From Rebecca billardiae RCC1528 (taxonomy: Eukaryota; Protista; Haptophyta), in contig OZ251255.1 of the NCBI GenBank assembly GCA_965240325.2, positions 1 through 64,000 of the forward strand: a stretch of DNA of 64,000 nt, read 5' to 3'. The notes beneath the pieces were generated by a model. That model was not told the DNA's origin. It did not search any database and saw nothing but the letters and a program-made list of their open reading frames with translations. A program made the translations under genes and the position numbers. Below are positions 1 through 64,000 of the stretch, in pieces (positions within the stretch are counted from its first letter, which is position 1; every line of letters begins with the position of its first letter).

Positions 1-842
1 CCCTAACTAACCCTAACCCTAACCCTAACCCTAACCTAACCCTAACCCTAACCCCTAACCCTAACCCTAACCCTAACCCTAACCCTAACCCTAACCCTAA
101 CCCTAACCCTAACCCTAACCCTAACCCTAACCCTAACCCTAACCCTAACCTAACCCTAACCCTAACCCTAACCCTAACCCTAACCCTAACCCTAACCCTA
201 ACCCCTAACCCTAACCCTAACCCCTAACCCTAACCCTAACCCTAACCCTAACCCTAACCCTAACCCTAACCCTAACCCTAACCCTAACCCCTAACCCTAA
301 CCCTAACCCTAACCAACCCTAACCCTAACCCTAACCCTAACCCTAACCCCCCTAACCCTAACCCTAACCCTAACCCTAACCCTAACCCCTAACCCTAACC
401 CTAACCCTAACCCCTAACCCTAACCCTAACCCTAACCCTAACCCTAACCCTAACCCTAACCCTAACCCTAACCCTAACCCTAACCCTAACCCTAACCCTA
501 ACCCTAACCCTAACCCTAACCCCTAACCCTAACCCTAACCCTAACCCTAACCCTAACCCTAACCCTAACCCTAACCCTAACCCTAACCCCTAACCCTAAC
601 CCTAACCCTAACCCCTAACCCTAACCCTAACCCTAACCCTAACCCTAACCTAACCCTAACCCTAACCCTAACCCCTAACCCTAACCCTAACCCTAACCCT
701 AACCCTAACCCTAACCCTAACCCTAACCCTAACCCTAACCCTAACCCTAACCCTAACCCTAACCCTAACCTAACCCTAACCCTAACCCTAACCCTAACCC
801 TAACCCTAACCCTAACCCTAACCCTAACCCTAACCCTAACCC

Positions 843-920
<78 letters not shown>

Positions 921-1240
921 CCCTAACCCTAACCCTAACCCTAACCCTAACCCTAACCCTAACCCTAACCCTAACCCTAACCCTAACCCTAACCCTAACC
1001 CTAACCCTAACCCTAACCCTAACCCTAACCCTAACCCTAACCCTAACCCTAACCCTAACCTAACCCTAACCCTAACCCTAACCCTAACCCTAACCCTAAC
1101 CCTAACCCCTAACCCTAACCCTAACCCTAACCCTAACCCTAACCCTAACCCTAACCCTAACCCTAACCCTAACCTAACCCTAACCCTAACCCTAACCCTA
1201 ACCCTAACCCTAACCCTAACCCTAACCCTAACCCTAACCC

Positions 1241-1281
<41 letters not shown>

Positions 1282-1569
1282 CCCTAACCCTAACCCTAAC
1301 CCTAACCCTAACCCTAACCCTAACCCTAACCCTAACCCTAACCCCTAACCCTAACCCTAACCCTAACCCTAACCCCTAACCCTAACCCTAACCCTAACCC
1401 TAACCCTAACCCCTAACCCTAACCCTAACCCTAACCCTAACCCTAACCCTAACCCTAACCCTAACCCTAACCCTAACCCTAACCCTAACCCTAACCCCTA
1501 ACCCTAACCCTAACCCTAACCCTAACCCTAACCCTAACCCTAACCCTAACCCTAACCCTAACCCTAACC

Positions 1570-1601
<32 letters not shown>

Positions 1602-1667
1602 CTAACCCTAACCCTAACCCTAACCCTAACCCTAACCCTAACCCTAACCCTAACCCTAACCCTAACC

Positions 1668-1708
<41 letters not shown>

Positions 1709-1770
1709 CCCTAACCCTAACCCTAACCCTAACCCTAACCCTAACCCTAACCCTAACCCTAACCCTAACC

Positions 1771-1811
<41 letters not shown>

Positions 1812-2455
1812 CCCTAACCCTAACCCTAACCCTAACCCTAACCCTAACCCTAACCCTAACCCTAACCCTAACCCTAACCCTAACCCTAACCCTAACCCTA
1901 ACCCTAACCCTAACCCTAACCCTAACCCTAACCCTAACCCTAACCCTAACCCTAACCCTAACCCTAACCCCTAACCCTAACCCTAACCCTAACCCTAACC
2001 CTAACCCTAACCCTAACCCTAACCCTAACCCTAACCCTAACCCTAACCCTAACCCTAACCCTAACCCTAACCCTAACCCTAACCCTAACCCTAACCCTAA
2101 CCCTAACCCTAACCCTAACCCTAACCCTAACCCTAACCCTAACCCTAACCCTAACCCTAACCCTAACCCCTAACCCTAACCCTAACCCTAACCCTAACCC
2201 TAACCCTAACCCTAACCCTAACCCTAACCCTAACCCTAACCCTAACCCTAACCCTAACCCTAACCCTAACCCTAACCCTAACCCTAACCCTAACCCTAAC
2301 CCTAACCCTAACCCTAACCCTAACCCTAACCCTAACCCTAACCCTAACCCTAACCCTAACCCTAACCCTAACCCTAACCCTAACCCTAACCCTAACCCTA
2401 ACCCTAACCCTAACCCTAACCCCTAACCCTAACCCCTAACCCTAACCCTAACCTA
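1..2455 (-). repeat. Telomeric repeat tract (CCCTAA)n / (TTAGGG)n, chromosome end
   Basis: Continuous CCCTAA hexamers from base 1 with scattered 1-bp indels. Confidence 0.99.
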
Positions 2456-4824
2456 GGCGCAGGTAAGGGTTAGGGCGCAGGTAAGGGTTAGGGCGCAGGT
2501 AAGGGTTAGGGCGCAGGTAAGGGTTAGGGCGCCGGTAAGGGTTAGGGCGCAGGTAAGGGTTAGGGCGCCGGTAAGGGTTAGGGCGCCGGTAAGGGTTAGG
2601 GCGCAGGTAAGGGTTAGGGCGCAGGTAAGGGTTAGGGCGCAGGTAAGGGTTAGGGCGCAGGTAAGGGTTAGGGCGCAGGTAAGGGTTAGGGTGCAGGTAA
2701 GGGTTAGGGCGCAGGTAAGGGTTAGGGCGCAGGTAAGGGTTAGGGCGCAGGTAAGGGTTAGGGCGCAGGTAAGGGTTAGGGCGCAGGTAAGGGTTAGGGC
2801 GCAGGTAAGGGTTAGGGCGCCGGTAAGGGTTAGGGCGCAGGTAAGGGTTAGGGCGCAGGTAAGGGTTAGGGCGCAGGTAAGGGTTAGGGCGCAGGTAAGG
2901 GTTAGGGCGCAGGTAAGGGTTAGGGTGCAGGTAAGGGTTAGGGCGCAGGTAAGGGTTAGGGCGCAGGTAAGGGTTAGGGCGCAGGTAAGGGTTAGGGCGC
3001 CGGTAAGGGTTAGGGCGCAGGTAAGGGTTAGGGCGCAGGTAAGGGTTAGGGCGCAGGTAAGGGTTAGGGCGCAGGTAAGGGTTAGGGCGCCGGTAAGGGT
3101 TAGGGCGCAGGTAAGGGTTAGGGCGCAGGTAAGGGTTAGGGCGCAGGTAAGGGTTAGGGCGCAGGTAAGGGTTAGGGCGCCGGTAAGGGTTAGGGCGCAG
3201 GTAAGGGTTAGGGCGCAGGTAAGGGTTAGGGCGCAGGTAAGGGTTAGGGCGCAGGTAAGGGTTAGGGCGCAGGTAAGGGTTAGGGCGCAGGTAAGGGTTA
3301 GGGCGCCGGTAAGGGTTAGGGCGCAGGTAAGGGTTAGGGCGCCGGTAAGGGTTAGGGCGCCGGTAAGGGTTAGGGCGCAGGTAAGGGTTAGGGCGCAGGT
3401 AAGGGTTAGGGCGCAGGTAAGGGTTAGGGCGCAGGTAAGGGTTAGGGCGCAGGTAAGGGTTAGGGTGCAGGTAAGGGTTAGGGCGCAGGTAAGGGTTAGG
3501 GCGCAGGTAAGGGTTAGGGCGCAGGTAAGGGTTAGGGCGCAGGTAAGGGTTAGGGCGCAGGTAAGGGTTAGGGCGCAGGTAAGGGTTAGGGCGCCGGTAA
3601 GGGTTAGGGCGCAGGTAAGGGTTAGGGCGCAGGTAAGGGTTAGGGCGCAGGTAAGGGTTAGGGCGCAGGTAAGGGTTAGGGCGCAGGTAAGGGTTAGGGT
3701 GCAGGTAAGGGTTAGGGCGCAGGTAAGGGTTAGGGCGCAGGTAAGGGTTAGGGCGCAGGTAAGGGTTAGGGCGCCGGTAAGGGTTAGGGCGCAGGTAAGG
3801 GTTAGGGCGCAGGTAAGGGTTAGGGCGCAGGTAAGGGTTAGGGCGCAGGTAAGGGTTAGGGCGCCGGTAAGGGTTAGGGCGCAGGTAAGGGTTAGGGCGC
3901 AGGTAAGGGTTAGGGCGCAGGTAAGGGTTAGGGCGCAGGTAAGGGTTAGGGCGCCGGTAAGGGTTAGGGCGCAGGTAAGGGTTAGGGCGCAGGTAAGGGT
4001 TAGGGCGCAGGTAAGGGTTAGGGCGCAGGTAAGGGTTAGGGCGCAGGTAAGGGTTAGGGCGCAGGTAAGGGTTAGGGCGCCGGTAAGGGTTAGGGCGCAG
4101 GTAAGGGTTAGGGCGCCGGTAAGGGTTAGGGCGCCGGTAAGGGTTAGGGCGCAGGTAAGGGTTAGGGCGCAGGTAAGGGTTAGGGCGCAGGTAAGGGTTA
4201 GGGCGCAGGTAAGGGTTAGGGCGCAGGTAAGGGTTAGGGTGCAGGTAAGGGTTAGGGCGCAGGTAAGGGTTAGGGCGCAGGTAAGGGTTAGGGCGCAGGT
4301 AAGGGTTAGGGCGCAGGTAAGGGTTAGGGCGCAGGTAAGGGTTAGGGCGCAGGTAAGGGTTAGGGCGCCGGTAAGGGTTAGGGCGCAGGTAAGGGTTAGG
4401 GCGCAGGTAAGGGTTAGGGCGCAGGTAAGGGTTAGGGCGCAGGTAAGGGTTAGGGCGCAGGTAAGGGTTAGGGTGCAGGTAAGGGTTAGGGCGCAGGTAA
4501 GGGTTAGGGCGCAGGTAAGGGTTAGGGCGCAGGTAAGGGTTAGGGCGCCGGTAAGGGTTAGGGCGCAGGTAAGGGTTAGGGCGCAGGTAAGGGTTAGGGC
4601 GCAGGTAAGGGTTAGGGCGCAGGTAAGGGTTAGGGCGCCGGTAAGGGTTAGGGCGCAGGTAAGGGTTAGGGCGCAGGTAAGGGTTAGGGCGCAGGTAAGG
4701 GTTAGGGCGCCGGTAAGGGTTAGGGCGCAGGTAAGGGTTAGGGCGCAGGTAAGGGTTAGGGCGCAGGTAAGGGTTAGGGCGCAGGTAAGGGTTAGGGTGC
4801 AGGTAAGGGTTAGGGCGCAGGTAA
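2456..4824 (+). repeat. 18-bp subtelomeric satellite (GGGTTAGGGCGCAGGTAA)n, about 131 monomers, with a 774-bp higher-order repeat
   Basis: Perfect 18-bp phase. C>T variant monomers at 2692, 2926, 3466, 3700, 4240, 4474, 4798 (spacings 234, 540, 234, 540, 234, 324); A>C variant monomers are interspersed. Confidence 0.97.
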
Positions 4825-4931
4825 GGGTTAGGGTTAGGGTTAGGGTCGAGGTTAGGGTCGAGGTTAGGGTTAGGGTCGTGGTTAGGGTTAGGGTCGTGGT
4901 TAGGGTTAGGGTTAGGGTGGTGGTTAGGGTC
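4825..4931 (+). repeat. Degenerate telomere-like hexamers (GGGTTA/GGGTCG/AGGTTA/TGGTTA), G-rich on + strand
   Basis: Read directly. Confidence 0.9.
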
Positions 4932-4938
4932 GCCGGTA

Positions 4939-5208
4939 CTAAAATGAGAATTTCTCGAGATTGACCGAACCGATTTCAACGAGACTTGGGCTCTGCCATG
5001 GAAATGGGAAGGGCTAGGGGCCCTCCAATTTTGAGGGGATTCGGCTCGGTCAATCTCGAGAAAACATACTTCTAAAATGAGAATTTCTCGAGATTGACCG
5101 AACTGATTTCAACGAGACTTGGGCTCTGCCATGGAAATGGGAAGGGCTAAGGGCCCTCCAATTTTGAGAGAATTTGGCTCGGTCAATCTCGAGAAAACAT
5201 ACTTCTAA
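4939..5208. repeat. Two tandem 133-bp units, each with an 18-bp internal inverted repeat
   Basis: Units start at 4939 and 5072. TTTCTCGAGATTGACCGA (4951, 5084) pairs with TCGGTCAATCTCGAGAAA (5046, 5179). Confidence 0.92.
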
Positions 5209-6147
5209 CTTTCACAGTGCAGGATTGGAATTTTCCGTGACGCTTCGGACGGTCCGCAGCTCGAGTCAGCGAATCCGGTCTCGGCCGGACAGTGGAACTC
5301 GGGTGGAAGCCGCGACTTCGCGGCGGACGGAGCCTCAAACGAGCGGTGCCTCGGCTCGCGGCGCGATCTACTCGGCGAAGACCGACGAGGCTGCTCGCGG
5401 GCCCGACTATGCGTCGACGCGGGCTGGGGTCGTCTTCCGCGTGGCGCTGGGCAAGTTCCTCGCCGCCCTGACGGGTGCTCTCCTTTCGCCCTCACGGCGC
5501 GCGCGGTGCGTTTCGCGAGCTTCTTGCATGCGCCGCCCGCGGTTGCGCCCGAGCCTGATGCTTCAGTCGACACGGCAGGTGGCTCGCGCAGGGTGGGATT
5601 GTGTGCGGGTGCCGCTGGCGGTGCGTCTCACCCTCCTGAAATTGTGTGGGAGGCTGTGACATTGCACGCGTACACCCCGCCACGCCCGCGGCCCGCCCGC
5701 GCAAACGCCGCGCCGCGCAGTTGTCTTTGACCTCGAGCGAGCCTGAGGCGTGGAGGCGACCGACGGCGGGGTGCGACTTGCCCATCGACCCGAGCCGCAT
5801 CACCCAGCGCAGCCTCGCCCGCGACGACGCTTCGCCTGGCTGCCACTGCTCAGCCGCGTGCAAGGCGGGCTGGGCGACGTCTAGTGCCGAGCGCGGCTGC
5901 AGCGCAGCACGCGAGAGGCTGGAGCGCCATGACGCGGATGGCGGAGCGGGCTTTGGGCTGGCTGGCATGAGCCGCCAGGCTGTACCGTCCGCGCAGATCG
6001 CGCTCGGCCCGGCCGCAGCCCTCCTGAGCGCGCGCCTCAGAGCTGAGACTGATCACGTGCACGCGCACAAGCCACACTGCCGTGGCTGTGTCGAGCAGCT
6101 GCGTGTGCTCGAGGCGCGGCGCTCGCACGGGCCACGCGGGCGCAGCG

Positions 6148-6830
6148 GGTGCGCGCAGCTGGCGCACGCAGTGCCACGTCCTGCCGCGCCAGTTTGGCGG
6201 CCGTCCGCCCCCCCGAGCTCGAGTTCTGCGCGCTTTGCGACGGCGCGGCCGGCCGCGCCCATCTTCATGCTTGGGCACGCCAGCATGGCCGCCGCCGGGC
6301 CTGCTGCGCGCGCCGAAGCTGGAGGGCGGAGGAGGGCGCTGGGCTGCTCCTACGGCGTGCTGCAGCCCGGGCAGGCTTTTCCGCGGCGCGGCGAGGCCGT
6401 CGCGCCTGCTCGCCGCCGTCGAGTCGCCCGTGCTGAGTGACCGTCGGCCGCATGTGCTCGGCGGCACCGCAGGCAGGCGTCCCATACCAGTGTGCTCGAG
6501 CCGCTGCGCGCACCCAAGACGAGCTGCTCGAGCGGGCTAGGTGGGCCCACGGAGTGCGCGCAGCTGGCGCACGCAGCCCCGCGTCATGGGGTGTCGGTTT
6601 GACGGTCGCCAGCCCCCGTGGGCTCGAGCTCTGTGCGCTTCACCACGGAGGTGCCGACGGCGCCCCGCGGCGCGCAACGGCGTGGCAGCATGGCCGCCGC
6701 CGGCGCCGCCGCACATGCCGCCGCTTTCGGGCAGTCGAGAGCTTGGGGCAGCACCTACGGCATGCTGCAGCTCGGGCGGGCTCTGCCAGCCTGCTGTGGC
6801 GTGATCGCGCATTTTCCAGACCGTCGACTC
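6148..6830. repeat. Diverged tandem duplication, period about 405 bp
   Basis: Shared blocks GTGCGCGCAGCTGGCGCACGCAG, CAGCATGGCCGCCGCCGG and CTACGGCRTGCTGCAGC recur in the same order. Confidence 0.7.
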
Positions 6831-9194
6831 GCCCGCGCTGCATATTTGTTTGCTGCGCGTGCTCGACGGCGCCGCTGCTGCCGCTACGGCCGCGCGTTGC
6901 TGCGTCGCGAGCGAGCCCGATGCGAGCTGAACGGCGGCGTGCTCATCGCTGCTGGCGCAGATGGGCGCGTCATGGTGGCCACGCACGATGCTGAGTGCTC
7001 GCGCGTGCCAGACGAGGCGCGTGCTCGCGCTGTGGCTCAATGTCCGGCAGTGCGCGTGGCAGGCCGCAGCTGCTCGACAACAGAACCAGCGGGCAGTGAT
7101 CGGGCTGCGCGCGCGCAGCTGATGGCGGCGAACGAGCGAGCCCGCACCGCCGCGCAAGGGCTGGGCGACTGGCGCCGAGGTGGCGCGCACGTCGTCCGCT
7201 GCCGTTGGCATCGCGGCGGACGCTTCAAGCTCGTTCGGCCGGCGTGTTTTCTCCGACGCCCACCTGCGAGCGCTGCCGGCACCGTGCTCGGGCGTCAGTA
7301 TCGGTGGGCTCGAGCACGCGTGGTGAGGCGCTCGGAGCGGTCGACGGCCATGATCGGGCAGCGCACGGTGGGCGCAGGCCACGCGCACGCCAGCGCCCCG
7401 CGTGGCGTGGCTTCACGGGGCGCAGCCACCAGGAGACTGTGCTGCGACGAGCTCGGGCGCGCTCGGGCGCCGCTGCTCTGCATTTTCCCGAAAAATCGGT
7501 TTTCGTGCCCTCGACCGGCGGTATGCCGCCGGGGTGGCCGCAGCTGCGCTCGGAGCAGCGCGCACGGGCACCGCCGTGTGCGCCCGCCCGCTTTCGCCGC
7601 CGCCGAGCTCGAGCACAGCGCTGCGCGGGGCTGCGTAATGCCAACGGCGCATGATTTTTTGCCCGCGCCGAGCGCGCGTCGGCGCGCGCAGCGCGCTCAG
7701 GTGTGGCCTGCTACCAAGGTCTGTGCCACGATTCGACGCGCCTATGGTGCGCCGAATTTAGGCGCACCGCTTCAGAATTGTCCGATGATTCGACTAGTGG
7801 TGCGGACAACTTAAAACGTCACCCTGAGCAGTTTTCCGGCACTGTGTCGTCGGGATTTTCAGCAATTTCATTGGAGGAGGGTGCCTCACTCTATTGTCCA
7901 AACTTGCATTTTCGGGATGTGAAGCTGTAAGTGTTTCGCCTTGCGGAGTAGCGCAGCCGCCAATCCGTCCAATGGGAAGCCAGCTCGGGCTTCGCTCAAT
8001 GAAAAATGATCACATCGGCTCCCGCGAGCCCCGATAGGAAATAGAGCTCGCTCCGTTCCACTTCGTCGGTATCTCGCCGTCTCGTGGTGGGCGAGGGGCG
8101 GAGCTGAGTGGTTGGGTCTGCGGCGCGGACTGCGATGCTGGGCTGCTGACGTTCTCCGCGCGGGATATCTGAGGGGCACGCGAGCTGTATGTAGGGCACG
8201 CCTTGCAAACAATCTCCCCGCTGTACGTGCAGGTCATGCTAGCGTCCTCCGCGCCAAAAAAACCTGCTTGTTCTTGCGCGAGGCCCGAGTCCGCGGCACT
8301 CGGTCGCTGCTCGCCGCAAGCTGGCACGCGTCAGCGTCTACACATTCACGATTCGGTGGTCATCGTGCGCCTGAGGACGGGGGCGATCTACTGAGTGCGC
8401 TGCTAGATGAGCAGGCCCGCGTAAGGTTAGATCACCCTGCTCCTCACGCCTTGCGCGCACCTTGGGTTGCTTCCGTCACGCTTGAGGCGCTTCACGTCGC
8501 ACGGGTCGGCGTAAGCTGTGTGTGTGATGCAAGCAGACGTCTTCCAAGCCTGGCTTGTACCCGATGGGAGAGCATACTTCTATCGCCTTCAGCCACCACC
8601 TTCTCCGGCGTTCGACGCCCACACTACATGCGACCACAGCCATACGCAGCTCGTCGGGACTCGTCTCCGTTAGCTTATCGATGTGCAAACGCCAAGGCCT
8701 GTGACACGCAGGGAAGACTGATTCGCCATGGCATTTGTGCACTGCGTGAAGTATTGACACCAGCGCACGTTCGCCAGGTAGATTTGCGGGAGCAGAGCGT
8801 GCTTTTCTGCAAGGATTCGCACACGTATCACAGAAGTTCAGCAGTCGCGGGCTCGGACTGAAGATCTCTGCACCGTCGCTTGGCCGTGAGTGACAGGAAC
8901 AGGCGAGGAGCTCCCACGGTGCTGGCGCACAACATGCCGTGACAGCGGGGGGCACACACATGGCGCGTGCGCTGACACAACCGCGCGGACGACCGGGCTA
9001 GGCGCCACTGATCGGCCGCCCTCGGGCAAGGCACCGGCGGACTTCGCGGCCGGAACGCCATCGGGACAGCCGTCCCTCGTTTCGGCCGCCAGATAGTCTT
9101 TCGCCTTCTTCAAAACTCTAAACATTGACTGGCCAAGTAACTCTGAGATTCGCAATCGTGCGGCCAAAAACGGGGCTGGGGGGCAGTCAAGGTG

Positions 9195-9869
9195 CACCCG
9201 ACCGAGATAAATAACTGCCGCGCCTTGTGGGCGCCCGGCGGCACCCAGCGCGAGCCAGTGCGGCCCAGCGCGCGTAGCTCGGGTGGCGGCCAAGGTTGCA
9301 TCCGACCTTTTGCGCGGCCTGGAGCACCTGGCGATGGCCGCCGGCGCCCCCTGCGCATAGTGACACTCGGCCGCCACTCACCCGACCGAAATGAATGACT
9401 GCCGCGCCTTGTGGGCGCCCGGCGGCACCCAGCGCGAGCCAGTGCGGCCCAGCGCGCGTAGCTCGGGTGGCCGCCAAGGTCGCATTCGACCTTTTGCGTG
9501 GCCTGGAGCACCTGGCGATGGCCGCCGGCGCCCCCTGCGCGTCGTGACACTCGGCCGCCACTCACCCGACCGAGATAAATAACTGCCGCGGTGAGCGCCC
9601 GGCGGCACCCAGAGCGAGCCAGTGCGGCCCAGCGCGCGTAGCTCGGGTGGCGGCCAAGGTTGCATCCGACCTTTTGCGCGGCCTGGAGCACCTGGCGAAG
9701 GCCGCCGGCGCCCCGTGCGCATCGTGACACTCGGCCGCCACTCACCCGACCGAGATAAATAACTGCCGCGCCTTGTGGGCGCCCGGCGGCACCCAGAGCG
9801 AGCCAGTGCGGCCCAGCGCGCGTAGCTCGGGTGGCGGCCAAGGTTGCATCCGACCTTTTGCGCGACCTG
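9195..9869. repeat. 184-bp tandem repeat, about 3.7 copies
   Basis: Unit starts CACCCGACCGA at 9195, 9379, 9563, 9743. Confidence 0.95.
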
Positions 9870-12340
9870 GGCCGGCGTGTTGCGCCAGCCACGACCGCTG
9901 CTCGCCGCCGCGATGGTCGCGCTCGACAGTGCTTCGACAGTGCTCGTCTCGGCCGCCGCGGCAAGGCGCGCCCACTCCATCGACGCGGGGCGCGCGCGCG
10001 CCCAGCTGCACGACGGCTGTGCGCAGAGAGCGGGCGCTCAAGCGCGATGAGGAGGGACCTGATGCCTGCCGCTCACTACGCGGCCCACCAGGCGCAGGCT
10101 TGACGAAGAGTGAGATGGGGGGGCGGGGCGGGGGCAGCTTCGACCGGTGCGAGGCGCTGGGCCGGCTGCGGCGCTCCACATCCGCAGCGCCCGGGCGCGC
10201 GGCAGCGCTCGGCGGTAGCCGCCACAGCAGCAGCACCCGGCAGGCGCCGCCGCGCGCGCCGCGCGATCTGCTCGGGCGCGGAGCGGCAGCCTCGGCGCCG
10301 CAGGAGCGTGCGCGCCGCAGCCGTGACGCCGCCCGCGCAGCACGTGACGCGCCGCTCGGCGCGGCCGCGCTCCCGCCCTGACTGGGCCGCCCTTGCTGCC
10401 AGCGGGGATGCCCTCGCTGGCGTGGCCCGTTCACCCACCAATTCGGCCGTCCAAGTGGCCCGACTGCCCGCACACAAACATGCAGTGCTGCGCCACCTAG
10501 CCAGCCAGAAAGGCAGAAGCCAGCGGCAGCTGCCGAGTGGTTAGCGGGACACACTACCTGCAGGCAGCAGCGACTGAGACTCCACATGGCGGCGGCGGGC
10601 GCGGGCTCGGGTGACGGCTGCCGACGAGACGGCGCTCACGATGCATCGACGAGTGTGACGGGGGGGCGGGGGCGGGGGCGGAGGCCGCCTTGGGCTGGTG
10701 CGAGGCGCAGGGGCGGATACGGCGCTCCACGTGCGTACCTCCAGGCGCACGACCGCCCCGTGCGACGCGGGCTCGCGCCCATCTTGCGCCGCGGGATGCA
10801 GACTCGTGGGGAGAGGCCATGCTGATTCGCGCGCAGCCGCGACCAACGGTCGTCGGTGACGTCGCGAAAAAAAGATTACCAGCGCCGATATTCCAGGCGA
10901 GGGAATTCAGGGAAAAGTCAACTCGGCCTCGGAAGCCAGCATGGCGGCGCCGCTTCCCGGCCGTCCGCCGGAGGGCGGCTGTCGTGCGCGTCGCGTGCGC
11001 GCGCACGGCGGCGCAGTTATGCGCGAGAGGATCCGCGCGCCGTCGAAGCGCGCGCCCGGAGCGCCTCGGCCAGTTCACCACGTCCCACGCGCTGCGATCG
11101 CGATCGTGCGCCCCCGACGCGAGCGCACTGCCCGCTCGCTCGGCCCGCGCTGAAAGCAAACGCTGCCGGCTGCGCGCGGCCGCGCGAGCGCACGGCCGAG
11201 CGGCCGAGCGCGCTTGCTGGGGGGATGCACTCGCGTCTCCGCCACTCGCACGCACGACGCCGCGCAGTGCGTGGTACCCGCCAGCCACGCGTGAACACCT
11301 GCCAAGTCTGCGTGCAGAGCTCGGCCGCGGCGCGCGCGCGGCTGTTGAAAATGAAGGCTGCGCGACTCCTGCTCGCCACCGCCGACTCGCGGTGATCATG
11401 CGCGCCGGAGTGTGCGCTCGTCTCGACCGCCACGCACCACGGCAAGGGACGGCCGCTCCCTCGAAGCGAGGCGCGTGCGCGAGCGTGCGCAGCGCGGCCG
11501 TGATGGCGCGCACCAGAGGCAGCTCGGACGAGGTGGAGGATGGGGGGGGCGCGGGGGCGGGGGCGGGCTGGGCCGGTGCGTTGCGCCAGCCACGACCGCT
11601 GCTCGCCGCCGCGACGGTCGCGCTCGACAGTGCTTCGACAGTGCTCGTCTCGGCCGCCGCGGCAAGGCGCGCGTGTTCAATTGACGCGAGGCGCGCGCGC
11701 GCCCAGCCGCACCGCAGTGGGACGGCCGTGCGCAGATGAGCTGGCGCTCACGCGTGATGAGGAGCGCCCTGATGCTTGCCGCTCACTACGCAGCCCACAA
11801 GGCGCAGGCTTGACGATGGGTAAGATGGGGGGCCGGGGCGGGGGCAGCCTCGACCGGTGCGAGGCTCTGGGCCGGCTGCGCCGCTCCACACCCTGCCGCC
11901 CGGGCGCGCGGTAGCGCTCGGCGGTAGCTGCCACAGCAGCAGCACTCGGCAGGCGCCGCCGCTCGCGCCGCGCGATCTGCTCGGGCGCGGAGCGGCAGCC
12001 TCGGTGCCGCAGGAGCGTGCGCGGCGGGGCTCACGCACGTCCCACCGGATCCCCCGCCCGAACCGCCGGGCGCGTCTGCTGGAGGGCTCAGCGGACGCAG
12101 GCCGGACGACGAGCGAGACTGGGGGGGGGGGGCGGGGGCGGGGGCCACCTCTGGCTGGTTCGAGGCGCTGGGGCGGCTGCGGCACTGCGCGTACGTACCA
12201 CCCGGCGCGTGACAGACCCGTCCGACGCGCGCGTGCGCCCATCTGCGCCGCGGGGTGCGAACCGGCGGGGAGAGGCCGTTCGGCCATGCTGGCTCGCGCG
12301 CCATTTCCTGCGGCCAACGGTCCGACGTCGCAAGAAAAGC
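9868..12340. repeat. Direct segmental duplication: 9868-10320 ~ 11568-12025 and 10645-10870 ~ 12110-12340; possibly decayed gene copies
   Basis: Long shared blocks such as TTGCGCCAGCCACGACCGCTGCTCGCCGCCGCGA and CGCGATCTGCTCGGGCGCGGAGCGGCAGCCTCGG; no conserved reading frame recognised. Confidence 0.8.
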
Positions 12341-12884
12341 GAGTATTCTAGCATATTAAAAAAGTTACGTAGTTAGGCGAGCGTAAACCAGCATGGCGGA
12401 TCGCCCACCGGGCCACAGCGCCCGAGCGCCGGCGTGCGCGCACGCCGGCGCAGCGGTGCGCGAGAGGGCGTCTACTGCATCATGAGTAGCGGCGAACTGT
12501 GCCTCGGTGGCCGCCGCGGCCTTGGTCGAGGCCGTGCTTCGGCGCCCTGAGTCTGGGAGGCCGCGAGAGTCCCGGGCCGATCGGACAACGCGGGGCCGCG
12601 GGCCGGGCGCTAAGCCACCAATGGAACGCGGTGCTGCACTACAGCCGCCACTATACGACGCGACGCTAGATACAGTAGCAGCCGAAGAATGCCATACCGG
12701 CAGTCGTAGTATATGACAACGACTCATCATCGTCGGCATCATCTACTGCGCGCGCGCGGCCACGCCAGACGCTCACCGCTGGCTCGGCGCCTGCGTCGCA
12801 CGGTCGTAGTCACTCTTCGGACGACCCGGTTACTCCGCGTCAGCAGCAGCACATCCCTGAGCCACGGCGGGCCGCGACGCGACC

Positions 12885-14857
12885 TCAGCCGTGGCCGTAG
12901 ATGCGGCGCAGCGCCTCGTCCGACGCGGCGCTCCCGCGCGCGGGCCGCTCGGCCTCGGCCGGCGGCGCCGGTGGCGGCGGCACCGCGGTGCGCGGCCGCG
13001 GCGTGCTGCCGCCGCTGCCGCCACCCGCCGCCGCCGCCGCGACGTGGGGCGCGGAGGCGCGCCGCGCGCCGCCGCCGCCGCCGCGCGAGGGCGGCGGGCG
13101 CGACGCCTGCTTGCTCTGCCGTAGCAGCAGGCACTCCTCCTCGATCGCGCGCGCCTTGGAGAGCCGCGCCACCTCCGCGCGCAGCGACGCCTCCTGCGCA
13201 CAGCACAGCGCAGCGCAGCGCAGCACAGCACAGCGCAGCGCAGCACGCGGGGCGCGCTCAGCGGGAGCGCGCACGAGCGGCGCGCGCGCGGCGCGTGCGC
13301 ACCGTGTGCGCGACGGCGGCGGCCTCCGCGTTGGCGCTGGCGAGCTGCGTGCGCAGCCTGTCCACCGCCGCGCTCAGCTCGAGCTCGGAGCGGTAGAGCG
13401 CGGACGCCGCCTGCGCAGGCACGCGCGCGCACACACACGTCAGACGAGCGCGCGCGGCAGCTCAGGGCGCGACAACGCGCGGCGCGCACCGAGCCCGGCC
13501 CGCCGCCGTCGACGCCGCTCGAGCCGCCCGCGCCGGCGGCGGCGAGCCCCGCGTCCGACCCCGCCACGCGCGCCGCCGCGAGCGCGTCGCTGTCCTCGCA
13601 GAAGCCGCCGCCCCTGGGCCGCAGCCCCGAGGCGGCGCGGTGCCGCAGGCTGCGCGCGACGCCGTCGAGCGCGCGCCGCTGCTCGTCGTGCGCGGCGCGG
13701 AGGCGGCCGGCGACGTGCTCGACGCGGCGGCGCTCGGCGGTGGCGAGGAGCAGCCCCGAGCGCGCCTCGCCCAGCGCGGCGCCCAGCGCCTCGCCCACCG
13801 CGCGGCAGCCGCGCAGCACCGCGGACGCGGCGGCGCGCGCCTCGGCGACGGTCGAGGCGCCGAGGTCGGCGCACAGCGCGCGCGCCTCGCGCGCGCGCCC
13901 GCACGCGAGGAAGGCGTCGTCGAGCAGCGCGGCGGTGCGCGCGTCGATGAGCCCGCCGGCGCGCTCGGGCAGCGCGCCCGCGCGCAGCCCGAGCTCGAGC
14001 TCCGAGCCGCCGCCCAGCCCGTCCGCGCCGCCGCCGCCGCCGCCGGCGGCGGCGGCGCGGCCGGCGCCGTGCGTCGCGGCGAGCGCGCGCTCGCGCTCGG
14101 CGTGCGCGCCGCTCTCGCGCAGCGCGGCGGCGAGGCCGCGGCCGAGGTCGGCGAGCGCGTCGAGCACCGCGTCGGCGTGCGCCACGTGCCGGCGCAGCGT
14201 GCGCTCAAAGTCGGCGAGCAGCTCGAGCTCCGCGCGCAGCGCGCGGCCGAGCGCCGCGGCCGCGTGCGCCGGGCTCAGCCGCTCGGCGCCGCCGCCGCCG
14301 CCCGCGCTCAGCGCGGACGCGCGCGCGCTCGCGGGCTGCGGCGGCGGCGGCGGCGGCTCGGCGGCGCCGTCGGCGTCGTCCTCCGCCGGCTCGGGCGGCA
14401 GCGCGCCGCGCGTCGAGACGCACGCGTACGCCAGCGCCTGCCGCGCGCGCATCTCGTCGCGCGCGCCGACGAGCAGCGCGCGCGCCGAGCCGAGCGCGCG
14501 CGCCTCGCGCGCCACGTCGACGGCGTGCGTGCGGATGCGCGCGGCGATGGCCTCCTCCGCCTTGATTCGCGCGTGCGCCCCCTTCCCCACCGAGCGCGAC
14601 GCGCGCAGCTGCGCGTGCGCCGTCTGGCTGAGCACGACGGCCGAGGTGAGCCGCGCGGCGTGCGCGCCCGCGCGCGCCGCCGCCGCCGCGCGCACGCGCG
14701 CCGAGGCGGACGCGGGCGGCAGCGGCGGCGCGCGGCTGGAGGCGGCGGACGACGGCCGCTCCGCCGGCGCGCGGCGCGGCGCCGACGCCGGCCGCACGCC
14801 CGCGCCGCCCGCGGCGTACGGCGCGAGGGAGTGGCGGCGCGGCGGCTGCGCCATCAT
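12885..14857 (-). CDS. Ala-rich coiled-coil protein, weakly tektin-like; 3 exons (introns 13411-13489, 13194-13302)
   Basis: GT-AG splicing gives a continuous frame ending ...IEEECLLLRQSK...RRIYGHG*; segments ACVSTRGALPPEP and ALRAELELL resemble tektin helices. Confidence 0.6.
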
Positions 14858-15155
14858 CCTTGGTCAGGAGTGCAAGGCTGAGAAGTAGTTAGTGTGGAAC
14901 GGTCGCGCGCCCGGACTCGCGCGCGCGCGCGCGCCCGTCCGGACTGGGCGCGCCGGCCCCGTTCAAACTGAGCCGTGATGTCGTTGGCAGCTGGCCGGCC
15001 GGTGAGCGGGGTGCGCTTGCGCAGTGGGCGAGGCAGAAGCTCGTGGCAAGTCAAACCAAAAAACTTTCCAAGCAGCAGGGCAGCCCGCTCTCTCTCTCGC
15101 CGCAGGCAGAGGGGCCGCGCACGCAACAGCACACGCACGCACCGCAGAGCAGACG

Positions 15156-16125
15156 ATGGCGCCGAAGCGCAAGGAGCCCGCGGCGGTCGCGGAGGTCGCG
15201 GCGGTGAAGCAGAAGCGGCAGCGGCGCACCGTGCCCAAGGACCCCAACGCGCCCAAGCACCCGCTCTCGGCGTTCATGCTCTTCTCGAACGAGCACCGCA
15301 CCAAGGTGAAGGCGGCCAAGCCCGAGCTCTCGTTCCAGCAGACGGGGATCGAGCTCGGCCAGATGTGGGCCAAGCTGCCGGACTCGAAGAAGGAGAAGTA
15401 CCGCGTCGAGGCCGAGAAGCGCAAGGCCGCGTACAAGGAGGCCAAGGCCAAGTACACGCCGCCGCCCGAGATCATCGCCGCCAAGGCGGCCGCCAAGGCG
15501 AAGAAGGACCCGGCGGCGGCGCCGCAGTCGGCGATGCACGTGTTCGCGACGGAGAAGGAGCTCGAGATCCGCGCGCAGCTCGCCGACCCGTCGGACATTG
15601 CCGCCTTCGCCGCCGCCGTCGCCGCGCGGTGGGAGGCGCTCGCGGACGCCGACAAGGTGCGCGCGCGCGCACGCGCGAGCGCTTGCGCGCGCGCGTGCGC
15701 GCTGAGCACGCGCGCGCGCGCGCGCGCGCAGGCCAAGTACTCCGCGCTGCTCACGCACGGCGGCAAGGTGCCCAAGATCTCCGCCTCGAAGCGCGCGCGC
15801 GCCATCAAGAAGGCGGCGGAGCTGAACGCCAAGAAGGCCAAGCTGCTCGCCAAGCTGCACGAGCTGGACGCCGAGCTGGGCAAGCACAACCAGACGGTCG
15901 GGCTGAGCGGCGGCGCGCCCACGGGCACCGAGGCGGTGCGCGCGCGCGGCGCCGCGCGGCCGCGCCGCGCGATGCGCGCGCCGCGCACTCACGCGTGCGC
16001 GTGCGCGCGCATGTGCGCGTGCAGGCGCTCGCGGCGGTGCCCAAGGCAAAGGCGCCCGCGCACACCGCCTCGGGCCTCACCGCCTCGGGCAAGAAGCGCG
16101 GCCGCCCGTCCAAGGCGGACATCGC

Positions 16126-16157
<32 letters not shown>

Positions 16158-16499
16158 GCGGCAGCGCGGCGGGCCCCTCCACCGCCCTCGTCGCCGCGCC
16201 GCCCAAGGGCAAGTCGCCCAAGCCCGCGGCCAAGGCGCCCAGCCCCAAGCCCGCGCCCAAGCCCGCGCCCAAGGCGGCGGGCAGCGCCAAGGGCAAGAAG
16301 GCCGCGACGCCCAAGGTGCCAAAGGCGCTCTCGATCGACGCCAACTTTGCGCTCGCCTCGGGGAAGCGCACGCCCAAGGTGCGCGCGCGCGCGCCGCGCC
16401 GCGCCGCCCGCCCGCCCGCCCGCCCGCCGCTCACTCTGCGCGCCCATCCCTCGGGCCGCGCGCCGCGCGCCGCCGCAGGCAAAGTCGCCGGGCGACTGA
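15156..16499 (+). CDS. HMG-box protein with second degenerate HMG box, AT-hook and Lys/Ala/Pro-rich tail; introns 15657-15731, 15936-16024, 16379-16478
   Basis: KDPNAPKHPLSAFMLFSNEHR...GQMWAKL is an HMG box; KKRGRPSK is an AT-hook. Confidence 0.92.
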
Positions 16500-17616
16500 G
16501 CGGCGCGGAGACGGCCCGCCGCCTATTTATGCACGCGCGCGCCCCGGGCCTTTCCCGCGGCGCGCCGCGCGGCGCTGCGCGCGCGCGAGGGCCGGCCCCG
16601 CCGCGGCGGGGCCGCCGCGCCGCCGCGCACGCTGCCGGCGCGTGTGCCGCGCCCCGGGAGAGCGTCTCGGCTCCGGGCTCACGACGACGCGCTCGGCCTC
16701 GGACCGTCGGACCGGACCACCAGCCAGCCACTGCTAGCCATCGCCGCAGAGAGATGACTCGGGCGCCGACTCGCCGCGTGTAGGCGCGCGCGCGCTGCGG
16801 TCGCGCCGCACACCCTCTCGACCGTACTGGCTTATATTCCGCAGCTTTTTTAAAGCGTACGGTCGTCGACCGGCGGTGACAGTATTCTGAGACTCACTTC
16901 TAAACTTTAGGACGAGCTGCCGGCGCAGCAGCAATTTGCCGGGGGTACGAGTACGAGAATCGGGAGAATCGAACGCGACTGCGCGAATCGGTGCGGTTTT
17001 TTGGTTTTTATTGAATAATGATTCATGCATCATTGTCGTCAGCGAGGCGCTTAGTTCGGCGAGCCTGTTCGTCGTTGATGATGACGAAATCATTTGGCGT
17101 TCGGTTCCGATCATCATCGCGAGTCGATCGAAAGCGCCGCACGCACCGTGACGCACGCGCGCGGGTCGATGACGAAAGATGATCAGCGAAATAAGAAGTC
17201 AGGCTATTTTTGGTCGCGAAACTCGATGACGCGAATAAAAACCAGCGACAGCCCGCACACCCGGCCGAGGCGAGGGCGGGAGGGCGGACCGGGCGCACTT
17301 GACCGAACACCCGGCCGCCTGACGACACCGAGTAAATCGTCCCATAATGTGTACGTATCATGATGTACTATAGACTAGACGAATACTACGACTATGCTTG
17401 TATCATCGTCCACCTCAGCATTGCTGATGACCTCGTCGCATTCGGGGCCACACATGCTACGACTCGACTCTCGGCGCCAGCCGCATCGCTCCTCCACGGC
17501 CACGCGCACCGCGGGGCAGCCGACGGCGCGCGCGCCCGCCCGCGCTGCGCGATCGGCGCCGCCCGCCGCGGCCCGCCCGGCCCGGATCGAACGGCGCCGA
17601 GGCCCGCCGCCGCCGC

Positions 17617-19304
17617 TCACGCCGTCGAGTTGACGCGCGAGAGCCCGCCGGGCATGTGCTGCTGCGACTTGGCGTAGACGTAGAGCACGAAGAAGCAGCA
17701 GGCGATCGCGTACCCGAGCACCTGCGTGCGCGTGGTGCTCTCGCCCGTGACGAGCACCGCGTACAGCACCAGCCCCGCGTTGCGCGCGGTGGCGAGCAGC
17801 TTGAGCGAGACCGAGGACGTGTACTTGATCATCAGCATGGAGGAGACGTTGACGAGCACGCCTGGCGACGCGGAGGGGCGGAGGGGCGGCGGCCACTCGG
17901 TCACGGCCGCGCGCCGCGCGGTGCGCGCGCGCGCGGCATGTGGCTCGCGCGCGCGCACCGAGCGTGCACGCCAGCGCAAACTCCCCGCGGTGCGCGTACA
18001 CCACCGCCGAGGGCGCGAGGGGCGGGGGCCCGCCGCCCGGCGCCGCCGTGGCGTTGGCGAGCGCGCCGCCCGGCCCCTCCGCCTCGCCCACGCCGCCGCC
18101 CCTCCGCTCCGCGTGCAGCATGGCCGGCAGCTCGAGGAAGAGCGCCGCCAGCAGCATCCACGCCGCCGTGATGGGCGCGTTGTAGTACAGGCCCTCGAGC
18201 GCGGGGAACTGCGCGGGCGCAAAGGGCGGGGCGGCGAGGCGGGCGCGGGCTGAGCGGCGGGCACGCGCGCGCGCGCGCGCGCGCGGTGTGCGCACCTTGA
18301 GGTTCTGCACCACCTTCTGCGTGAGGACGAGCCGCAGCCCCTCGCAGCACGAGGCGGTCAGCATCATGCCCACGCCCAGCGCAGAGAAGTGGAGCTCGCC
18401 GTACGAGGCGAGGGCGGCGCCCGCGGAGATCATCAGCACGCAGCACCAGACGAAGCGGGTGGGCGTCTCGATGCCGAACGCGACGAGGAAGCAGCTGGTG
18501 ATCACCGGCCCCAGGCTCTTGAGTATCTGGATGAAGGAGACGCTCATGTACAGATACACACCCTGCCCAAACGCGAGCGCGCCCGCGGACGCCGCGCCCA
18601 CCACGCCCATGTTGGCGACGTAGAAGCGCCACGTGACCTGCTCGCACATCTGCAGCCTGCGGGCGCGCGCGCCGCCGCGCGGGCGGGGCGCGCGCGTGAG
18701 CCCCCGCCGCGGCGCTGTGCGCTGTGCTGCGGCGCAGTGCGCGCGCGCGCGCGCGCGCGCACGAGTGCGTCTTGAGCACGCGGAAGCAGAGCACGCAGAA
18801 GGCCCAGCTGCTGAGCTGCCCCATCGTGCTCACACAGATGGGGTACGGGAAGCCGAGGTCCTTCATGATGTGCTTGTTCACCAGGATCAGCGCGGGCCCC
18901 ACCGTCATGTACACCGCCATCACGAGCAGCAGCTCGAGGCACCACCAGAACGCGGCCGGCACGCCCGCGGACGACGCGCGCACGCCGAGGAGCGGGAGCA
19001 GCCGCGCGAAGAGGAGCGAGCCGCCCAGCGGGTCCTCCACCTCGTCGTCCGACGCGCCGCGCGCGAGGCCGGCCACCGCCTCCTCGTCCTCGTCCGCCGC
19101 GTCGGCGCGGCTCGCGAGCGACACGAGCGGCTGGCGCTCGAGCGGGTCTCGGTCGTGCATGCCGGGCGAGGGCAGCGTGTCCGAGTCGGCGCGCGCGGGC
19201 TCGGGCACGCCGAGGTCGTCGTCGTCGTCGTACGCGCGGCCGGCCGCGCCGTGGGTCGCGGCGCGCGAGGCGTGCAGCGGGCCTTTGGAGGGGCGCCGAT
19301 CCAT
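17617..19304 (-). CDS. Triose-phosphate/nucleotide-sugar transporter family protein (SLC35/TPT-like); introns 18657-18762, 18209-18295, 17862-17958
   Basis: ILVNKHIMKDLGFPYPI, YLYMSVSFIQILKS, ASYGELHFS, EGLRLVLTQ, GLYYNAP motifs; multiple TM segments. Confidence 0.9.
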
Positions 19305-19571
19305 TCAGCGACGCCACGCCCCCATCGCCCGAGGAGGGCACGGGTCAACGCCCGGCCCCCTTGGCGCTTCGGGATGAATACTTACTCGCTGATGATGACG
19401 AACAAGTCAGGCGCAGTTACCCGCCCATATTGCAGTCCGAAAGTTGAGAGCCAAACCTTGGCCAAACCGCCAAGCCGAGCGCGCGGCCTATGATACATGC
19501 CAGACCCGCGGCGCCTGCTGCGTCGTCCGCGCTTGCACGCGCACACCGCCAACCCCCCTGTGGACGCCTAC

Positions 19572-22500
19572 TCAGCCGCCCGCCGCGCCCGCCGGCTCGC
19601 GCGCGCCGCCCGGCCGCGCCGCCGCCGCCTCCTCGCGCAGCGCGTGCGCGTGCGCGTACACGGCGCGCACTTGCTCGGCCGAGAGCCGCCGCTCGCTGAG
19701 CAGCGGCGCGCGCGCGCCGCCCTGCCGCGCGTGCGCCTGCAGCGCCGCGAGCTGCGCGTCCGCGCGCACGCGCAGGTCGCCGAGCAGCGCGGCCTCGAGC
19801 TCGCTCACCGCGCTGCCGCCCGCCGCCGCGCCGTCTGCGCCGCGCGCGGAGGGGCGGGGGCGGGCGCGGGCGCGTGAGCGCGCGCGCGCGCCCGCTCGGC
19901 CGAGGCGCGCGCGCGCGCGATGCGCACCGGAGAGCAGCCTGCAGCCGTGCAGCACGTCGCAGCACGCGCCGCGCACTTCGCCGAGCGCCTCCGCCGCGCC
20001 GCCCGGCCACGACCCGCCGCCCGCCGCGCGCCGCGCCTCGCGCCGCGCGGCCAGCGCGCGCGCGTGCAGGGCGCGCAGGTGGGCGGCCTCTGTCGGCAGC
20101 GCGCCGTCCGCGCGCGCGCCCAGCAGCTCGCAGTACGTGCCGAGCAGCGCGGCGCCGGGCTGCGAGAAGCCGACGGCGTGCGCGTACGCGCGCAGCAGCG
20201 GCAGCAGCCCGGGCCACGCCGCGCCGCCCTGCGCCGCCGGCGCGGCCACGCGCGCCGAGCCGCTGAGGATCTCGGAGAGCGAGGCGAGCACACGGGGCCG
20301 CGCGCCCGCGCTGCCCCACGCGTCGGGCGGCGCGTGCGCGAGCCAGTAGGCGCCCGCGCGCGCGCCGTCGCGCCGCGCGGCCGCGCGGAAGTTCTCGTCG
20401 ATGGCGGAGGCGGGCAGCCGCACGTCCAGGCCTGCGCGCGCGCACCGGGGGGGAGGGCGGGCGCGTCGGCGCACGCACGCGCGCGCGCGCCGCGCCGGGC
20501 GCGCGCGCGGCGCGGCGGTGCGCGGCCACGCACCGAGCCCGATCGCCGCCGCCGCGTACACGGACGAGACGGTGGCGAGCGCGGCGTTCTCAAAGTCGGT
20601 GAGCTGCGCCTCGATGGGGCGGAGCTCGACGCGCCAGCCGCCCTCGCCCTTGAGCGGCGGCTTGAGCCGCACCGAGTTCCAGTTGGTCGACTGCAGCAGC
20701 TCGAAGTGCTCCGCCTCCGCCTCGGGCAGCCGCTCGCGGCCCCTGCCCACCACCAGAGGGTCGCGCGCGCACACCCACCCCACGTGCCGCGCGAGCGCGG
20801 CCGGCAGCCCGGCGTGCTCGCGCGCGGCGTCGAGCAGCCGCGCGTGCGCCGGGTCGACGCACGCGTCCACGAGCGGCGCGAGGTCGTTGAGCTCGGCGTC
20901 GAGCGCCTTCCCCGCCTCGTGCTGCGCCCACGGCTGCTCGGGCCCGCCGGGCGGGAGGTGCGCGGACAGCAGCACGCTGCTGCTGTCGTACCGCGACTTG
21001 AAGAGCGGCCGCGTGCCCGGCGGCACGCCGCGCGCGGCCGCGGCGCGCACCGCGCCGGCCGCGTCGCCCGACGCCTCGGCGCCGCGCGGCGCGAGGCCGA
21101 GCTTGGCGGCGAGCTGCTGCGCCGCCGCCTCCTCCTCCACCGTGCGGTCGTCCACCGCCGCCGCGATCAGGTCCCAGCGCGTGTCTGTGCTCACCACGCG
21201 CCCGCCCACGAACGGCGTGGCCGCGCTGCGGCGCGGAAGGGGGGCGTGCGCGCGGGGGCGGGGTGAGCGCGCGCGGCGCGCGGACAGCGGCGCGCGGTCG
21301 GCGGCGGCGCGCACCTGAGCGCGAGCGTGAGTGGCGCGAGCACGGCGAGAGCGTCGTGCAGCCAGAGCGCGTGCTGCGCGCCCTGCAGCTGGTATGTGGT
21401 CTGCAGGCAGCCGCACCCCATGCCGAACGCCATGCAGTCCACGACCGCGGACGCGTGCGCGCCGCGCAGCTGCGCGGACGCGGCCGGCTCGAGCCCCGCG
21501 CCCTCGGCGGCCGTGTCCGCCGGCAGCCGCACCTCGATCTGCCGCCCGCGCCGCGTGCGTATGTTCTTGGTGAGCGCAGCAAAGCGCGGGTTGGACATGA
21601 TCGCGGCGTCGGAGAGGACTGCGCGCGCACGGCGGAGGGGCGGGGCGGGCCCTCAGCGCGGGGGTGGGGGGCAGGGGTGCGTGCGCGGCGCGGGCGCGGC
21701 GCGCACGCTTGGAGCCGCTGATGGGCGCGGGCGAGGGCACGGGGTGCACGGAGTGCGGCTGCACGCCCAGCAGCGGGTAGGCGGTCAGGCTGAGCGCGTA
21801 CGAGCCACCCCCGTCTGAGGAGACGCCGCAGCCCACGCCGCGCTCCGCCAGCGCCACGCGCAGCGCCGCGCGCCGCTGCGCGAGGGAGGCGTGCACGCTG
21901 CGAGGGGCCCGCGCGCGCACGCGGGCGTGTGAGCGCGCGCGCGCGCGCACACGGCCGCCGCCGCTGGGGGGCCGCCGCTGGGGGTCCGCCGCCGCCGCCG
22001 TGCTCCTTGGCGCACGCACCGGAAGAGCTCCGCCTCCGACGGGCCGTACGGCGCGGCGGGCGTGGCCTCCACCATCCACGAGCCGTACTCGGGGTGCCAC
22101 TCCGCGCCCAGGCCGGGCGGCGGCGGCGCGGCCTCCTCGCGCCGGCTCAGCTCGGCGAGCAGCGGCAGCGCGCACATGTCCAGCCGCACGCCGCACGGCC
22201 CGCCCCCCTCGAGCGGCTCGGCGCCCACGGGCGGCGGCGGCGGCGGCGCGCCCCACGCGCCCACGACCGCGCCGGCGGCGGCGACGGCGCGCGCGCGCGG
22301 CGGCGGCGGCGCGCCGAGCAGCGCGTGCAGCGCGTCCAGCCCCACGTCCTCGTACCCCGCGCACCCGTCCGCGCCGCCCTGCGCGCGCCTCGCCGCCGCC
22401 GGGTCGTTGGCCATGAGCGCGTACTCCAGCTCGTCGCCCCACGAGAAGGGGCCGCTCGAGGCGGAGGCGCAGCGCGACCACGCGGCGATGAACTGGCGCA

Positions 22501-22924
22501 CGGCGGAGAGCCGGATCGCGGGCGCGTGGACCACCGCCTCCTCCCTGCGCCGCGGGGCGGCGGGTGGCGCGCGCGCGCGCGCGCGTGAGCGGCGCGGCGG
22601 GCGCGGCGCGGCGCGGCGCCGCGCGCGCGCGCACCAGGGCAGCAGCGCCTTCATCGCGAGCTTGCCCTCGAGCTTGAGCTCGCGCGCGCGCGCCGACGCG
22701 GTGGGGTCCACGTAGCGCGGGCGCTCGCCCTCGCCGTCCGCCTCGCCGTCGTCGCCGCCGCCGCTCGCGGCCGTCGGCGGCGGCGGCGCGGCCGCCGCGC
22801 GCGCGCCGCCGCGCGCGCCGGCGCGGGCGAGGCGGGTGCGCGCGGCGGGCGCGCCGCGCCAGCCGTCGACGGCCACGGCGAGGAGCAGCAGCGCCGCGCA
22901 CGCGAGCGCACGCGGCCGCGCCAT
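19572..22924 (-). CDS. GCLC: Glutamate-cysteine ligase catalytic subunit (animal/fungal-type) with N-terminal signal peptide; 6 introns (22545-22634, 21898-22019, 21619-21706, 21226-21314, 20432-20533, 19835-19927)
   Basis: WGDELEY, WHPEYGSWMVEATP, NPRFAALTKNIRTRRG, DCMAFGMGCGCLQTTYQ, HFELLQSTNWNSVRLKPP, GWRVELRPIEAQLTDFENAA. Confidence 0.93.
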
Positions 22925-23124
22925 CGCGCGCCGCGCCGGGTGTGTGGGCGCCGCCGCCGTCCGGCGAATGGCACGTCTTCGCGGGGCCGGCCCGAGAAGC
23001 GTCCCGAAGCGGCACGCGCGACGATTTGATTTATGAGGATTGATATGCTGATGATATGAATATTCGAGCCGTGCGCATTATTTTCTACTCTGCTACCACT
23101 CCTCATTTTGTGCCAGCTAGGCAG

Positions 23125-26100
23125 TCAGAACGTCTGCGCGTGCCCGGCGCGGCGCGGCGGGCTGTTGGCCGGGGTCGTGTGCGGCGAGCGCAGCGAGGGC
23201 CGGTGGATCTCGACGTCGCCGAGGAACGCGTCCTGGTACAGCGGGTTCGTCTCCGGGTCGTACGACGTCTTGCCTGCGGCGGCGGCGGCGGCGCGGCGCG
23301 GCGCGTGAGGCGCACGCGCGCCGACGCGCGAGAGGCGGCGCACGCGGCGCGCGCGCGCACCCGCGCCGTGGATGTGCGCGATGACGGGCCGCCCCGCGTC
23401 GTACGCGGCGAGCGAGACGCGCGCGCGCCGCTCGCCCAGCCCCGCCGCGGCGAAGAGCCACGTCAGCGGGTCGAGCCACCTGCGCGGCGCGCGGCGCGCG
23501 CGAGTCAGCCGGCGTCGCGCGCTGGCGCGCCGCGCCGCGCGCGCCGGCCGCGCGCGCGCGCGCGCACCGCGTCATCTCGCCGCAGCAGCCGCGCGGCGCG
23601 AGCACCTCCTCGAGCGCGACGTGCTGGCCGTCCACCTCGCGCACCGACGGGTGCTCCACGCCCGCCAGCGCGTCGGGCAGCGAGGGCATCGCGCCGGGCT
23701 TGGCGCGGCGCACCGAGCCGCCGCCGGGCGCGAGCACCTGCACGGTGCGGCCGGCGCCGCCGCCGCCGCGCCGCTTGGCGGGCGAGGCGCCGGCGGCGTC
23801 GCCGCCGTCCTCGTCGGCGGCGGCGGGGCGCGCGCAGCGGCCGAGCCGCTCGCAGAGCCGCGCGAGCGCGCGGTCGGGCGTGAGCACGTACACCAGCAGC
23901 GCGAGCGTGAGGCCGAGCAGCGCGAGCGCCGACGCGGACGAGAGGCGCGCGCCGAGGCCGTACGGCGTCGCCTCGCTCCGCTCCGACACGGCGGCCGCGC
24001 CACCCTCGAGGTCGGAGCTGCCGCCGAGCGCGGCGTAGAGCGGCTGCAGCGCGCGGCCCACGTCCGCGAGCGTGAGCTCGCGCAGCCCCGCCAGCGCGAA
24101 CGCCGCGAACAGCGCGACGCCCGCGTGCGCCGCCGCGAGCGCCTTGAACGCGGGCGCGAGCGAGAGTGCGAGCGCGTTGTCGATGGCGGGCGGCGTGCGC
24201 GCCGCGCGCAGCAAGAACCACCTGTCCGCGCCGTACAGGCAGCCGAACGCGCACAGCCCGAGGTAGTAGAGCGCGGGGAGCGCGGGGGCGAAGCAGAAGA
24301 CCGCGCACGCGTACGCCAGCGCCTGCCCCGTCTGCTTCGCCAGGTCGAACTCGGGGCCGAGCAGCCCCGCCTTGAGCCCGTCGAGGGTGACGCACACGCG
24401 CGCGGCGCGGCGCGCGCGCGCGCGGTGCGCGAGCGCCTTGAGCGCGGGCTCGGCGACGAACACGCCGAGCTGCAGCAGCAGCGTGAACATGAGCGACGCG
24501 CCGAGCGTGAGAAACCACTCGCGGTCGAAGCCGGCGTGCCGCCCCTTGAAGAGCACGCCCGACGGGCCGAGCAGGCAGCACGGCGCGCCGCCGCCCTCGC
24601 CCGCCCGCCGCCGCGCCTCGCAGCCGGGCCAGCACACGTACGAAGACGACGGCGGCGGCGACGACGGCGACGAAGACGACGACGGCGACGACGACGACGA
24701 CGCGTCGCGCCCGAGCTGCGTCGCGATGAACGCGTCGGGCAGCGCGGCCGCCACCACCACCGCGAGCAGCGCCGTGTTCACAAACTGCGCCGCGCCCAGC
24801 TTGGCCGCCTTCACCGCGAGCGTCTTGGTGGCCGAGCCGTGCCGCTCAAAGCGCGAGAGGCGGTCGATGCACTGCTTGAGCAGCACGTTGGTGGCCACCA
24901 CCACGCCGAGCGCGCCGTACAGCAGGCCCTGCGCGCTCGCCTCGCCGCGCACGTGCTCGCGGCACGCCGAGACCATCGCGGCGGGCCCGCAGCACTCGGC
25001 GGCCGCGCGCCCGACGCGCTCGCGCGCGTCGAGCGCGGCCAGCCGTGCGTACGCCAGCACGCTGTCGCACAGGCAGGTGCGGCACCGCTGGTACGCCGGG
25101 CGGCGCGGCTCCCAGTGGCCGAGCGGGTCGGTGCGGATCAGCGCGCCCGCGTACGCGGGCGCAAACTCGGGGGCGCCGTCCCACGGCGGCAGCCGCTCGG
25201 GGCGCGTGCCGCACGTGCGCGCCGACAGCGCGGCGGGCTCGTCCCACGCCGCGTGCAGCGCCGCGCAGCTGCCCTCCGGCACGACGCGCGCGCGGAAGGC
25301 CGCGTACTCGGCGCGCGCCGTGCTCGCCGCCACAATCAGCGCGGTGCTGCCGAGCATGAGCAGCGCGAGGACGCAGAGCGAGCACGCGCGGCGGAGGCGG
25401 TTGGGCGCGGTGCGCCGGTGCTGCAAGTTGTGCCACAGCAGGTCGGTGGGCTCGGGCACGCGCGCGGCGACGAGGCGGCGCGGCGGCAGTCCGTACGGCG
25501 AGGGCATTCGCATGTCGAGCGCGTCGGGCCCGCGCGCGCGCGCGCCGAGCGGCCACGGCCACGCCGGGTCCTGCAGCGCGTAGCGCAGCCAGCCGCCGCG
25601 GCCGTACGCGTGCATGGCGGCGCGGCGCCCCTCGACGCGCTCGAACGTGACGATCGCCGAGAGCGCGGGCAGCCCGTCCGCCGCCGTGCGCGCGCGCAGC
25701 CGCTCGCGCGTGCGCGCGAGCTTGGCCTCGCGCGCGCGGCGGCGGCGGCGCGTGAGCCGCGCGCGCAGCAGCTGGCCGGTGAGCGTCTGGCGCATCTCGC
25801 GCGTGGCGAGCAGCGCGACCTCCTTCTCGAGCGGCGCCTTGCGCAGCCCCGCGCGGAGCAGCGCGCCGTTCGGGTGCACCGCCACCACGTCGTGCACGCG
25901 CCACGCCTCGGCGTCGAGAAAGTCGCGCAGGCCGCGCACGCGCTCGGCGGCGCCGCGCGAGCGCCGCGCCCGCGCGCCGAGCGCGGCCGCGGCCTGCTCC
26001 GCGCGCGCGCGCAGCGCCTCCTCGACGCCCGCCTGCACGGCCTCGAGCTCGACGTGCGGGTGGAAGCCGCGCAGCTCGACCGCGTAGTCGCGCAGCGTCG

Positions 26101-26872
26101 TGCTCAGCCGGTCGTGCTCCGCCGCGAGCGCGCGCGCGCGCCGCGCGAACCGGCGCGCGCCGAGCGCGAGCGCGAGCGTCCACACGACGTCGCCCGCCGC
26201 GGCGGCGAGCGTGACCTGGCGGCAGAGCGCCGAGGCGCAGCCGATGCGCTGGCCGACGGAGGTGAGCGCGAGGTAGTCCGCGGGCGGCTGCAGCTCGGCG
26301 AGCGCGTACCCCGAGCCCGAGCCCTCCGCGCCCGCGCCCGCGCGCGCCGCCGCGGCCGCGGCCGCCGCAAAGCGCAGGTTGAGCGCGAGCGACGGCGCGG
26401 ACGTGAGCGCGCCGAGCGCGCAGAGCAGCAGCAGGAAGCGCAGCAGGTCAAAGTAGAGGCGCACGCCCACGCCGAGCTCCGCGCCCAGCTCCGCCGGCGT
26501 CGAGGCCCACACCTCGAACGGCTCGAGCGCGCCCGCCGCCGTCGGGCGGCGCGGGTGCAACGTCTGCGCGTGCGCGCGCGCCTCGGCGAGCGCCCACGCC
26601 TGCCACGCGCCAAAGTCGGCGGCGGAGCGCAGCGGCGGCTCGCCCGGCTCGGGCGGGAGCTCGTACTCGCCCTCCTCCTCGCCCTCCGCCTCCTGCCCCC
26701 AGCCGTGCGCGGCCTCCTCGTCCTCGTCCGCGCCGCCGCCGGGCGGCCGCAGCACCTCGACGGTGGCGAGCCCCTCGCCCGGCGCGCCGCCGCCGCGCGT
26801 GACGGTGATGGAGCTCGCAAAGCCCACCGCGGGGGGCGTGCCATCGGGCGAGTCGTGCGGCGCCACGCGCAT
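23125..26872 (-). CDS. OSCA/TMEM63/TMC-superfamily multi-pass channel; introns 23480-23567, 23274-23360
   Basis: LGVGVRLYFDLLRFL, AIVTFE, VPEPTDLLWHNL, FDREWFLTLGASLM, GPEFDLA, DRWFLLRAARTPP; about 10 hydrophobic segments. Confidence 0.8.
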
Positions 26873-27070
26873 TGCTGCCGTGCGGACGCCGCCCGCCTCG
26901 AGGAGCGATGAGCGCCGCTGCCTCGCGTGATGTGGTATGGCGTACAGTTTTTAGCCGCCCGCCGTTGTGGACTTGTGGCCCGGCCCGGGTCGCCTCGGGC
27001 CGTAACGGCGAGCCGCCGCGGAGATGCAAATCTTGCAGCACGCGGCGCGCCGGCGCCTCTCGTCGGCACG

Positions 27071-27424
27071 ATGGCGACCACGGCGTACGCGGCCGAGGTG
27101 GTGGGGCGCAGGCTGCTGGTGCGCGCGCGCGCCGCCGCCCTGCGAGACCTGCGCGCGCACGCGCGCGCGCCCACCGCCCGCCCCGCGCCCGCCCCGCGCG
27201 CCCCCGCCGCGCGCGCGCAGGTCTCGCAGGGCGGCGGCGCGTGGGCGGGCGGCAAGGTGCTCGGCTACGACCCGCCCAGCGGGCTGCACGCGGTGCGCCT
27301 CAAGGGGAAGGGCACCGAGCGGCTCAGGCTGGCCGAGGTGAAGCTGCGCTGGCAGTTTGGCAGCGACGACGACGACGACGACGACGAGGAGGAGGAGGAG
27401 GAGGAGGCGGGCGGCGCGCCGGCG

Positions 27425-27467
<43 letters not shown>

Positions 27468-29020
27468 CCGAGGAGGGCGAGGGCGAGGGCGAGGAGGAGG
27501 ACGAGGGCAACGTCGCGTACTGGGAGACCCGCCGCGAGCAGCTCCCCTCCGACGTGTACCTCGGCGACGGCCAGTTCCGCGTCGAGGCCATCGTCGCCGA
27601 CCGCGTGCGCGCCGGGCGCGTGCAGTACCTGATCAAGTGGGAGGGGTACTCGCACGCGGACAACTCCTGGGAGCCGAGGGCCAACGTGGACGAGGCGCTG
27701 TGGCGAGAGTACGAGGCGCGCAAGAAGGCCGCCAAGCGCGGCGGCGGCGCCAAGCCCGACGCGCCCGCCGCCGGGCGCGGCCGGCTCGTCAAGACGGCCG
27801 CGCTGCAGCGCGCGGACGGCGCGGACGGCGCGCCGCGCGCCAAGCGCGCGCGGCAGGCGGACCCGGACGCCGCGCCGCCCTCGCCCTCGTCCTCCTCCTC
27901 CGGCGGGGAGGAGGCGGGTGACGACGAGGGGGCGGCGCACGCGGCGGCGGACGCGGCCGCGGCGGAGCTGGCGGCGGCGCTCACGGGCGCCGCCGCGGCC
28001 GCGCCGCCCGCCAAGCGCGGCCGCGGCCGTCCGCCCGGCAGCACCAAGCCGCCCCTCGTCGCGCCCGCGCCCGAGCGGCCGAGCGCGCTGCCGGAGGACG
28101 AGCCCGCCGGGTGCGCGCGCGCGCGCGCGCCCGCCCGCCCCACCGCACGCCCTCACCGCGCGCACCGCCGCCGCGCGCGCTGCTGCCGCGCGCCTCGCAG
28201 GCTGCAGGCTCTGGCGGCCGAGCGCGTGCAGGTGCGCGGCGTGGAGCTGGCGCAGAGGGCGGCGGAGGTGGTGCGGCGCAAGGGCGGCGCGCCGCCCGTT
28301 GTCGCGAGCGCGGCCGCGGCGGGCGGCGCGCCGCCCGCGCCGAGGCCGCCGCCGCCGCCGCCGCCGCCCGCGGCGGCCGCGGCCGGCCCCCCGCTGAGCG
28401 CCGCGCAGCGCGCGCGGCAGGCGGCGCGCGAGGAGCGCAGGCGCGCACTCGCGACGCAGGAGGCGGCGGAGGCGAAGGAGCGGCGCGTGGCGGCGGCGGC
28501 GGCGAAGAAGAAGGCGCGCGCTGCGCCGATGGCCGCGCCGCGCGCGCCGCCGATGCTCGCGGGCGCGCCCAAGGGCGGCGGCGGCGGCGGTCTGCCCATC
28601 GGCGGCCGCGCCGCCGCCGCCGCGGCCGCCGCGGCCGCGCGGCCGCCGCCGGCCGCGGCGCGCCCGCGCCCCGCCGGCGCGGCGGGCGGGAGCGGCGGCG
28701 CGCCCAAGCCGGCCGGCGGCGGCGCTGGCAGCAGCAGCACGTTCCGGATCCCGAAGAAGGGCGCCGCCCCCAAGCCCTCGCCCTCGCCGCCGCCCAAGGG
28801 CGCGCCGCCGCCGCCGCCGCCGCCGCCCGGCCCGCCGCCCGGCCCGCCGCCGAGGCCGCGGGAGCCGCCTTCGCCGCCCTCGCCCGCAGCGCCGCCCACG
28901 CCGCCCGCCGCGGGCCGCAGCGGCACGGGCGGCGGCGGCGGCAGCGCGGGCGCCAGCAGCGCAGCCGGCGGCGCGAGCGACCCGCAGGGCGCGCTCTTCG
29001 AGCGGCTGCGCGCCACCTAT

Positions 29021-29061
<41 letters not shown>

Positions 29062-29493
29062 GCAGCCCGAGGCGGAGGCGTGCGCACAGGTGCGGCGCGG
29101 CTGCGCGCGCGCACGCCGCCGCCGCCCGGCCGCACGCCGCGCGCGCGCGCGGCGCTCACGCGCGCGCCGCGCCCGCCGCCTCGCCGCGCGCGCGCGCAGG
29201 CGGCCGCCGACGCGGACGGCGGCGGGCGGCTGGGCGGCGCGCTCGGCGCGCTCGCCGGCGGCGCGCTCGGCTCGGCGCTCGGCGTGGGCGTGGGCGCGCT
29301 CGGCAGCGGGCTGGGCGCGCTGGGCGCCGGGCCCGTCAGCTTCCCCGGCTTTGGCCTCGGGCTCGGCGGCGTGGCGGCCGCGGGCAGCAAGCCCGCCGCC
29401 GACGCGTCGGCGTCAGCGGGCGGGGCCGATCGCGCGGGTGGCGGCGCCGCTGACGCCGCGCTGGCGGGCGCCGAGCCGGGCGACGATGACTAG
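27071..29493 (+). CDS. Chromodomain protein with N-terminal Tudor-like domain, acidic tract and AT-hook; introns 27119-27220, 28111-28200, 29090-29199
   Basis: FRVEAIVADRVRAGRVQYLIKWEGYSHADNSWEP is a chromodomain; VVGRRLL..WAGGKVLGYDPPSGLHAV is Tudor-like; KRGRGRPPGS is an AT-hook. Confidence 0.88.
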
Positions 29494-29885
29494 CTGATTA
29501 CATTCGGATCGCGCGTCAGTTGTGTGACCTTGAATTCGGATGCTTAAATGTTTCGGACGCGGAAAGGCTCGGGCGCTGAAAGCGCCCGAGCCCACCCTTG
29601 AGGTCCGGAGGCGCACACCGTACCCGCTTGCCGTGCTTGATATAAAAGTTTCACGGCCGACCCGCGTTCTCCCGCATACAATCGCATCAAACATGAGACG
29701 GCTTAGAATAGTGAGTAGGCATCTCCCACAATCTCGGGAATCTAGAACGGCGCGGGGGTATCTCAGCGTACTGCAAGGTATCTTCGTACGCTGAAACATT
29801 CGTGCTCTCAAATGGTCAGCCATGTGTTTCGGCGACGACGAATCGCGCCGCGACTTAGGCTAGAATTCCCTGCAGTTCAGACTAC

Positions 29886-29994
29886 CGAATGTGCTTTCTG
29901 ATTGGTTGGAGGGTAGTTCGCCCGCCCGAATCTTGCAGTCGAATGTGCTTTCTGATTGGTTGGAGGGTAGTTTCGCCCGCCCGAATCTTGTAGT
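29886..29994. repeat. Two-copy 54-bp direct repeat containing ATTGG (CCAAT box on - strand)
   Basis: CGAATGTGCTTTCTGATTGGTTGGAGGGTAGTT... at 29886 and 29940. Confidence 0.9.
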
Positions 29995-30407
29995 TATGTT
30001 TGTCCGTGCGAGCTGCGTGGCCACAACAAGGCCGACTCGCGTCGCGGTAAAAGTTGAAGTTCGGTGTCGCTCGGCGCTCGCCAACGTGCTCCGCTCCGCA
30101 CGCCACGGCCTTCGCCCCTGCGTCCGCGTCCCGGTGCCGCAGGCGGCCAACGGTCCGACGTGATGCCCACCGTGAGTGGATCACGACGCGTCTGAAACTG
30201 CACTCCTCTCACTACACCTTGACCTGTTCATCACTCGGTCACGACCGTGCACCGTGCGCGTCGGCTGGCGGCCCCGCGGCAGCAGTGAGCTCGCACACCA
30301 GGCGCTCAACGTCACCTCAAGTACATGGGCATCCCGTGTGTTCTCGATTTTCCGTGTAGGCTTGACCCCCAGGGCGTCGCTCTCCCCAAGCGGCGTGTTT
30401 GGATCGG

Positions 30408-30519
30408 CAAACCTTTTGCCATGGTTCTGGAGCCTTTCCGCGGACCGCCATGCCGAATCCGCCATCGTGCGGCCGGTTTGGCGGTCCGGAAAAGGTTTCA
30501 GAACCAGGCAAAAGGTTTG
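30408..30519. repeat. Imperfect inverted repeat, arms about 42 bp, 28-nt loop
   Basis: CAAACCTTTTGCCATGGTTCTGGAGCCTTTCCGCGGACCGCCA versus TGGCGGTCCGGAAAAGGTTTCAGAACCAGGCAAAAGGTTTG. Confidence 0.85.
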
Positions 30520-30784
30520 TTTGGGGATACGACTGCTCAGCATCATGCAGCAGACGACAGTTTACATCATCAGCCAGCAGGCGGCGCGGCCTGCATGAGC
30601 AGTCGCCATCGTCAGTCGTCGTCTCGCCAGCGCACCATCAGTCGAGGATCATCACGTAACCGAGTCATGCGCTGCCCGGTGACATCAAAATGCATGGGCG
30701 GGCGCCGGGTCGTTACGAACGACTCGGAATAACGGTGTCTCGGACTGCTCCGCGTGATAAAGCCGCGCGGCCGAGCGCGCCGCC

Positions 30785-31243
30785 ATGGCGTTGGGCCAGT
30801 GCGTGCAGGTCGCGAATGGCACGCCCTACACGTTCAAGCAGACGTCCGCGCACCAGTACCAGATGAACCAATGGGGCCCTTTCCCGGACGCCATCGCGCC
30901 CGGGGCAGCTCCCGTGACGTACTACGAGTTCGACTTTGGCCAGTTCGACATCGGGTTTGACAAGGACGACGACGGCGCCGACGTGACGTACTCAATCGAC
31001 GGCAGCAAGTCCTTCACGTACCACGCGGGCCCCATGTACAAGCCGGTCGCCGAGCTGGAGGGCTGGGCGGTGACCAACGGTGGCAGCAGCTTTGAAATCC
31101 ACCCGTCGCCCACCATCCCGTGCGCAGGCGACAACATCACGTACTGGCTGAAGATCAACGGCTCGGGCGACGCGCTGAGCATCGTCACGACCAACGTGCC
31201 CCAGCCCGAGAACTTCAAGCCTCGCGGGGGGCCCGTGCCCTGA
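30785..31243 (+). CDS. Intronless 152-aa beta-rich protein, possibly aegerolysin/Cry34-like beta-sandwich
   Basis: GCCATGG start context, strong GC3 codon bias, non-low-complexity sequence; NGTPYTFKQTSAHQYQMNQWGPFPDAIAPG motif. Confidence 0.75.
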   Translation: MALGQCVQVANGTPYTFKQTSAHQYQMNQWGPFPDAIAPGAAPVTYYEFDFGQFDIGFDKDDDGADVTYSIDGSKSFTYHAGPMYKPVAELEGWAVTNGGSSFEIHPSPTIPCAGDNITYWLKINGSGDALSIVTTNVPQPENFKPRGGPVP

Positions 31244-31972
31244 GCCGACCCCTGCGGACGGAACCAGCAACGCCCTTGAGCGAGCGCGCGCCCACCGCCG
31301 CCTCGATCAGCCCGCGCGCGCCGGGCTGGCGCGGTGTCGTCCGCCGGGATTCTGGACGACGGCGACTGCGGCTGCGTCACGCGGCCACATGCGCAGGTCT
31401 GCGGCGCCGGGCATGCAGTATATTGCACGCGCGCCGCGGTGCAGTGCGCCGTCACTTCACGCGAAGACTGGATGAGAGTCGTCGTCGTGAAGATGACGAC
31501 GCTGACCATAGCCGCGGGCCGACGGCTACTGCGTAGCTCGCGGGCAGCCCGGACCGAATGTACTATGTCTCAGTGAGTAGTCGGCCGCACTGGCCGCGGT
31601 TAATGACGACCGAACTCGTCATCAGCGCGCGGGCCGGTGACTTACGCGCGTCAGTACTCCGAACCCGGGCCCGCTCACGCTGGCGGCACGGCGGGCGGCG
31701 ACTGCGTCTTGTACGGCGCGTCAGCTCGGGCATAAGTACGGAAGCAGTCAGATAGTAGCAGTATATAACGACAGTAGTAGCAGTCGATCTGATGACGACT
31801 GTCAAGTGATGATGAGTAGTCTGATAGTGATGATCCGCCGGGGCCCGGGGCCGGGCGGGTCCGGTCTGCATGCTGCCGAGTTGATGACACTCTAATCCGC
31901 AGGACCGGGCGCCACTACTGCCCGGCCGCGTACTAGCCTCCGCTAGTCCGCGGCGCGAGTATCGGTCACTCG

Positions 31973-32391
31973 GATGATAGCTACTCCGGACCGACGACGG
32001 CACACGGCGGGGCAGTCACAGTTTACTAAGAATAAAAGACGCACACAGCTCAGGCAGTACAGTCGAACGATTCGTGTGCGTCGGTCCGGAGTAGTCCGAC
32101 TAGTCCGCGTGCACGGCCACTAGGCGCGTGGCAGCCGCCGGCCCCGGCCGCGCGGTCCGCGCGGACCCGGAGCCGCGCCGTGTGCGGTCGTCGGTCGTAG
32201 CTATCATCTGCTGCCGATACGCTGGCATCTGCTGCCGGCGGGCTGCCGTGTGCCGTCGTCGGTCGTAGCTATCATCCGCGCATGCGCGTGTGCGCGCCGC
32301 GCGGACCGCGCGGCGGGCCGGCGGCTGACGCGCCTTCCACGGACTAGTCGGACTACTCCGGACCCGCACACTCGACTGTGACTGCCCCGCC
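31973..32391. repeat. Nested inverted and direct repeats immediately 3' of the GAPDH stop codon
   Basis: Perfect 25-bp inverted repeat 32083-32107 / 32340-32364; 32-bp direct repeat at 32177 and 32246; reverse-complement matches in 31973-32022. Confidence 0.85.
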
Positions 32392-32397
32392 GCCGCG

Positions 32398-33444
32398 TCA
32401 CGCGCCGCCCAGCCGCGCCACCCTGCGCGCGAGCTCGGCCAGCCGGTTGCTGTACCCCCACTCGTTGTCGTACCAGCAGTACAGCTTGAGCTGCGTGCCG
32501 CCCACGACGAGCGTGGACGAGGCATCGATGATGGTCGAGCGCGCGTCGTTGCAGTAGTCGGCGGCGGTGAGCAGGCGCTCCTCGACGCCGAGGATGCCCT
32601 TGAGCTCGGCGGCGGCCGCCGCCTTCGCCAGCTCGTTGATCTCCTCGCGCGTCACCTCGCGCGCCATCTCGAGCGTGATGTCCGTCATCGACGCGGTCGC
32701 GAGCGGCACGCGCACGGCAAAACCGTTCAGCTTGCCCTTCAGCTCGGGGATCACCTCGCCCACGGCCTTGGCGGAGCCGGTGGTGGTGGGGTAGAAATTG
32801 TTCACCGCGCCGCGCGCGCGCCGCGGCTCCTTCTCCGCGCACCACGGCGCGTCGAGCACGCTCTGCGTGTTGGTGAGGCAGTGGATCGTCGTGATCGAGC
32901 CGTGCCGCACGCCCACGCGCCGGTGGAGCAGGTGGATGACCGGCGCGATGCAGTTGGTCGTGCACGAGGCGGCGGTGACGATGCGGTGCTTCTTCGGCTC
33001 GTAGGCCTGCTCGTTCACGCCGAGCACCACGTTGGGCACGCCCTCGTCCTTCACCGGCGCCGACACGACCACCTTCTTCGCGCCGTTGGCGAAGAAGGGC
33101 TCGAGCTTGGCGGCCGAGTTGTGCGCGCCCGTGCACTCGATGACGACGGTGACGCCGAGCTCCTTGAGCGGCACGTCGGCGGGCGACTTGGCCTGCAGGA
33201 AGCGCACGCGCTTGCCGCCGATCACGACCGCGTCCTTCTCCGCCTTCACCTTGCCCGCCTTCCACGTGCCGTGGTGCGTGTCAAACTCGGTGAGGTACGC
33301 CGCCGTGGCGGCGTCCGCGGCGATCTCGTTGATGGCGACGACGTTGAGCTCGGAGTGGTCGAAGAGCGCGCGCATCGTCAGCCGGCCGATCCGGCCGTAC
33401 CCGTTGATCAGCGCCTTGGGCTTGCCGAGCAGCGAGGGCGCCAT
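32398..33444 (-). CDS. gapdh: ArsJ-associated (bacterial arsenate-resistance type) glyceraldehyde-3-phosphate dehydrogenase, intronless
   Basis: GYGRIGR, HRIVTAASCTTNCIAPV, HGSITTIH, TNTQSVLDAP, PTTTGSAKA, WYDNEWGY. IVTAASC, HGSITTIH, PTTTGSA and 'VVGGTQLKLY' match the ars-operon GAPDH clade as I recall it, not cytosolic GapC. Confidence 0.92.
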   Translation of the reverse strand: MAPSLLGKPKALINGYGRIGRLTMRALFDHSELNVVAINEIAADAATAAYLTEFDTHHGTWKAGKVKAEKDAVVIGGKRVRFLQAKSPADVPLKELGVTVVIECTGAHNSAAKLEPFFANGAKKVVVSAPVKDEGVPNVVLGVNEQAYEPKKHRIVTAASCTTNCIAPVIHLLHRRVGVRHGSITTIHCLTNTQSVLDAPWCAEKEPRRARGAVNNFYPTTTGSAKAVGEVIPELKGKLNGFAVRVPLATASMTDITLEMAREVTREEINELAKAAAAAELKGILGVEERLLTAADYCNDARSTIIDASSTLVVGGTQLKLYCWYDNEWGYSNRLAELARRVARLGGA

Positions 33445-33589
33445 GGCGCACTGAATCCACGCTGATCGCGACGTGGGCGTGCAGATTCGCCGACGGCCAA
33501 GTGTTGACGCTCGGCTTTCTAATTCTCCGTCAAAGCTGCGCCGGAACCCGTAGTTCATCAGCGAGTGCCGGTGCGAACCGGTGTATAGG
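33445..33589. promoter_or_regulatory. Putative bidirectional promoter between gapdh and arsJ (145 bp)
   Basis: Head-to-head ATGs at 33444 (-) and 33590 (+); inference from geometry. Confidence 0.55.
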
Positions 33590-34480
33590 ATGGCGGCGAA
33601 CGCGACGGCGGCGGCGCGGCCGGGCTCAAGCCGTTCGTCGTGATCTCCATCTCGTACCTCCGCTGTACACCGTGACCGACGGCGGCGTGTGCATGGTCGT
33701 GCTGCTGCACGCGTACACCAAGGGCTTCACCGCGATGGAGGTGGCCGTCATGTTCACGCTGTACGAGCTCGCGGGCGTGGTGACGAACATCGCGGCGGGG
33801 ATGCTGGGCGACCGGTGGGGGATCCGGTGGACCCTCCTCGCCGGCCTCACGCTGCAGCTCTGCGGCCTCGCCATGCTGATGGGCTGGCAAGACGGCTGGG
33901 GCCGCGGCACGGCGATCGCGTACGTCACGCTCGCGCAGATGCTGTGCGGCATCGCCAAGGACCTGACCAAGCTCGGGGGCAAGACGGTGACGAAGCTGGT
34001 GACGCCCGACGAGATGCAGTCCCGCCTCTTCAAGCTCGTCGCGCTGCTCACCGGCTGGAAGAACGCGCTCAAGGGCGTGGGCTACTTCCTGGGCGCCGCG
34101 CTGATCGGCGCGCACGACGCGTGGGGGTACCACACCGCGCTCGGCGCCATGCTCGGGCTGGTGGCGCTCGCGTACCCGTGGGCGGCGTTCGGGCTGGACG
34201 CGCGGCTGGGCACCGCCGCCAAGGCCCCCGCCACGCTGCGCCAGATCCTGCTCAACAAGAGCTACACCCTGAACACGCTCTCGCTCGCGCGCACGTTTCT
34301 GTTTGGCTCGCGCGACCTCTGGTTCGAGGTGCCGCTGCCCTTCCCTCTTCCTGCGCGACGGCACGTACGGGCTGGGGCTGCGGCGCGAGGTGGTCGGCGC
34401 GCTCCTCGCGCTGTACATCATCGTGTACGGCCAGATGCAGTCGTACACGCCGCAGCTCGTCTCCGCGCCGCTGCGGCGCC
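33590..34480 (+). pseudogene. arsJ: ArsJ-family MFS organoarsenical (1-arseno-3-phosphoglycerate) exporter, frameshifted and C-terminally truncated as assembled
   Basis: YTVTDGG..MVVLLH, FTLYELAGVVTN, GIAKDLTK, LFKLVALLTGWKNALKGVGYFLG, LSLARTFLFGSRDLWFEVPLP, YGQMQSYTPQL. Frame changes near 33615, 33661 and 34345; homology stops near 34478. Confidence 0.85.
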
Positions 34481-34731
34481 GCGCCGCGCCGCGCCGCGCC
34501 GCGCCGCCGCGCGCCCCCCCCTCTCCCGCCGCGCAGGTCCGAGGTCGCGCCCAGCTGATGAGTCCGGCACGCAGATCCGCGCGATATCGAGATCGAGGGC
34601 GCCGCGCGCTGCGCCGCGCATGCCGCCGCCTAGCAGTAGAGTAGATGACGCGATCGAGAGTAGTAGCAGACGACACATCATATCATCATGTCGTCATATA
34701 TCGTCATCATCGCGTAGTAGTCATCGTCAGA

Positions 34732-36450
34732 TAGGGGGGCCAAAGTGGCACTGTGACGTGACTGACGGCTACGAGCGCTGGTCCTAGCGAGTGTTTAGCG
34801 CTGATTTCGGGCTGGATCATTTGCCCTCTGGAGGGGTCTGGGCCAGCCAAGTAAAAATATCAGGTGCACATACCCTGAATATAGGGCGTAACGGCTAGCA
34901 GATTTACTTATTAGAATGAGCCTGAACTTATTGGAAACGGCATGTAACGGCCGTCTTATATGTGGCATATAGACCATGTCGACCTCACTTTGATAGAGCA
35001 TCTCAGCAAGATTGTTCTGAGTCCCCAGCAGCAGCAGGTCCCAACATGCGATATAGGCTGTGTACCTGGCAGGCTGTCAAACACGTAGTTTCCCGGAAGC
35101 CACTGGTCGTTACATACCCACCGTGTATATAGCCGCCATGCTGATGAATACAGTCTCGTCGGATCTCGAGCTGCGAGATACGTTTTCAGACTGTGTATAC
35201 GGCCATGCGTACGGCGTATTGCAGACATGATGGACTCAAAGCACCGGCCCCATGTCCTCAGCCCGGGAGTACTCTCGGTCATAGTCAAGGTTTAAAGTCA
35301 CTCGAGCCAACCGTCACCGCTCCCTGGCCGAGACCTACGAGGCAGGTCAAATCTGTCGTCGTCGCAGTGCGGCACAGTGCCGAGGCATGCGATTCGGCAG
35401 CAAACGCCTGCTCCAGGTGGTGGCTGGCGTCTCTGCACCAAACCAGGCTGCATAGGATCGGTCCATATAGGTACGCCCTACCCTGTTCCGCGCTATTTCT
35501 GGGCTTTGGGGCGGATATTCGGCCTACAGAGGCTGATCCGGCGCTGTTTCGTGCTCCTGGCTGGCTGCGCGGGGCCCAACGGCAAGCGCCGGCGTGTGCA
35601 AGGTGTCAAGATTGAGACGGTCTCTGACGCTCCCGCCGGTCTTGGGCGCACCAGGGTGCATGGGGGCCCATCTGCATCTGCTTCTGCAGGCATGCGCGTC
35701 ACAGGGGCGCGCTTGCAGGCACGGTCGAGTGCACGTCGGACCTGTCGAATGAGCCATCCGCTGCCTGCGAGCACGTCCGCGACGTCCTGAGAGGCGAACG
35801 GGAGGCGCCCCGACGCCATCTGGGGGCACGTGTGACCCATACCCAACGTGCTGACCATCGCAAGTGCCACGGCAGGTGCAAACACGGGCCCTACGAGCGG
35901 AACATGACAGTTGCGGGCTCCGTGGAGGTGTTGTGCGCGAGCTCGCGCCGGTCTGCTGACGGCGATTCCGGCCCAGCAGGGCAGGTTAGGCGAGCTGGGC
36001 ATCCACGGATACACATGCACACTTGGGGCGAGTATCGATCTCGGCGGGGCGAGTTGATCTTGAGCCACAAGGAGCGGTAGCGTGACGGGCGTACGCAGCG
36101 CGACAATGCAAGCCGGCCGACGCGCGCCGCGCACGGCGCGAGGTGGCCAAGAACCGGGTGGTGAGCCGCTGGTGGCGCAAAAACAAGGGTCAGAAGCGCC
36201 CACCAGCGTCACGCGCGCGCGCGCCCGAGACCATCTCGGCGTCTCATGGGACGCGAGCGCGCGGCGGTCCACTGCCTCCGGCCGCTCGTGCTCGAGCGAA
36301 ACCGAGCTCTGAGCGCCCGAAGGCGTCGGAGCTCGATTTTCGAGCGAGGTCCGAGAAAAGGCTCCGGCGCCACCCCAAAAGGCCGAGGGTGGAGCGAAAA
36401 TGCGCCGCGGCTTTGATTTTCTTTTTCAAATGGGCGGTTTGGCCCCCCTA
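34732..36450. mobile_element. Putative non-autonomous DNA transposon, about 1.7 kb
   Basis: TAGGGGGGCCAAA (34732-34744) and TTTGGCCCCCCTA (36438-36450): 11-bp TIR plus flanking TA, or 13-bp TIR. Interior is lower in GC with no host-type gene. Confidence 0.6.
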
Positions 36451-36546
36451 AATTCGTCATCGTCGTCACTGTGTGCTGCTCGCTGCTGACGATCGCGGCT
36501 ACTGTACATCAGTGTCAGTGGCGCGCATCGAGTCGTCGCATCGACT

Positions 36547-36586
36547 ATCTATATATATATATCTATATATATATATCGTCTATATA
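36547..36586. repeat. (TA)n-rich microsatellite
   Basis: Read directly. Confidence 0.85.
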
Positions 36587-36821
36587 GTGACTATACTGTA
36601 GTCGTCACGCGCGCGGCATCGATCTGCTGCTGCCGTCTTCGCGTCGTCGTCTGCCGCGACGAGCGCGATAAGAGGCGCTGCGAATAATTCATATCAAACG
36701 GCATCGCTGCCTGGTGCTGCTGCTGCTGCTCGCGGGCGGCTGCAGCTGCGGTCGATCGATCGCGCGACGATGCGCCAGCCCGACGTGCCGCCGCGCCGCC
36801 GCGCCGCGCCGCGCGCGCCGC

Positions 36822-38938
36822 CTACTTGCGCGGGTCGAGGACGGCGATGTCCTTCTCGTCGAAGAGGCGCGGCACGACGTACAGCCGCACGGGCACGAGC
36901 GCGGCGATGAGGAACGGCATCGCGCCGCCCGCGCCGACGTAGCGCAGCACGATGATCACGACGAAGCACGCGAGCTGCAGGCAGGTGAACTTGTGGATCG
37001 TCGGCACCTCGAGCTGCTCCACCCACTCCTCGTCCGGCCACCGGTCCATCTCCCACGTGGCGAAGAGCCACATGCGCGTGAACATGTTGTTGCCGCGGAT
37101 CGACGACATGCCGAGGTAGAGGAAGATGCCGATGATGAGGTACTGCGGCACGAGCTTGAGCAGCGGCGTGAGCGCGAGCGAGACGAACATGAAGAGGTGC
37201 ACGATCAGGTGCGTGAAGCGCTGCTCGACCATGCCGACGATGCGCGTCTCGCGGTTGCCCTCCTCGTCCGTGACCGTCTCGTAGATCGTGAGCGCGAAGA
37301 CGTGCGCGAGCGAGCGCACGGTCGCGGCGTGCGTGAAGGGCAGGCCGATCAGCGAGAGCAGCGGGTACATGCCCGCGCCGCACACGAACAGGTCGAGGTG
37401 GTAGCCTGCGGGGCGGTCGGCGCGGCGTTCGGCGCGAGGCGGTGAGCGCGCGGCGCTGCCGCTGCGCGCGCGCGCGCGGGTTGGGCGCGGCCGCCGCAGG
37501 CGGCCGCGGCGCGCGCACCGGGCGACTTCTTCCAGAGGCGCTCGCGCTTGTTCACGATCACCTCCGTCAGGTTCTGGTCGAGGTAGCCGAGGATCGTCAG
37601 GCCGGCGGCGAACGGGATGGTGAGGAACACCGCCCAGAACTGAGCCGGGCGCGGGGCGTGAGCGCGAGGGCGGGGGCGTGAGCGCGGGGTCGAGGGGGCG
37701 AGGGGGCCGAGGGCGCGCACCGCGCGCGCCCGCCGCCCGCGCGGCGCGCGCACCGGCAGCGGCTTCTCGATGCCCGACGGGTCGACCATCCACGGGCGCG
37801 GCGCGCCGTTGGCGAGCGACATGGTGGGCCGGACCGAGTCGGGCACGTTGAGGAACTGCAGGTCGGCGATGCCCAGCGCGGGGATGACGAGGTTGGTGAT
37901 GAGCGTGCCGAGGAAGATCACGATCACCACGCCGTAGTTCGAGATGTGCTTGCGCCACGTCTTGTTGAACCAGTCGGACGCGCGCAGGTCGCGGAACTTG
38001 ACGCACGAGATGTACGTGACGCCCGTCAGGATGGCCGAGAAGAGCTGCGTGCCGATCGTGCGGTCGGAGAGGAAGACGCGGATGATGGCGGTGAGCGCGG
38101 CGGCGATCTCGAGCACCGAGACGATCGACGAGAAGATCTCCTCCGTGAACTGCGTCACGTACTTCATCAGCGCGCACCAGTCGAGCACGGCGCACAGCAC
38201 GGTCATGAGCGCGGTGAACATGCCCTGCCACCAGCGCGCGGGCAGGAACTCGACGCCGAGCTGCTGGCAGATCTGGTAGAAGACGATGGTGTACGCGAGC
38301 TCGGGGCCGGTCGCGCCCATGATCGTGAGCGGCTGCCCCGAGAAGAGCGCGTAGATCACGCCGCAGATCGCCGTGGAGAGCACCGTCTCGATGATGCCGA
38401 TCTGGCCCTCGGTCGCAATGTCGAAGAGCGCGCCGAACGCGAGCGCGGGCGCGTAGCACGCGAAGAAGAGGAAGATCGAGGCGGGCGCGACCATCGCAAA
38501 GTTGCCGTTGGTGAACGCGTCCGTCCAGTCCGAGACGTACGTCTTCGGGTTGAGCCGCCGCTTGATGTCGATCATGAGGCCGCCGAGCACCCACTTGCCC
38601 GACCACTCGAGCGGGCCGGGCATGCCGTCGCCCTCCCACGGGTCGACGATGGTCTGCTTCTTGGCGCCCGACTCGGGGTCGGTCGTCGTCTTCACCGGCG
38701 GCGTCGGCGCGACGGGCGTCATCTGCGGCGTCTTCTTCTCGCCCGAGTTGCGCCGCGAGCGGTTGTTGACGGGCGTCTTGCCGCGCGAGCCCGCGCGCGA
38801 GCGCTCGCGCGAGCGGCCGTACGCGGGCGAGGCCTCGGGCGGCGGGAGGTGGTCGCCGACGGGGATGCCCATGTTGCGGCGGTGGTCGTCGATCTGGTCG
38901 TTGTAGGGCATGTCGCCGCTCGCGTTGAAGGTGGACAT
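36822..38938 (-). CDS. SLC4 / BOR1-type anion (borate/bicarbonate) transporter; introns 37640-37753, 37406-37518; an upstream intron 38951-39149 may add an in-frame exon starting at 39281
   Basis: DIKRRL..YVSDWTDA, FLFFACYAPALAFG, FSGQPLTIMGATGP, TQFTEEIF, YHLDL, HAATVRSLAH, EQRFT, IFLYLG. Confidence 0.93.
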
Positions 38939-40363
38939 GGCTTCACAGACCTGCGGCGCGCGCCGAGCGGGCTGTCGCGACGCGGGGCGGCGGCGGCGGC
39001 GCGCGCGCGCGTCGCGCGGAGGGAGCGGGGGCGGCGTGAGCGCGAGGCGCGGCGCGGTGGGCGGCGTCGGCGCGCGCGCGCGAGGCGCGCCCGCGGATGG
39101 TCGCGCGCGCGCGCTGGTCGCGCGCGCGAGGACGGGCGCGCGGACGCACCTTGGGTGGAAGGAAGGTCGGATGCTCGTCGAGCTCGGGATGACCGGCTGT
39201 TGACGCGTCCAAGAGCTTTGCAGTGCTGTGGTCGTCAGCACAGCCTTTGGGGAGCGCTTGATGCCCCGAGATTCCGCGCATCTTTCAGCCAAGGGCCTTG
39301 TTTCAGCCCACTAGCGGCATGCAAGCGGCCTCAAACGCGCCTATTCCCCACTAATGTTTTGCGGCGGTAAAACATGACTAGGCGCAGCACACCGAGGCTT
39401 CGGCGCGCAGGTATGGTGCACGAGACCTTGATCCGCACCACCGCTGATGAGCCGAAGTGGGCGTGCCGGTATGTGCGCCTGGCTCATGTTGCTATCCCAA
39501 ATGGGCAATCGGAGTACCCATCAGGATATTCATCTCTCGGCTCACGACGCTGTGCCGAGCGATGAACAGCTCGAAGTCGAGTGCGCCCTTTCATCATCAA
39601 TGCTTGAGGGCGCATCGCGATTCTTCGGTTGGAAAGCGAAGAATACATGCCAAGCCGAAACGCCTTGCGTATGGGGGTACAGGGGTTCCCAGAGGAAGCC
39701 TGGCGGGCGTGAATGCCCGTCCAGGCGCGTGTGGCACGTCCGGGACCGGGGGGCGTGCCACACGCCGGTCGGCGTCGACGTCAGAGCACGTGAGACTTAG
39801 TAGTGGCCTTCCCTTACGACCACTCTCACGTCCACGCCCACGTCATCGTGCGACCGGCGCCGGCACGGTGTCGGTGAGTTCGCGGATGGCGCCGTGCCGC
39901 GGGCTGTGCGGCCTCGTCGACTGAATTGTCCGCGCGGGGCCTGACTCGCCGGCGGGGACCGGGCCGGATCGGGGCAAGTAGCGCCTAGCGGGCAGGATGT
40001 AATCGTTCTGATGGCCGTGCTGACCTCTGGGGCATGCCAGGCGATGGTGCCGTCCTATGAATGATCGGCTCGTCCCTGACGGCGGGTCTGTTATTTTATA
40101 TTCGGACGGTCCCACCAGCGCTAGCCCTGAGCCTGACGGTCGACGATCCGTGAATCACTCAATCAGTTCTAAGCCGGCTTAGCGTCGTAGTCGTGCCCCC
40201 CGGATCACGGACCACGCCACGCAGCGCCGATATTTGGCGACGACGTATCGCGGCGCCCGCCGGCGCAATGCCCGTCCAGAGGCCGCGACGGACGTGCCGC
40301 ACTATACCTGGCCAGCCAGCAAGTACCCGCCACCATCTGATGGCCGTACCGTAGGCCAGGGCC

Positions 40364-43300
40364 TCACACCACGCCCGTCGATGGCCGCCGGCTGCTCGGC
40401 AGCGACGACGACGCCGGGCCGCTGCCGTCTGCGCGCGGCTCGGCGGCGGCGCCCGGCGCGCGCGGCGCGCCGAGCCCGAGCGAGCGCCGCCGCCCCGCGC
40501 CGGGCGTGCCCCACGAGCCGAGGCCGAGCCCGCCGCCGAGCCCGCCGCCGTCGTCTGCGCTGCGCCCGCGCACGCGCGGGTGCGGGTGCGGCGAGCCGCG
40601 CTCGAGCTCGTCGAGGTCGACGCGCAGCCGCTCGCACGTGCCGCGCCGGCGCTGCGGCGTGCCGCCGCCGAGGCCGACGCCGGCCGGCCGCGCCTGCGCC
40701 GGGCTGCCCCCCTCCAGCTGCTGCGCGGGCGCGGGGCCCAGCCGCGCGATCGGCGGGGGCCCCTCCCACTCGAGAGTGAACGCGCGCCGCCGACGCCACC
40801 GGCCGGGCGTGCCGCCGCCCGTCGGCGTGCGGCTGCCGCCCGGGCCGCCGCCGGGCTCGGAGCGCGGCGCGGCCGCGTCCGGGTGGCGCCGGCCGATCGG
40901 CGCGGTGCGCACGCCGTGGCTCGGCGTCGGCGGCAGCAGCTCGGGCGGCGTGGTCGGCACGGCGGCGCGCAGCGTCTCCGCCGCCTCGGCCGCGGCGAGG
41001 CTCGGCCGCAGCTGCGGCAGCTCGCTGAAGTCCGGGAGGTCCGGCCGGTCGGCGTCCGCCCCGCCCACCGCCCCGCCCAGCAGCGAGAGGGCCAAGCCTG
41101 CGGGGCGGGGGGGCGAGGCGGAGGGCGGGGCAGAGGGCGGGGGCGGGGCGGCGGGCGCCGCGCTCGCCCACTCGATCAGCTCTCGGCGCCGCGCACGGCA
41201 CGGCGCGCACACGGGCGCGCGCGCGGCGCGCGCGCGCGCACCGGCGGTGGCGCCAAGCGCGTTGGGCGCAGCGGCAGCCGAAGACGAGTCGCCGCCCGCG
41301 CCCGAGCCGCCGCCGCCGCTTGGCGCTGGGGCCGCGTGCGGCTCCGAGACGGTGGCGACGCTGGTGCGCGCGGACGGGGTGGCCGCTGCGGCGAGCGCGC
41401 GCCGCGCCTCGCGCAGCCCGGGCAGCAGCTGCGGCAGCGCCAGCCCGCGCCCGTCCCGCCAGCGGTGCGGGCCCTCGCCCGCGCGGTGCGCCTGCGCCCC
41501 CAGCACGGCCGCTGCCTCCGCCTTGGCGCCGCCGGCGCGCGCGCTGCCGCCGCCGCCCGCGCCCAGCGCCGCGCTCTCCAGCGCGGCGCCCTCGAGCAGC
41601 AGCGCGCGCAGCGCCGCGCCCTCGGGCAGCTCGAGCGCCAGCCTGGCCGCCTGCCGCTCCTCCATGCGCTGCGGCAGGTTGCCGAACAGCTCGACCAGCT
41701 GCTCGCCCTCGGGCGTGCGGAAGCGAATCTCCGGCAGCAGCGCCGCGCGCACAATGGCCGCCGAGAAGCGCGCCTCCGCCAGCTCAGAGGCCGCCGCGTG
41801 CGGGGGCGGCGCGGCGGCGGAGGCGGAGCACGCGTCCGCGTCCGCGCCGCGCCCGCCGCGGCCGGAGTGCTGCTCGGCCGCGCCGCCGCCCGCCGACGCG
41901 GCGGCGAAGAGCGGCGGCGGCCGGCCCGCCGCCGGGTGCACCGGCGCCGAGCGCAGCCGCGCGCGCGCGAGCCGCGCGGCCACGGTCGCGCCGCCGCTCG
42001 ACGGCCGCGGCGCCGCGCGCGCGAAGCGCGAGCGCAGCGAGCCCGTGCCCGAGCCGCGCCGCCCGCGCGCGGCGGCGCCCGCGGCGGCGCTCGCGCCGCC
42101 GCCCTCCGCCACGTCGCTCAGCTCAGCGGCGCCGCCGCCCCGGCGCGCGCCGCCGCCGCCGCCGCCGGCGGCGGCGGCGGGCTGTTGTCGCCTGAACGAG
42201 GGGCTGCCCGCGCCGCACCCGCCGCCGCCCGCGCCGCCGCCGGCTGCGGCGGCGCAGCCCTTGGCGAACGCGTCGCCGCCGTGCGTGGCGGCGCAAAAGT
42301 CGAGCGCGTCCAGCCGGCCGTACGCGCGCGGCGGCGCGGCGGCCGCGGCGGCGCACGCACCGCCGCCGCCCGGCTCGGCCGCCGCCGCGCCGCGCGCCGC
42401 GGCGGCGGCGCGCCAGGAGGAGGTGAGCGAGCTCACGCCCGACGAGCCGCCCGCCGGGTCGGCGGCGCGGCTCGAGCGGCGCGAGCGCGGCGCGGACGGC
42501 GGCCCGTCCGCCACCTCGGCCGCGGGGCCGATGGCCGAGCCGGCGGCGGGCGCGGCGCGCGCGCGCGGCTGCGCGCCGCGCGGGTGGTGGTGTCCGCTGC
42601 GGCTGCGGCTGCCGCTCCGCTCGGCGCCGCGCGACGACGCGTCCGAGCCGAAGGAGGGCTGGCGCTGCGCGCCCAGCCGCGCGCCGAGCGACGCGCTCAG
42701 CTCGGTGAGCAGCGCGCACCCGCTCGGCGGCCGGCTGCCGGCGCCCAGCCGGCGCGCCGGCCCCGCCGCCCGCTGCTCGGCGAGTGCGCCGCCCTGGCCG
42801 CCCTGGCCGCCGCCCGGCTCCGACTCGGCGTGCGACCGAGATTGCATCTCGCTCTGCAGCTGCCGAGATTGCATCTCGCGCAGCAGCTGCTCGCGGTACA
42901 GCTCGCCGTACAGGCCGAGGATGGGGCGCACGAGCTTGTGCCGGTCGCAGTCTGCGCAGCGGGCGCGCGCGCGCGCGGCCGGGGCGCAGCCGAGGGGCGC
43001 GCGCGCGTGCGTGCGCGTGAGAGCGCGCGCGTGCGCGTGTGCGCGTGCGCGCGCGTGCGCGTGTGCACGTGTGCGCGTGTGCGCGTGCGCGCGCGTGCGC
43101 GTGTGCACGTGTGCGCGTGTGCGCGTGCGCGCGTGTGCGCGTGTGCGCGCACAGTTCCGCTGGCAGCCGTCAAACACGTGGCACAGCGAGCAGCACGTCG
43201 CCTCGCCCTCGAAGACGCGCACGGAGACGAGCAGCCACTCCGCGCCCACCGGCTCGGGCGGCTCCACCTCCGACGTCGCGATCCACATGTTCGTGTGCCC

Positions 43301-46036
43301 GTTGCGCATCGCGTAGCAGAGTTGCTCCGCGCGGCACCACATGCGCCGGTGGAAGGAGGCCGCGCCGCACGGCGCGCCCGTCGTGGCGTGCGTCGCGTCG
43401 GGGGCGACGATGAGGAAGGCGGAGGCCATCGAAGCGTACAGCGCGAGGTTGTCGATCGCGAGGCCCATCTGCGTCGGGTTGAGCTGCGGCACCTGCGCAC
43501 CGCCCCGCGCCGGTCCGGCCGAGTCCGGGGGGGGCGCCGCCGGCGCCGACGCGCGCGCTTGGCTGTGAGCGCGCGCTGTCGCGGGCGCGCGCTGCGCCCT
43601 GCGCGCTGCGCCCCGCGCCCTGCGCCCCGCGCCCTGCCTGCGCGGCGCGCGGGCGGCGCGCACCGAGCAGTAGTCGACCCAGACGTGCACGTCCTCGAGG
43701 GGCCAGCCGTTGTGCCGCCCGATCGCGCGGACGGCGTGCATCATCGCCCGGTACTGCACGGCCGTCGGGTCCGGGTGGTCCTGGGCCAGCCACTGCAAGC
43801 AAGCAGCGGCGCACGCGCAAGCACGCACGCGCACACATGCACGCACACGCACGCACGCACACATGCGCACGCAGGGAGCGAGCCGCGGGGCGGCGGGCAG
43901 CGGGCGGAGGGCGTGAGCGCGCGCCCACGCGGCAGCGACGCCCCCTCGCCGCCCGCCCCGCGCGCCGCGCACGCCCCCGCCGCCGCCGCCGCGCCCCACC
44001 TGGTGCGAGACGAACACAAAATGCTTCGACGCGAGGAAGGACGCACACGCCTCGATCGTGTCGAGGGTCGTGTGCGCGCCCTCCGCGCGCAGCGCCTCGT
44101 ACGGGCGGAGGCCGTCGTGCGCGCGGAGCTGCGCGTACGAGGAGAGCGTGAGCCAGAACTGCAGCCGCTGGTTGCACTCCGTCGCCGCGTCCAGCTCGCG
44201 CGCCTCGTACTTGCGCCGCGACGCCTCGAGCGCAGCCCACCGCCTGCGCGAGCGCACCGTGGCGCCCGCGCACAGCGTTGCGCACAGCAGCGCGGCCACG
44301 GAGGCGGCGGCGAAGAGCAGCGCCTGGTACAGCGCGAGCTCGGAGGAGGGCGGGCCGCCCGCCGCGTCGGGGCCGTGGCTGTGCTCGCCCTCGCCGCCGC
44401 CGCCGCCCTCCTCCGCCTCCGCCTCGCCAGCGCGCGCGCCCGCAGGCGGTGGCGCGGCAGCAGGGACTCCGTCCGCAGGCGCGTGCGCGCCGCCCCCGAA
44501 CCAAGCGTAGGCGGAGGGGAGCGCCCACGTGCCGACGCCGCCCGCGTCGTCGTCGAGCGGCGTGGCGTCGAGCGCGCGCTGCGTGAGCGAGCGCTCCGCC
44601 GCGTCGTACGTCAGCCGCTGCAGCACCAGCAGCCGCTCGGCGCCGCCGCCCTCGGCGCCGCCCTCGCCCTCCGCGCCGCCGCCCAGCCGCTCGCCGGCGT
44701 GCGTGAAGGCGACGTGGCCCGAGGCGCCGGCGAAGGCGAGCGCGCCGAGCGCGGCGTGCAGCGCCGCCGCGTACCCCGCCTCACCCGGCGCCGCGCCGCC
44801 CGCCGCCTCCACCGCGCACGCGCCCAGCGCCAGCGCCGCCACCGCGTCGTACGCGAGCGCGCCGCCCGGCGGCGCTGTGGCCGCGCGTGCCGCGGCTGCC
44901 GCCGTCCACGGCAGCTCGCCGCGCGCGGCGGCGGCGGCGAGGTCGGCGTCGTCGGGGTACGCGCGCAGCGCGTCGAGCTCGCCCGCGTACGCGCCGTGCG
45001 CGCCGTTCCCGCCCGCCAGCGCCGCGCGCACGCCGCCCCATGTCAGCTCCGACGCGAGCGCGGCGCGCGCCGCGCGCCAGCGCGCGCCGCCCGGCCGCGC
45101 GCCGGCTCCGATCACGACCGAACCGTCGAGGTGGCGGCGCCAGTCGTCGGGCGCGGCGTCGTCGGCGGCGGGCGGCGGCACGTGCTGCTCCGCGCCCGCG
45201 CTCGACGCGTCGACGAACACCCAGTGCCGCGACGCCTCGCCGATCAGCCCGCGCGCCGCCGCCGCGGCCACGAGGTTTGGCAGCGCGCCGTCGGACGGCA
45301 GCGGCGCGCACAGCACGCGCGCGGGCGCGCCCGACGCGAGGAGGGCGTCGAGCGCGGCGCCGATGGTGGCGTTGTCCGCCGGGTCGTACGAGGCGACGGC
45401 AACGTCCACCCCGCGCGGCGCGAGCAGCGCGGACAGCGCCAGCCCCACCTCCGCGCCGAGGCCGTGCTGCGCGGGCAGCAGCAGCGCCAGCGCGCGCCAG
45501 CCGTGCGTCGCCACCCACCGGCCCACGCCCGCGGCGAGCGTGGCGGCGGAGGGGTGCAGCCGCGCGACGAGCGGGAAGAGGCGGGCGTCGGCGAGCGCGT
45601 CGGGGCTCGCGGCGTACGCCACGAGCGGCACCCCGAGCGCCGCGCTCGCGCTCGCGAGCGGCAGCGCGCACGCGGCGACGCCAGGCCCGAGCAGCGCGTC
45701 CCACCGCCGCGCGCGCGGCGCGGAGGGGCCGAGGGCGGCGTCGAGGGCGGCGGCGCAGTCGCCGCCCGTGTCGACGAGCGTCACGTTGAGCACCGTCGAG
45801 CAGTTGCCCAGCGCGCCGAGCGCCGCCACCACCGAGCCGTTGCGCGCGTTGGCGTGCGCGCCGCCCAGCAGCGCGTACCCCAGCAGGGGGCCGCGCCCGG
45901 CGGAGCCGAGCGGGCCGAGGACGCCGAGCTCGAGCGCGCGCGCGGGGGCGCGCGCGAGCGGGCTGTGCGCGAGGAGGAGGAGCAGCGGCGCCGCCGCGTG
46001 CGCCGCGCGCCGCCGCCGGCGCGCGCGTGCGGTCAT
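40364..46036 (-). CDS. Single-pass receptor: signal peptide, Venus-flytrap (ANF-receptor/PBP type 1) ectodomain, TM helix, HET/TIR-like domain, long disordered tail; introns 43793-43999, 43493-43663, 42952-43152, possibly 41182-41241
   Basis: ALLGPG..., VPLVAYAASPDALADARLFPLVARLHPS, HGWRALALL, LAYDAVAALA, FAGASGHVAF; TM ALLFAAASVAALLCATLCAGA; FVSHQW..DHPDP, WVDYCSVPQ, IDNLALYA, RRMWCRAE. Confidence 0.8.
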   Translation of the reverse strand: MTARARRRRRAAHAAAPLLLLLAHSPLARAPARALELGVLGPLGSAGRGPLLGYALLGGAHANARNGSVVAALGALGNCSTVLNVTLVDTGGDCAAALDAALGPSAPRARRWDALLGPGVAACALPLASASAALGVPLVAYAASPDALADARLFPLVARLHPSAATLAAGVGRWVATHGWRALALLLPAQHGLGAEVGLALSALLAPRGVDVAVASYDPADNATIGAALDALLASGAPARVLCAPLPSDGALPNLVAAAAARGLIGEASRHWVFVDASSAGAEQHVPPPAADDAAPDDWRRHLDGSVVIGAGARPGGARWRAARAALASELTWGGVRAALAGGNGAHGAYAGELDALRAYPDDADLAAAAARGELPWTAAAAARAATAPPGGALAYDAVAALALGACAVEAAGGAAPGEAGYAAALHAALGALAFAGASGHVAFTHAGERLGGGAEGEGGAEGGGAERLLVLQRLTYDAAERSLTQRALDATPLDDDAGGVGTWALPSAYAWFGGGAHAPADGVPAAAPPPAGARAGEAEAEEGGGGGEGEHSHGPDAAGGPPSSELALYQALLFAAASVAALLCATLCAGATVRSRRRWAALEASRRKYEARELDAATECNQRLQFWLTLSSYAQLRAHDGLRPYEALRAEGAHTTLDTIEACASFLASKHFVFVSHQVGRGGGGGGVRGARGGRRGGVAAAWARAHALRPLPAAPRLAPCVRMCACVRVRACVRVRACACAAACLQWLAQDHPDPTAVQYRAMMHAVRAIGRHNGWPLEDVHVWVDYCSVRAARAPRRQGAGRRARGAARRAQRAPATARAHSQARASAPAAPPPDSAGPARGGAQVPQLNPTQMGLAIDNLALYASMASAFLIVAPDATHATTGAPCGAASFHRRMWCRAEQLCYAMRNGHTNMWIATSEVEPPEPVGAEWLLVSVRVFEGEATCCSLCHVFDGCQRNCARTRAHARTRTRAHVHTRTRAHAHTRTRAHAHARARAHAHARALTRTHARAPLGCAPAARARARCADCDRHKLVRPILGLYGELYREQLLREMQSRQLQSEMQSRSHAESEPGGGQGGQGGALAEQRAAGPARRLGAGSRPPSGCALLTELSASLGARLGAQRQPSFGSDASSRGAERSGSRSRSGHHHPRGAQPRARAAPAAGSAIGPAAEVADGPPSAPRSRRSSRAADPAGGSSGVSSLTSSWRAAAAARGAAAAEPGGGGACAAAAAAPPRAYGRLDALDFCAATHGGDAFAKGCAAAAGGGAGGGGCGAGSPSFRRQQPAAAAGGGGGGARRGGGAAELSDVAEGGGASAAAGAAARGRRGSGTGSLRSRFARAAPRPSSGGATVAARLARARLRSAPVHPAAGRPPPLFAAASAGGGAAEQHSGRGGRGADADACSASAAAPPPHAAASELAEARFSAAIVRAALLPEIRFRTPEGEQLVELFGNLPQRMEERQAARLALELPEGAALRALLLEGAALESAALGAGGGGSARAGGAKAEAAAVLGAQAHRAGEGPHRWRDGRGLALPQLLPGLREARRALAAAATPSARTSVATVSEPHAAPAPSGGGGSGAGGDSSSAAAAPNALGATAGARARAARAPVCAPCRARRRELIEWASAAPAAPPPPSAPPSASPPRPAGLALSLLGGAVGGADADRPDLPDFSELPQLRPSLAAAEAAETLRAAVPTTPPELLPPTPSHGVRTAPIGRRHPDAAAPRSEPGGGPGGSRTPTGGGTPGRWRRRRAFTLEWEGPPPIARLGPAPAQQLEGGSPAQARPAGVGLGGGTPQRRRGTCERLRVDLDELERGSPHPHPRVRGRSADDGGGLGGGLGLGSWGTPGAGRRRSLGLGAPRAPGAAAEPRADGSGPASSSLPSSRRPSTGVV

Positions 46037-46436
46037 CGTCAGCCGGGCAGGCGGGGACGCCTGGGCCGGCAGGGAACGCATGAAGTGACGCCGTCGCCCT
46101 GCTGTAATCATAACGTTTGACGACGCAGAGCGGGGACTACAATCTATGGCGAAGCGTATTGCCGAAAGGTGCCGAAACTTCCGCCACCCGCACGTTTCTA
46201 CAGTTTCATATGATCATATCTGAGGGTATATCCATGCTTAGCAGCCAAAGTTCATAATGGAGGTCGTGCTCGAAACCTCTTTGAGAGAATTCGACGGTTC
46301 GAAATCGATGTAGCAAGACGGCCGTGCGGGTTGACGAAACGCCGGCGCGGTGAAGTACATGTTTCAACGTTACGTCGGCTGCTTACTCGGCGCTCAGCCT
46401 GGCCTCCGCCGCCGGACGGCAGCGCGTGGTGCAGCC

Positions 46437-47304
46437 TCAGCGCAGGGGCCGCAGTCGCCCCACGCGCTCCGGCTCAAGCGTCGGCTGCACTCCGGCTCCG
46501 CCATCTTCGCCCACGCCCAGGCCGAGCGCATCGCCGCGGCGGCCGCACGCGTGCACGCTGCCGTCCGCGCTGTAACGTAGAGGGCATGGTGCTCGCCGAG
46601 TGAGCTGTCGAGCACGCGCGCATGCGCGAGGCCCTCTACCCACTCGGGCAGCGTGTAAATCATTCGGTGCCCCAGCCCCAGAAGGCCGTAGTAGTTGTTC
46701 CCAAACGCGTGCGCGCTGCCGTCCGCGCACACCACCGCGCTGGTGTGAAAGCCTGCGCTGGCGCGCACGGCACGCACGCCCATCAGTGCGTCGATGCGCG
46801 TGGGCACACGGCGATCCGCCGTTTCGCCGTGGCCGAGCACGCCACAACAACCGTCTCCAAAGGAGTGCGCGCCGCCCGCTGCGTCCACCACCAGGCTGTG
46901 CGACCAGCCCGCGCTCACGTGCACGGCGCGCACGCCCGCGAGCGCCTCGATGAGCCGCGGCGTGCGGTGCCGCTCCCGTCGCCGTGGCCAAGGCGACCCA
47001 TGCCGCCATGCCCGCACGAGTACACGGCACCACATGCCGATAGCAGCAGTTGTGCCTCCGACCAGCGGCCACGCCGCTCACGCGCACGCCGTCCAGCGCC
47101 TCGATGCGCGTCGGCTCCAGCCGCTTCTTCGTGTCGCCGTGGCCGAGCTGGCCATCGTAGTTGAAGCCCCAGCTGCACGCACCCCCGGCTGCTGTGAGCG
47201 CAAGGCCGTAATCGCAGCCAGCGCTAATGCCGACCACGAGCTCCGCGCCCAGCGCCGCCACCTGCACGAACGCCCTCGGGGGGCGCGCGCGTCGTCGGTG
47301 CCAT
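46437..47304 (-). pseudogene. F-box-RCC1 paralogue A, internally deleted and frameshifted
   Basis: MAPTTRAPPE start is fused out of frame to RAFVQVAALGAEL (F-box and first repeats missing); RCC1 homology continues in different frames. Confidence 0.85.
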
Positions 47305-47566
47305 CGAGGGTGGTCGCGCCAGCGCTGTCCGCGGACGGCGGTTGGCCAAAGGCGCGGGTTTTTTGGTGCACGCACTTATTCAGATTTTCGCACTCAATCA
47401 TATTCTTCAAATCCACTGATTGATGTCTGACTCTGATCGACAGCCGACTCCGCGTCGACGTCGTGTTGTGTGTGCTTGCGCAACGCTGGCACGAGCCGAC
47501 AGCGGTGTGCGGAGCCCACGCGCGCAGCTCACGAGGCGCAACGCCCCCGATCTGCCCGAACGATGC

Positions 47567-49003
47567 TCATCGCGGCCCACAGCGCAGGGGCGGCAGCTGC
47601 ACCACGCGCTGAGCCTGAAGCGTCGGCTGCACTCTGCCATCTTCGCCCACGCCCACGCCGAGCGCACCCGACCTGTGGCCACACGCGTGCACGCCGGCAT
47701 CCGCTGTAACGTAGAGGGCGTGCCGTTGGCCGAGCGAGCAGTCGAACACGCGCGCATGCGCGAGGCCCTCCACCCGCTCGGGCAGCGTGTAAATCATTCG
47801 GTGCCCCAGCCCCAGAAGGCCGTAGTAGTTGTTCCCAAACGCGTGCGCGCTGCCGTCCGCGCACACCACCGCGCTGGCGCGAAAGCCCGCGCGGGCGCGC
47901 ACGGCACGCATGCCGCACAGTGCTTCGATGCGCGTGGGCACCAACCGACGCGCCTCGTCGCCGTGGCCGAGCACGCCACATACACCGTCTCCGAAGGAGT
48001 GCACGCCGCCCGCCGCGTCCACCACCAGGCTGTGACCACTGGCCGCGCTCACGTGCACGGCGCGCGCGCCTGAGAGCGCCTCGATGCGCCTGGGCGTGTG
48101 CTGCTCCTGCTGGTCGCCGTGGCCGAGCACGCCGTGGTCGCCCTTGCCGCACGAGTAGACCTCGTCACCGATCAAGAGCAGCAGCGTGTGCTTGCTGCCC
48201 GCGGCCACGCCGCCCACGCGCACGCCGTCCAGCGCCTCGATGCGCGTCGGCTCCCACCGGTGCTCCGTGTCGCCGTGGCCGAGCTGGCCGTGGTAGTTGT
48301 AGCCCCAGCTGAACGCCGCGCCCGCGGCCGTGAGCGCAAGGCCGTGACACCAGCCAGCGCCAATGCCGACGACGAGCTCCGCACCCAGCGCAGCCACCTG
48401 CACGAACGCCCGTCGCTCAGCCCTGTCGCCCACGCCCAGCTGGCCGTAGCCGTTGCTGCCGCACGCGTACACGGCGCCCGCCTCGCTCAGCGCGAGCAGG
48501 TGCCTACTGCCGGCAGCCACTGCACGCACACGCACCGCCGCCAGCGAGCCCACACGTGTCGGCACGAGCACGGGCGTCTCCCTTCTGAGCTCGGGATGGC
48601 CCAGCGGTGCGCCGCACGTGTGCACGCCGCCGTCCACGTCCACAAACGCGCTGAAATACTCCCTCCACCAAGCGTCTCCGGCAGCAGTCACGACGTGCGC
48701 GTGCGCGTGCGCGAGCTCGAGAATACGCTCGCGCGCGAGCAGCTCCTCCGGCCACGTGCACACGCCAACGGGCAGACTCGCCGGCAGCGCGGCCTCGTGC
48801 CCGCGCGCGCGCGCGCGCTCGCGCAGCGCGTGCTCGAGCGGCGCGCCGCGGAAGAGGCGCGCCGCGGCGTTGGCAGCGGCGAGGTCGCGCACGTGATCAA
48901 GATGGCCGAGAATGCGCGCGACCAGCTCGGGCGGCAGGTCGGTCAGCCGCACGGCCGCCGCTGCCGAGCGCGCCTTGGGGCGCGCGCGCGTCGTCGGTGC
49001 CAT
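47567..49003 (-). CDS. F-box + RCC1-repeat protein, paralogue B, intronless
   Basis: LTDLPPELVARILGHL is F-box-like; repeated VAAGSRHLLAL...GQLG and WGYNYHGQLGHGD are RCC1 motifs. Confidence 0.9.
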   Translation of the reverse strand: MAPTTRARPKARSAAAAVRLTDLPPELVARILGHLDHVRDLAAANAAARLFRGAPLEHALRERARARGHEAALPASLPVGVCTWPEELLARERILELAHAHAHVVTAAGDAWWREYFSAFVDVDGGVHTCGAPLGHPELRRETPVLVPTRVGSLAAVRVRAVAAGSRHLLALSEAGAVYACGSNGYGQLGVGDRAERRAFVQVAALGAELVVGIGAGWCHGLALTAAGAAFSWGYNYHGQLGHGDTEHRWEPTRIEALDGVRVGGVAAGSKHTLLLLIGDEVYSCGKGDHGVLGHGDQQEQHTPRRIEALSGARAVHVSAASGHSLVVDAAGGVHSFGDGVCGVLGHGDEARRLVPTRIEALCGMRAVRARAGFRASAVVCADGSAHAFGNNYYGLLGLGHRMIYTLPERVEGLAHARVFDCSLGQRHALYVTADAGVHACGHRSGALGVGVGEDGRVQPTLQAQRVVQLPPLRCGPR

Positions 49004-49284
49004 CGAGGGTGGTCGCGCCAGCGCTGTCGATCGGCGGACGGCGGTTGGCCAAAGGGTTTTTTAGTGCACTTCAGATTTTCGCACTCAATTCTTTTTCGCA
49101 TGACGATGACGACGGGCGCTTCGATCAAATCCACTGATTGATGTCTGACTCTGATCGACAGCCGACTCCGCGTCGACGTCGCGTTGTGTGTGCTTGCGCA
49201 ACGCTGGCACGAGCCGACAGCCGTGTGCGGAGCCCACGCGCGCAGCTCACGAGGCGCAACGCCCCCGATCTGCCCGAACGATGC

Positions 49285-50715
49285 TCAGCGCGGCCCACAG
49301 CGCAGGGGCGGCAGCTGCACCACGCGCTGAAGCGTCGGCTGCACTCCGCCATCTTCGCCCACGCCCACGCCGAGCGCGCCCGACCGTTTGCCGCACGCGT
49401 GCACGCCGGCATCCGCTGTAACGTAGAGGGCGTGGCGTTGGCCGAGCGAGCAGTCGAGCACGCGCGCATGCGCGAGGCCCTCCACCCGCTCGGGCAGCGT
49501 GTAAATCATTTGTTGCCCCAGCCCCAGAAGGTCGTAGTAGTTGTTCCCAAACGCGTGCACGCTGCCGTCCGCGCACACCACCGCGCTGCTCAGACAGCCC
49601 GCGCGGGCGCGCACGGCACGCATGCCACCCAGTGCTTCGATGCACGTGGGCATCAGCCGACGCTCCTTGTCGCCGTGGCCGAGCACGCCACATAAACCGT
49701 CTCCGAAGGAGTGCACGCCGCCCGCTGCGTCCACCACCAGGCTGTGCGTGTGACCCGCGCTCACGTGCACGGCGCGCGCGCCTGAGAGCGCAGCGATGCG
49801 CCGCGGCGTGCGCTGCTGCTGCTCGTCACCGTGCCCAAGGCGGCCGGCATCGGCCGCCCCACAAGAGTACACGGCACCACATGCCGAGAGCAACAGCGTG
49901 TGCCAGCTGCCCGCAGCCACGCCGCCCACGCGCATGCCGTCCAGCGCCTCGATGCGCGTCGGCTGCAGCCGCTGCTCCGTGTCGCCGTGGCCGAGCTGGC
50001 CGGAGTAGTTGTCGCCCCAGCTGAACGCCGCGCCCGCGGCCGTGAGCGCAAGGCCGTGAAACCAGCCAGAGCCAATGCCGACGACGAGCTCCGCACCCAG
50101 CGCAGCCACCTGCACGAACGCCCGTCGCTCAGCCCTGTCGCCCACGCCCAGCTGGCCGTAGCCGTTGTGGCCGCACGCGTACACGGCGCCCGCCTCGCTC
50201 AGCGCGAGCAGGTGCCTACTGCCGGCAGCCACTGCACTCACACGCACAGCCGCCAACGAGCCCACACGTGTCGGCACGAGCACGGCCGTCTCCCTGTTGA
50301 GCTCGGGATGGCCCAGCGGTGCGCCGCACGTGTGCACGCCGCCGGCCACGTCGACAAACGCGCTACAAGAGACGTTCTGCAAAGAGTCTCCGGCAGCAGT
50401 CGCGACGCGCGCGTGCGCGTGCGCGAGCTCGAGAATACGCTCGCGCGCGAGCAGCTCTTGCGGCCACGTGCACACACCAACGGGCAGGCTCGGTGGCAGC
50501 GCGGCCTCGTGCCCGCGCGCGCGCGCGCGCTCGCGCAGCGCGTGCTCGAGCGGCGCGCCGCGGAAGACGCGCGCGGCGGCGTTGGCGGCGGCGAGGTCGC
50601 GCACGTGATCGAGATGGCCGAGAATGCGCGCGACCAGCTCGGGCGGCAGGTCGGTCAGCCGCACGGTCGCCGCTGCCGAGCGCGCCTCGGGGGGCGCGCG
50701 CGTCGTCGGTGCCAT
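49285..50715 (-). CDS. F-box + RCC1-repeat protein, paralogue C, intronless
   Basis: Near-identical to paralogue B; start MAPTTRAPPEARS. Confidence 0.9.
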   Translation of the reverse strand: MAPTTRAPPEARSAAATVRLTDLPPELVARILGHLDHVRDLAAANAAARVFRGAPLEHALRERARARGHEAALPPSLPVGVCTWPQELLARERILELAHAHARVATAAGDSLQNVSCSAFVDVAGGVHTCGAPLGHPELNRETAVLVPTRVGSLAAVRVSAVAAGSRHLLALSEAGAVYACGHNGYGQLGVGDRAERRAFVQVAALGAELVVGIGSGWFHGLALTAAGAAFSWGDNYSGQLGHGDTEQRLQPTRIEALDGMRVGGVAAGSWHTLLLSACGAVYSCGAADAGRLGHGDEQQQRTPRRIAALSGARAVHVSAGHTHSLVVDAAGGVHSFGDGLCGVLGHGDKERRLMPTCIEALGGMRAVRARAGCLSSAVVCADGSVHAFGNNYYDLLGLGQQMIYTLPERVEGLAHARVLDCSLGQRHALYVTADAGVHACGKRSGALGVGVGEDGGVQPTLQRVVQLPPLRCGPR

Positions 50716-50807
50716 CGAGGGTGGTCGCGCAACGGCGCGCCGACCGACGGCGGTTGGACGGCTTTTTTGTATTTGCAGCGTGCTGATTTTCGCACTCAAT
50801 CCTTTTC

Positions 50808-50955
50808 CAGCCGACTCCGCGTCGACGTCGTGTTGTGCATGCTTGCGCAACGCTGGCTCGAGCCGACGGCGGTGCGCGGAGCCCACGCGCGCAGCTCACG
50901 AGGCGCACCGCCTCAGATCTGCCCGAATCATGCTCAGCGCGGCCCACGGCGCAGG
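50808..50955 (-). repeat. Remnant 3' end and trailer of a further F-box-RCC1 unit
   Basis: Matches 47441-47590 and 49159-49305 (CAGCCGACTCCGCGTCGACGTCG...GCGGCCCAC). Confidence 0.8.
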
Positions 50956-51609
50956 TCGGTGGGGTACGCCGGCTCATGCGACGCCGCGGACGGGCGCGGC
51001 GTGGCCGGAGCGCGCCCGAAGCGTCCACCGTGAAGGTCGCCGCCAGCGGTGGCGCCCGGACGAGGCGGCTGTGCCAGCCGTGCCCCGCCGCATTGGCTCG
51101 CGACGGCGCGCGGCTCCTGCCCTCACGGCTCCTGCTGACTGACCCCACCGCCGCGCCGCCCGCCGGATCGCAGAGCCTGTGCGACGCCGTCCGCGGCCGT
51201 GCCAGCCTCCTGCGACAGTGCAGGCCCGCGCTGAGCAGGGAGCATTCGTCGGCGGATGTGTCTGAGAGCCCAGCCCGTGCACCACGCGCGCCGTGTGCGC
51301 CCACCGCCACGGTCGTGCGCCAGCGAGCTTTGGGGCATCATCATCGCGAGTATTTTTTTTTCAATAGTCGTTGCACGGCAAGCGCCGCCATAAACGCTGC
51401 TTCTCCGGCGAAGTACCCGGCTCGAATAGCTCCCGGCCCGCACGCCAATTAAAGTGCCGGTAGAAGCGGGCCATCCCGAGTCCGGATCACGCCGCCGCCG
51501 CCCATCGCGCCGCGAGCTCGCCCTCCAAGCTAGCAAAAGCGGTCGCTCGCCGGGAGCGCCTTGCCCGCGTCGGCGTGCGCGGCGACGACCCAGGGCGCGG
51601 TCGGCCGCG

Positions 51610-52995
51610 ATGGCGACGCCGATGGCGTGCAACGCGGTGACCTGCGCCGGCCTCTGCTGCGCGGGCTTCACCCTCCTCGCCGCCACCGCCGTCCTCGGCT
51701 TCGCGCTGCCGCCGCAGCTGCAGCCGCAGCGCGACCAGTTCACGGCGCTCTTCCGCGACTACGGCGGCGGCGGCGAGGGGGGCGGCGACGGCGCGCGCGC
51801 GTCGTCGAGCAGCTGGGGCGCACCGTCGGAGCTCTTCTCCAAGATGCACAAGACGTGGAAGGAGATGCCCGACGTGCCCATCGGCATCGACCCCGAGCTG
51901 CCGCCGTCGATCGAGGACAAGCTCGACGCCGTCGAGCCGCAGGGCGGGCCCGAGTCGTGGGGGATCGACCGGATCGACCAGCGCGCCACGCCGCTGGACC
52001 ACGCGTACACGCCCAAGTACCTGGGCGACGGCATCCACGTCTTCGTCCTCGACACGGGCGTGTACGACGACCACGTCGAGTTTGGGACTCGGATCGGGCT
52101 GGGCGCCAACTGCGTCGACGTGGGCGCGGGCAAGGACTGCGACCCGGCGCTGCCCACGGACGACAAGAACGGGCACGGCACGCACGTGGCGTGCACCGCC
52201 GCCTCCGGCCCGTACGGCGTCGCGCCGCACGCCGTCGTCCACCCCGTCAAGGTGCTCGGCGACGACGGCGCGGGCGGCGTGGGCGGCGTGATCAAGGGGA
52301 TGGAGTGGGTGGGGCGGCTGGTGAAGGGACAGCGGTGGGAGGGCAAGGCGGTGGCGGTGATGTCGCTGGGCACGCCGCTCTCGCGCGCGCTGAACGAGAA
52401 CGCCGACGCGCTCGTCCACGCCGGCGTCCCCGTCGTCGTCGCCGCGGGCAACCAGGGCGCGGACGCGTGCGAGTACTCGCCCGCGTCCGCAGACGCGGTC
52501 ATCTCTGTGGGCGCGACCAACGCCAAGGACCGCCTGCCGTCCTTCACGAACTGGGGGCCGTGCGTGGACATCCTCGCGCCGGGCTCGTCGATCAACTCGT
52601 GCTCGATCAAGCACGACTCGGGCGACACGCGCAAGTCGGGCACCTCGATGGCCGCGCCGCACGTGGCCGGCGTGGTCGCGCAGCTGCTGCAGCAGGCGAT
52701 GGCGGAGGAGGGGCGGCGGCTCGACCCGGCGGCGGTGCGCGAGCGGCTGCTGGCCATCGCGGCGAAGAACGAGGTGGTGATCAAGGACGGGCAGAAGAAG
52801 TCGACGGTGACCGCGCTGCTGCAGATCCCCGCGCTCTCCGGCGCGCAGACCGCCAAGCCGCTCGCCACCACCTCGCAGCTCTGGCTCGTCGCGATCGGCG
52901 CGCTCGGCATGTGCGTGTGCGCGTGCGCGTGCGCGCTCAAGGCGTGGCTCGACCGCGACAAGGACGAGGGCGAGGAGAAGCTCGAGCTCGCCTGA
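51610..52995 (+). CDS. Subtilisin S8A (proteinase K-like) serine protease with N-terminal signal/anchor and C-terminal TM helix, intronless
   Basis: SWGIDRIDQR, VLDTG, GHGTH, VVAAGN, GTSMAAPHVAG; catalytic triad intact. Confidence 0.95.
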   Translation: MATPMACNAVTCAGLCCAGFTLLAATAVLGFALPPQLQPQRDQFTALFRDYGGGGEGGGDGARASSSSWGAPSELFSKMHKTWKEMPDVPIGIDPELPPSIEDKLDAVEPQGGPESWGIDRIDQRATPLDHAYTPKYLGDGIHVFVLDTGVYDDHVEFGTRIGLGANCVDVGAGKDCDPALPTDDKNGHGTHVACTAASGPYGVAPHAVVHPVKVLGDDGAGGVGGVIKGMEWVGRLVKGQRWEGKAVAVMSLGTPLSRALNENADALVHAGVPVVVAAGNQGADACEYSPASADAVISVGATNAKDRLPSFTNWGPCVDILAPGSSINSCSIKHDSGDTRKSGTSMAAPHVAGVVAQLLQQAMAEEGRRLDPAAVRERLLAIAAKNEVVIKDGQKKSTVTALLQIPALSGAQTAKPLATTSQLWLVAIGALGMCVCACACALKAWLDRDKDEGEEKLELA

Positions 52996-53336
52996 GCCGG
53001 CGGCCCTGCGCCGGGCCGGGCCGGCGGGCGCGCGGGGGCGGGGAGGGCGTGGCCGGCGCGCCGGCGCGCGCCGCGGCGGTTGACTGACCGGCCATCACTA
53101 CGTTGATTAGACTTACCGCCAGCGGCTAGATAGAGACGAGAGGCCGCGCCCGCCCGGACCTGCTCGCCGGTCCGGGCGCGCGCGTGCTCGCCCGTCGCGT
53201 GCGCGCGCCGCTGCCCGCCACAAGCTCGATCGGTCGTCGGTGGGCGCTGCCAGCAAGCTCAACCGCCCCGCACGCGACTCCGCCACCCCCCGCCGCGCGC
53301 GCGCGCACGCACACACCACACAACCGCCCGGCCGAG

Positions 53337-55066
53337 ATGGACGCGAAGCTGGACAAGCCGCTCGAGGAGCTCATCAAGCAGAGCAAGGGCGCGAAGAAGG
53401 CCGCGGTGCAGGGCGACGGCGGCGGCGGCGGCGGGCCGGGCAAGAGCGGGCGGCGCGGCAAGGCCAAGGCGGCGAGCTCGCGCGCGGCGCCGTACCAGAC
53501 GGGCGGGCGGCGCGTGGTCTCGGCGGGCGGCACGATCCGCCAGCCATCGCCGCACCTCGCCATCGGCGGCGGCGCCGGCGGCCGCCCCACCGAGCTCACC
53601 ACCGCCAAGAACCGCGGCGGGCGCGGCGCCGGCGCGGCCGTGGGCGGCGTCGCCCCCGGCGGCACCAAGCTGTTCATCGCGAACCTCGACTTTGGCGTGA
53701 CGACGCAGGGTGCGCGCGCGGCCGTGCGGGGAGGCGAGGGAGAGCGGCGTGATCGCGCGCGCGGGCGGCGCCGCCTCCACGCCGCGCGGCCGTGCGCGCG
53801 GCCGAGGCGGAGGCGGAGGCGGAGGCGGAGGCGGAGGCGGAGGCGGAGGCGGAGGCGGAGGCGGAGGCGGAGGCGGAGGCGCGCCCGCGGCCGCGCGCGC
53901 GCGCGCGCCGCCGAGCGCCGCGCACGCCGGCCGCCTCGGCCCTTCCGCCCGGCCCGACGCGCCGTGCCCTCCCACCCGCCCCCACGCGCGCCCCGTCCGC
54001 GCCTGTGCCCGCGCGTGCGCGCAGACATCCACGACCTTTTCTCGGAGGTGGGCCCGCTGCGCGCCGCGCTGGTGCACTACGGGGAGGACGGCAAGTCGCT
54101 GGGCACCGCCTACGTGGTGCGCGCAGCGGGCGAGGGGGCGCTGCGCCGCGTGTGCGCGGTGTGGCTGCGGCGGTGGCGGCCGCCACGCACAGCTGGCTGT
54201 GCGCACGCGCGCGCCGCTCACGCGCCGCCCGCCCGCCCGCCCGCCGCGCGCGCGCCGTGTGTGCGCGCGCGCCTCTGCGCGCGCCTCTGCGCTTCGCCTT
54301 GGGCGCCGCCTTGGGTGCCGCAGGTGTTCCAGCGGAAGGAGGACGCGGCGGCTGCCGTCGATAAGTACCACAGCGTGCCGCTGGACGGGCGCCCCCTCAA
54401 CGTGCAGATGGTGCGCGCAGCCGCGGCGGCAGCGCAGCCGCACCGCAGCAGCGGCGGCAGCGGCAGCGGAGCGCGCGCCCAGCCACAGACCGGCGGCAGC
54501 GCCGCCCTCAGCCTCACCCTCAGCCTCACTCTCACTCTCACGCACGCCGCCCCGGCCGCGCGTGCGTGCGCTTGCCGCGCAGGTGGCCAAGGTGGCGCCG
54601 GCGATGGGCGGGATGGCCCCGCCCGGCGGCGGCGGCGGCGGCAGGCGAGGCGGCGGCGGCGGCGGCGGCGGCGGCGGCAGCGGTGTGCCGCCGCGCACTG
54701 TCGTCACGCTGGGTGGCGGCGCGCCGCGCGGTGGCCGCGGCGGCGGCGAGGACCGCGGGCGCGGGCGTGGCGGCGGGCGCAAGGGTGGCCGGGGCAAGGG
54801 CGGTGGCAAGGTGCTGCGCCGCGCGCGCGCCGCCCGCCCGCCTGCCGCGCGCGTCCGCCCCGCCCCTGCCACCCGGCGGCGCTCAGCAGACCGACGCCCA
54901 CGCCCACGCCCACGCCCCTCCCTCCCTCCCTGCCTCCCTCCCTGCCGCCGCCGCCACGTGTGCCGTGCCGCCGCGTGTGCCGTGCCGCCAGTCTGACGAG
55001 CCGGTGTCGATGGAGGCGCTGGACGCCGACCTCGACAGCTACCGCCAGGGCATGGCCGCCGAGTGA
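53337..55066 (+). CDS. ALYREF: ALYREF/THOC4/Yra1 mRNA export adaptor; introns 53710-54024, 54117-54323, 54411-54582, 54811-54991
   Basis: N-terminal LDKPLEELIK, RRM (KLFIANLDFGVT..DIHDLFSEVG..HY...GKSLGTA), RGG tract, C-terminal EALDADLDSY. Confidence 0.93.
53804..53882. repeat. (GAGGCG)n microsatellite within ALYREF intron 1
   Basis: Read directly. Confidence 0.9.
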
Positions 55067-55811
55067 GCGCGGCGGGCGGCGCCAGTGCACGGCCGCGCCC
55101 GGCCACCGCCGCCGCCCCCCGCCCCCCGCCAGCCGGGGCCTGCCCCGGGAGGCGGGGGGGCGGCTGGCCGCAGGGCGGTGTGGCGGCGCGAGCGCGCGCG
55201 CGTGCCCTGCGCGCGGCTCGAGTCGGCCCAGCGGCCGTTGGCCTTGCACTCCGCCCTCCGCCGGCGCGCCGAGCTGCCGCTGCCCCCCTGCCCCCCTGCC
55301 CGTCTCTCCGCGCACACCGCCGGAGTGCACGCGCTGACGCGCGTGCTGCCCAGCCGGCGCCCGCGCGGCACAGCGGCACAGCCCTCACCGCCTGTGGCCT
55401 GTGGCCTGTGCCGCGCGCGGGTGCGGACGGCACGGCACCGGCGCGCGCGGCGCATCGTGATGGTCGCCAGTCGAAGCCGGCCAGCGGCCGCTCGATCGGC
55501 CATGCGACTGCCTCTGCCGCGCGTCTGATCGCGCGTGCCGTGTCCGTGAAGAAGCCGTGTGATGGCCCGCATCGCTCGCCCAGCCGAGTGGCGAGCGGCT
55601 GCTGCGGATCGGTGCGGACGATTGCTCGTTCGACGTCCGAGTCCGGGTCGGGCTCCGAGTCCGACGGCGACGCCTGTCGATCATCGAGTCACACTGTCGA
55701 CTGTCGCAGCTAGGCGCCGGCGGCGGGACCGACTCGGCCATGCTGGGCGCCGCTCCGATGGCACTGCTGTCTGCTCGGCTCGGCCTCGCCCTCGGGTCAC
55801 GTACAATCGTA

Positions 55812-55822
55812 CATAATTAATA

Positions 55823-55857
<35 letters not shown>

Positions 55858-55933
55858 TGTATTATAATAATACTCTATATATATATATTATTTCAATAAT
55901 CTATATCTATATGACGATATATATGATGTATAA
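55812..55933. repeat. AT-rich island with (TA)n between convergent genes
   Basis: Mostly A/T tract in a very GC-rich background. Confidence 0.9.
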
Positions 55934-56197
55934 CTGCTGCGCACGCGCAGCCGCGTATAGTAGTCGGCTGCTTCGTCATGCATGCGCGCAGCACTCAATA
56001 TATATAGTTTCAGATCATATGCGCGCGCGCACTATGTCGTCGCGCGTCGTCGCGCGCGATTCGCGGCGGTCATCATCTGATCATGATGCGCATGCATCCC
56101 GCCGGCCCGGGCCGCCCGCAGCGTGCGATCCGTGAATCCCCACGACACTAGGCGAGCGACGAGGCCGTAGGCGCATGCCGGGGGGCACGCAGCGTCG

Positions 56198-56211
56198 TCA
56201 TGCCGGCGCGC

Positions 56212-56249
<38 letters not shown>

Positions 56250-56599
56250 AGCTCGGACGGGGTCGCCGCTCCGCCCAGCGGCGCGGCCAAAGGCGGCGGT
56301 GGGGGCGGCGGCGGCGGCCGGCTTGGCTGCGCATCTGCCGAGCCGCTGCGCGCGACTTGTGGCGGCGGTGGGGGCGGCGGCGGCGGCGGCGGCGGCGGCG
56401 GCCGTGTTGCCACCGGCGGCGGCGGCGGCGGCGCCGCCGCCGCCCCCGCGCCATCCGCGGGTGAGCGCGATCGCTCGCGACTGTTGCCGCCGCCGCCAAC
56501 GCGCGGCGGCGGCGGCCCGTGCGGCCCAGCAGCGCTGCCGAGCAGGGCGCCGCCCACGACGCGGCGCGCGCCGACCGCCGTCTCGTGCAGCGGGGCGAG

Positions 56600-56630
<31 letters not shown>

Positions 56631-57809
56631 CGCGCCGCCGACTGCGGCGCGAGCTGCTGCTGCGGCGGCGGCGGCGGCGGCGGCGGCGGGCGCGCGCCCG
56701 CGCCGCCGCCCGCCGCTCTCGGCGGCGGCAGGGGCGGCGGCGGCGGCGGCCGCCGCGCGCCGCTCCGCGGCGAGTCGCGCGCGGGGCTGCTGCGCTCGCG
56801 CTCGCGCCTGGCGAGCTTGGACGGCGGCGAGCCGCGGTCGCGGCCGCGGTCGCGGTCGCGGTCGCGATCGCGGTCGCGGCTGCGGCTGCGGCTGCGGCTG
56901 CGGCCACGCCCGCCACGCCCAGGCCGCTGCGCGCCGCGCGAGTCCGACCGCGCGGCGCCGTCCGCGCGCGCCTCGGCGGCGCGCGGCTTGGCGCGGCCAG
57001 GGCTGCGGCTGCGGCTGCGGCTGCGGCTGCGGCGAGCGGCGCCGTCAGACGCGCCGCCGCGCTTGCGAGAGCCTCCGTTGTCGCTCTTGCTGCGGCCGCG
57101 GCCGCGGCTTCGGCTGCGGCTGCGGCTGCGGCTGCGGCTGCGGCGAGCGGCGCCGTCAGACGCGCCGCCGCGCTTGCGAGAGCCTCCGTTGTCGCTCTTG
57201 CTGCGGCCGCAGCCTCGCCCTCGGCCACGGCTGCGGCTGCGGCTGCGGCTGCGGCTGCGGCTGCGGCTGCGGCCGGCGCGCGCCGGCCGCGCGCGCTTCG
57301 CGTCGGAGCGGCTGCGCGAGCGGCTGCGGCTGCGCCCGCGGTGCGCCGAGCGCCCACGCCCGCCCTCCGGCGTGGGCGGCGCCGAGCCGCCGCCCCGGCT
57401 GCGCGTGCCGCCGCCGCGCGCCGACTCGGCCGCCTCCGCCACCCGCGGAGGAGGCGGCGGCGGCGGCGGCGGCGGCGGCTGCCTGGACGAGCCGCCGGCG
57501 GCGCCGCCGTTCGCACCGTGCGGCTCGGCGCGCGCCATGCCGCGCGCCGACCGGTCGGGCTCGCGCTCGCGCTCGCGCTCGCGCGAGCGCGGCCGCGGCT
57601 CACGGCCGCGCGCGGCCGTGGCCCGGGCGGCGCCGGTGGGCGCGGCCGCGTCGGCGTGTGCGGAGCGGCGTGCGCCCGGGGCGGCAGCGCCGTTGGGCGG
57701 GGCGCCGCGCGGGCCGGGGCGATCGCGCGGCGGCTGGCGCGGCACCGGCGGCTCCGGCTCGCCACGCCGGCGCTCGGGCGCGGCGCGCGCGTTGGCGCCG
57801 CCGCCGCGC

Positions 57810-57840
<31 letters not shown>

Positions 57841-58165
57841 CCGCGGCGCCCAAGCGCCCGGCCGTGTCCTCGCCGCGGGGCGGCGAGCGCTGCGGCGGCA
57901 GCGGCGGCGCCGCGGCGCCCAGGCGCCCGGCCGCGTCCTCGTCACGGGGCGGCGAGCGCCGCGGCGGCAGCGGCGGCGCCGCGGCGCCGAGCGCACGGGC
58001 GGCCGCTTCTGCTTGCCCCGCGCCCGGCGGCGGCTCAACGTGCCGGGGCGGCGGCGAGTCATAGCCCGAGCCGGCGTCCGAGCCGCCCTCCTGCAGGAGC
58101 GCGAGCGCGTCGTCGTCGCTGTCGCCCAGGATGTCGTCCTCGAGCAGCTCCGCGGCAGGCGGCAT
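56198..58165 (-). CDS. Low-complexity RS-dipeptide and proline-rich protein (SR-related), with internal repeats
   Basis: Acidic N-terminus MPPAAELLEDDILGDSDDD, repeated RSRSRS blocks, 3x LGAAAPPLPP, duplicated SKSDNGGSRKRGGASDGAARR; head-to-head with DNAL4. Confidence 0.6.
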
Positions 58166-58474
58166 CTCGAGCGCGCGCTTGCTGCGCTGCCAGTGCGGGC
58201 CACCCGTCGCGAAGCCGTGCGCGCGCTGTGCGCTGTGCTGTGAACCACGCGGTCGAGACCGCGCCGTGCACGCGCGGCCCGCCAAGGTATGCGGGTAAGA
58301 GAGAGCGCGGGCGGTTATTAGGCGACGCCATCGTGGACCGGTGGCGCAGCAAGGCGGTTATCGGCTGGCTTCTGCTGGACTGCAAGCAGGGTGGCTGCCG
58401 CTGGTGTGCACGCGAGCAGCGCTTGCACTGACGGAGGGGGCCGGCTCGCCTAGCGCGCGGCCGCGCTCGCAGCC

Positions 58475-59194
58475 ATGGCGGCCGAGGGAGAAAAGGTGGT
58501 GACGGAGGAGGAGAAGCCCTCCGAGCTCACGATGGACACGGAGGTGCTGCGCAAGACGTGCAACTATGCGCTGATCAAGGTGACGGAGGCGCGCGCGCAC
58601 ATGCACCGCACCGCGCGCACGTGCTGCCTGGGCAGGGCCGCGGTGGTCTTGGCGCGGCACGCCGCCCGCGCTCTCTCACACGCGCCCCTCGCCCCGCCCC
58701 GTGCGCCTCGTCAGAACTGCGACATGAACGAGGAGATGCGGCAGGACTGCATCGAGCTCGTGATCACGGCGATCGAGAAGTACCAGGCCAACTACGAGGT
58801 GCGCAGCCCCGCCAGCACGCGCGCGCAAGGGGCGGGCACGCGCGCGCTCACCCCTCGCGCTGCCGCGCCCCCCTCTTCCCCTCCAGTCCGCGTGCCGGCT
58901 GGTGAAGGAGACGATGGACAAGAAGTACGGCGAGTACTGGTGCGTCATCATCGGCGGCGGGTTTGGCTTCGAGGTCACGCACGAGGTGCGCGCGCAGGCG
59001 GCGCGTGCGCGGGGCGGGCGCGCCGCGGCCCGGCCGCTCAGCCGCGCGCACGCCCGTCCGCGCGCACGCTCACTCCGCCACGGCGCCACACGCGCACGCC
59101 CACCGCGCAGGTGAAGCACGTGATCTGGCTCTTCTTTGGCGGCTCGCTCGCCGTGCTCGTCTTCAAGGCGGGCGCGCGGCAGACGGGCGTGTGA
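58475..59194 (+). CDS. DNAL4: Axonemal dynein light chain 4 (LC10); introns 58580-58714, 58799-58886, 58986-59110
   Basis: Spliced: DMNEEMRQDCIELVITAIEKYQANYESACRLVKETMDKKYGEYWCVIIGGGFGFEVTHEVKHVIWLFFGG. Confidence 0.93.
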   Translation: MAAEGEKVVTEEEKPSELTMDTEVLRKTCNYALIKVTEARAHMHRTARTCCLGRAAVVLARHAARALSHAPLAPPRAPRQNCDMNEEMRQDCIELVITAIEKYQANYEVRSPASTRAQGAGTRALTPRAAAPPSSPPVRVPAGEGDDGQEVRRVLVRHHRRRVWLRGHARGARAGGACAGRARRGPAAQPRARPSARTLTPPRRHTRTPTAQVKHVIWLFFGGSLAVLVFKAGARQTGV

Positions 59195-59596
59195 GCACGG
59201 GCTGAGCCTGCGAGCGGTCCGAGGGCTGGTGCGGTGGAGGCGAGGCGCGTGCCGGTCCGAGGCGTTCAGCGGCCGCCCGCCTGGCGCCTTGTGACCGAGC
59301 CGGCGTCCGCGGAGGCCGAGCCGTGCCGCCAGGCTCATCTGCGGCTGCCGGCGGCGCGCGGTCCGCGTCAGACTCACTTGGGTACTGTCATTGAGCACTG
59401 CTACGATGCAGACGACCGTATATGCCATGAACCGGTTCAAGCTCGGGCTGTCACCTTAGCACAACTGCTAGCTCACACCGTCGCCGTCATCTGCACGACG
59501 ATGATCCGACTACTGTCATATCAGTGTCAAATGACGAAATAATACAGCATCTTGCTTACTTGGTAGGTGTACGTACGGGTACAACACTCGCGAGCG

Positions 59597-60109
59597 ATGG
59601 CGGCGACCAACGGCAGCGACGCGCACGCGCCGCCGGGCCCTGCGGCGGGCAAGGGCGGCGCGGCGGCCGGGCAGCCGGCGGCGGGGCCGGAGCGCGCGCT
59701 CGAGCCGCAGCCGCACCCGCCCGCGCTGACGCCCGACCAGATCGGCGCGTACCTCGCCGAGAACGCCGCCATGCTGGAGGCGGTGCAGGCGCACATTGCG
59801 CGCGCAGACCACCGCGCGACCATCGTGCACGCGCTGCGGCTGCAGCAGAACCTGCTCTTCCTCGGCGCGGACGCGGACGCGCACGCAGAGATCCGGCCAT
59901 ACGGCCCGAGCGCGCCGGCGACGGAGCCGTTTGACGTGCGCGAGGCCCACGCAAACTGCGCGCCGGCCGCCGGCGCCGACGGAGCGGAAGCGGCGCCGCC
60001 GCCCGGCGCAGCGGCGCGCGCGGCGCCACCCGCCGCGGCCGGCGGTGAGCACGCGGATGCGCCACGATCTGCTCGGCGGGGCGGGGCGGAACGACCGGCT
60101 GCGGGTTGA
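59597..60109 (+). CDS. SSXT/SNH-domain protein (SS18/GIF-like coactivator)
   Basis: LTPDQIGAYLAENAAMLEAV...RLQQNLLFLGADAD matches the SS18 N-terminal pattern; 3' end uncertain. Confidence 0.75.
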   Translation: MAATNGSDAHAPPGPAAGKGGAAAGQPAAGPERALEPQPHPPALTPDQIGAYLAENAAMLEAVQAHIARADHRATIVHALRLQQNLLFLGADADAHAEIRPYGPSAPATEPFDVREAHANCAPAAGADGAEAAPPPGAAARAAPPAAAGGEHADAPRSARRGGAERPAAG

Positions 60110-60802
60110 CGCTGCCGGACGCACGGGCGTGCGCCACCTGCCCGTGGCACCGCAACGAGCGCAGACCATCACGCGCTCATGCTCCGCTGAGGCGGACGCC
60201 CCGGCGCGGCGCGGCCAACCGCCGCTGCCCCTCCGCGGCCAGCCAACCGACCCGCGAGCTCGGAAACCGCCAAGCCGCCCGTGCCATAACCGGCGGATGG
60301 AGCCGCGGCTGGCGCGCGTGCCCGCGCGCTCGCAGCCACGCCCACGCGCGTGGCGGCACGCTCGCGCGCGTGCTCGTCACTGGGCCGCGCGCTGTCGGCA
60401 TGGCGCTCGGCGCGGCGCCACCGGCCTCTGCAGTGCGCCCCGATGCCGAGACGTCGACGACGACGTCCATGCATGCGCGGGCGGCGACGATGAATGACGG
60501 TGGCCGGACGAGGGCGAGGGGGCCGCGAGGGCGACGAGCCGGTGGGCGCGAGGACGGGCGGCAGCCGGCACGGCGACTGACTGACTCAGTGACTGAGTGG
60601 GACCATGATGATGCGCCTCATCATCGTTCTTCGTTCGTACGTGGCCGTGGCCGGCAGGCAGCGCCATGGCTGTGCTGACATCGTCGCGTGTGCCCGCTCT
60701 TGCGATCAGCTAGACTCTCAGTGGCGCGGCAATGCACGTACACGATCGACATGCAGTGATCGTGACGGTGTGATGACGACTGCTCATCTTGAGCGCGCAG
60801 CG

Positions 60803-62302
60803 ATGGCGGCCGACGAGCAGACGGCCACCACGCAACCGACCCCCGCGCTCGGCGACTTGCCGCTAGAGGTGTTCGACCGCATCGCATCGCTCCTGCCGCC
60901 GCGCGACCTCGCAAGCCTGAACGCCACCGCGCGCATCTTCCACGCCGCGCCGCCCGGCGGGTGCTCGCCGGTCGAGAGCGCGCTGCGCGAGCGCGCGCGC
61001 GCGCGCGGGCACGATCGCGCGCTGCCGGCGTCGCTTCCCTCGGGCGTGCGCACGTGGGCCGCGGAGCTGCTCGTGCGCGAGCGCGTGCTCGAGCTCGCGA
61101 GCTCACATGCCTCCCCGATCTCGGCCGGCAACAACTTCAGCGCGTTTGTGGACGCGGAGGGCGGGCTGCACACGTGCGGTGAGGCCGAGGTGTGGGACGA
61201 TGACGACGGGCCGACGGACGAGTTTCGACCGCACGTGGCTACCGGCCACTCGGACGAGTGGGCGGTGCTCGTGCCGACGCGCGTCGCCTCCCTCGGCGTG
61301 GTGCGAGTGGTCGCCGTGGCCGCTGGCTACGACCACCTGCTCGCGCTGAGCGACGCCGGCGCCGTGTACGGCTGCGGCAAGAACAGCGCCGGCCAGCTCG
61401 GGCTGGGGGACACGAAGGAGCGGTGGTCGTTCCGCCTGGTCGCGGCGCTGGCCGATGCCGTGCTGGCGGGAATCGCCGCTGGGCGCAACCACAGCTTCGC
61501 GCTCACAGCAGCCGGGGGTGCGTACAGCTGGGGCTCCAACCGGGACGGCCAGCTCGGCCACGGCGACTGGAAGGCGCGGTGGGAGCCGACGCGCATCGAG
61601 GCGCTGGACGGCGTGCGCGTGGGCGGCGTGGGGGCGGGCGGTATGCACACGCTCTTCCTGTCGGCACACGGCGCCGTCTACTCGTGTGGCTGTGGCTATT
61701 CTGGCCAGCTGGGCCACGGCGGCTGCCAGGAGCAGCACACGCCGAGGAGCGTCGCGGTGCCGAGGCGCATCGAGGCGCTGGCGGGCGTGCGCGCCGTGCA
61801 CGTGAGCGCGGGCTATGATCACAGCCTGGTGGTCGACCAAGAGGGTGGCTTGCACTTGTTCGGGCGTGGACGCTCAAACGGGCACGATCGGCACACGCCG
61901 AGGCGCCTCGAGGCGCTGGCGGGCGTGCGCGCCGTGAGAGCGTGCGCTTGCTCAGGCGACAGCTCGGTGCTGGGCGCGGACGGCAGCGTGCACACGTTTG
62001 CGCGGCACGAAGTGGACGGCCTGCTCGGGCTGCGGCCTGATGGAGGCGCTGCCGCTGAGGCGCGCACGCGCGTGTTCGACACCAGCCACATCCGCATGGT
62101 GCGCTGTGCCATGGGCGACTCCCACACGCTGTATGTGCGTGCGGACGGCAGCGTGTACTCGTGCGGCGTGCGCTCGGCTGCGCTCGGCCTGGGCATGGCG
62201 GCCGGGGACGATGTCCAGGCCATGGCCATGCTGGAGATTTCTGCGCAGCGGGTGGTCGACCTCACGCGCGTCGAGACGGCGTGGCGCGCGCGGGCCTGCT
62301 GA
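60803..62302 (+). CDS. F-box + RCC1-repeat protein, diverged dispersed paralogue D, intronless
   Basis: LGDLPLEVFDRIASLL; shares ALRERARARGH and WEPTRIEALDGVRVGGV with paralogue B. Confidence 0.9.
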   Translation: MAADEQTATTQPTPALGDLPLEVFDRIASLLPPRDLASLNATARIFHAAPPGGCSPVESALRERARARGHDRALPASLPSGVRTWAAELLVRERVLELASSHASPISAGNNFSAFVDAEGGLHTCGEAEVWDDDDGPTDEFRPHVATGHSDEWAVLVPTRVASLGVVRVVAVAAGYDHLLALSDAGAVYGCGKNSAGQLGLGDTKERWSFRLVAALADAVLAGIAAGRNHSFALTAAGGAYSWGSNRDGQLGHGDWKARWEPTRIEALDGVRVGGVGAGGMHTLFLSAHGAVYSCGCGYSGQLGHGGCQEQHTPRSVAVPRRIEALAGVRAVHVSAGYDHSLVVDQEGGLHLFGRGRSNGHDRHTPRRLEALAGVRAVRACACSGDSSVLGADGSVHTFARHEVDGLLGLRPDGGAAAEARTRVFDTSHIRMVRCAMGDSHTLYVRADGSVYSCGVRSAALGLGMAAGDDVQAMAMLEISAQRVVDLTRVETAWRARAC

Positions 62303-62583
62303 TGACTCGGGTGGAATCTTAGTAGGTAGTAGACGTAGTCAACGCGCGCAGTAGTCTGCTTCAAAGGTCCGCGCGCATCATACTGTAACGTCATCAGTAG
62401 CTCTCTTCCATCACGAATGATGACGACGACTGTCATCAGGATCCCGACAAATTCGTCGGAATTAATCCCGATCCCACGATTTTCATAGGGCGGCGGGCGC
62501 GCCGCCGCGGCGGCGGCGGCTCAAGGCGAACCGCGTCCCGGCAAGCCCGTCCCCCGTCCCCGCCCTTCCTCGTAGTCATCAGC

Positions 62584-64000
62584 ATGATGCTGATGACGCC
62601 GCCCGCGCGGCGCCCGCGCCTCGCGCGCGCCGTCGCGCTCGCGACGGCGTGCGTCGCCACGCTCGTGCTCGTGCGCGTGCTCGGCGGCGCCCGCCTCGCC
62701 GAGCTCGCGCCGGGCGCGCGACCGCTCGCGCGCGGCGCGCGGCTCGACGCCGAGCCGACGGCTGACGGCGCCGCCGCCGCGGCTCCGGCGCGCAACTACT
62801 CGTGCTACCTGGCGGACCGCTCGCAGTGGGGGTTCTACGTGTACCCGGAGACGACGTGCGCGCAGATCCACGCCATGTCGATCGGCTCGATCGGCGGCGC
62901 GGGCGCGCCGATCGAGAACGACGGCTTCTGCTGCTCATGGCCGAGCTGCTCGGACGCGCCGCTGCCGGAGCGCTGCTACACGTGCTCGGGGTACGGCTGC
63001 CCCGCGGGGCCGACGCCGTGGTGGACGCCGGTCGGGCCCGTCCCGCCGTCCCCGCTCGAGCGCCCCGTCGTCGCCACGTACCTCGGCGTCAACCCTGGCC
63101 CGAACGCCTCGCCCGTGCCCTCGCCCTTCCGCGCGCTGCCGCCGTCGGTCAACCTCGCGATGGTGGGGTACGCGGCGGACGCGAGCGGCACGGGCGAGTT
63201 CGCGCCGGACGCGGCGTGGGCCGGGCTGGAGATCACGCCCGAGGCCATCGCGGCGAGCCGCGCCGAGTACGTCGCGGCGCGCCCCGGCGGCGTGCGCTCC
63301 TTCCTCGTGTGCCTCGGCGGCGCGGTCGGCTGGGGCGTGCCGCAGGAGCAGTACGTGGCCAACGCCCTGCGCAGCGCGGGCGCGATCGTGGACGCGCTCG
63401 GCGCGCAGGGCGTGGAGATCCACTTCACCGAGGGGCTGATGGGCGAATCCTTCGGCGCGCGGATGGACGCGCTCGCCTCCGCGTTCAAGGACGCGGGCTA
63501 CGCCGTCGCCGTCGCCTCGGCCTCGCAGGTGACCGCGCCGCGCTTCATCACGATGGCCAACGTCTCGGCGCTCGACGCGATCGTGAACGACATCGCGGCG
63601 AGCGGGCGCGACGACAGCTACTCGATGACCTGGCTCAACCTGCAGAGCGCGCTCGTCTCCGGGCCGGGCGCCTTCGACCCCGCCACCGCGATCGAGTCGG
63701 TCTCCAAGACGGTGGTCGCCCTCTCCTCCACCGGCCGCGTGCCGCCGCCCCCCCTCGGGCTGCACGTGCTCAGCCAGCTGCTGGGCGAGCGGCTGATGGG
63801 CGTGGCGACGACCAGCGCGCAGGGCTCGTACTGGATGGACCCGCCCTTCTGCATCGAGGACGTCGGCGCGCAGATCTTCGGCTCGGAGGGCCAGGCGCCC
63901 GTGCCGCAGGACCGGATCGAGTGCGCCTGGCGACCCGCGCCCGGCGGCGGCGACGACGACGATGACGACGACGACGAGGTCGGTGATGACGACGACGGCG
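62584..64000 (+). CDS. Signal-anchored protein with a Cys-rich segment and degenerate GH18 (narbonin/class III chitinase-like) barrel; runs off the window and is absent from the ORF track
   Basis: Own translation from ATG 62584 is open to the window end: VALATACVATLVLVRVLG, ..ITPEAI.., FLVCLGGA, YVANALRSAGAIVDALGAQGVEIHFTE, acidic tail. Confidence 0.7.
   Translation, partial: MMLMTPPARRPRLARAVALATACVATLVLVRVLGGARLAELAPGARPLARGARLDAEPTADGAAAAAPARNYSCYLADRSQWGFYVYPETTCAQIHAMSIGSIGGAGAPIENDGFCCSWPSCSDAPLPERCYTCSGYGCPAGPTPWWTPVGPVPPSPLERPVVATYLGVNPGPNASPVPSPFRALPPSVNLAMVGYAADASGTGEFAPDAAWAGLEITPEAIAASRAEYVAARPGGVRSFLVCLGGAVGWGVPQEQYVANALRSAGAIVDALGAQGVEIHFTEGLMGESFGARMDALASAFKDAGYAVAVASASQVTAPRFITMANVSALDAIVNDIAASGRDDSYSMTWLNLQSALVSGPGAFDPATAIESVSKTVVALSSTGRVPPPPLGLHVLSQLLGERLMGVATTSAQGSYWMDPPFCIEDVGAQIFGSEGQAPVPQDRIECAWRPAPGGGDDDDDDDDEVGDDDDG

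What the first reader, a model, noticed from the sequence alone, without database searches (positions are those of the whole stretch)
32398..34480. Bacterial arsenate-detox module (gapdh + arsJ) present as a head-to-head gene pair on a eukaryotic chromosome
Seen: an intact intronless GAPDH and an intronless ArsJ-like MFS gene whose ATGs are 145 bp apart and divergent, among host genes that mostly carry several introns. Established: in bacterial ars operons a dedicated GAPDH forms 1-arseno-3-phosphoglycerate from arsenate and ArsJ exports it; the two genes are adjacent and co-oriented. This GAPDH carries that clade's signatures as I recall them (IVTAASCTTNC, HGSITTIH, TNTQ, PTTTGSA). Inference: a horizontally acquired two-gene pathway whose linkage survived by conversion from an operon to a bidirectional-promoter pair, with codon usage now matching the host. 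Algal ArsJ homologues may already be reported, so novelty of this arrangement needs a literature check.
Basis: partly seen in the sequence, partly recalled or inferred. Interest (0 to 1): 0.92.

Follow-up and report, generated by a model that had tools for sequence, protein, structure and literature searches.

The report
Algal arsenate gene pair, half decayed
Near a chromosome end of a very GC-rich haptophyte alga sits a copy of the bacterial-type arsenate-detox gene pair (special GAPDH plus ArsJ exporter) already described in green algae; here the GAPDH is intact but the exporter gene is a recent pseudogene, so this is a new lineage for a known module, not a new kind of system.

Summary
An intact, intronless 348-aa GAPDH lies at 32398-33444 (-). 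An intronless ArsJ-like MFS gene starts at 33590 (+). They are divergent, with 145 bp between the ATGs.

The GAPDH passes NCBIfam's ArsJ-associated-GAPDH model (455.5 bits, cut-off 450). It sits inside that clade with 100/100 support.

The MFS gene matches only ArsJ, but it is broken. It has three frame changes, two of them a +2 and a +4 insertion. Homology ends at 34476, and the last third or so of the protein is encoded nowhere in the window.

The pair is not a recent or private acquisition:
- GC3 is 0.98-1.0, like the host genes.
- The nearest relatives of both genes are haptophytes.
- Pavlovales sp. CCMP2436 has the same head-to-head pair, with introns.
- Chlorella sorokiniana and an unidentified, probably eukaryotic, scaffold are head-to-head too.
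- Eukaryotic ArsJ forms one clade.

The green-algal ArsJ-GAPDH3-PGK neighbourhood, its proposed bacterial origin and the arsenate-sensitive Chlamydomonas arsJ mutant were published in 2020 (PMC7826186). I found no report for haptophytes.

Diacronema lutheri (two loci) and Emiliania huxleyi keep this GAPDH with no arsJ within 8 kb. An unchecked first-reader note of this scan (s1-350536) reports a second head-to-head pair elsewhere in this genome.

No reads of this genome were available, so the frame changes are not independently confirmed.

Verdict: new member of a known kind, of modest interest.

The parts
32398..33444 (-). ArsJ-associated-type GAPDH (algal 'GAPDH3' type): intact, intronless, 348 aa, stop codon at 32398-32400
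   Evidence: The ORF is open and carries Gp_dh_N and Gp_dh_C. NF033735 scores 455.5 bits against a cut-off of 450. It lies inside the ArsJ-associated clade with 100/100 support. The catalytic Cys161 and His188, the phosphate-site arginines and the clade signatures are present. GC3 is 0.983.
33445..33589 (.). 145-bp spacer between the two divergent start codons; a candidate shared (bidirectional) promoter, inferred only
   Evidence: Read directly from the sequence. GC is 0.61, against 0.98 GC3 in the flanking coding DNA. No expression data were available.
33590..34476 (+). arsJ pseudogene: ArsJ-like MFS reading frame in four pieces, corresponding to about the first 300 of 467 residues of the CCMP2436 orthologue
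   Evidence: tblastn with the haptophyte ArsJ proteins P0121-P0123 gives three collinear pieces in frames 1, 3 and 1. The three-frame translation shows the same. NF033734 ArsJ scores 223.5 bits over profile positions 13-233, plus positions 239-271 in the other frame. DNA identity to the relative L004 is 84%.
33596..33625 (+). Frame change 1: the ATG at 33590 is in frame 2, but homology (GLKPFVVISISYL) runs in frame 1. The shift lies somewhere in a GCG-rich tract. The internal Met that relatives have at 'MPF' is AAG here.
   Evidence: Three-frame translation. Comparison with the N-terminus of L004.
33661..33662 (+). Frame change 2: two extra bases relative to L004, moving frame 1 to frame 3
   Evidence: blastn alignment with L004. 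The pieces end at 33660 and restart at 33663.
34344..34347 (+). Frame change 3: four extra bases (CCTC) inside the conserved WFEVPLPF/FLRD motif, moving frame 3 to frame 1
   Evidence: blastn alignment with L004. The pieces end at 34343 and restart at 34348.
34477..34540 (+). End of ArsJ homology. The coding sequence runs into a GC-rich low-complexity tract (CGCCGCG-type). About the last third of ArsJ (residues ~301-467 of the orthologue, the C-terminal transmembrane part) is absent.
   Evidence: tblastn finds no C-terminal piece anywhere in the 64-kb window. blastn identity to L004 stops at 34477. The repeat family D11 lies at 34464-34504.
36822..39292 (-). Flanking host gene: SLC4-type HCO3-/borate transporter, with exons in different frames (context, not part of the module)
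   Evidence: Pfam HCO3_cotransp profile positions 3-169 fall in one frame and 352-548 in another. GC3 is 0.99-1.0.
1..2000 (.). Telomeric (CCCTAA)n array, which places the pair about 30 kb from a chromosome end (context)
   Evidence: Sequence. Composition: GC 0.50 and GC skew -1.0.

Best explanation
This is a subtelomeric copy of the algal ArsJ/GAPDH3 arsenate-detoxification gene pair in a Pavlovales-type haptophyte.

The pair descends from the bacterial gapdh-arsJ operon. In that system a dedicated GAPDH joins arsenate to glyceraldehyde-3-phosphate, making 1-arseno-3-phosphoglycerate, and the MFS permease ArsJ exports it. The pair entered eukaryotes long ago, most simply once. It was then ameliorated to host codon usage and gained introns independently in different lineages. 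In several lineages it is kept as a divergent, head-to-head pair.

At this locus only the GAPDH is still a complete gene. arsJ was inactivated recently by small insertions and by loss of its 3' third, so the locus cannot export the arseno-ester by itself. The GAPDH may work with an arsJ encoded elsewhere in the genome, or it may have a role that does not need ArsJ, as the gene content of Diacronema suggests.

Shown here: family membership, gene order, the lesions, host-like codon usage, conservation of the pair in a relative, and faster protein change on the arsJ branch.

Inferred: the biochemical activity, a shared promoter, a single eukaryotic origin, and the GAPDH still being in use.
For: GAPDH family. 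NF033735 scores 455.5 bits against a cut-off of 450. The 38-row ArsJ-associated clade has 100/100 support. It holds the window gene, six haptophyte sequences, Chlamydomonas GAPDH3 (Cre07.g354200, identified) and every bacterial GAPDH that I verified as arsJ-adjacent. The clade-specific residues and the catalytic Cys and His are present.

ArsJ family. The only strong NCBIfam hit is ArsJ. The orthologue P0121 scores 394.6 bits over the full profile. The eukaryotic ArsJ clade has 100/99 support, and the haptophyte subclade that includes the window copy also has 100/99.

Old and eukaryotic. GC3 is 0.98-1.0, equal to the host SLC4 gene. The CCMP2436 locus L003 has the same head-to-head pair, with three introns in arsJ and one in GAPDH. 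Chlorella L019 and scaffold L021 are head-to-head too. The arsJ introns of L003 and L004 sit 14 nt apart, and the window copy has neither. Monophyly of the eukaryotic GAPDHs is not rejected (AU p = 0.245). All eukaryotic members carry 3 extra residues in the S-loop that 25 of 25 bacterial ones lack.

Pseudogene. The gene has three frame changes, two of them a +2 and a +4 insertion that are not homopolymer slips, and the C-terminal third is absent from the whole window. Relative-rate counts are 11 unique changes on the window branch against 2 on the sister (p = 0.02) for ArsJ, and 25 against 14 (p = 0.11) for GAPDH. The ArsJ terminal branch is 0.39 against 0.04 for its sister.

Recent inactivation. 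arsJ still has GC3 of 0.99, and pairwise dN/dS against L004 is 0.16.

Function of the module in algae. The Chlamydomonas arsJ and pgk3 mutants are arsenate-sensitive (PMC7826186).
Against: No DNA or RNA reads of this organism could be listed. The one run laid on the region only showed other organisms' GAPDH motifs. The frame changes therefore rest on the assembly alone, and the telomere tract shows small irregularities that may be assembly noise.

The GAPDH passes its HMM cut-off by only 5 bits. It has 6 changes at positions that are invariant in the other haptophyte copies, including K171H where all 21 bacterial sequences have K. It may therefore be under relaxed constraint too.

The ArsJ orthologues of eukaryotes all fall below NCBIfam's 400-bit equivalog cut-off (271-395 bits).

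The free tree places Chlamydomonas GAPDH3 with alphaproteobacteria (80/88) rather than with haptophytes, so a single eukaryotic origin is allowed but not shown.

The second pair in this genome is only an unchecked first-reader note.
Confidence: 0.75

Rival explanations
1. The whole locus is a dying duplicate. The GAPDH is also no longer used and has simply not yet been hit by a disabling mutation. The functional pair, if there is one, is the other copy in the genome.
For: The locus is subtelomeric. arsJ is already dead. The window GAPDH has 6 private changes at positions invariant in the other haptophyte copies, including K171H. There is a non-significant excess of unique changes, 25 against 14. 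A scan note reports a second pair elsewhere (unchecked).
Against: The 1,047-bp ORF is fully open, while the 890-bp neighbour has collected three indels. The catalytic and phosphate-site residues are intact. The relative-rate test is not significant. Diacronema keeps two such GAPDHs with no arsJ within 8 kb and has no annotated ArsJ among the top hits, so an orphan GAPDH can be maintained.
Confidence: 0.15
2. arsJ is really intact and the module works at this locus. On this view the frame changes and the truncation are assembly artefacts in very GC-rich DNA.
For: No reads could be checked. The telomere tract contains small irregularities typical of long-read consensus noise. The first frame change lies in a GCG repeat. 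arsJ keeps GC3 of 0.99 and dN/dS of 0.16.
Against: Two of the three shifts are +2 and +4 insertions in non-homopolymer sequence. About 165 C-terminal codons are missing from the whole 64-kb window, which a base-calling error cannot cause. The adjacent GAPDH and the SLC4 exons show no frame errors. Protein change is significantly faster on this arsJ branch.
Confidence: 0.07
3. The segment is a recent direct transfer from a bacterium into this alga, or a bacterial contaminant joined to algal DNA by misassembly.
For: Both genes lack introns, and both belong to families named after a bacterial operon.
Against: The closest GAPDHs are haptophyte genes at 71-79% identity, against 49-58% for bacteria. 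The closest ArsJ proteins are haptophyte ones at 76-87%, against about 41% for Shewanella. GC3 is 0.98, like the host, against 0.58-0.72 in bacteria. The orientation is divergent, unlike all 14 bacterial loci examined. The orthologous pair in CCMP2436 carries introns.
Confidence: 0.02

Closest known systems
Green-algal ArsJ-GAPDH3-PGK3/4 gene neighbourhood (Foflonker & Blaby-Haas, Mol Biol Evol 2020/21, PMC7826186)
   Same: It has the same two families next to each other on a eukaryotic chromosome. Chlamydomonas GAPDH3 (Cre07.g354200) falls in the same 100/100 clade as the window GAPDH. Green-algal ArsJ falls in the same 100/99 eukaryotic ArsJ clade. Chlorella sorokiniana has the pair head-to-head as here. 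The authors proposed acquisition from bacteria as a functional unit, and showed that the Chlamydomonas arsJ mutant is arsenate-sensitive.
   Different: The host here is a haptophyte, which that paper does not mention and which no paper in the library links to ArsJ. No PGK-like gene lies in the 64-kb window. In Chlamydomonas, GAPDH3 and ArsJ are tail-to-tail, and PGK3 is the head-to-head partner of GAPDH3. Here arsJ is a pseudogene and both genes lack introns.
Bacterial gapdh-arsJ operon (Chen, Yoshinaga, Garbinski & Rosen 2016, Pseudomonas aeruginosa; NCBIfam NF033735 and NF033734)
   Same: The GAPDH passes the NF033735 cut-off and carries the clade's signature residues. The MFS gene matches only NF033734. 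The two genes are immediate neighbours.
   Different: In bacteria the genes are co-oriented and, where I called the ORFs, translationally coupled, with spacing from -73 to +5 bp. Here they are divergent with a 145-bp spacer. Identity to bacterial proteins is only 49-58% for GAPDH and about 41% for ArsJ. The eukaryotic GAPDHs have a 3-residue S-loop insertion. Eukaryotic ArsJ proteins fall below the 400-bit equivalog cut-off.
Orthologous pair in Pavlovales sp. CCMP2436 (GCA_026770615.1, scaffold MU631376.1; locus L003)
   Same: It has the same head-to-head layout. Its ArsJ is 77% identical and its GAPDH 72% identical to the window's.
   Different: There both genes are complete: ArsJ is 467 aa with three introns, and GAPDH is 352 aa with one intron. 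The spacer is 539 bp. The window copy has no introns and a broken arsJ.
Orphan ArsJ-type GAPDHs of Diacronema lutheri (KFE25_012292, KFE25_005626) and Emiliania huxleyi CCMP1516
   Same: They belong to the same haptophyte GAPDH clade, with 100/100 support. The Diacronema genes are also intronless.
   Different: No arsJ lies within 8 kb at any of the three loci. The window shows what may be the intermediate state, with a decaying arsJ still attached.

Membership tests
ArsJ-associated GAPDH (NCBIfam NF033735) | Whole-protein score at or above the curated cut-off, and higher than for other GAPDH models | tested here: met
   The score is 455.5 bits against a cut-off of 450. The next model, PRK08955, scores 433.7 against its cut-off of 563. 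The margin is small. The haptophyte orthologues score 430-466 bits.
ArsJ-associated GAPDH (NCBIfam NF033735) | Phylogenetic placement with GAPDHs that are physically linked to arsJ | tested here: met
   The window gene lies in a 100/100 clade with 7 GAPDHs that I verified as arsJ-adjacent and 14 that NCBI names ArsJ-associated. More than 100 other GAPDH representatives fall outside it.
ArsJ-associated GAPDH (NCBIfam NF033735) | Catalytic Cys and His and the phosphate/arsenate-site arginines are intact | tested here: met
   C161, H188, R208, R211 and R245 are conserved, and the signatures T157, A158, H181, S183, T193 and S224 are present.
ArsJ-associated GAPDH (NCBIfam NF033735) | Forms 1-arseno-3-phosphoglycerate from arsenate | not testable with these tools
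   This needs an enzyme assay.
ArsJ organoarsenical efflux MFS permease (NCBIfam NF033734) | Whole-protein score at or above the 400-bit equivalog cut-off | tested here: not met
   The window pieces score 223.5 and 18.1 bits. The intact orthologue P0121 scores 394.6, and green-algal and diatom homologues score 271-371. ArsJ is nevertheless the only strong hit for all of them.
ArsJ organoarsenical efflux MFS permease (NCBIfam NF033734) | Complete, translatable 12-helix MFS reading frame | tested here: not met
   The gene has three frame changes, and homology ends at profile position ~271 of 392. The C-terminal third is absent from the window.
ArsJ organoarsenical efflux MFS permease (NCBIfam NF033734) | Encoded next to its dedicated GAPDH | tested here: met
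   The start codons are 145 bp apart. The orientation is divergent rather than co-oriented.
Algal ArsJ-GAPDH3-PGK neighbourhood (PMC7826186) | ArsJ belongs to the eukaryotic ArsJ clade that contains the Chlamydomonas/Volvox/Chlorella proteins | tested here: met
   The eukaryotic clade has 100/99 support, and the window copy lies inside its haptophyte subclade.
Algal ArsJ-GAPDH3-PGK neighbourhood (PMC7826186) | GAPDH is of the GAPDH3 type (same origin as Cre07.g354200) | tested here: inconclusive
   Both lie in the ArsJ-associated clade (100/100), but they are not sisters in the free tree. Monophyly of the eukaryotic GAPDHs is not rejected (AU p = 0.245), and all share a +3-residue S-loop expansion.
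Algal ArsJ-GAPDH3-PGK neighbourhood (PMC7826186) | A PGK-like (PGK3/PGK4) gene in the neighbourhood (present in most, not all, green algae) | tested here: not met
   tblastx of the Chlamydomonas PGK3 gene region against the 64-kb window gave no HSP of 40 bits or more. The CCMP2436 locus has no gene with a PGK domain on record either.

The most novel reading that the evidence does not exclude
In haptophytes the ArsJ-type GAPDH has acquired a role that does not need ArsJ. On this reading arsJ has been lost repeatedly (Diacronema, with two orphan paralogues, and Emiliania), and this locus catches such a loss in progress. The eukaryotic pair would have a single origin and would have moved between algal lineages (green algae, haptophytes and others) as a compact head-to-head two-gene cassette.
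Probability: 0.3. Interest if true: 0.45.

Novelty: new member of a known kind. Interest (0 to 1): 0.3.

Why it matters
This extends a published eukaryotic gene neighbourhood of bacterial origin, the ArsJ-GAPDH3 arsenate efflux pair, from green algae to haptophytes. The same divergent layout recurs in distant algae, which bears on how operon-derived pathways stay linked in eukaryotes.

The decayed arsJ beside an intact GAPDH, together with the orphan GAPDHs in Diacronema and Emiliania, gives a concrete and testable question: does this GAPDH have a job of its own in marine algae? In those waters arsenate competes with scarce phosphate.

For genome annotation, the MFS gene here should be called a pseudogene, and the GAPDH should not be annotated as a glycolytic enzyme.

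Tried and rejected
1. Reads. Two run searches found none for the 2.7-kb stretch and one freshwater metatranscriptome holding 4% of the GAPDH words. Laying that run gave only short, 85-95% matches to conserved GAPDH motifs from other organisms. It says nothing about this genome.

2. The rest of arsJ. tblastn with three haptophyte ArsJ proteins found no C-terminal piece anywhere in the window. A repeat search found no flanking long repeats or duplicated arms that would explain the truncation.

3. Introns instead of frame changes. I rejected this because the homologous pieces abut within 2-4 nt, with no room for an intron.

4. Synteny of the flanks with CCMP2436, Diacronema and Emiliania by tblastx. 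The output was low-complexity GC-rich noise and unusable. blastn showed only the pair itself, plus a peptidase-S8 similarity at 51.9-52.8 kb.

5. Metagenome scan for more haptophyte-type loci. It returned only the transcript contig I already had, plus bacterial loci.

6. Search of scan findings by sequence for the second copy. It came back blank.

7. The long upstream ATG at 33558 as the GAPDH start. I rejected this because homologues start at the position of the ATG at 33444, and the extension would run into the arsJ 5' end.
Full report
**What is in the sequence**

The window starts with about 2 kb of (CCCTAA)n, so it is a chromosome end. It is extremely GC-rich, 62-88% per kb.

- An open 1,047-bp frame at 32398-33444 (-) encodes a 348-aa protein with both GAPDH Pfam domains.
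- On the + strand an ATG at 33590 opens an MFS-like gene.
- The two ATGs are separated by 145 bp (33445-33589) and the genes diverge.
- The right-hand neighbour is an SLC4-type transporter gene at 36822-39292 (-). Its Pfam profile is split between two reading frames, so it has introns.

**Family of the GAPDH**

- NCBIfam's best model is NF033735, ArsJ-associated GAPDH, at 455.5 bits against a curated cut-off of 450. The general type I model scores 363.
- A search of 5.8 billion proteins gave haptophyte proteins first: an environmental transcript at 79%, Diacronema lutheri at 73%, and Pavlovales sp. CCMP2436 and Emiliania huxleyi at 72%. After those came a long list of bacterial proteins at 53-58%, most of them named ArsJ-associated GAPDH.
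- I fetched 12 bacterial loci by similarity. All have arsJ directly downstream and co-oriented, with spacing from -73 to +5 bp. Celeribacter and Thermosynechococcus have the same arrangement.
- In a 138-row tree with 110 representatives of the wider GAPDH family, and in a careful 55-row tree (LG+C20), the window protein lies in a haptophyte clade (100/100). That clade lies inside a 100/100 clade holding all the arsJ-linked bacterial enzymes.
- The catalytic Cys161 and His188 and the arginines of the phosphate sites are present.
- Seven positions separate arsJ-linked enzymes from the 102 other GAPDH representatives (T157, A158, H181, S183, T193, S224, T254; six of them are rare in the others). 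All seven have the arsJ-linked state here.

**Family and state of the MFS gene**

The only strong NCBIfam hit is NF033734, ArsJ. It covers profile positions 13-233 in one frame and 239-271 in another.

tblastn with haptophyte ArsJ proteins and a DNA alignment with a close relative (L004, 84% identical) show four lesions:

1. The ATG at 33590 is in frame 2, but the homology from 33622 runs in frame 1. The shift lies in a GCG-rich tract.
2. Two extra bases at 33661-33662.
3. Four extra bases (CCTC) at 34344-34347, inside the conserved WFEVPLPF/FLRD motif.
4. Homology stops at 34476-34477, about residue 300 of 467. The sequence then becomes a CGCCGCG-type tract, and no C-terminal piece exists anywhere in the window.

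The pieces abut within 2-4 nt, so these are not introns.

The protein has changed faster on this branch than on its sister: 11 unique changes against 2 (p = 0.02), and a terminal branch of 0.39 against 0.04. The GAPDH shows no significant asymmetry, at 25 against 14 (p = 0.11).

The decay is recent. GC3 is still 0.99, although non-coding DNA here is about 60% GC, and pairwise dN/dS against L004 is 0.16.

I could not check the lesions against reads. None was listed for this genome, and the one metatranscriptome laid on the region held only other organisms' GAPDH motifs.

**Origin**

Codon usage is fully host-like. GC3 is 0.983 for GAPDH and 0.99-1.0 for the SLC4 exons, against 0.58-0.72 in bacterial homologues.

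The pair is older than this species, and linkage varies among relatives:

- In Pavlovales sp. CCMP2436, a complete ArsJ gene (467 aa, three introns) and the GAPDH (one intron) are head-to-head, 539 bp apart.
- The first arsJ intron of CCMP2436 and the intron retained in L004 sit 14 nt apart, and the window copy has neither. This fits an ancestrally intron-free gene that gained introns separately.
- Chlorella sorokiniana has a GAPDH-domain gene and the ArsJ-like gene head-to-head, 205 bp apart.
- An unidentified GC-rich scaffold (L021), probably eukaryotic, has a 627-aa ArsJ-like gene with poly-N and poly-E inserts head-to-head with the sister of the haptophyte GAPDHs.
- In Chlamydomonas the two genes are tail-to-tail, and PGK3 is the head-to-head partner of GAPDH3.
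- A diatom, Skeletonema, has the ArsJ-like gene without a GAPDH neighbour.

ArsJ-like proteins of haptophytes, diatoms, a cryptophyte, a diplonemid and green algae form one 100/99 clade, well apart from the sampled bacterial ArsJ.

For the GAPDH, Chlamydomonas GAPDH3 (identified) is in the same ArsJ-associated clade but is not sister to the haptophytes in the free tree. Forcing all eukaryotes together costs 5 log-likelihood units and is not rejected (AU p = 0.245). All eukaryotic members have three extra residues in the S-loop that all 25 bacterial members lack. A single ancient entry into eukaryotes is therefore the simplest reading, but it is not proven.

**What is known already**

Foflonker & Blaby-Haas (PMC7826186) described the ArsJ-GAPDH3-PGK3/4 neighbourhood of green algae. 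They proposed that GAPDH and ArsJ came from bacteria as a unit, and they showed that Chlamydomonas arsJ and pgk3 mutants are arsenate-sensitive.

Cho et al. (PMC9812998) found arsJ alone in Cyanidiales and reported that eukaryotic arsJ is monophyletic.

Neither mentions haptophytes. A full-text search for ArsJ with haptophyt* returned only an unrelated bacterial paper. The green-algal paper does not discuss gene orientation.

The kind is therefore known. The haptophyte instance, the recurrence of the divergent layout, and the half-decayed state are small additions.

**Loss of linkage in haptophytes**

Diacronema lutheri has two paralogous GAPDHs of this clade, 89% identical to each other. Neither has an arsJ within 8 kb, and no Diacronema ArsJ appeared among the ArsJ hits although its proteome is in the database.

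Emiliania's GAPDH also lacks a neighbouring arsJ.

The window locus looks like an intermediate stage of the same process. This suggests, but does not show, that the GAPDH is useful without a linked ArsJ.

A first-reader note of this scan (s1-350536) reports another head-to-head pair on another piece of this genome. I could not reach that DNA.

**Verdict**

But the event is ancient, it is shared with other algae, and it is already published for green algae. At this locus the exporter is dead.

Novelty: new member of a known kind. Interest: 0.3.

Noticed in passing
L021:3789-7131 (ENA metagenome scaffold SONG20-1 scaffold_6235): An unidentified scaffold with 62% GC, probably eukaryotic, carries a very divergent 627-aa ArsJ-like gene with poly-N and poly-E inserts. 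It is head-to-head with a 376-aa GAPDH that is sister to the haptophyte clade. A Na/Pi cotransporter gene lies 2 kb away; phosphate transporters are the usual entry route of arsenate.
   Followed up: partly
L001:7788-7967 (Diacronema lutheri JAGTXO010000011.1): A 60-codon GAPDH-like fragment (residues ~63-122, 48-55% identical) lies just upstream of the complete KFE25_012292 GAPDH. It looks like a remnant of a partial tandem duplication.
   Followed up: no
P0241 (ENA contig of 15.7 kb; not in the window): The top-scoring representative in the 1.84-billion-protein search is a 2,089-aa predicted protein with five GAPDH-like stretches (596 bits).
   Followed up: no
window 32072-32107 / 32340-32375 and 32177-32211 / 32245-32279: In the 3' flank of the GAPDH there is a 36-nt inverted repeat (89% complementary, arms 232 nt apart). 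Between its arms lies a 35-nt direct repeat (94% identical). The inner arm starts 23 nt after the stop codon.
   Followed up: no
window 29886-29918 / 29940-29972: A perfect 33-nt direct repeat, with copies starting 54 nt apart, in a lower-GC stretch left of the module.
   Followed up: no
window 30785-31243 (+): A coding-looking 152-aa ORF (GC3 0.91) with no Pfam match, about 1.2 kb beyond the GAPDH 3' end.
   Followed up: partly
window 34790-36700: About 2 kb of comparatively low-GC DNA (about 62%) with no convincing ORF lies between the truncated arsJ and the 3' end of the SLC4 gene. It may be relevant to how the arsJ 3' part was lost. No repeat arms were found.
   Followed up: partly
window 32828-32836 (GAPDH residues 201-203, WCA) and the homologous loop in P0243, P0246, P0252: All eukaryotic ArsJ-type GAPDHs examined have three extra residues in the S-loop between D198 and R208. 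All 25 bacterial arsJ-linked enzymes lack them. This is a possible shared derived character, although the loop also varies in length in a few other GAPDHs.
   Followed up: partly
window 51945-52754: This stretch is 70% identical at DNA level to the peptidase-S8 gene that lies directly downstream of the GAPDH in Diacronema (L001:9530-10327). It may be loose synteny or only family similarity.
   Followed up: no

What the first reader, a model, noticed from the sequence alone, without database searches (positions are those of the whole stretch)
40364..46036. Venus-flytrap ectodomain fused through one TM helix to a HET/TIR-like effector domain
Seen after splicing: signal peptide, ANF-receptor-type ligand-binding domain, one TM helix, then SHQW..HPDP / WVDYCSVPQ / IDNLALYA / RMWCRAE. 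Established: SHxW, WxDxxxxPQ and RxWxxxE are the HET-domain pattern (TIR-related fungal cell-death effector); Venus-flytrap domains normally couple to class C GPCRs, iGluRs or guanylyl cyclases. Inference: a small-molecule-sensing receptor with Toll-like topology that may trigger NAD-consuming signalling or cell death in an alga. I know no characterised receptor with this architecture.
Basis: partly seen in the sequence, partly recalled or inferred. Interest (0 to 1): 0.8.

Follow-up and report, generated by a model that had tools for sequence, protein, structure and literature searches.

The report
Algal flytrap receptor with HET/TIR-like tail
This is a real, intact gene of a very GC-rich haptophyte alga for a cell-surface receptor with a Venus-flytrap ligand-binding domain outside, one membrane helix, and inside a conserved domain distantly related to fungal HET cell-death domains and TIR immune enzymes; it is one more member of a large, barely studied receptor family of marine microalgae, and its activity is untested.

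Summary
On the minus strand, 46111-40364 is one open frame. It encodes a signal peptide, an ANF_receptor Venus-flytrap domain (Pfam E 7e-17), one TM helix, and a cytoplasmic domain split by three GT-AG introns whose lengths are multiples of three. A profile of 56 relatives matches the four exon pieces collinearly (E 6e-78), and its gaps fall exactly on the introns.

The cytoplasmic domain defines a large family: 713 cluster representatives, from haptophytes and diatoms. It usually sits about 24 residues after a TM helix. The ectodomains vary: flytrap, SBP, phosphonate-binding, dCache, LRR and Ephrin-like.

HET is the only Pfam family that recurs (19 of 56 members), and only two members just pass its cut-off. 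AlphaFold models are confident. They resemble TIR, nucleoside deoxyribosyltransferase and GT-B domains only at Z 5-7, and a fungal HET cluster at TM 0.53. So "HET-like" is supported, "TIR fold" is compatible but not shown, and NADase or cell-death function is inference.

No RNA run was listed. A 2025 Gephyrocapsa huxleyi paper already describes ligand-binding ectodomain-TM-TIR proteins. This scan has met the same family several times on other DNA of this genome. Verdict: a new variant of a known kind.

The parts
45944..46111 (-). 5' end of the coding region. Possible starts are at 46111, 46081 and 46036. The candidate signal peptide follows Met26 (46036): an Arg-rich n-region, a Leu-rich core, then SPLARA.
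   Evidence: ORF translation; coordinates computed. The signal peptide was read from the sequence, not run through a predictor.
44684..45793 (-). Venus-flytrap (ANF_receptor / periplasmic-binding-protein type 1) ligand-binding ectodomain, uninterrupted.
   Evidence: Pfam PF01094 E 7.3e-17, profile 24-341 of 353. PDB phmmer best hit is the GABA-B R1 ectodomain at E 3e-5. GC3 is 0.97 against GC2 0.65.
44255..44338 (-). Single transmembrane helix, followed by the basic stretch RSRRRW (inside-positive).
   Evidence: Highest 19-residue Kyte-Doolittle window of the whole ORF, 2.31. Relatives carry a TM-like stretch 15-37 residues before the domain in 37 of 53 long members.
44000..44227 (-). HET-like domain, piece 1 (end of exon 1): N-terminal subdomain and strand A, ending in FVFVSHQ.
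   Evidence: Family profile positions 6-81 match ORF 629-704, 40.2 bits.
43793..43999 (-). Intron 1: 207 nt, GTGGGG...TTGCAG, in frame with no stop, largely short tandem repeats.
   Evidence: Gap between profile pieces. It is an insertion absent from all 56 relatives. Codon-position GC is flat at 0.81/0.86/0.78. pLDDT is 29-40 when folded through. Tandem repeats.
43664..43792 (-). Exon 2: W..HPDP, helix A and strand B (VWVDYCS).
   Evidence: Profile positions 81-126 match ORF 773-818, 52.3 bits. GC3 is 1.00 against GC2 0.44.
43493..43663 (-). Intron 2: 171 nt, GTGCGC...GCGCAG, in frame with no stop.
   Evidence: the insertion is exactly 43663-43493; GC 0.90/0.88/0.88.
43153..43492 (-). Exon 3: VPQ, IDNLALYA, strand C, RMWCRAE (invariant Glu at the start of the helix after strand C), strand D, and the Cys-rich TCC..CH segment.
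   Evidence: Profile positions 125-230 match ORF 874-982, 141.3 bits. Exhaustive phmmer with this exon found 713 cluster representatives at E<=1e-3.
42952..43152 (-). Intron 3: 201 nt, phase 1, GTGCGC...GCGCAG, almost entirely a 40-nt (8-nt) tandem array.
   Evidence: TRF array at 43003-43146, period 40 x 3.7, 91% matches. After removal, the Cys-rich segment has the same length as in P0001.
42842..42951 (-). Start of exon 4: CDRHKLVRPILGLYGELY, the last strongly conserved block of the domain.
   Evidence: Profile positions 227-269 match ORF 1048-1090, 22.2 bits.
40367..42841 (-). Long Ala/Gly/Arg/Pro-rich C-terminal tail in the same frame, with the family's C-terminal motif (..PEIRF..ELFGNLPQRME) at about 41642-41764. 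Further in-frame introns cannot be excluded.
   Evidence: The LFGxL motif lies 412 residues after PxLGLY, against 49-218 in relatives. GC3 is 0.96-0.98, above GC2 0.75-0.82, so coding periodicity persists. G+C falls from 0.85 to 0.69 at the ORF end.
40364..40366 (-). Stop codon of the open frame.

Best explanation
The gene encodes a type I single-pass surface receptor of about 1,700 residues. A Venus-flytrap domain outside binds a small molecule whose identity is unknown. Lobe closure, or rearrangement of a receptor dimer, is passed through the single TM helix to a juxtamembrane domain of about 270-330 residues. That domain is the common output module of a large microalgal receptor family and is a distant relative of the fungal HET domain. 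Its core is a three-layer alpha/beta domain of the TIR / nucleoside-deoxyribosyltransferase type. I think the output is most likely enzymatic. The invariant polar residues (the Ser-His of SHQW, the Asp of WxD, the Gln of PQ, and Arg/Cys/Arg/Glu of RxWCRxE) all sit at the C-terminal ends of the parallel strands, or at the start of the helix after strand C. Such folds build their nucleotide pocket there, and TIR NADases carry their catalytic Glu there. Ligand-driven clustering would then switch on cleavage or cyclisation of NAD+ or a related nucleotide, giving a second messenger or, at high activity, NAD+ depletion. Shown here: the gene, exon structure, architecture, family membership and fold class. 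Inferred: homology to HET (about 0.75), an enzymatic output (about 0.45), and NAD+ as substrate (about 0.3).
For: Gene and architecture:
- One open frame carries ANF_receptor (E 7e-17), a TM helix and the conserved domain.
- The family profile matches in four collinear pieces, hmm 6-81 / 81-126 / 125-230 / 227-269, total E 6.4e-78.
- The three unmatched segments are GT-AG bounded, absent from all 56 relatives, lack codon periodicity and fold with pLDDT below 50. The exon-coded parts fold at pLDDT 89-98.
- The window keeps all 14 invariant residues.

Family:
- 713 cluster representatives at E<=1e-3 and 300 at E<=1e-10, using exon 3 alone.
- A TM-like stretch lies 15-37 residues upstream in 37 of 53 long members.
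- Ectodomains of the 53 long members: Ephrin_rec_like 12, ANF_receptor 4, Peripla_BP_6 4, SBP_bac_1 3, SBP_bac_8 3, dCache_1 3, LRR_8 2, Phosphonate-bd 2, NCD3G 2.
- The same flytrap-TM-domain architecture occurs as one uninterrupted ORF in P0080.

HET link:
- PF06985 is hit by 19 of 56 members (best 8.4e-5); no other family is hit by more than 2.
- P0034 and P0028 score 23.4 and 23.0 bits against a cut-off of 22.5. The SHQW block is aligned to profile position 4-5 and the WxDxxxxPQ block to about 60-70.
- An Ascomycota cluster that is 99% HET matches the model at TM 0.53 over 235 residues.

Fold:
- The AF2 model of P0001:393-725 has pLDDT 89.8 and pTM 0.87, with strand-helix order A-E.
- Scores: SARM1 TIR Z 5.9, SPARTA TIR 5.8, TIR-1 5.5, MyD88 and IL-1RAcP 5.3, NDT 5.6-6.0. 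The window's own model gives SARM1 Z 5.2 at 18% identity.

Background:
- HET is proposed to be a distant TIR relative and is sufficient for cell death in fungi (PMC12881547).
- From my own knowledge, plant TIRs carry the catalytic Glu in a WCxxE motif with the same spacing as WCRAE here.
Against: - No transcript evidence: no RNA run was listed.
- The window's exons alone give no Pfam HET hit. The joined protein was not tested, by rule.
- No Pfam TIR family and no PDB chain is reached by sequence or profile.
- Foldseek against the PDB gives nothing below E 0.1.
- All VIA Z-scores are below 8, the range the tool calls a common arrangement. GT-B fucosyltransferase and trehalose-P synthase domains score as high or higher, at Z 6.0-6.9.
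- I could not superpose coordinates, so the equivalence of the invariant Glu with the TIR catalytic Glu is topological only.
- The biochemical activity of HET itself is unknown.
- The ectodomain types of the family (nutrient-type binding proteins) fit chemosensing at least as well as immunity.
Confidence: 0.5

Rival explanations
1. Same receptor and same HET/TIR-like relationship, but the cytoplasmic domain is a non-enzymatic assembly platform. Ligand-induced clustering would nucleate homotypic oligomers that recruit soluble proteins carrying the same domain, as animal Toll-like receptor TIR domains recruit MyD88.
For: The same domain occurs in haptophytes in apparently soluble proteins fused to Ank, MORN, HNOB and LRR_6 repeats. 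These could be downstream partners. MyD88, MAL and TIRAP filaments are among the structural matches at Z 5.1-5.3.
Against: Fourteen invariant and about 27 nearly invariant positions persist at only 28-44% pairwise identity, many of them polar (Ser, His, Asp, Gln, Arg, Cys, Glu) and placed at strand ends. That pattern looks like a pocket rather than an interface. The Glu equivalent to the TIR catalytic residue is invariant.
Confidence: 0.25
2. The cytoplasmic domain is not HET/TIR-related in function. It would be a Rossmann-like nucleotide-sugar or nucleoside-processing domain (GT-B C-terminal half, or nucleoside 2-deoxyribosyltransferase-like), and the HET similarity would be convergence of short motifs.
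For: The top structural matches are NodZ, FUT1 and FUT8 fucosyltransferase domains (Z 6.3-6.9 on the P0001 model, 6.0-6.3 on the window model) and trehalose-6-P synthases (Z about 6). Nucleoside deoxyribosyltransferases score 5.5-6.0. Most HET hits are below Pfam's cut-off.
Against: No glycosyltransferase or NDT Pfam family is hit by any of the 56 members at E<=1, while HET is hit by 19. The GT-B matches cover only one half of a two-domain enzyme. The matches differ by less than 1 Z unit, which the tool treats as tied. A fungal HET cluster is matched over 235 residues, a longer stretch than any PDB match.
Confidence: 0.12
3. Gene-model artefact: the open frame joins two genes, or is a decaying pseudogene kept open only because stops are rare at more than 80% G+C.
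For: At this G+C, long ORFs arise by chance: the antisense strand carries 1846- and 936-codon ORFs. No RNA evidence was available. The 412-residue low-complexity spacer in the tail is longer than in any relative.
Against: All four domain pieces are collinear and in one frame, with canonical GT-AG introns exactly at the profile breaks. All invariant residues are kept. GC3 is 0.95-1.00 in exons. The TM-to-domain distance matches the family. The same fusion exists as one uninterrupted ORF elsewhere, and MMETSP transcripts of the family (P0033) span ectodomain and tail. The high-G+C block coincides with the ORF limits.
Confidence: 0.03

Closest known systems
Fungal HET domain proteins (Pfam PF06985; HET-E/D/R, TOL, PIN-C, HET-6)
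   Same: Both have three conserved blocks in the same order: (L)S(Y/H)xW, then WxDxxCIxQ / WxDYxSIPQ, then RxW..E. HET is the only recurrent Pfam hit, and two relatives pass its cut-off. A fungal HET cluster matches the model at TM 0.53 over 235 residues. Both are used as a module attached to many different sensor domains.
   Different: The fungal proteins are cytosolic and often sit at the N-terminus of NLRs. Here the domain is juxtamembrane and C-terminal to an ectodomain and a TM helix. The sequence relation is borderline, and the window's exons alone do not hit PF06985. This family has an extra N-terminal subdomain and a Cys-rich C-terminal extension (TCC..H..CD..P.LGLY) plus an LFGxL motif. 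Hosts are haptophytes and diatoms, not fungi.
TIR-domain receptors and enzymes (Toll-like receptors, IL-1R family, SARM1, plant TNLs, bacterial Thoeris ThsB and SPARTA)
   Same: The topology is that of a Toll-like receptor: ectodomain, one TM helix, and a cytoplasmic alpha/beta signalling domain. The core has five parallel strands alternating with helices. An invariant Glu sits at the start of the helix after strand C. Structural matches to SARM1, TIR-1, MyD88, IL-1RAcP, SpbK and SPARTA TIRs score Z 4.3-5.9.
   Different: No TIR Pfam family or PDB TIR is reached by sequence. Z-scores are tied with other Rossmann-like folds. The domain is about twice the size of a TIR. The ectodomain is a flytrap rather than LRR or Ig.
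Receptor-like TIR proteins of Gephyrocapsa (Emiliania) huxleyi induced early in EhV infection (PMC12489294, 2025)
   Same: They come from a haptophyte and have an extracellular region with structural similarity to leucine-binding and EGF-like domains, one TM helix and an intracellular TIR-type domain with a conserved Glu. That description fits the Peripla_BP/ANF plus Ephrin_rec_like ectodomains seen in this family.
   Different: That paper defined its proteins by HHsuite hits to TIR Pfam families. I could not obtain the sequences (no supplements held), so identity with this family is unproven. No biochemical or ligand data are given there either.
Single-pass Venus-flytrap receptors (natriuretic peptide receptor guanylyl cyclases) and class C GPCRs (GABA-B, mGluR, T1R)
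   Same: The ectodomain family is the same, ANF_receptor, and the nearest solved chains are GABA-B R1, mGluR5 and T1R3. As in NPR-A, a flytrap is coupled through one TM helix to an intracellular catalytic-type domain. Two relatives also carry the NCD3G Cys-rich domain of class C GPCRs.
   Different: The output domain is neither a 7TM bundle, nor an ion channel, nor a kinase-homology/guanylyl cyclase unit. It is the HET/TIR-like module.

Membership tests
ANF_receptor / Venus-flytrap (PF01094) | Score above Pfam's gathering cut-off, with near-full profile coverage | tested here: met
   61.9 bits against a cut-off of 25.4, E 7.3e-17, profile 24-341 of 353, one stretch. PDB relatives are GABA-B, mGluR and T1R ectodomains.
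Type I single-pass membrane receptor | N-terminal signal peptide, exactly one TM helix and a cytoplasmic C-terminal part | tested here: met
   One dominant hydrophobic segment (residues 592-619, KD 2.31) is followed by RSRRRW. A Leu-rich N-terminal h-region follows Met26. This was a crude hydropathy test only; no dedicated predictor was available.
Microalgal SHQW / WxDYxSIPQ / RxWCRAE receptor-tail family (unnamed) | Significant match to the family profile over the whole domain, with the invariant residues kept | tested here: met
   hmmsearch E 6.4e-78 in four collinear pieces. All 14 invariant columns are kept. Motif spacings of 40 and 55 equal the family's.
HET domain (PF06985) | Score above Pfam's gathering cut-off (22.5 bits) | tested here: inconclusive
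   The window ORF and its single exons give no hit; the joined protein was not tested, by rule. Among relatives, 19 of 56 hit at E<=1, but only P0034 (23.4 bits) and P0028 (23.0 bits) pass.
HET domain (PF06985) | Three conserved blocks in order: (A)LSYxWG, WIDxLCIxQ, W..RxWtlQE | tested here: inconclusive
   hmmscan aligns blocks 1 and 2 to SHQW and WxDYxSIPQ (profile 4-105). Block 3 (RxWCRAE) was never included in an hmmscan alignment and is matched by motif and position only.
HET domain (PF06985) | Overexpression of the domain alone induces cell death | not testable with these tools
   This needs an experiment. The property is described for fungal HET in PMC12881547.
TIR domain (PF01582, PF13676 and related) | Sequence or profile match to a TIR family or to a solved TIR | tested here: not met
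   No TIR Pfam family appears among hits of the 56 members at E<=1. The profile search against PDB sequences found no TIR at E<=10.
TIR domain | Flavodoxin-like fold, five parallel strands with helices A-E, clearly closest to TIR structures | tested here: inconclusive
   The strand/helix order fits. TIR chains score Z 4.3-5.9, but NDT (5.5-6.0) and GT-B domains (6.0-6.9) score the same or higher. Foldseek's best TIR is at E 0.57.
TIR domain | Catalytic Glu at the start of helix C, facing the NAD+ pocket | tested here: inconclusive
   An invariant Glu (E174 of the P0001 model, E309 of the window reference) lies at the N-terminus of the helix after strand C. No coordinates were available to superpose on SARM1 E642.
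TIR domain | NAD+ hydrolase or cyclase activity | not testable with these tools
   This needs a biochemical assay.

The most novel reading that the evidence does not exclude
The family is not primarily an immune or cell-death system. It would be the main transmembrane chemosensory system of haptophytes and diatoms: bacterial-type small-molecule binding domains (flytrap, SBP, phosphonate-binding, dCache) coupled directly to a HET/TIR-like enzyme that makes an NAD+-derived second messenger. That would be a class of eukaryotic receptor-enzyme as distinct as receptor kinases or receptor guanylyl cyclases. It would also give the first biochemical activity for the HET lineage.
Probability: 0.2. Interest if true: 0.85.

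Novelty: new variant of a known kind. Interest (0 to 1): 0.62.

Why it matters
Haptophytes and diatoms dominate marine primary production, yet how they sense dissolved molecules, bacteria and viruses is largely unknown. This gene belongs to a family of hundreds of clusters in which nutrient-type and pattern-type ectodomains all feed one conserved HET/TIR-like tail. That points to a common and so far uncharacterised signalling output.

If the tail is an NAD+-cleaving enzyme, two things follow. TIR-type signalling would extend to ligand-gated surface receptors of algae. It would also supply the missing mechanism for fungal HET domains. The flytrap member is a good entry point because its ectodomain class has well-established ligand-screening methods.

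Tried and rejected
1. Word search with ORF residues 625-960, introns included: no hit, because low-complexity intron words filled the candidate list. A later word search with alignment A1 gave only 13 family fragments and no HET-annotated protein.
2. RNA evidence: no run was listed.
3. Pfam and NCBIfam on single exons: nothing meaningful.
4. Profile of A1 against PDB sequences: only a chance PAS hit at E 0.25.
5. Foldseek against the PDB: nothing below E 0.1.
6. Atlas feature search restricted to named clusters: only a MORN cluster at 0.76, uninformative.
7. Prokaryotic and viral relatives: none in viral contigs. The single hit, in a Desulfobacteraceae MAG, is a chimeric contig in which about 150 residues of the eukaryotic domain run straight into a bacterial formyltransferase-like sequence. 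I therefore reject a bacterial origin on this evidence.
8. Tree of the domain: only the quick tree finished. The window sits on a long branch (1.87) with no supported neighbours. Flytrap-bearing members fall in at least two or three places, so neither one origin nor repeated shuffling of the flytrap fusion is shown.
9. Profile-profile comparison with bona fide HET or TIR alignments could not be run, because no such sequences were available by reference.
10. The spliced protein was never joined, searched or folded. The window was folded through its introns by reference instead.
11. I considered reading ligand-contact residues of the flytrap from remembered mGluR and GABA-B motifs, and dropped it as unreliable.
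Full report
**What is there**

The window is extremely G+C-rich: 0.73-0.87 between 40500 and 46000, against 0.63-0.72 in the flanks. On the minus strand one frame stays open from 46111 to the stop at 40364-40366, a run of 1915 codons.

- Pfam places an ANF_receptor (Venus-flytrap) domain at ORF residues 107-476, window 44684-45793. The match is E 7.3e-17, 61.9 bits against a cut-off of 25.4, covering profile positions 24-341 of 353.
- The nearest solved chains are the GABA-B R1, mGluR5 and T1R3 ectodomains.
- The strongest hydrophobic segment of the whole frame is residues 592-619 (44255-44338). It is followed by RSRRRW.
- An Arg-rich and then Leu-rich N-terminus follows Met26 at 46036.
- Downstream lie the quoted motifs: FVFVSHQ, W..HPDP..VWVDYCS, VPQ..IDNLALYA..RMWCRAE.

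**Gene model**

No RNA run could be listed, so I tested the introns by homology and composition.

A profile of 56 relatives (alignment A1) matches the open frame in four collinear, abutting pieces, with a total E of 6.4e-78:

| Profile positions | ORF residues |
|---|---|
| 6-81 | 629-704 |
| 81-126 | 773-818 |
| 125-230 | 874-982 |
| 227-269 | 1048-1090 |

The three unmatched stretches are insertions absent from every relative. Each is bounded by GT...AG:

| Intron | Window coordinates | Length |
|---|---|---|
| 1 | 43999-43793 | 207 nt |
| 2 | 43663-43493 | 171 nt |
| 3 | 43152-42952 | 201 nt |

- All three lengths are multiples of three and none has an in-frame stop. That is why the gene reads as one ORF.
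- Exons show GC3 of 0.95-1.00 against GC2 of 0.44-0.65. The three segments are flat, about 0.8-0.9 at all codon positions.
- The three segments are largely short tandem repeats.
- After their removal, the S-to-W and W-to-R motif spacings (40 and 55) equal the family's.
- The window was folded through its introns by reference. Exon-coded parts reached pLDDT 89-98 and intron-coded parts 29-50.
- The window keeps all 14 invariant residues of the family.

The tail from 42841 to 40367 is Ala/Gly/Arg/Pro-rich but keeps coding periodicity (GC3 0.96-0.98). It carries the family's C-terminal LFGxL motif near 41689, which is 412 residues after PxLGLY, against 49-218 in relatives. More in-frame introns there cannot be excluded.

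**The family**

An exhaustive phmmer search with exon 3 alone found 713 cluster representatives at E<=1e-3 and 300 at E<=1e-10.

- Named members come from haptophytes (Chrysotila/Pleurochrysis, Prymnesium polylepis) and a diatom (Thalassiosira sp., KAL7541035.1). All are labelled hypothetical. Most of the rest come from marine metagenomes and metatranscriptomes.
- In 37 of 53 long members, a TM-like stretch starts 15-37 residues before the domain.
- The ectodomains are diverse: Ephrin_rec_like 12, ANF_receptor 4, Peripla_BP_6 4, SBP_bac_1 3, SBP_bac_8 3, dCache_1 3, TNFR-like 3, Ig-like 3, LRR_8 2, Phosphonate-bd 2, NCD3G 2, FG-GAP 1.
- Flytrap members include P0080, P0036, P0147 and P0109. 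P0080 is one uninterrupted 3273-nt ORF on a 24.8-kb contig and is annotated ANF_receptor. The fusion is therefore not an artefact of this gene model.
- A structure search of the ESM Atlas also finds the domain in haptophyte proteins with Ank, MORN, HNOB or LRR_6 repeats. These are probably soluble forms.

**Is the tail HET/TIR-like?**

*Sequence.* The window's ORF and single exons do not hit PF06985. Among the 56 relatives, HET is hit by 19 at E<=1 (best 8.4e-5), and no other Pfam family is hit by more than two. P0034 and P0028 just pass the 22.5-bit cut-off, at 23.4 and 23.0 bits. The alignments put SHQW on HET block 1 and WxDYxSIPQ on block 2. Block 3 is matched by motif only. No TIR Pfam family and no PDB chain is reached by sequence.

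*Structure.* The model of the closest relative (P0001:393-725) is confident, with pLDDT 89.8 and pTM 0.87. It shows a parallel-strand alpha/beta core (residues about 66-210), flanked by an N-terminal subdomain and C-terminal helices.

- Foldseek finds nothing below E 0.1 in the PDB.
- VIA-align scores:

| Structural match | Z |
|---|---|
| GT-B fucosyltransferase domains | 6.3-6.9 |
| Trehalose-P synthases | about 6 |
| Nucleoside deoxyribosyltransferases | 5.6-6.0 |
| SARM1 TIR | 5.9 |
| SPARTA TIR | 5.8 |
| TIR-1 | 5.5 |
| MyD88, IL-1RAcP | 5.3 |

- The window's own model gives the same list, with NodZ at 6.3 and SARM1 at 5.2 with 18% identity.
- All of these are below the Z of 8 that the tool regards as more than a common arrangement.
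- The Atlas search matches an Ascomycota cluster that is 99% HET at TM 0.53 over 235 residues.

My reading is as follows. Homology to HET is probable (about 0.75). A TIR/NDT-type nucleotide-binding fold class is compatible but not discriminated from other Rossmann-like domains.

**Mechanism**

The invariant residues are E40, F71, S73, H74, W76, D83, W113, Q121, P149, R168, W170, C171, R172 and E174 (P0001 numbering). S73, H74, W76, R168, W170, C171 and E174 were fixed by the motif filter used to pick the rows; the other seven were not. Apart from E40, which lies in the N-terminal subdomain, they sit in or at the ends of strands A, B and C, in the loops that follow them, and at the start of the helix after strand C. 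Such folds bind nucleotides there, and TIR NADases carry their catalytic Glu there.

From my own knowledge, plant TIRs have that Glu in a WCxxE motif with the same spacing as WCRAE. That is a lead, not a test.

I therefore favour a ligand-gated receptor-enzyme. Flytrap closure or dimer rearrangement would cluster the juxtamembrane domains and switch on cleavage of NAD+ or a related nucleotide. A non-enzymatic scaffold is the main rival. The nutrient-type ectodomains of the family argue that the biology may be chemosensing as much as immunity.

**What is known**

- Reviews describe HET as a cell-death domain of about 220-240 residues, proposed to be a distant TIR relative, with its mechanism and structure listed as not determined (PMC12881547).
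- A 2025 study of Gephyrocapsa huxleyi reports virus-induced proteins with an extracellular leucine-binding/EGF-like region, one TM helix and an intracellular TIR with a conserved Glu (PMC12489294). This very probably overlaps the family here, but I could not obtain the sequences.
- I found no paper linking HET domains to algae.
- This scan has already met the family on other DNA of the same genome, with BMP, lectin/Ig, tandem-flytrap and PA-7TM sensor parts. My results agree with those notes and were obtained independently here.

**Verdict**

The gene is real and intact. The architecture is confirmed and recurs elsewhere. "HET-like" is supported, "TIR fold" and NADase or cell-death function are not shown. 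It is a new variant of a known kind (receptors with TIR/HET-type output), and one member of a large, essentially uncharacterised microalgal family.

**Limits**

- There is no transcript evidence.
- No profile-profile comparison against HET or TIR could be run.
- No coordinates were available for superposition.
- The joined protein was deliberately not built.
- The domain tree was unresolved.
- The only prokaryotic hit is a chimeric MAG contig.

Noticed in passing
window 46397-47375 (-): The upstream neighbour on the same strand is an RCC1-repeat gene (Pfam RCC1 E 4.5e-23 and 1.6e-15), read from two overlapping ORFs in different frames, so it is probably split by an intron. It ends about 290 nt before the receptor's first ATG, in a G+C dip (0.63).
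   Followed up: partly
window 43003-43146, 43569-43637, 43810-43873: Each of the three introns is built largely of short tandem repeats. Intron 3 is almost entirely a 40-nt (8-nt GCGCGTGT) array, 3.7 copies at 91% matches. All three intron lengths are multiples of three with no in-frame stop, so the spliced gene is invisible to a plain ORF scan.
   Followed up: partly
window 40580-46120 (+) and 40506-43316 (+): The antisense strand of the gene carries 1846- and 936-codon ORFs. At more than 80% G+C, ORF length is no evidence of coding here.
   Followed up: yes
L001:3-1100 (contig CAJWHT010000148.1, a MAG labelled Desulfobacteraceae): About 150 residues of the eukaryotic receptor-tail domain (..IFFSHQW..VWVDYVSIPQ..) run in frame straight into a bacterial methionyl-tRNA-formyltransferase-like sequence at the contig end. 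This looks like a chimeric assembly in a public MAG, not a bacterial homologue.
   Followed up: partly
ESM Atlas clusters, no window coordinates: In haptophytes the same domain is also fused to Ank, MORN, HNOB (haem NO-binding) and LRR_6 / NLRC3-like repeats. These apparently soluble proteins could be partners or parallel sensors.
   Followed up: no
window 41765-42841 (-): The spacer between the PxLGLY block and the C-terminal LFGxL motif is 412 residues of Ala/Gly/Arg/Pro-rich sequence, about twice the longest spacer in 82 relatives (49-218). It is either a lineage-specific disordered expansion or holds unrecognised in-frame introns.
   Followed up: partly
window 42836-42890 (-): A perfect-frame 27-nt duplication (92% matches) in exon 4 repeats a nine-residue unit (..EMQSRQLQS / EMQSRSHAE..) just after the conserved domain.
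   Followed up: no
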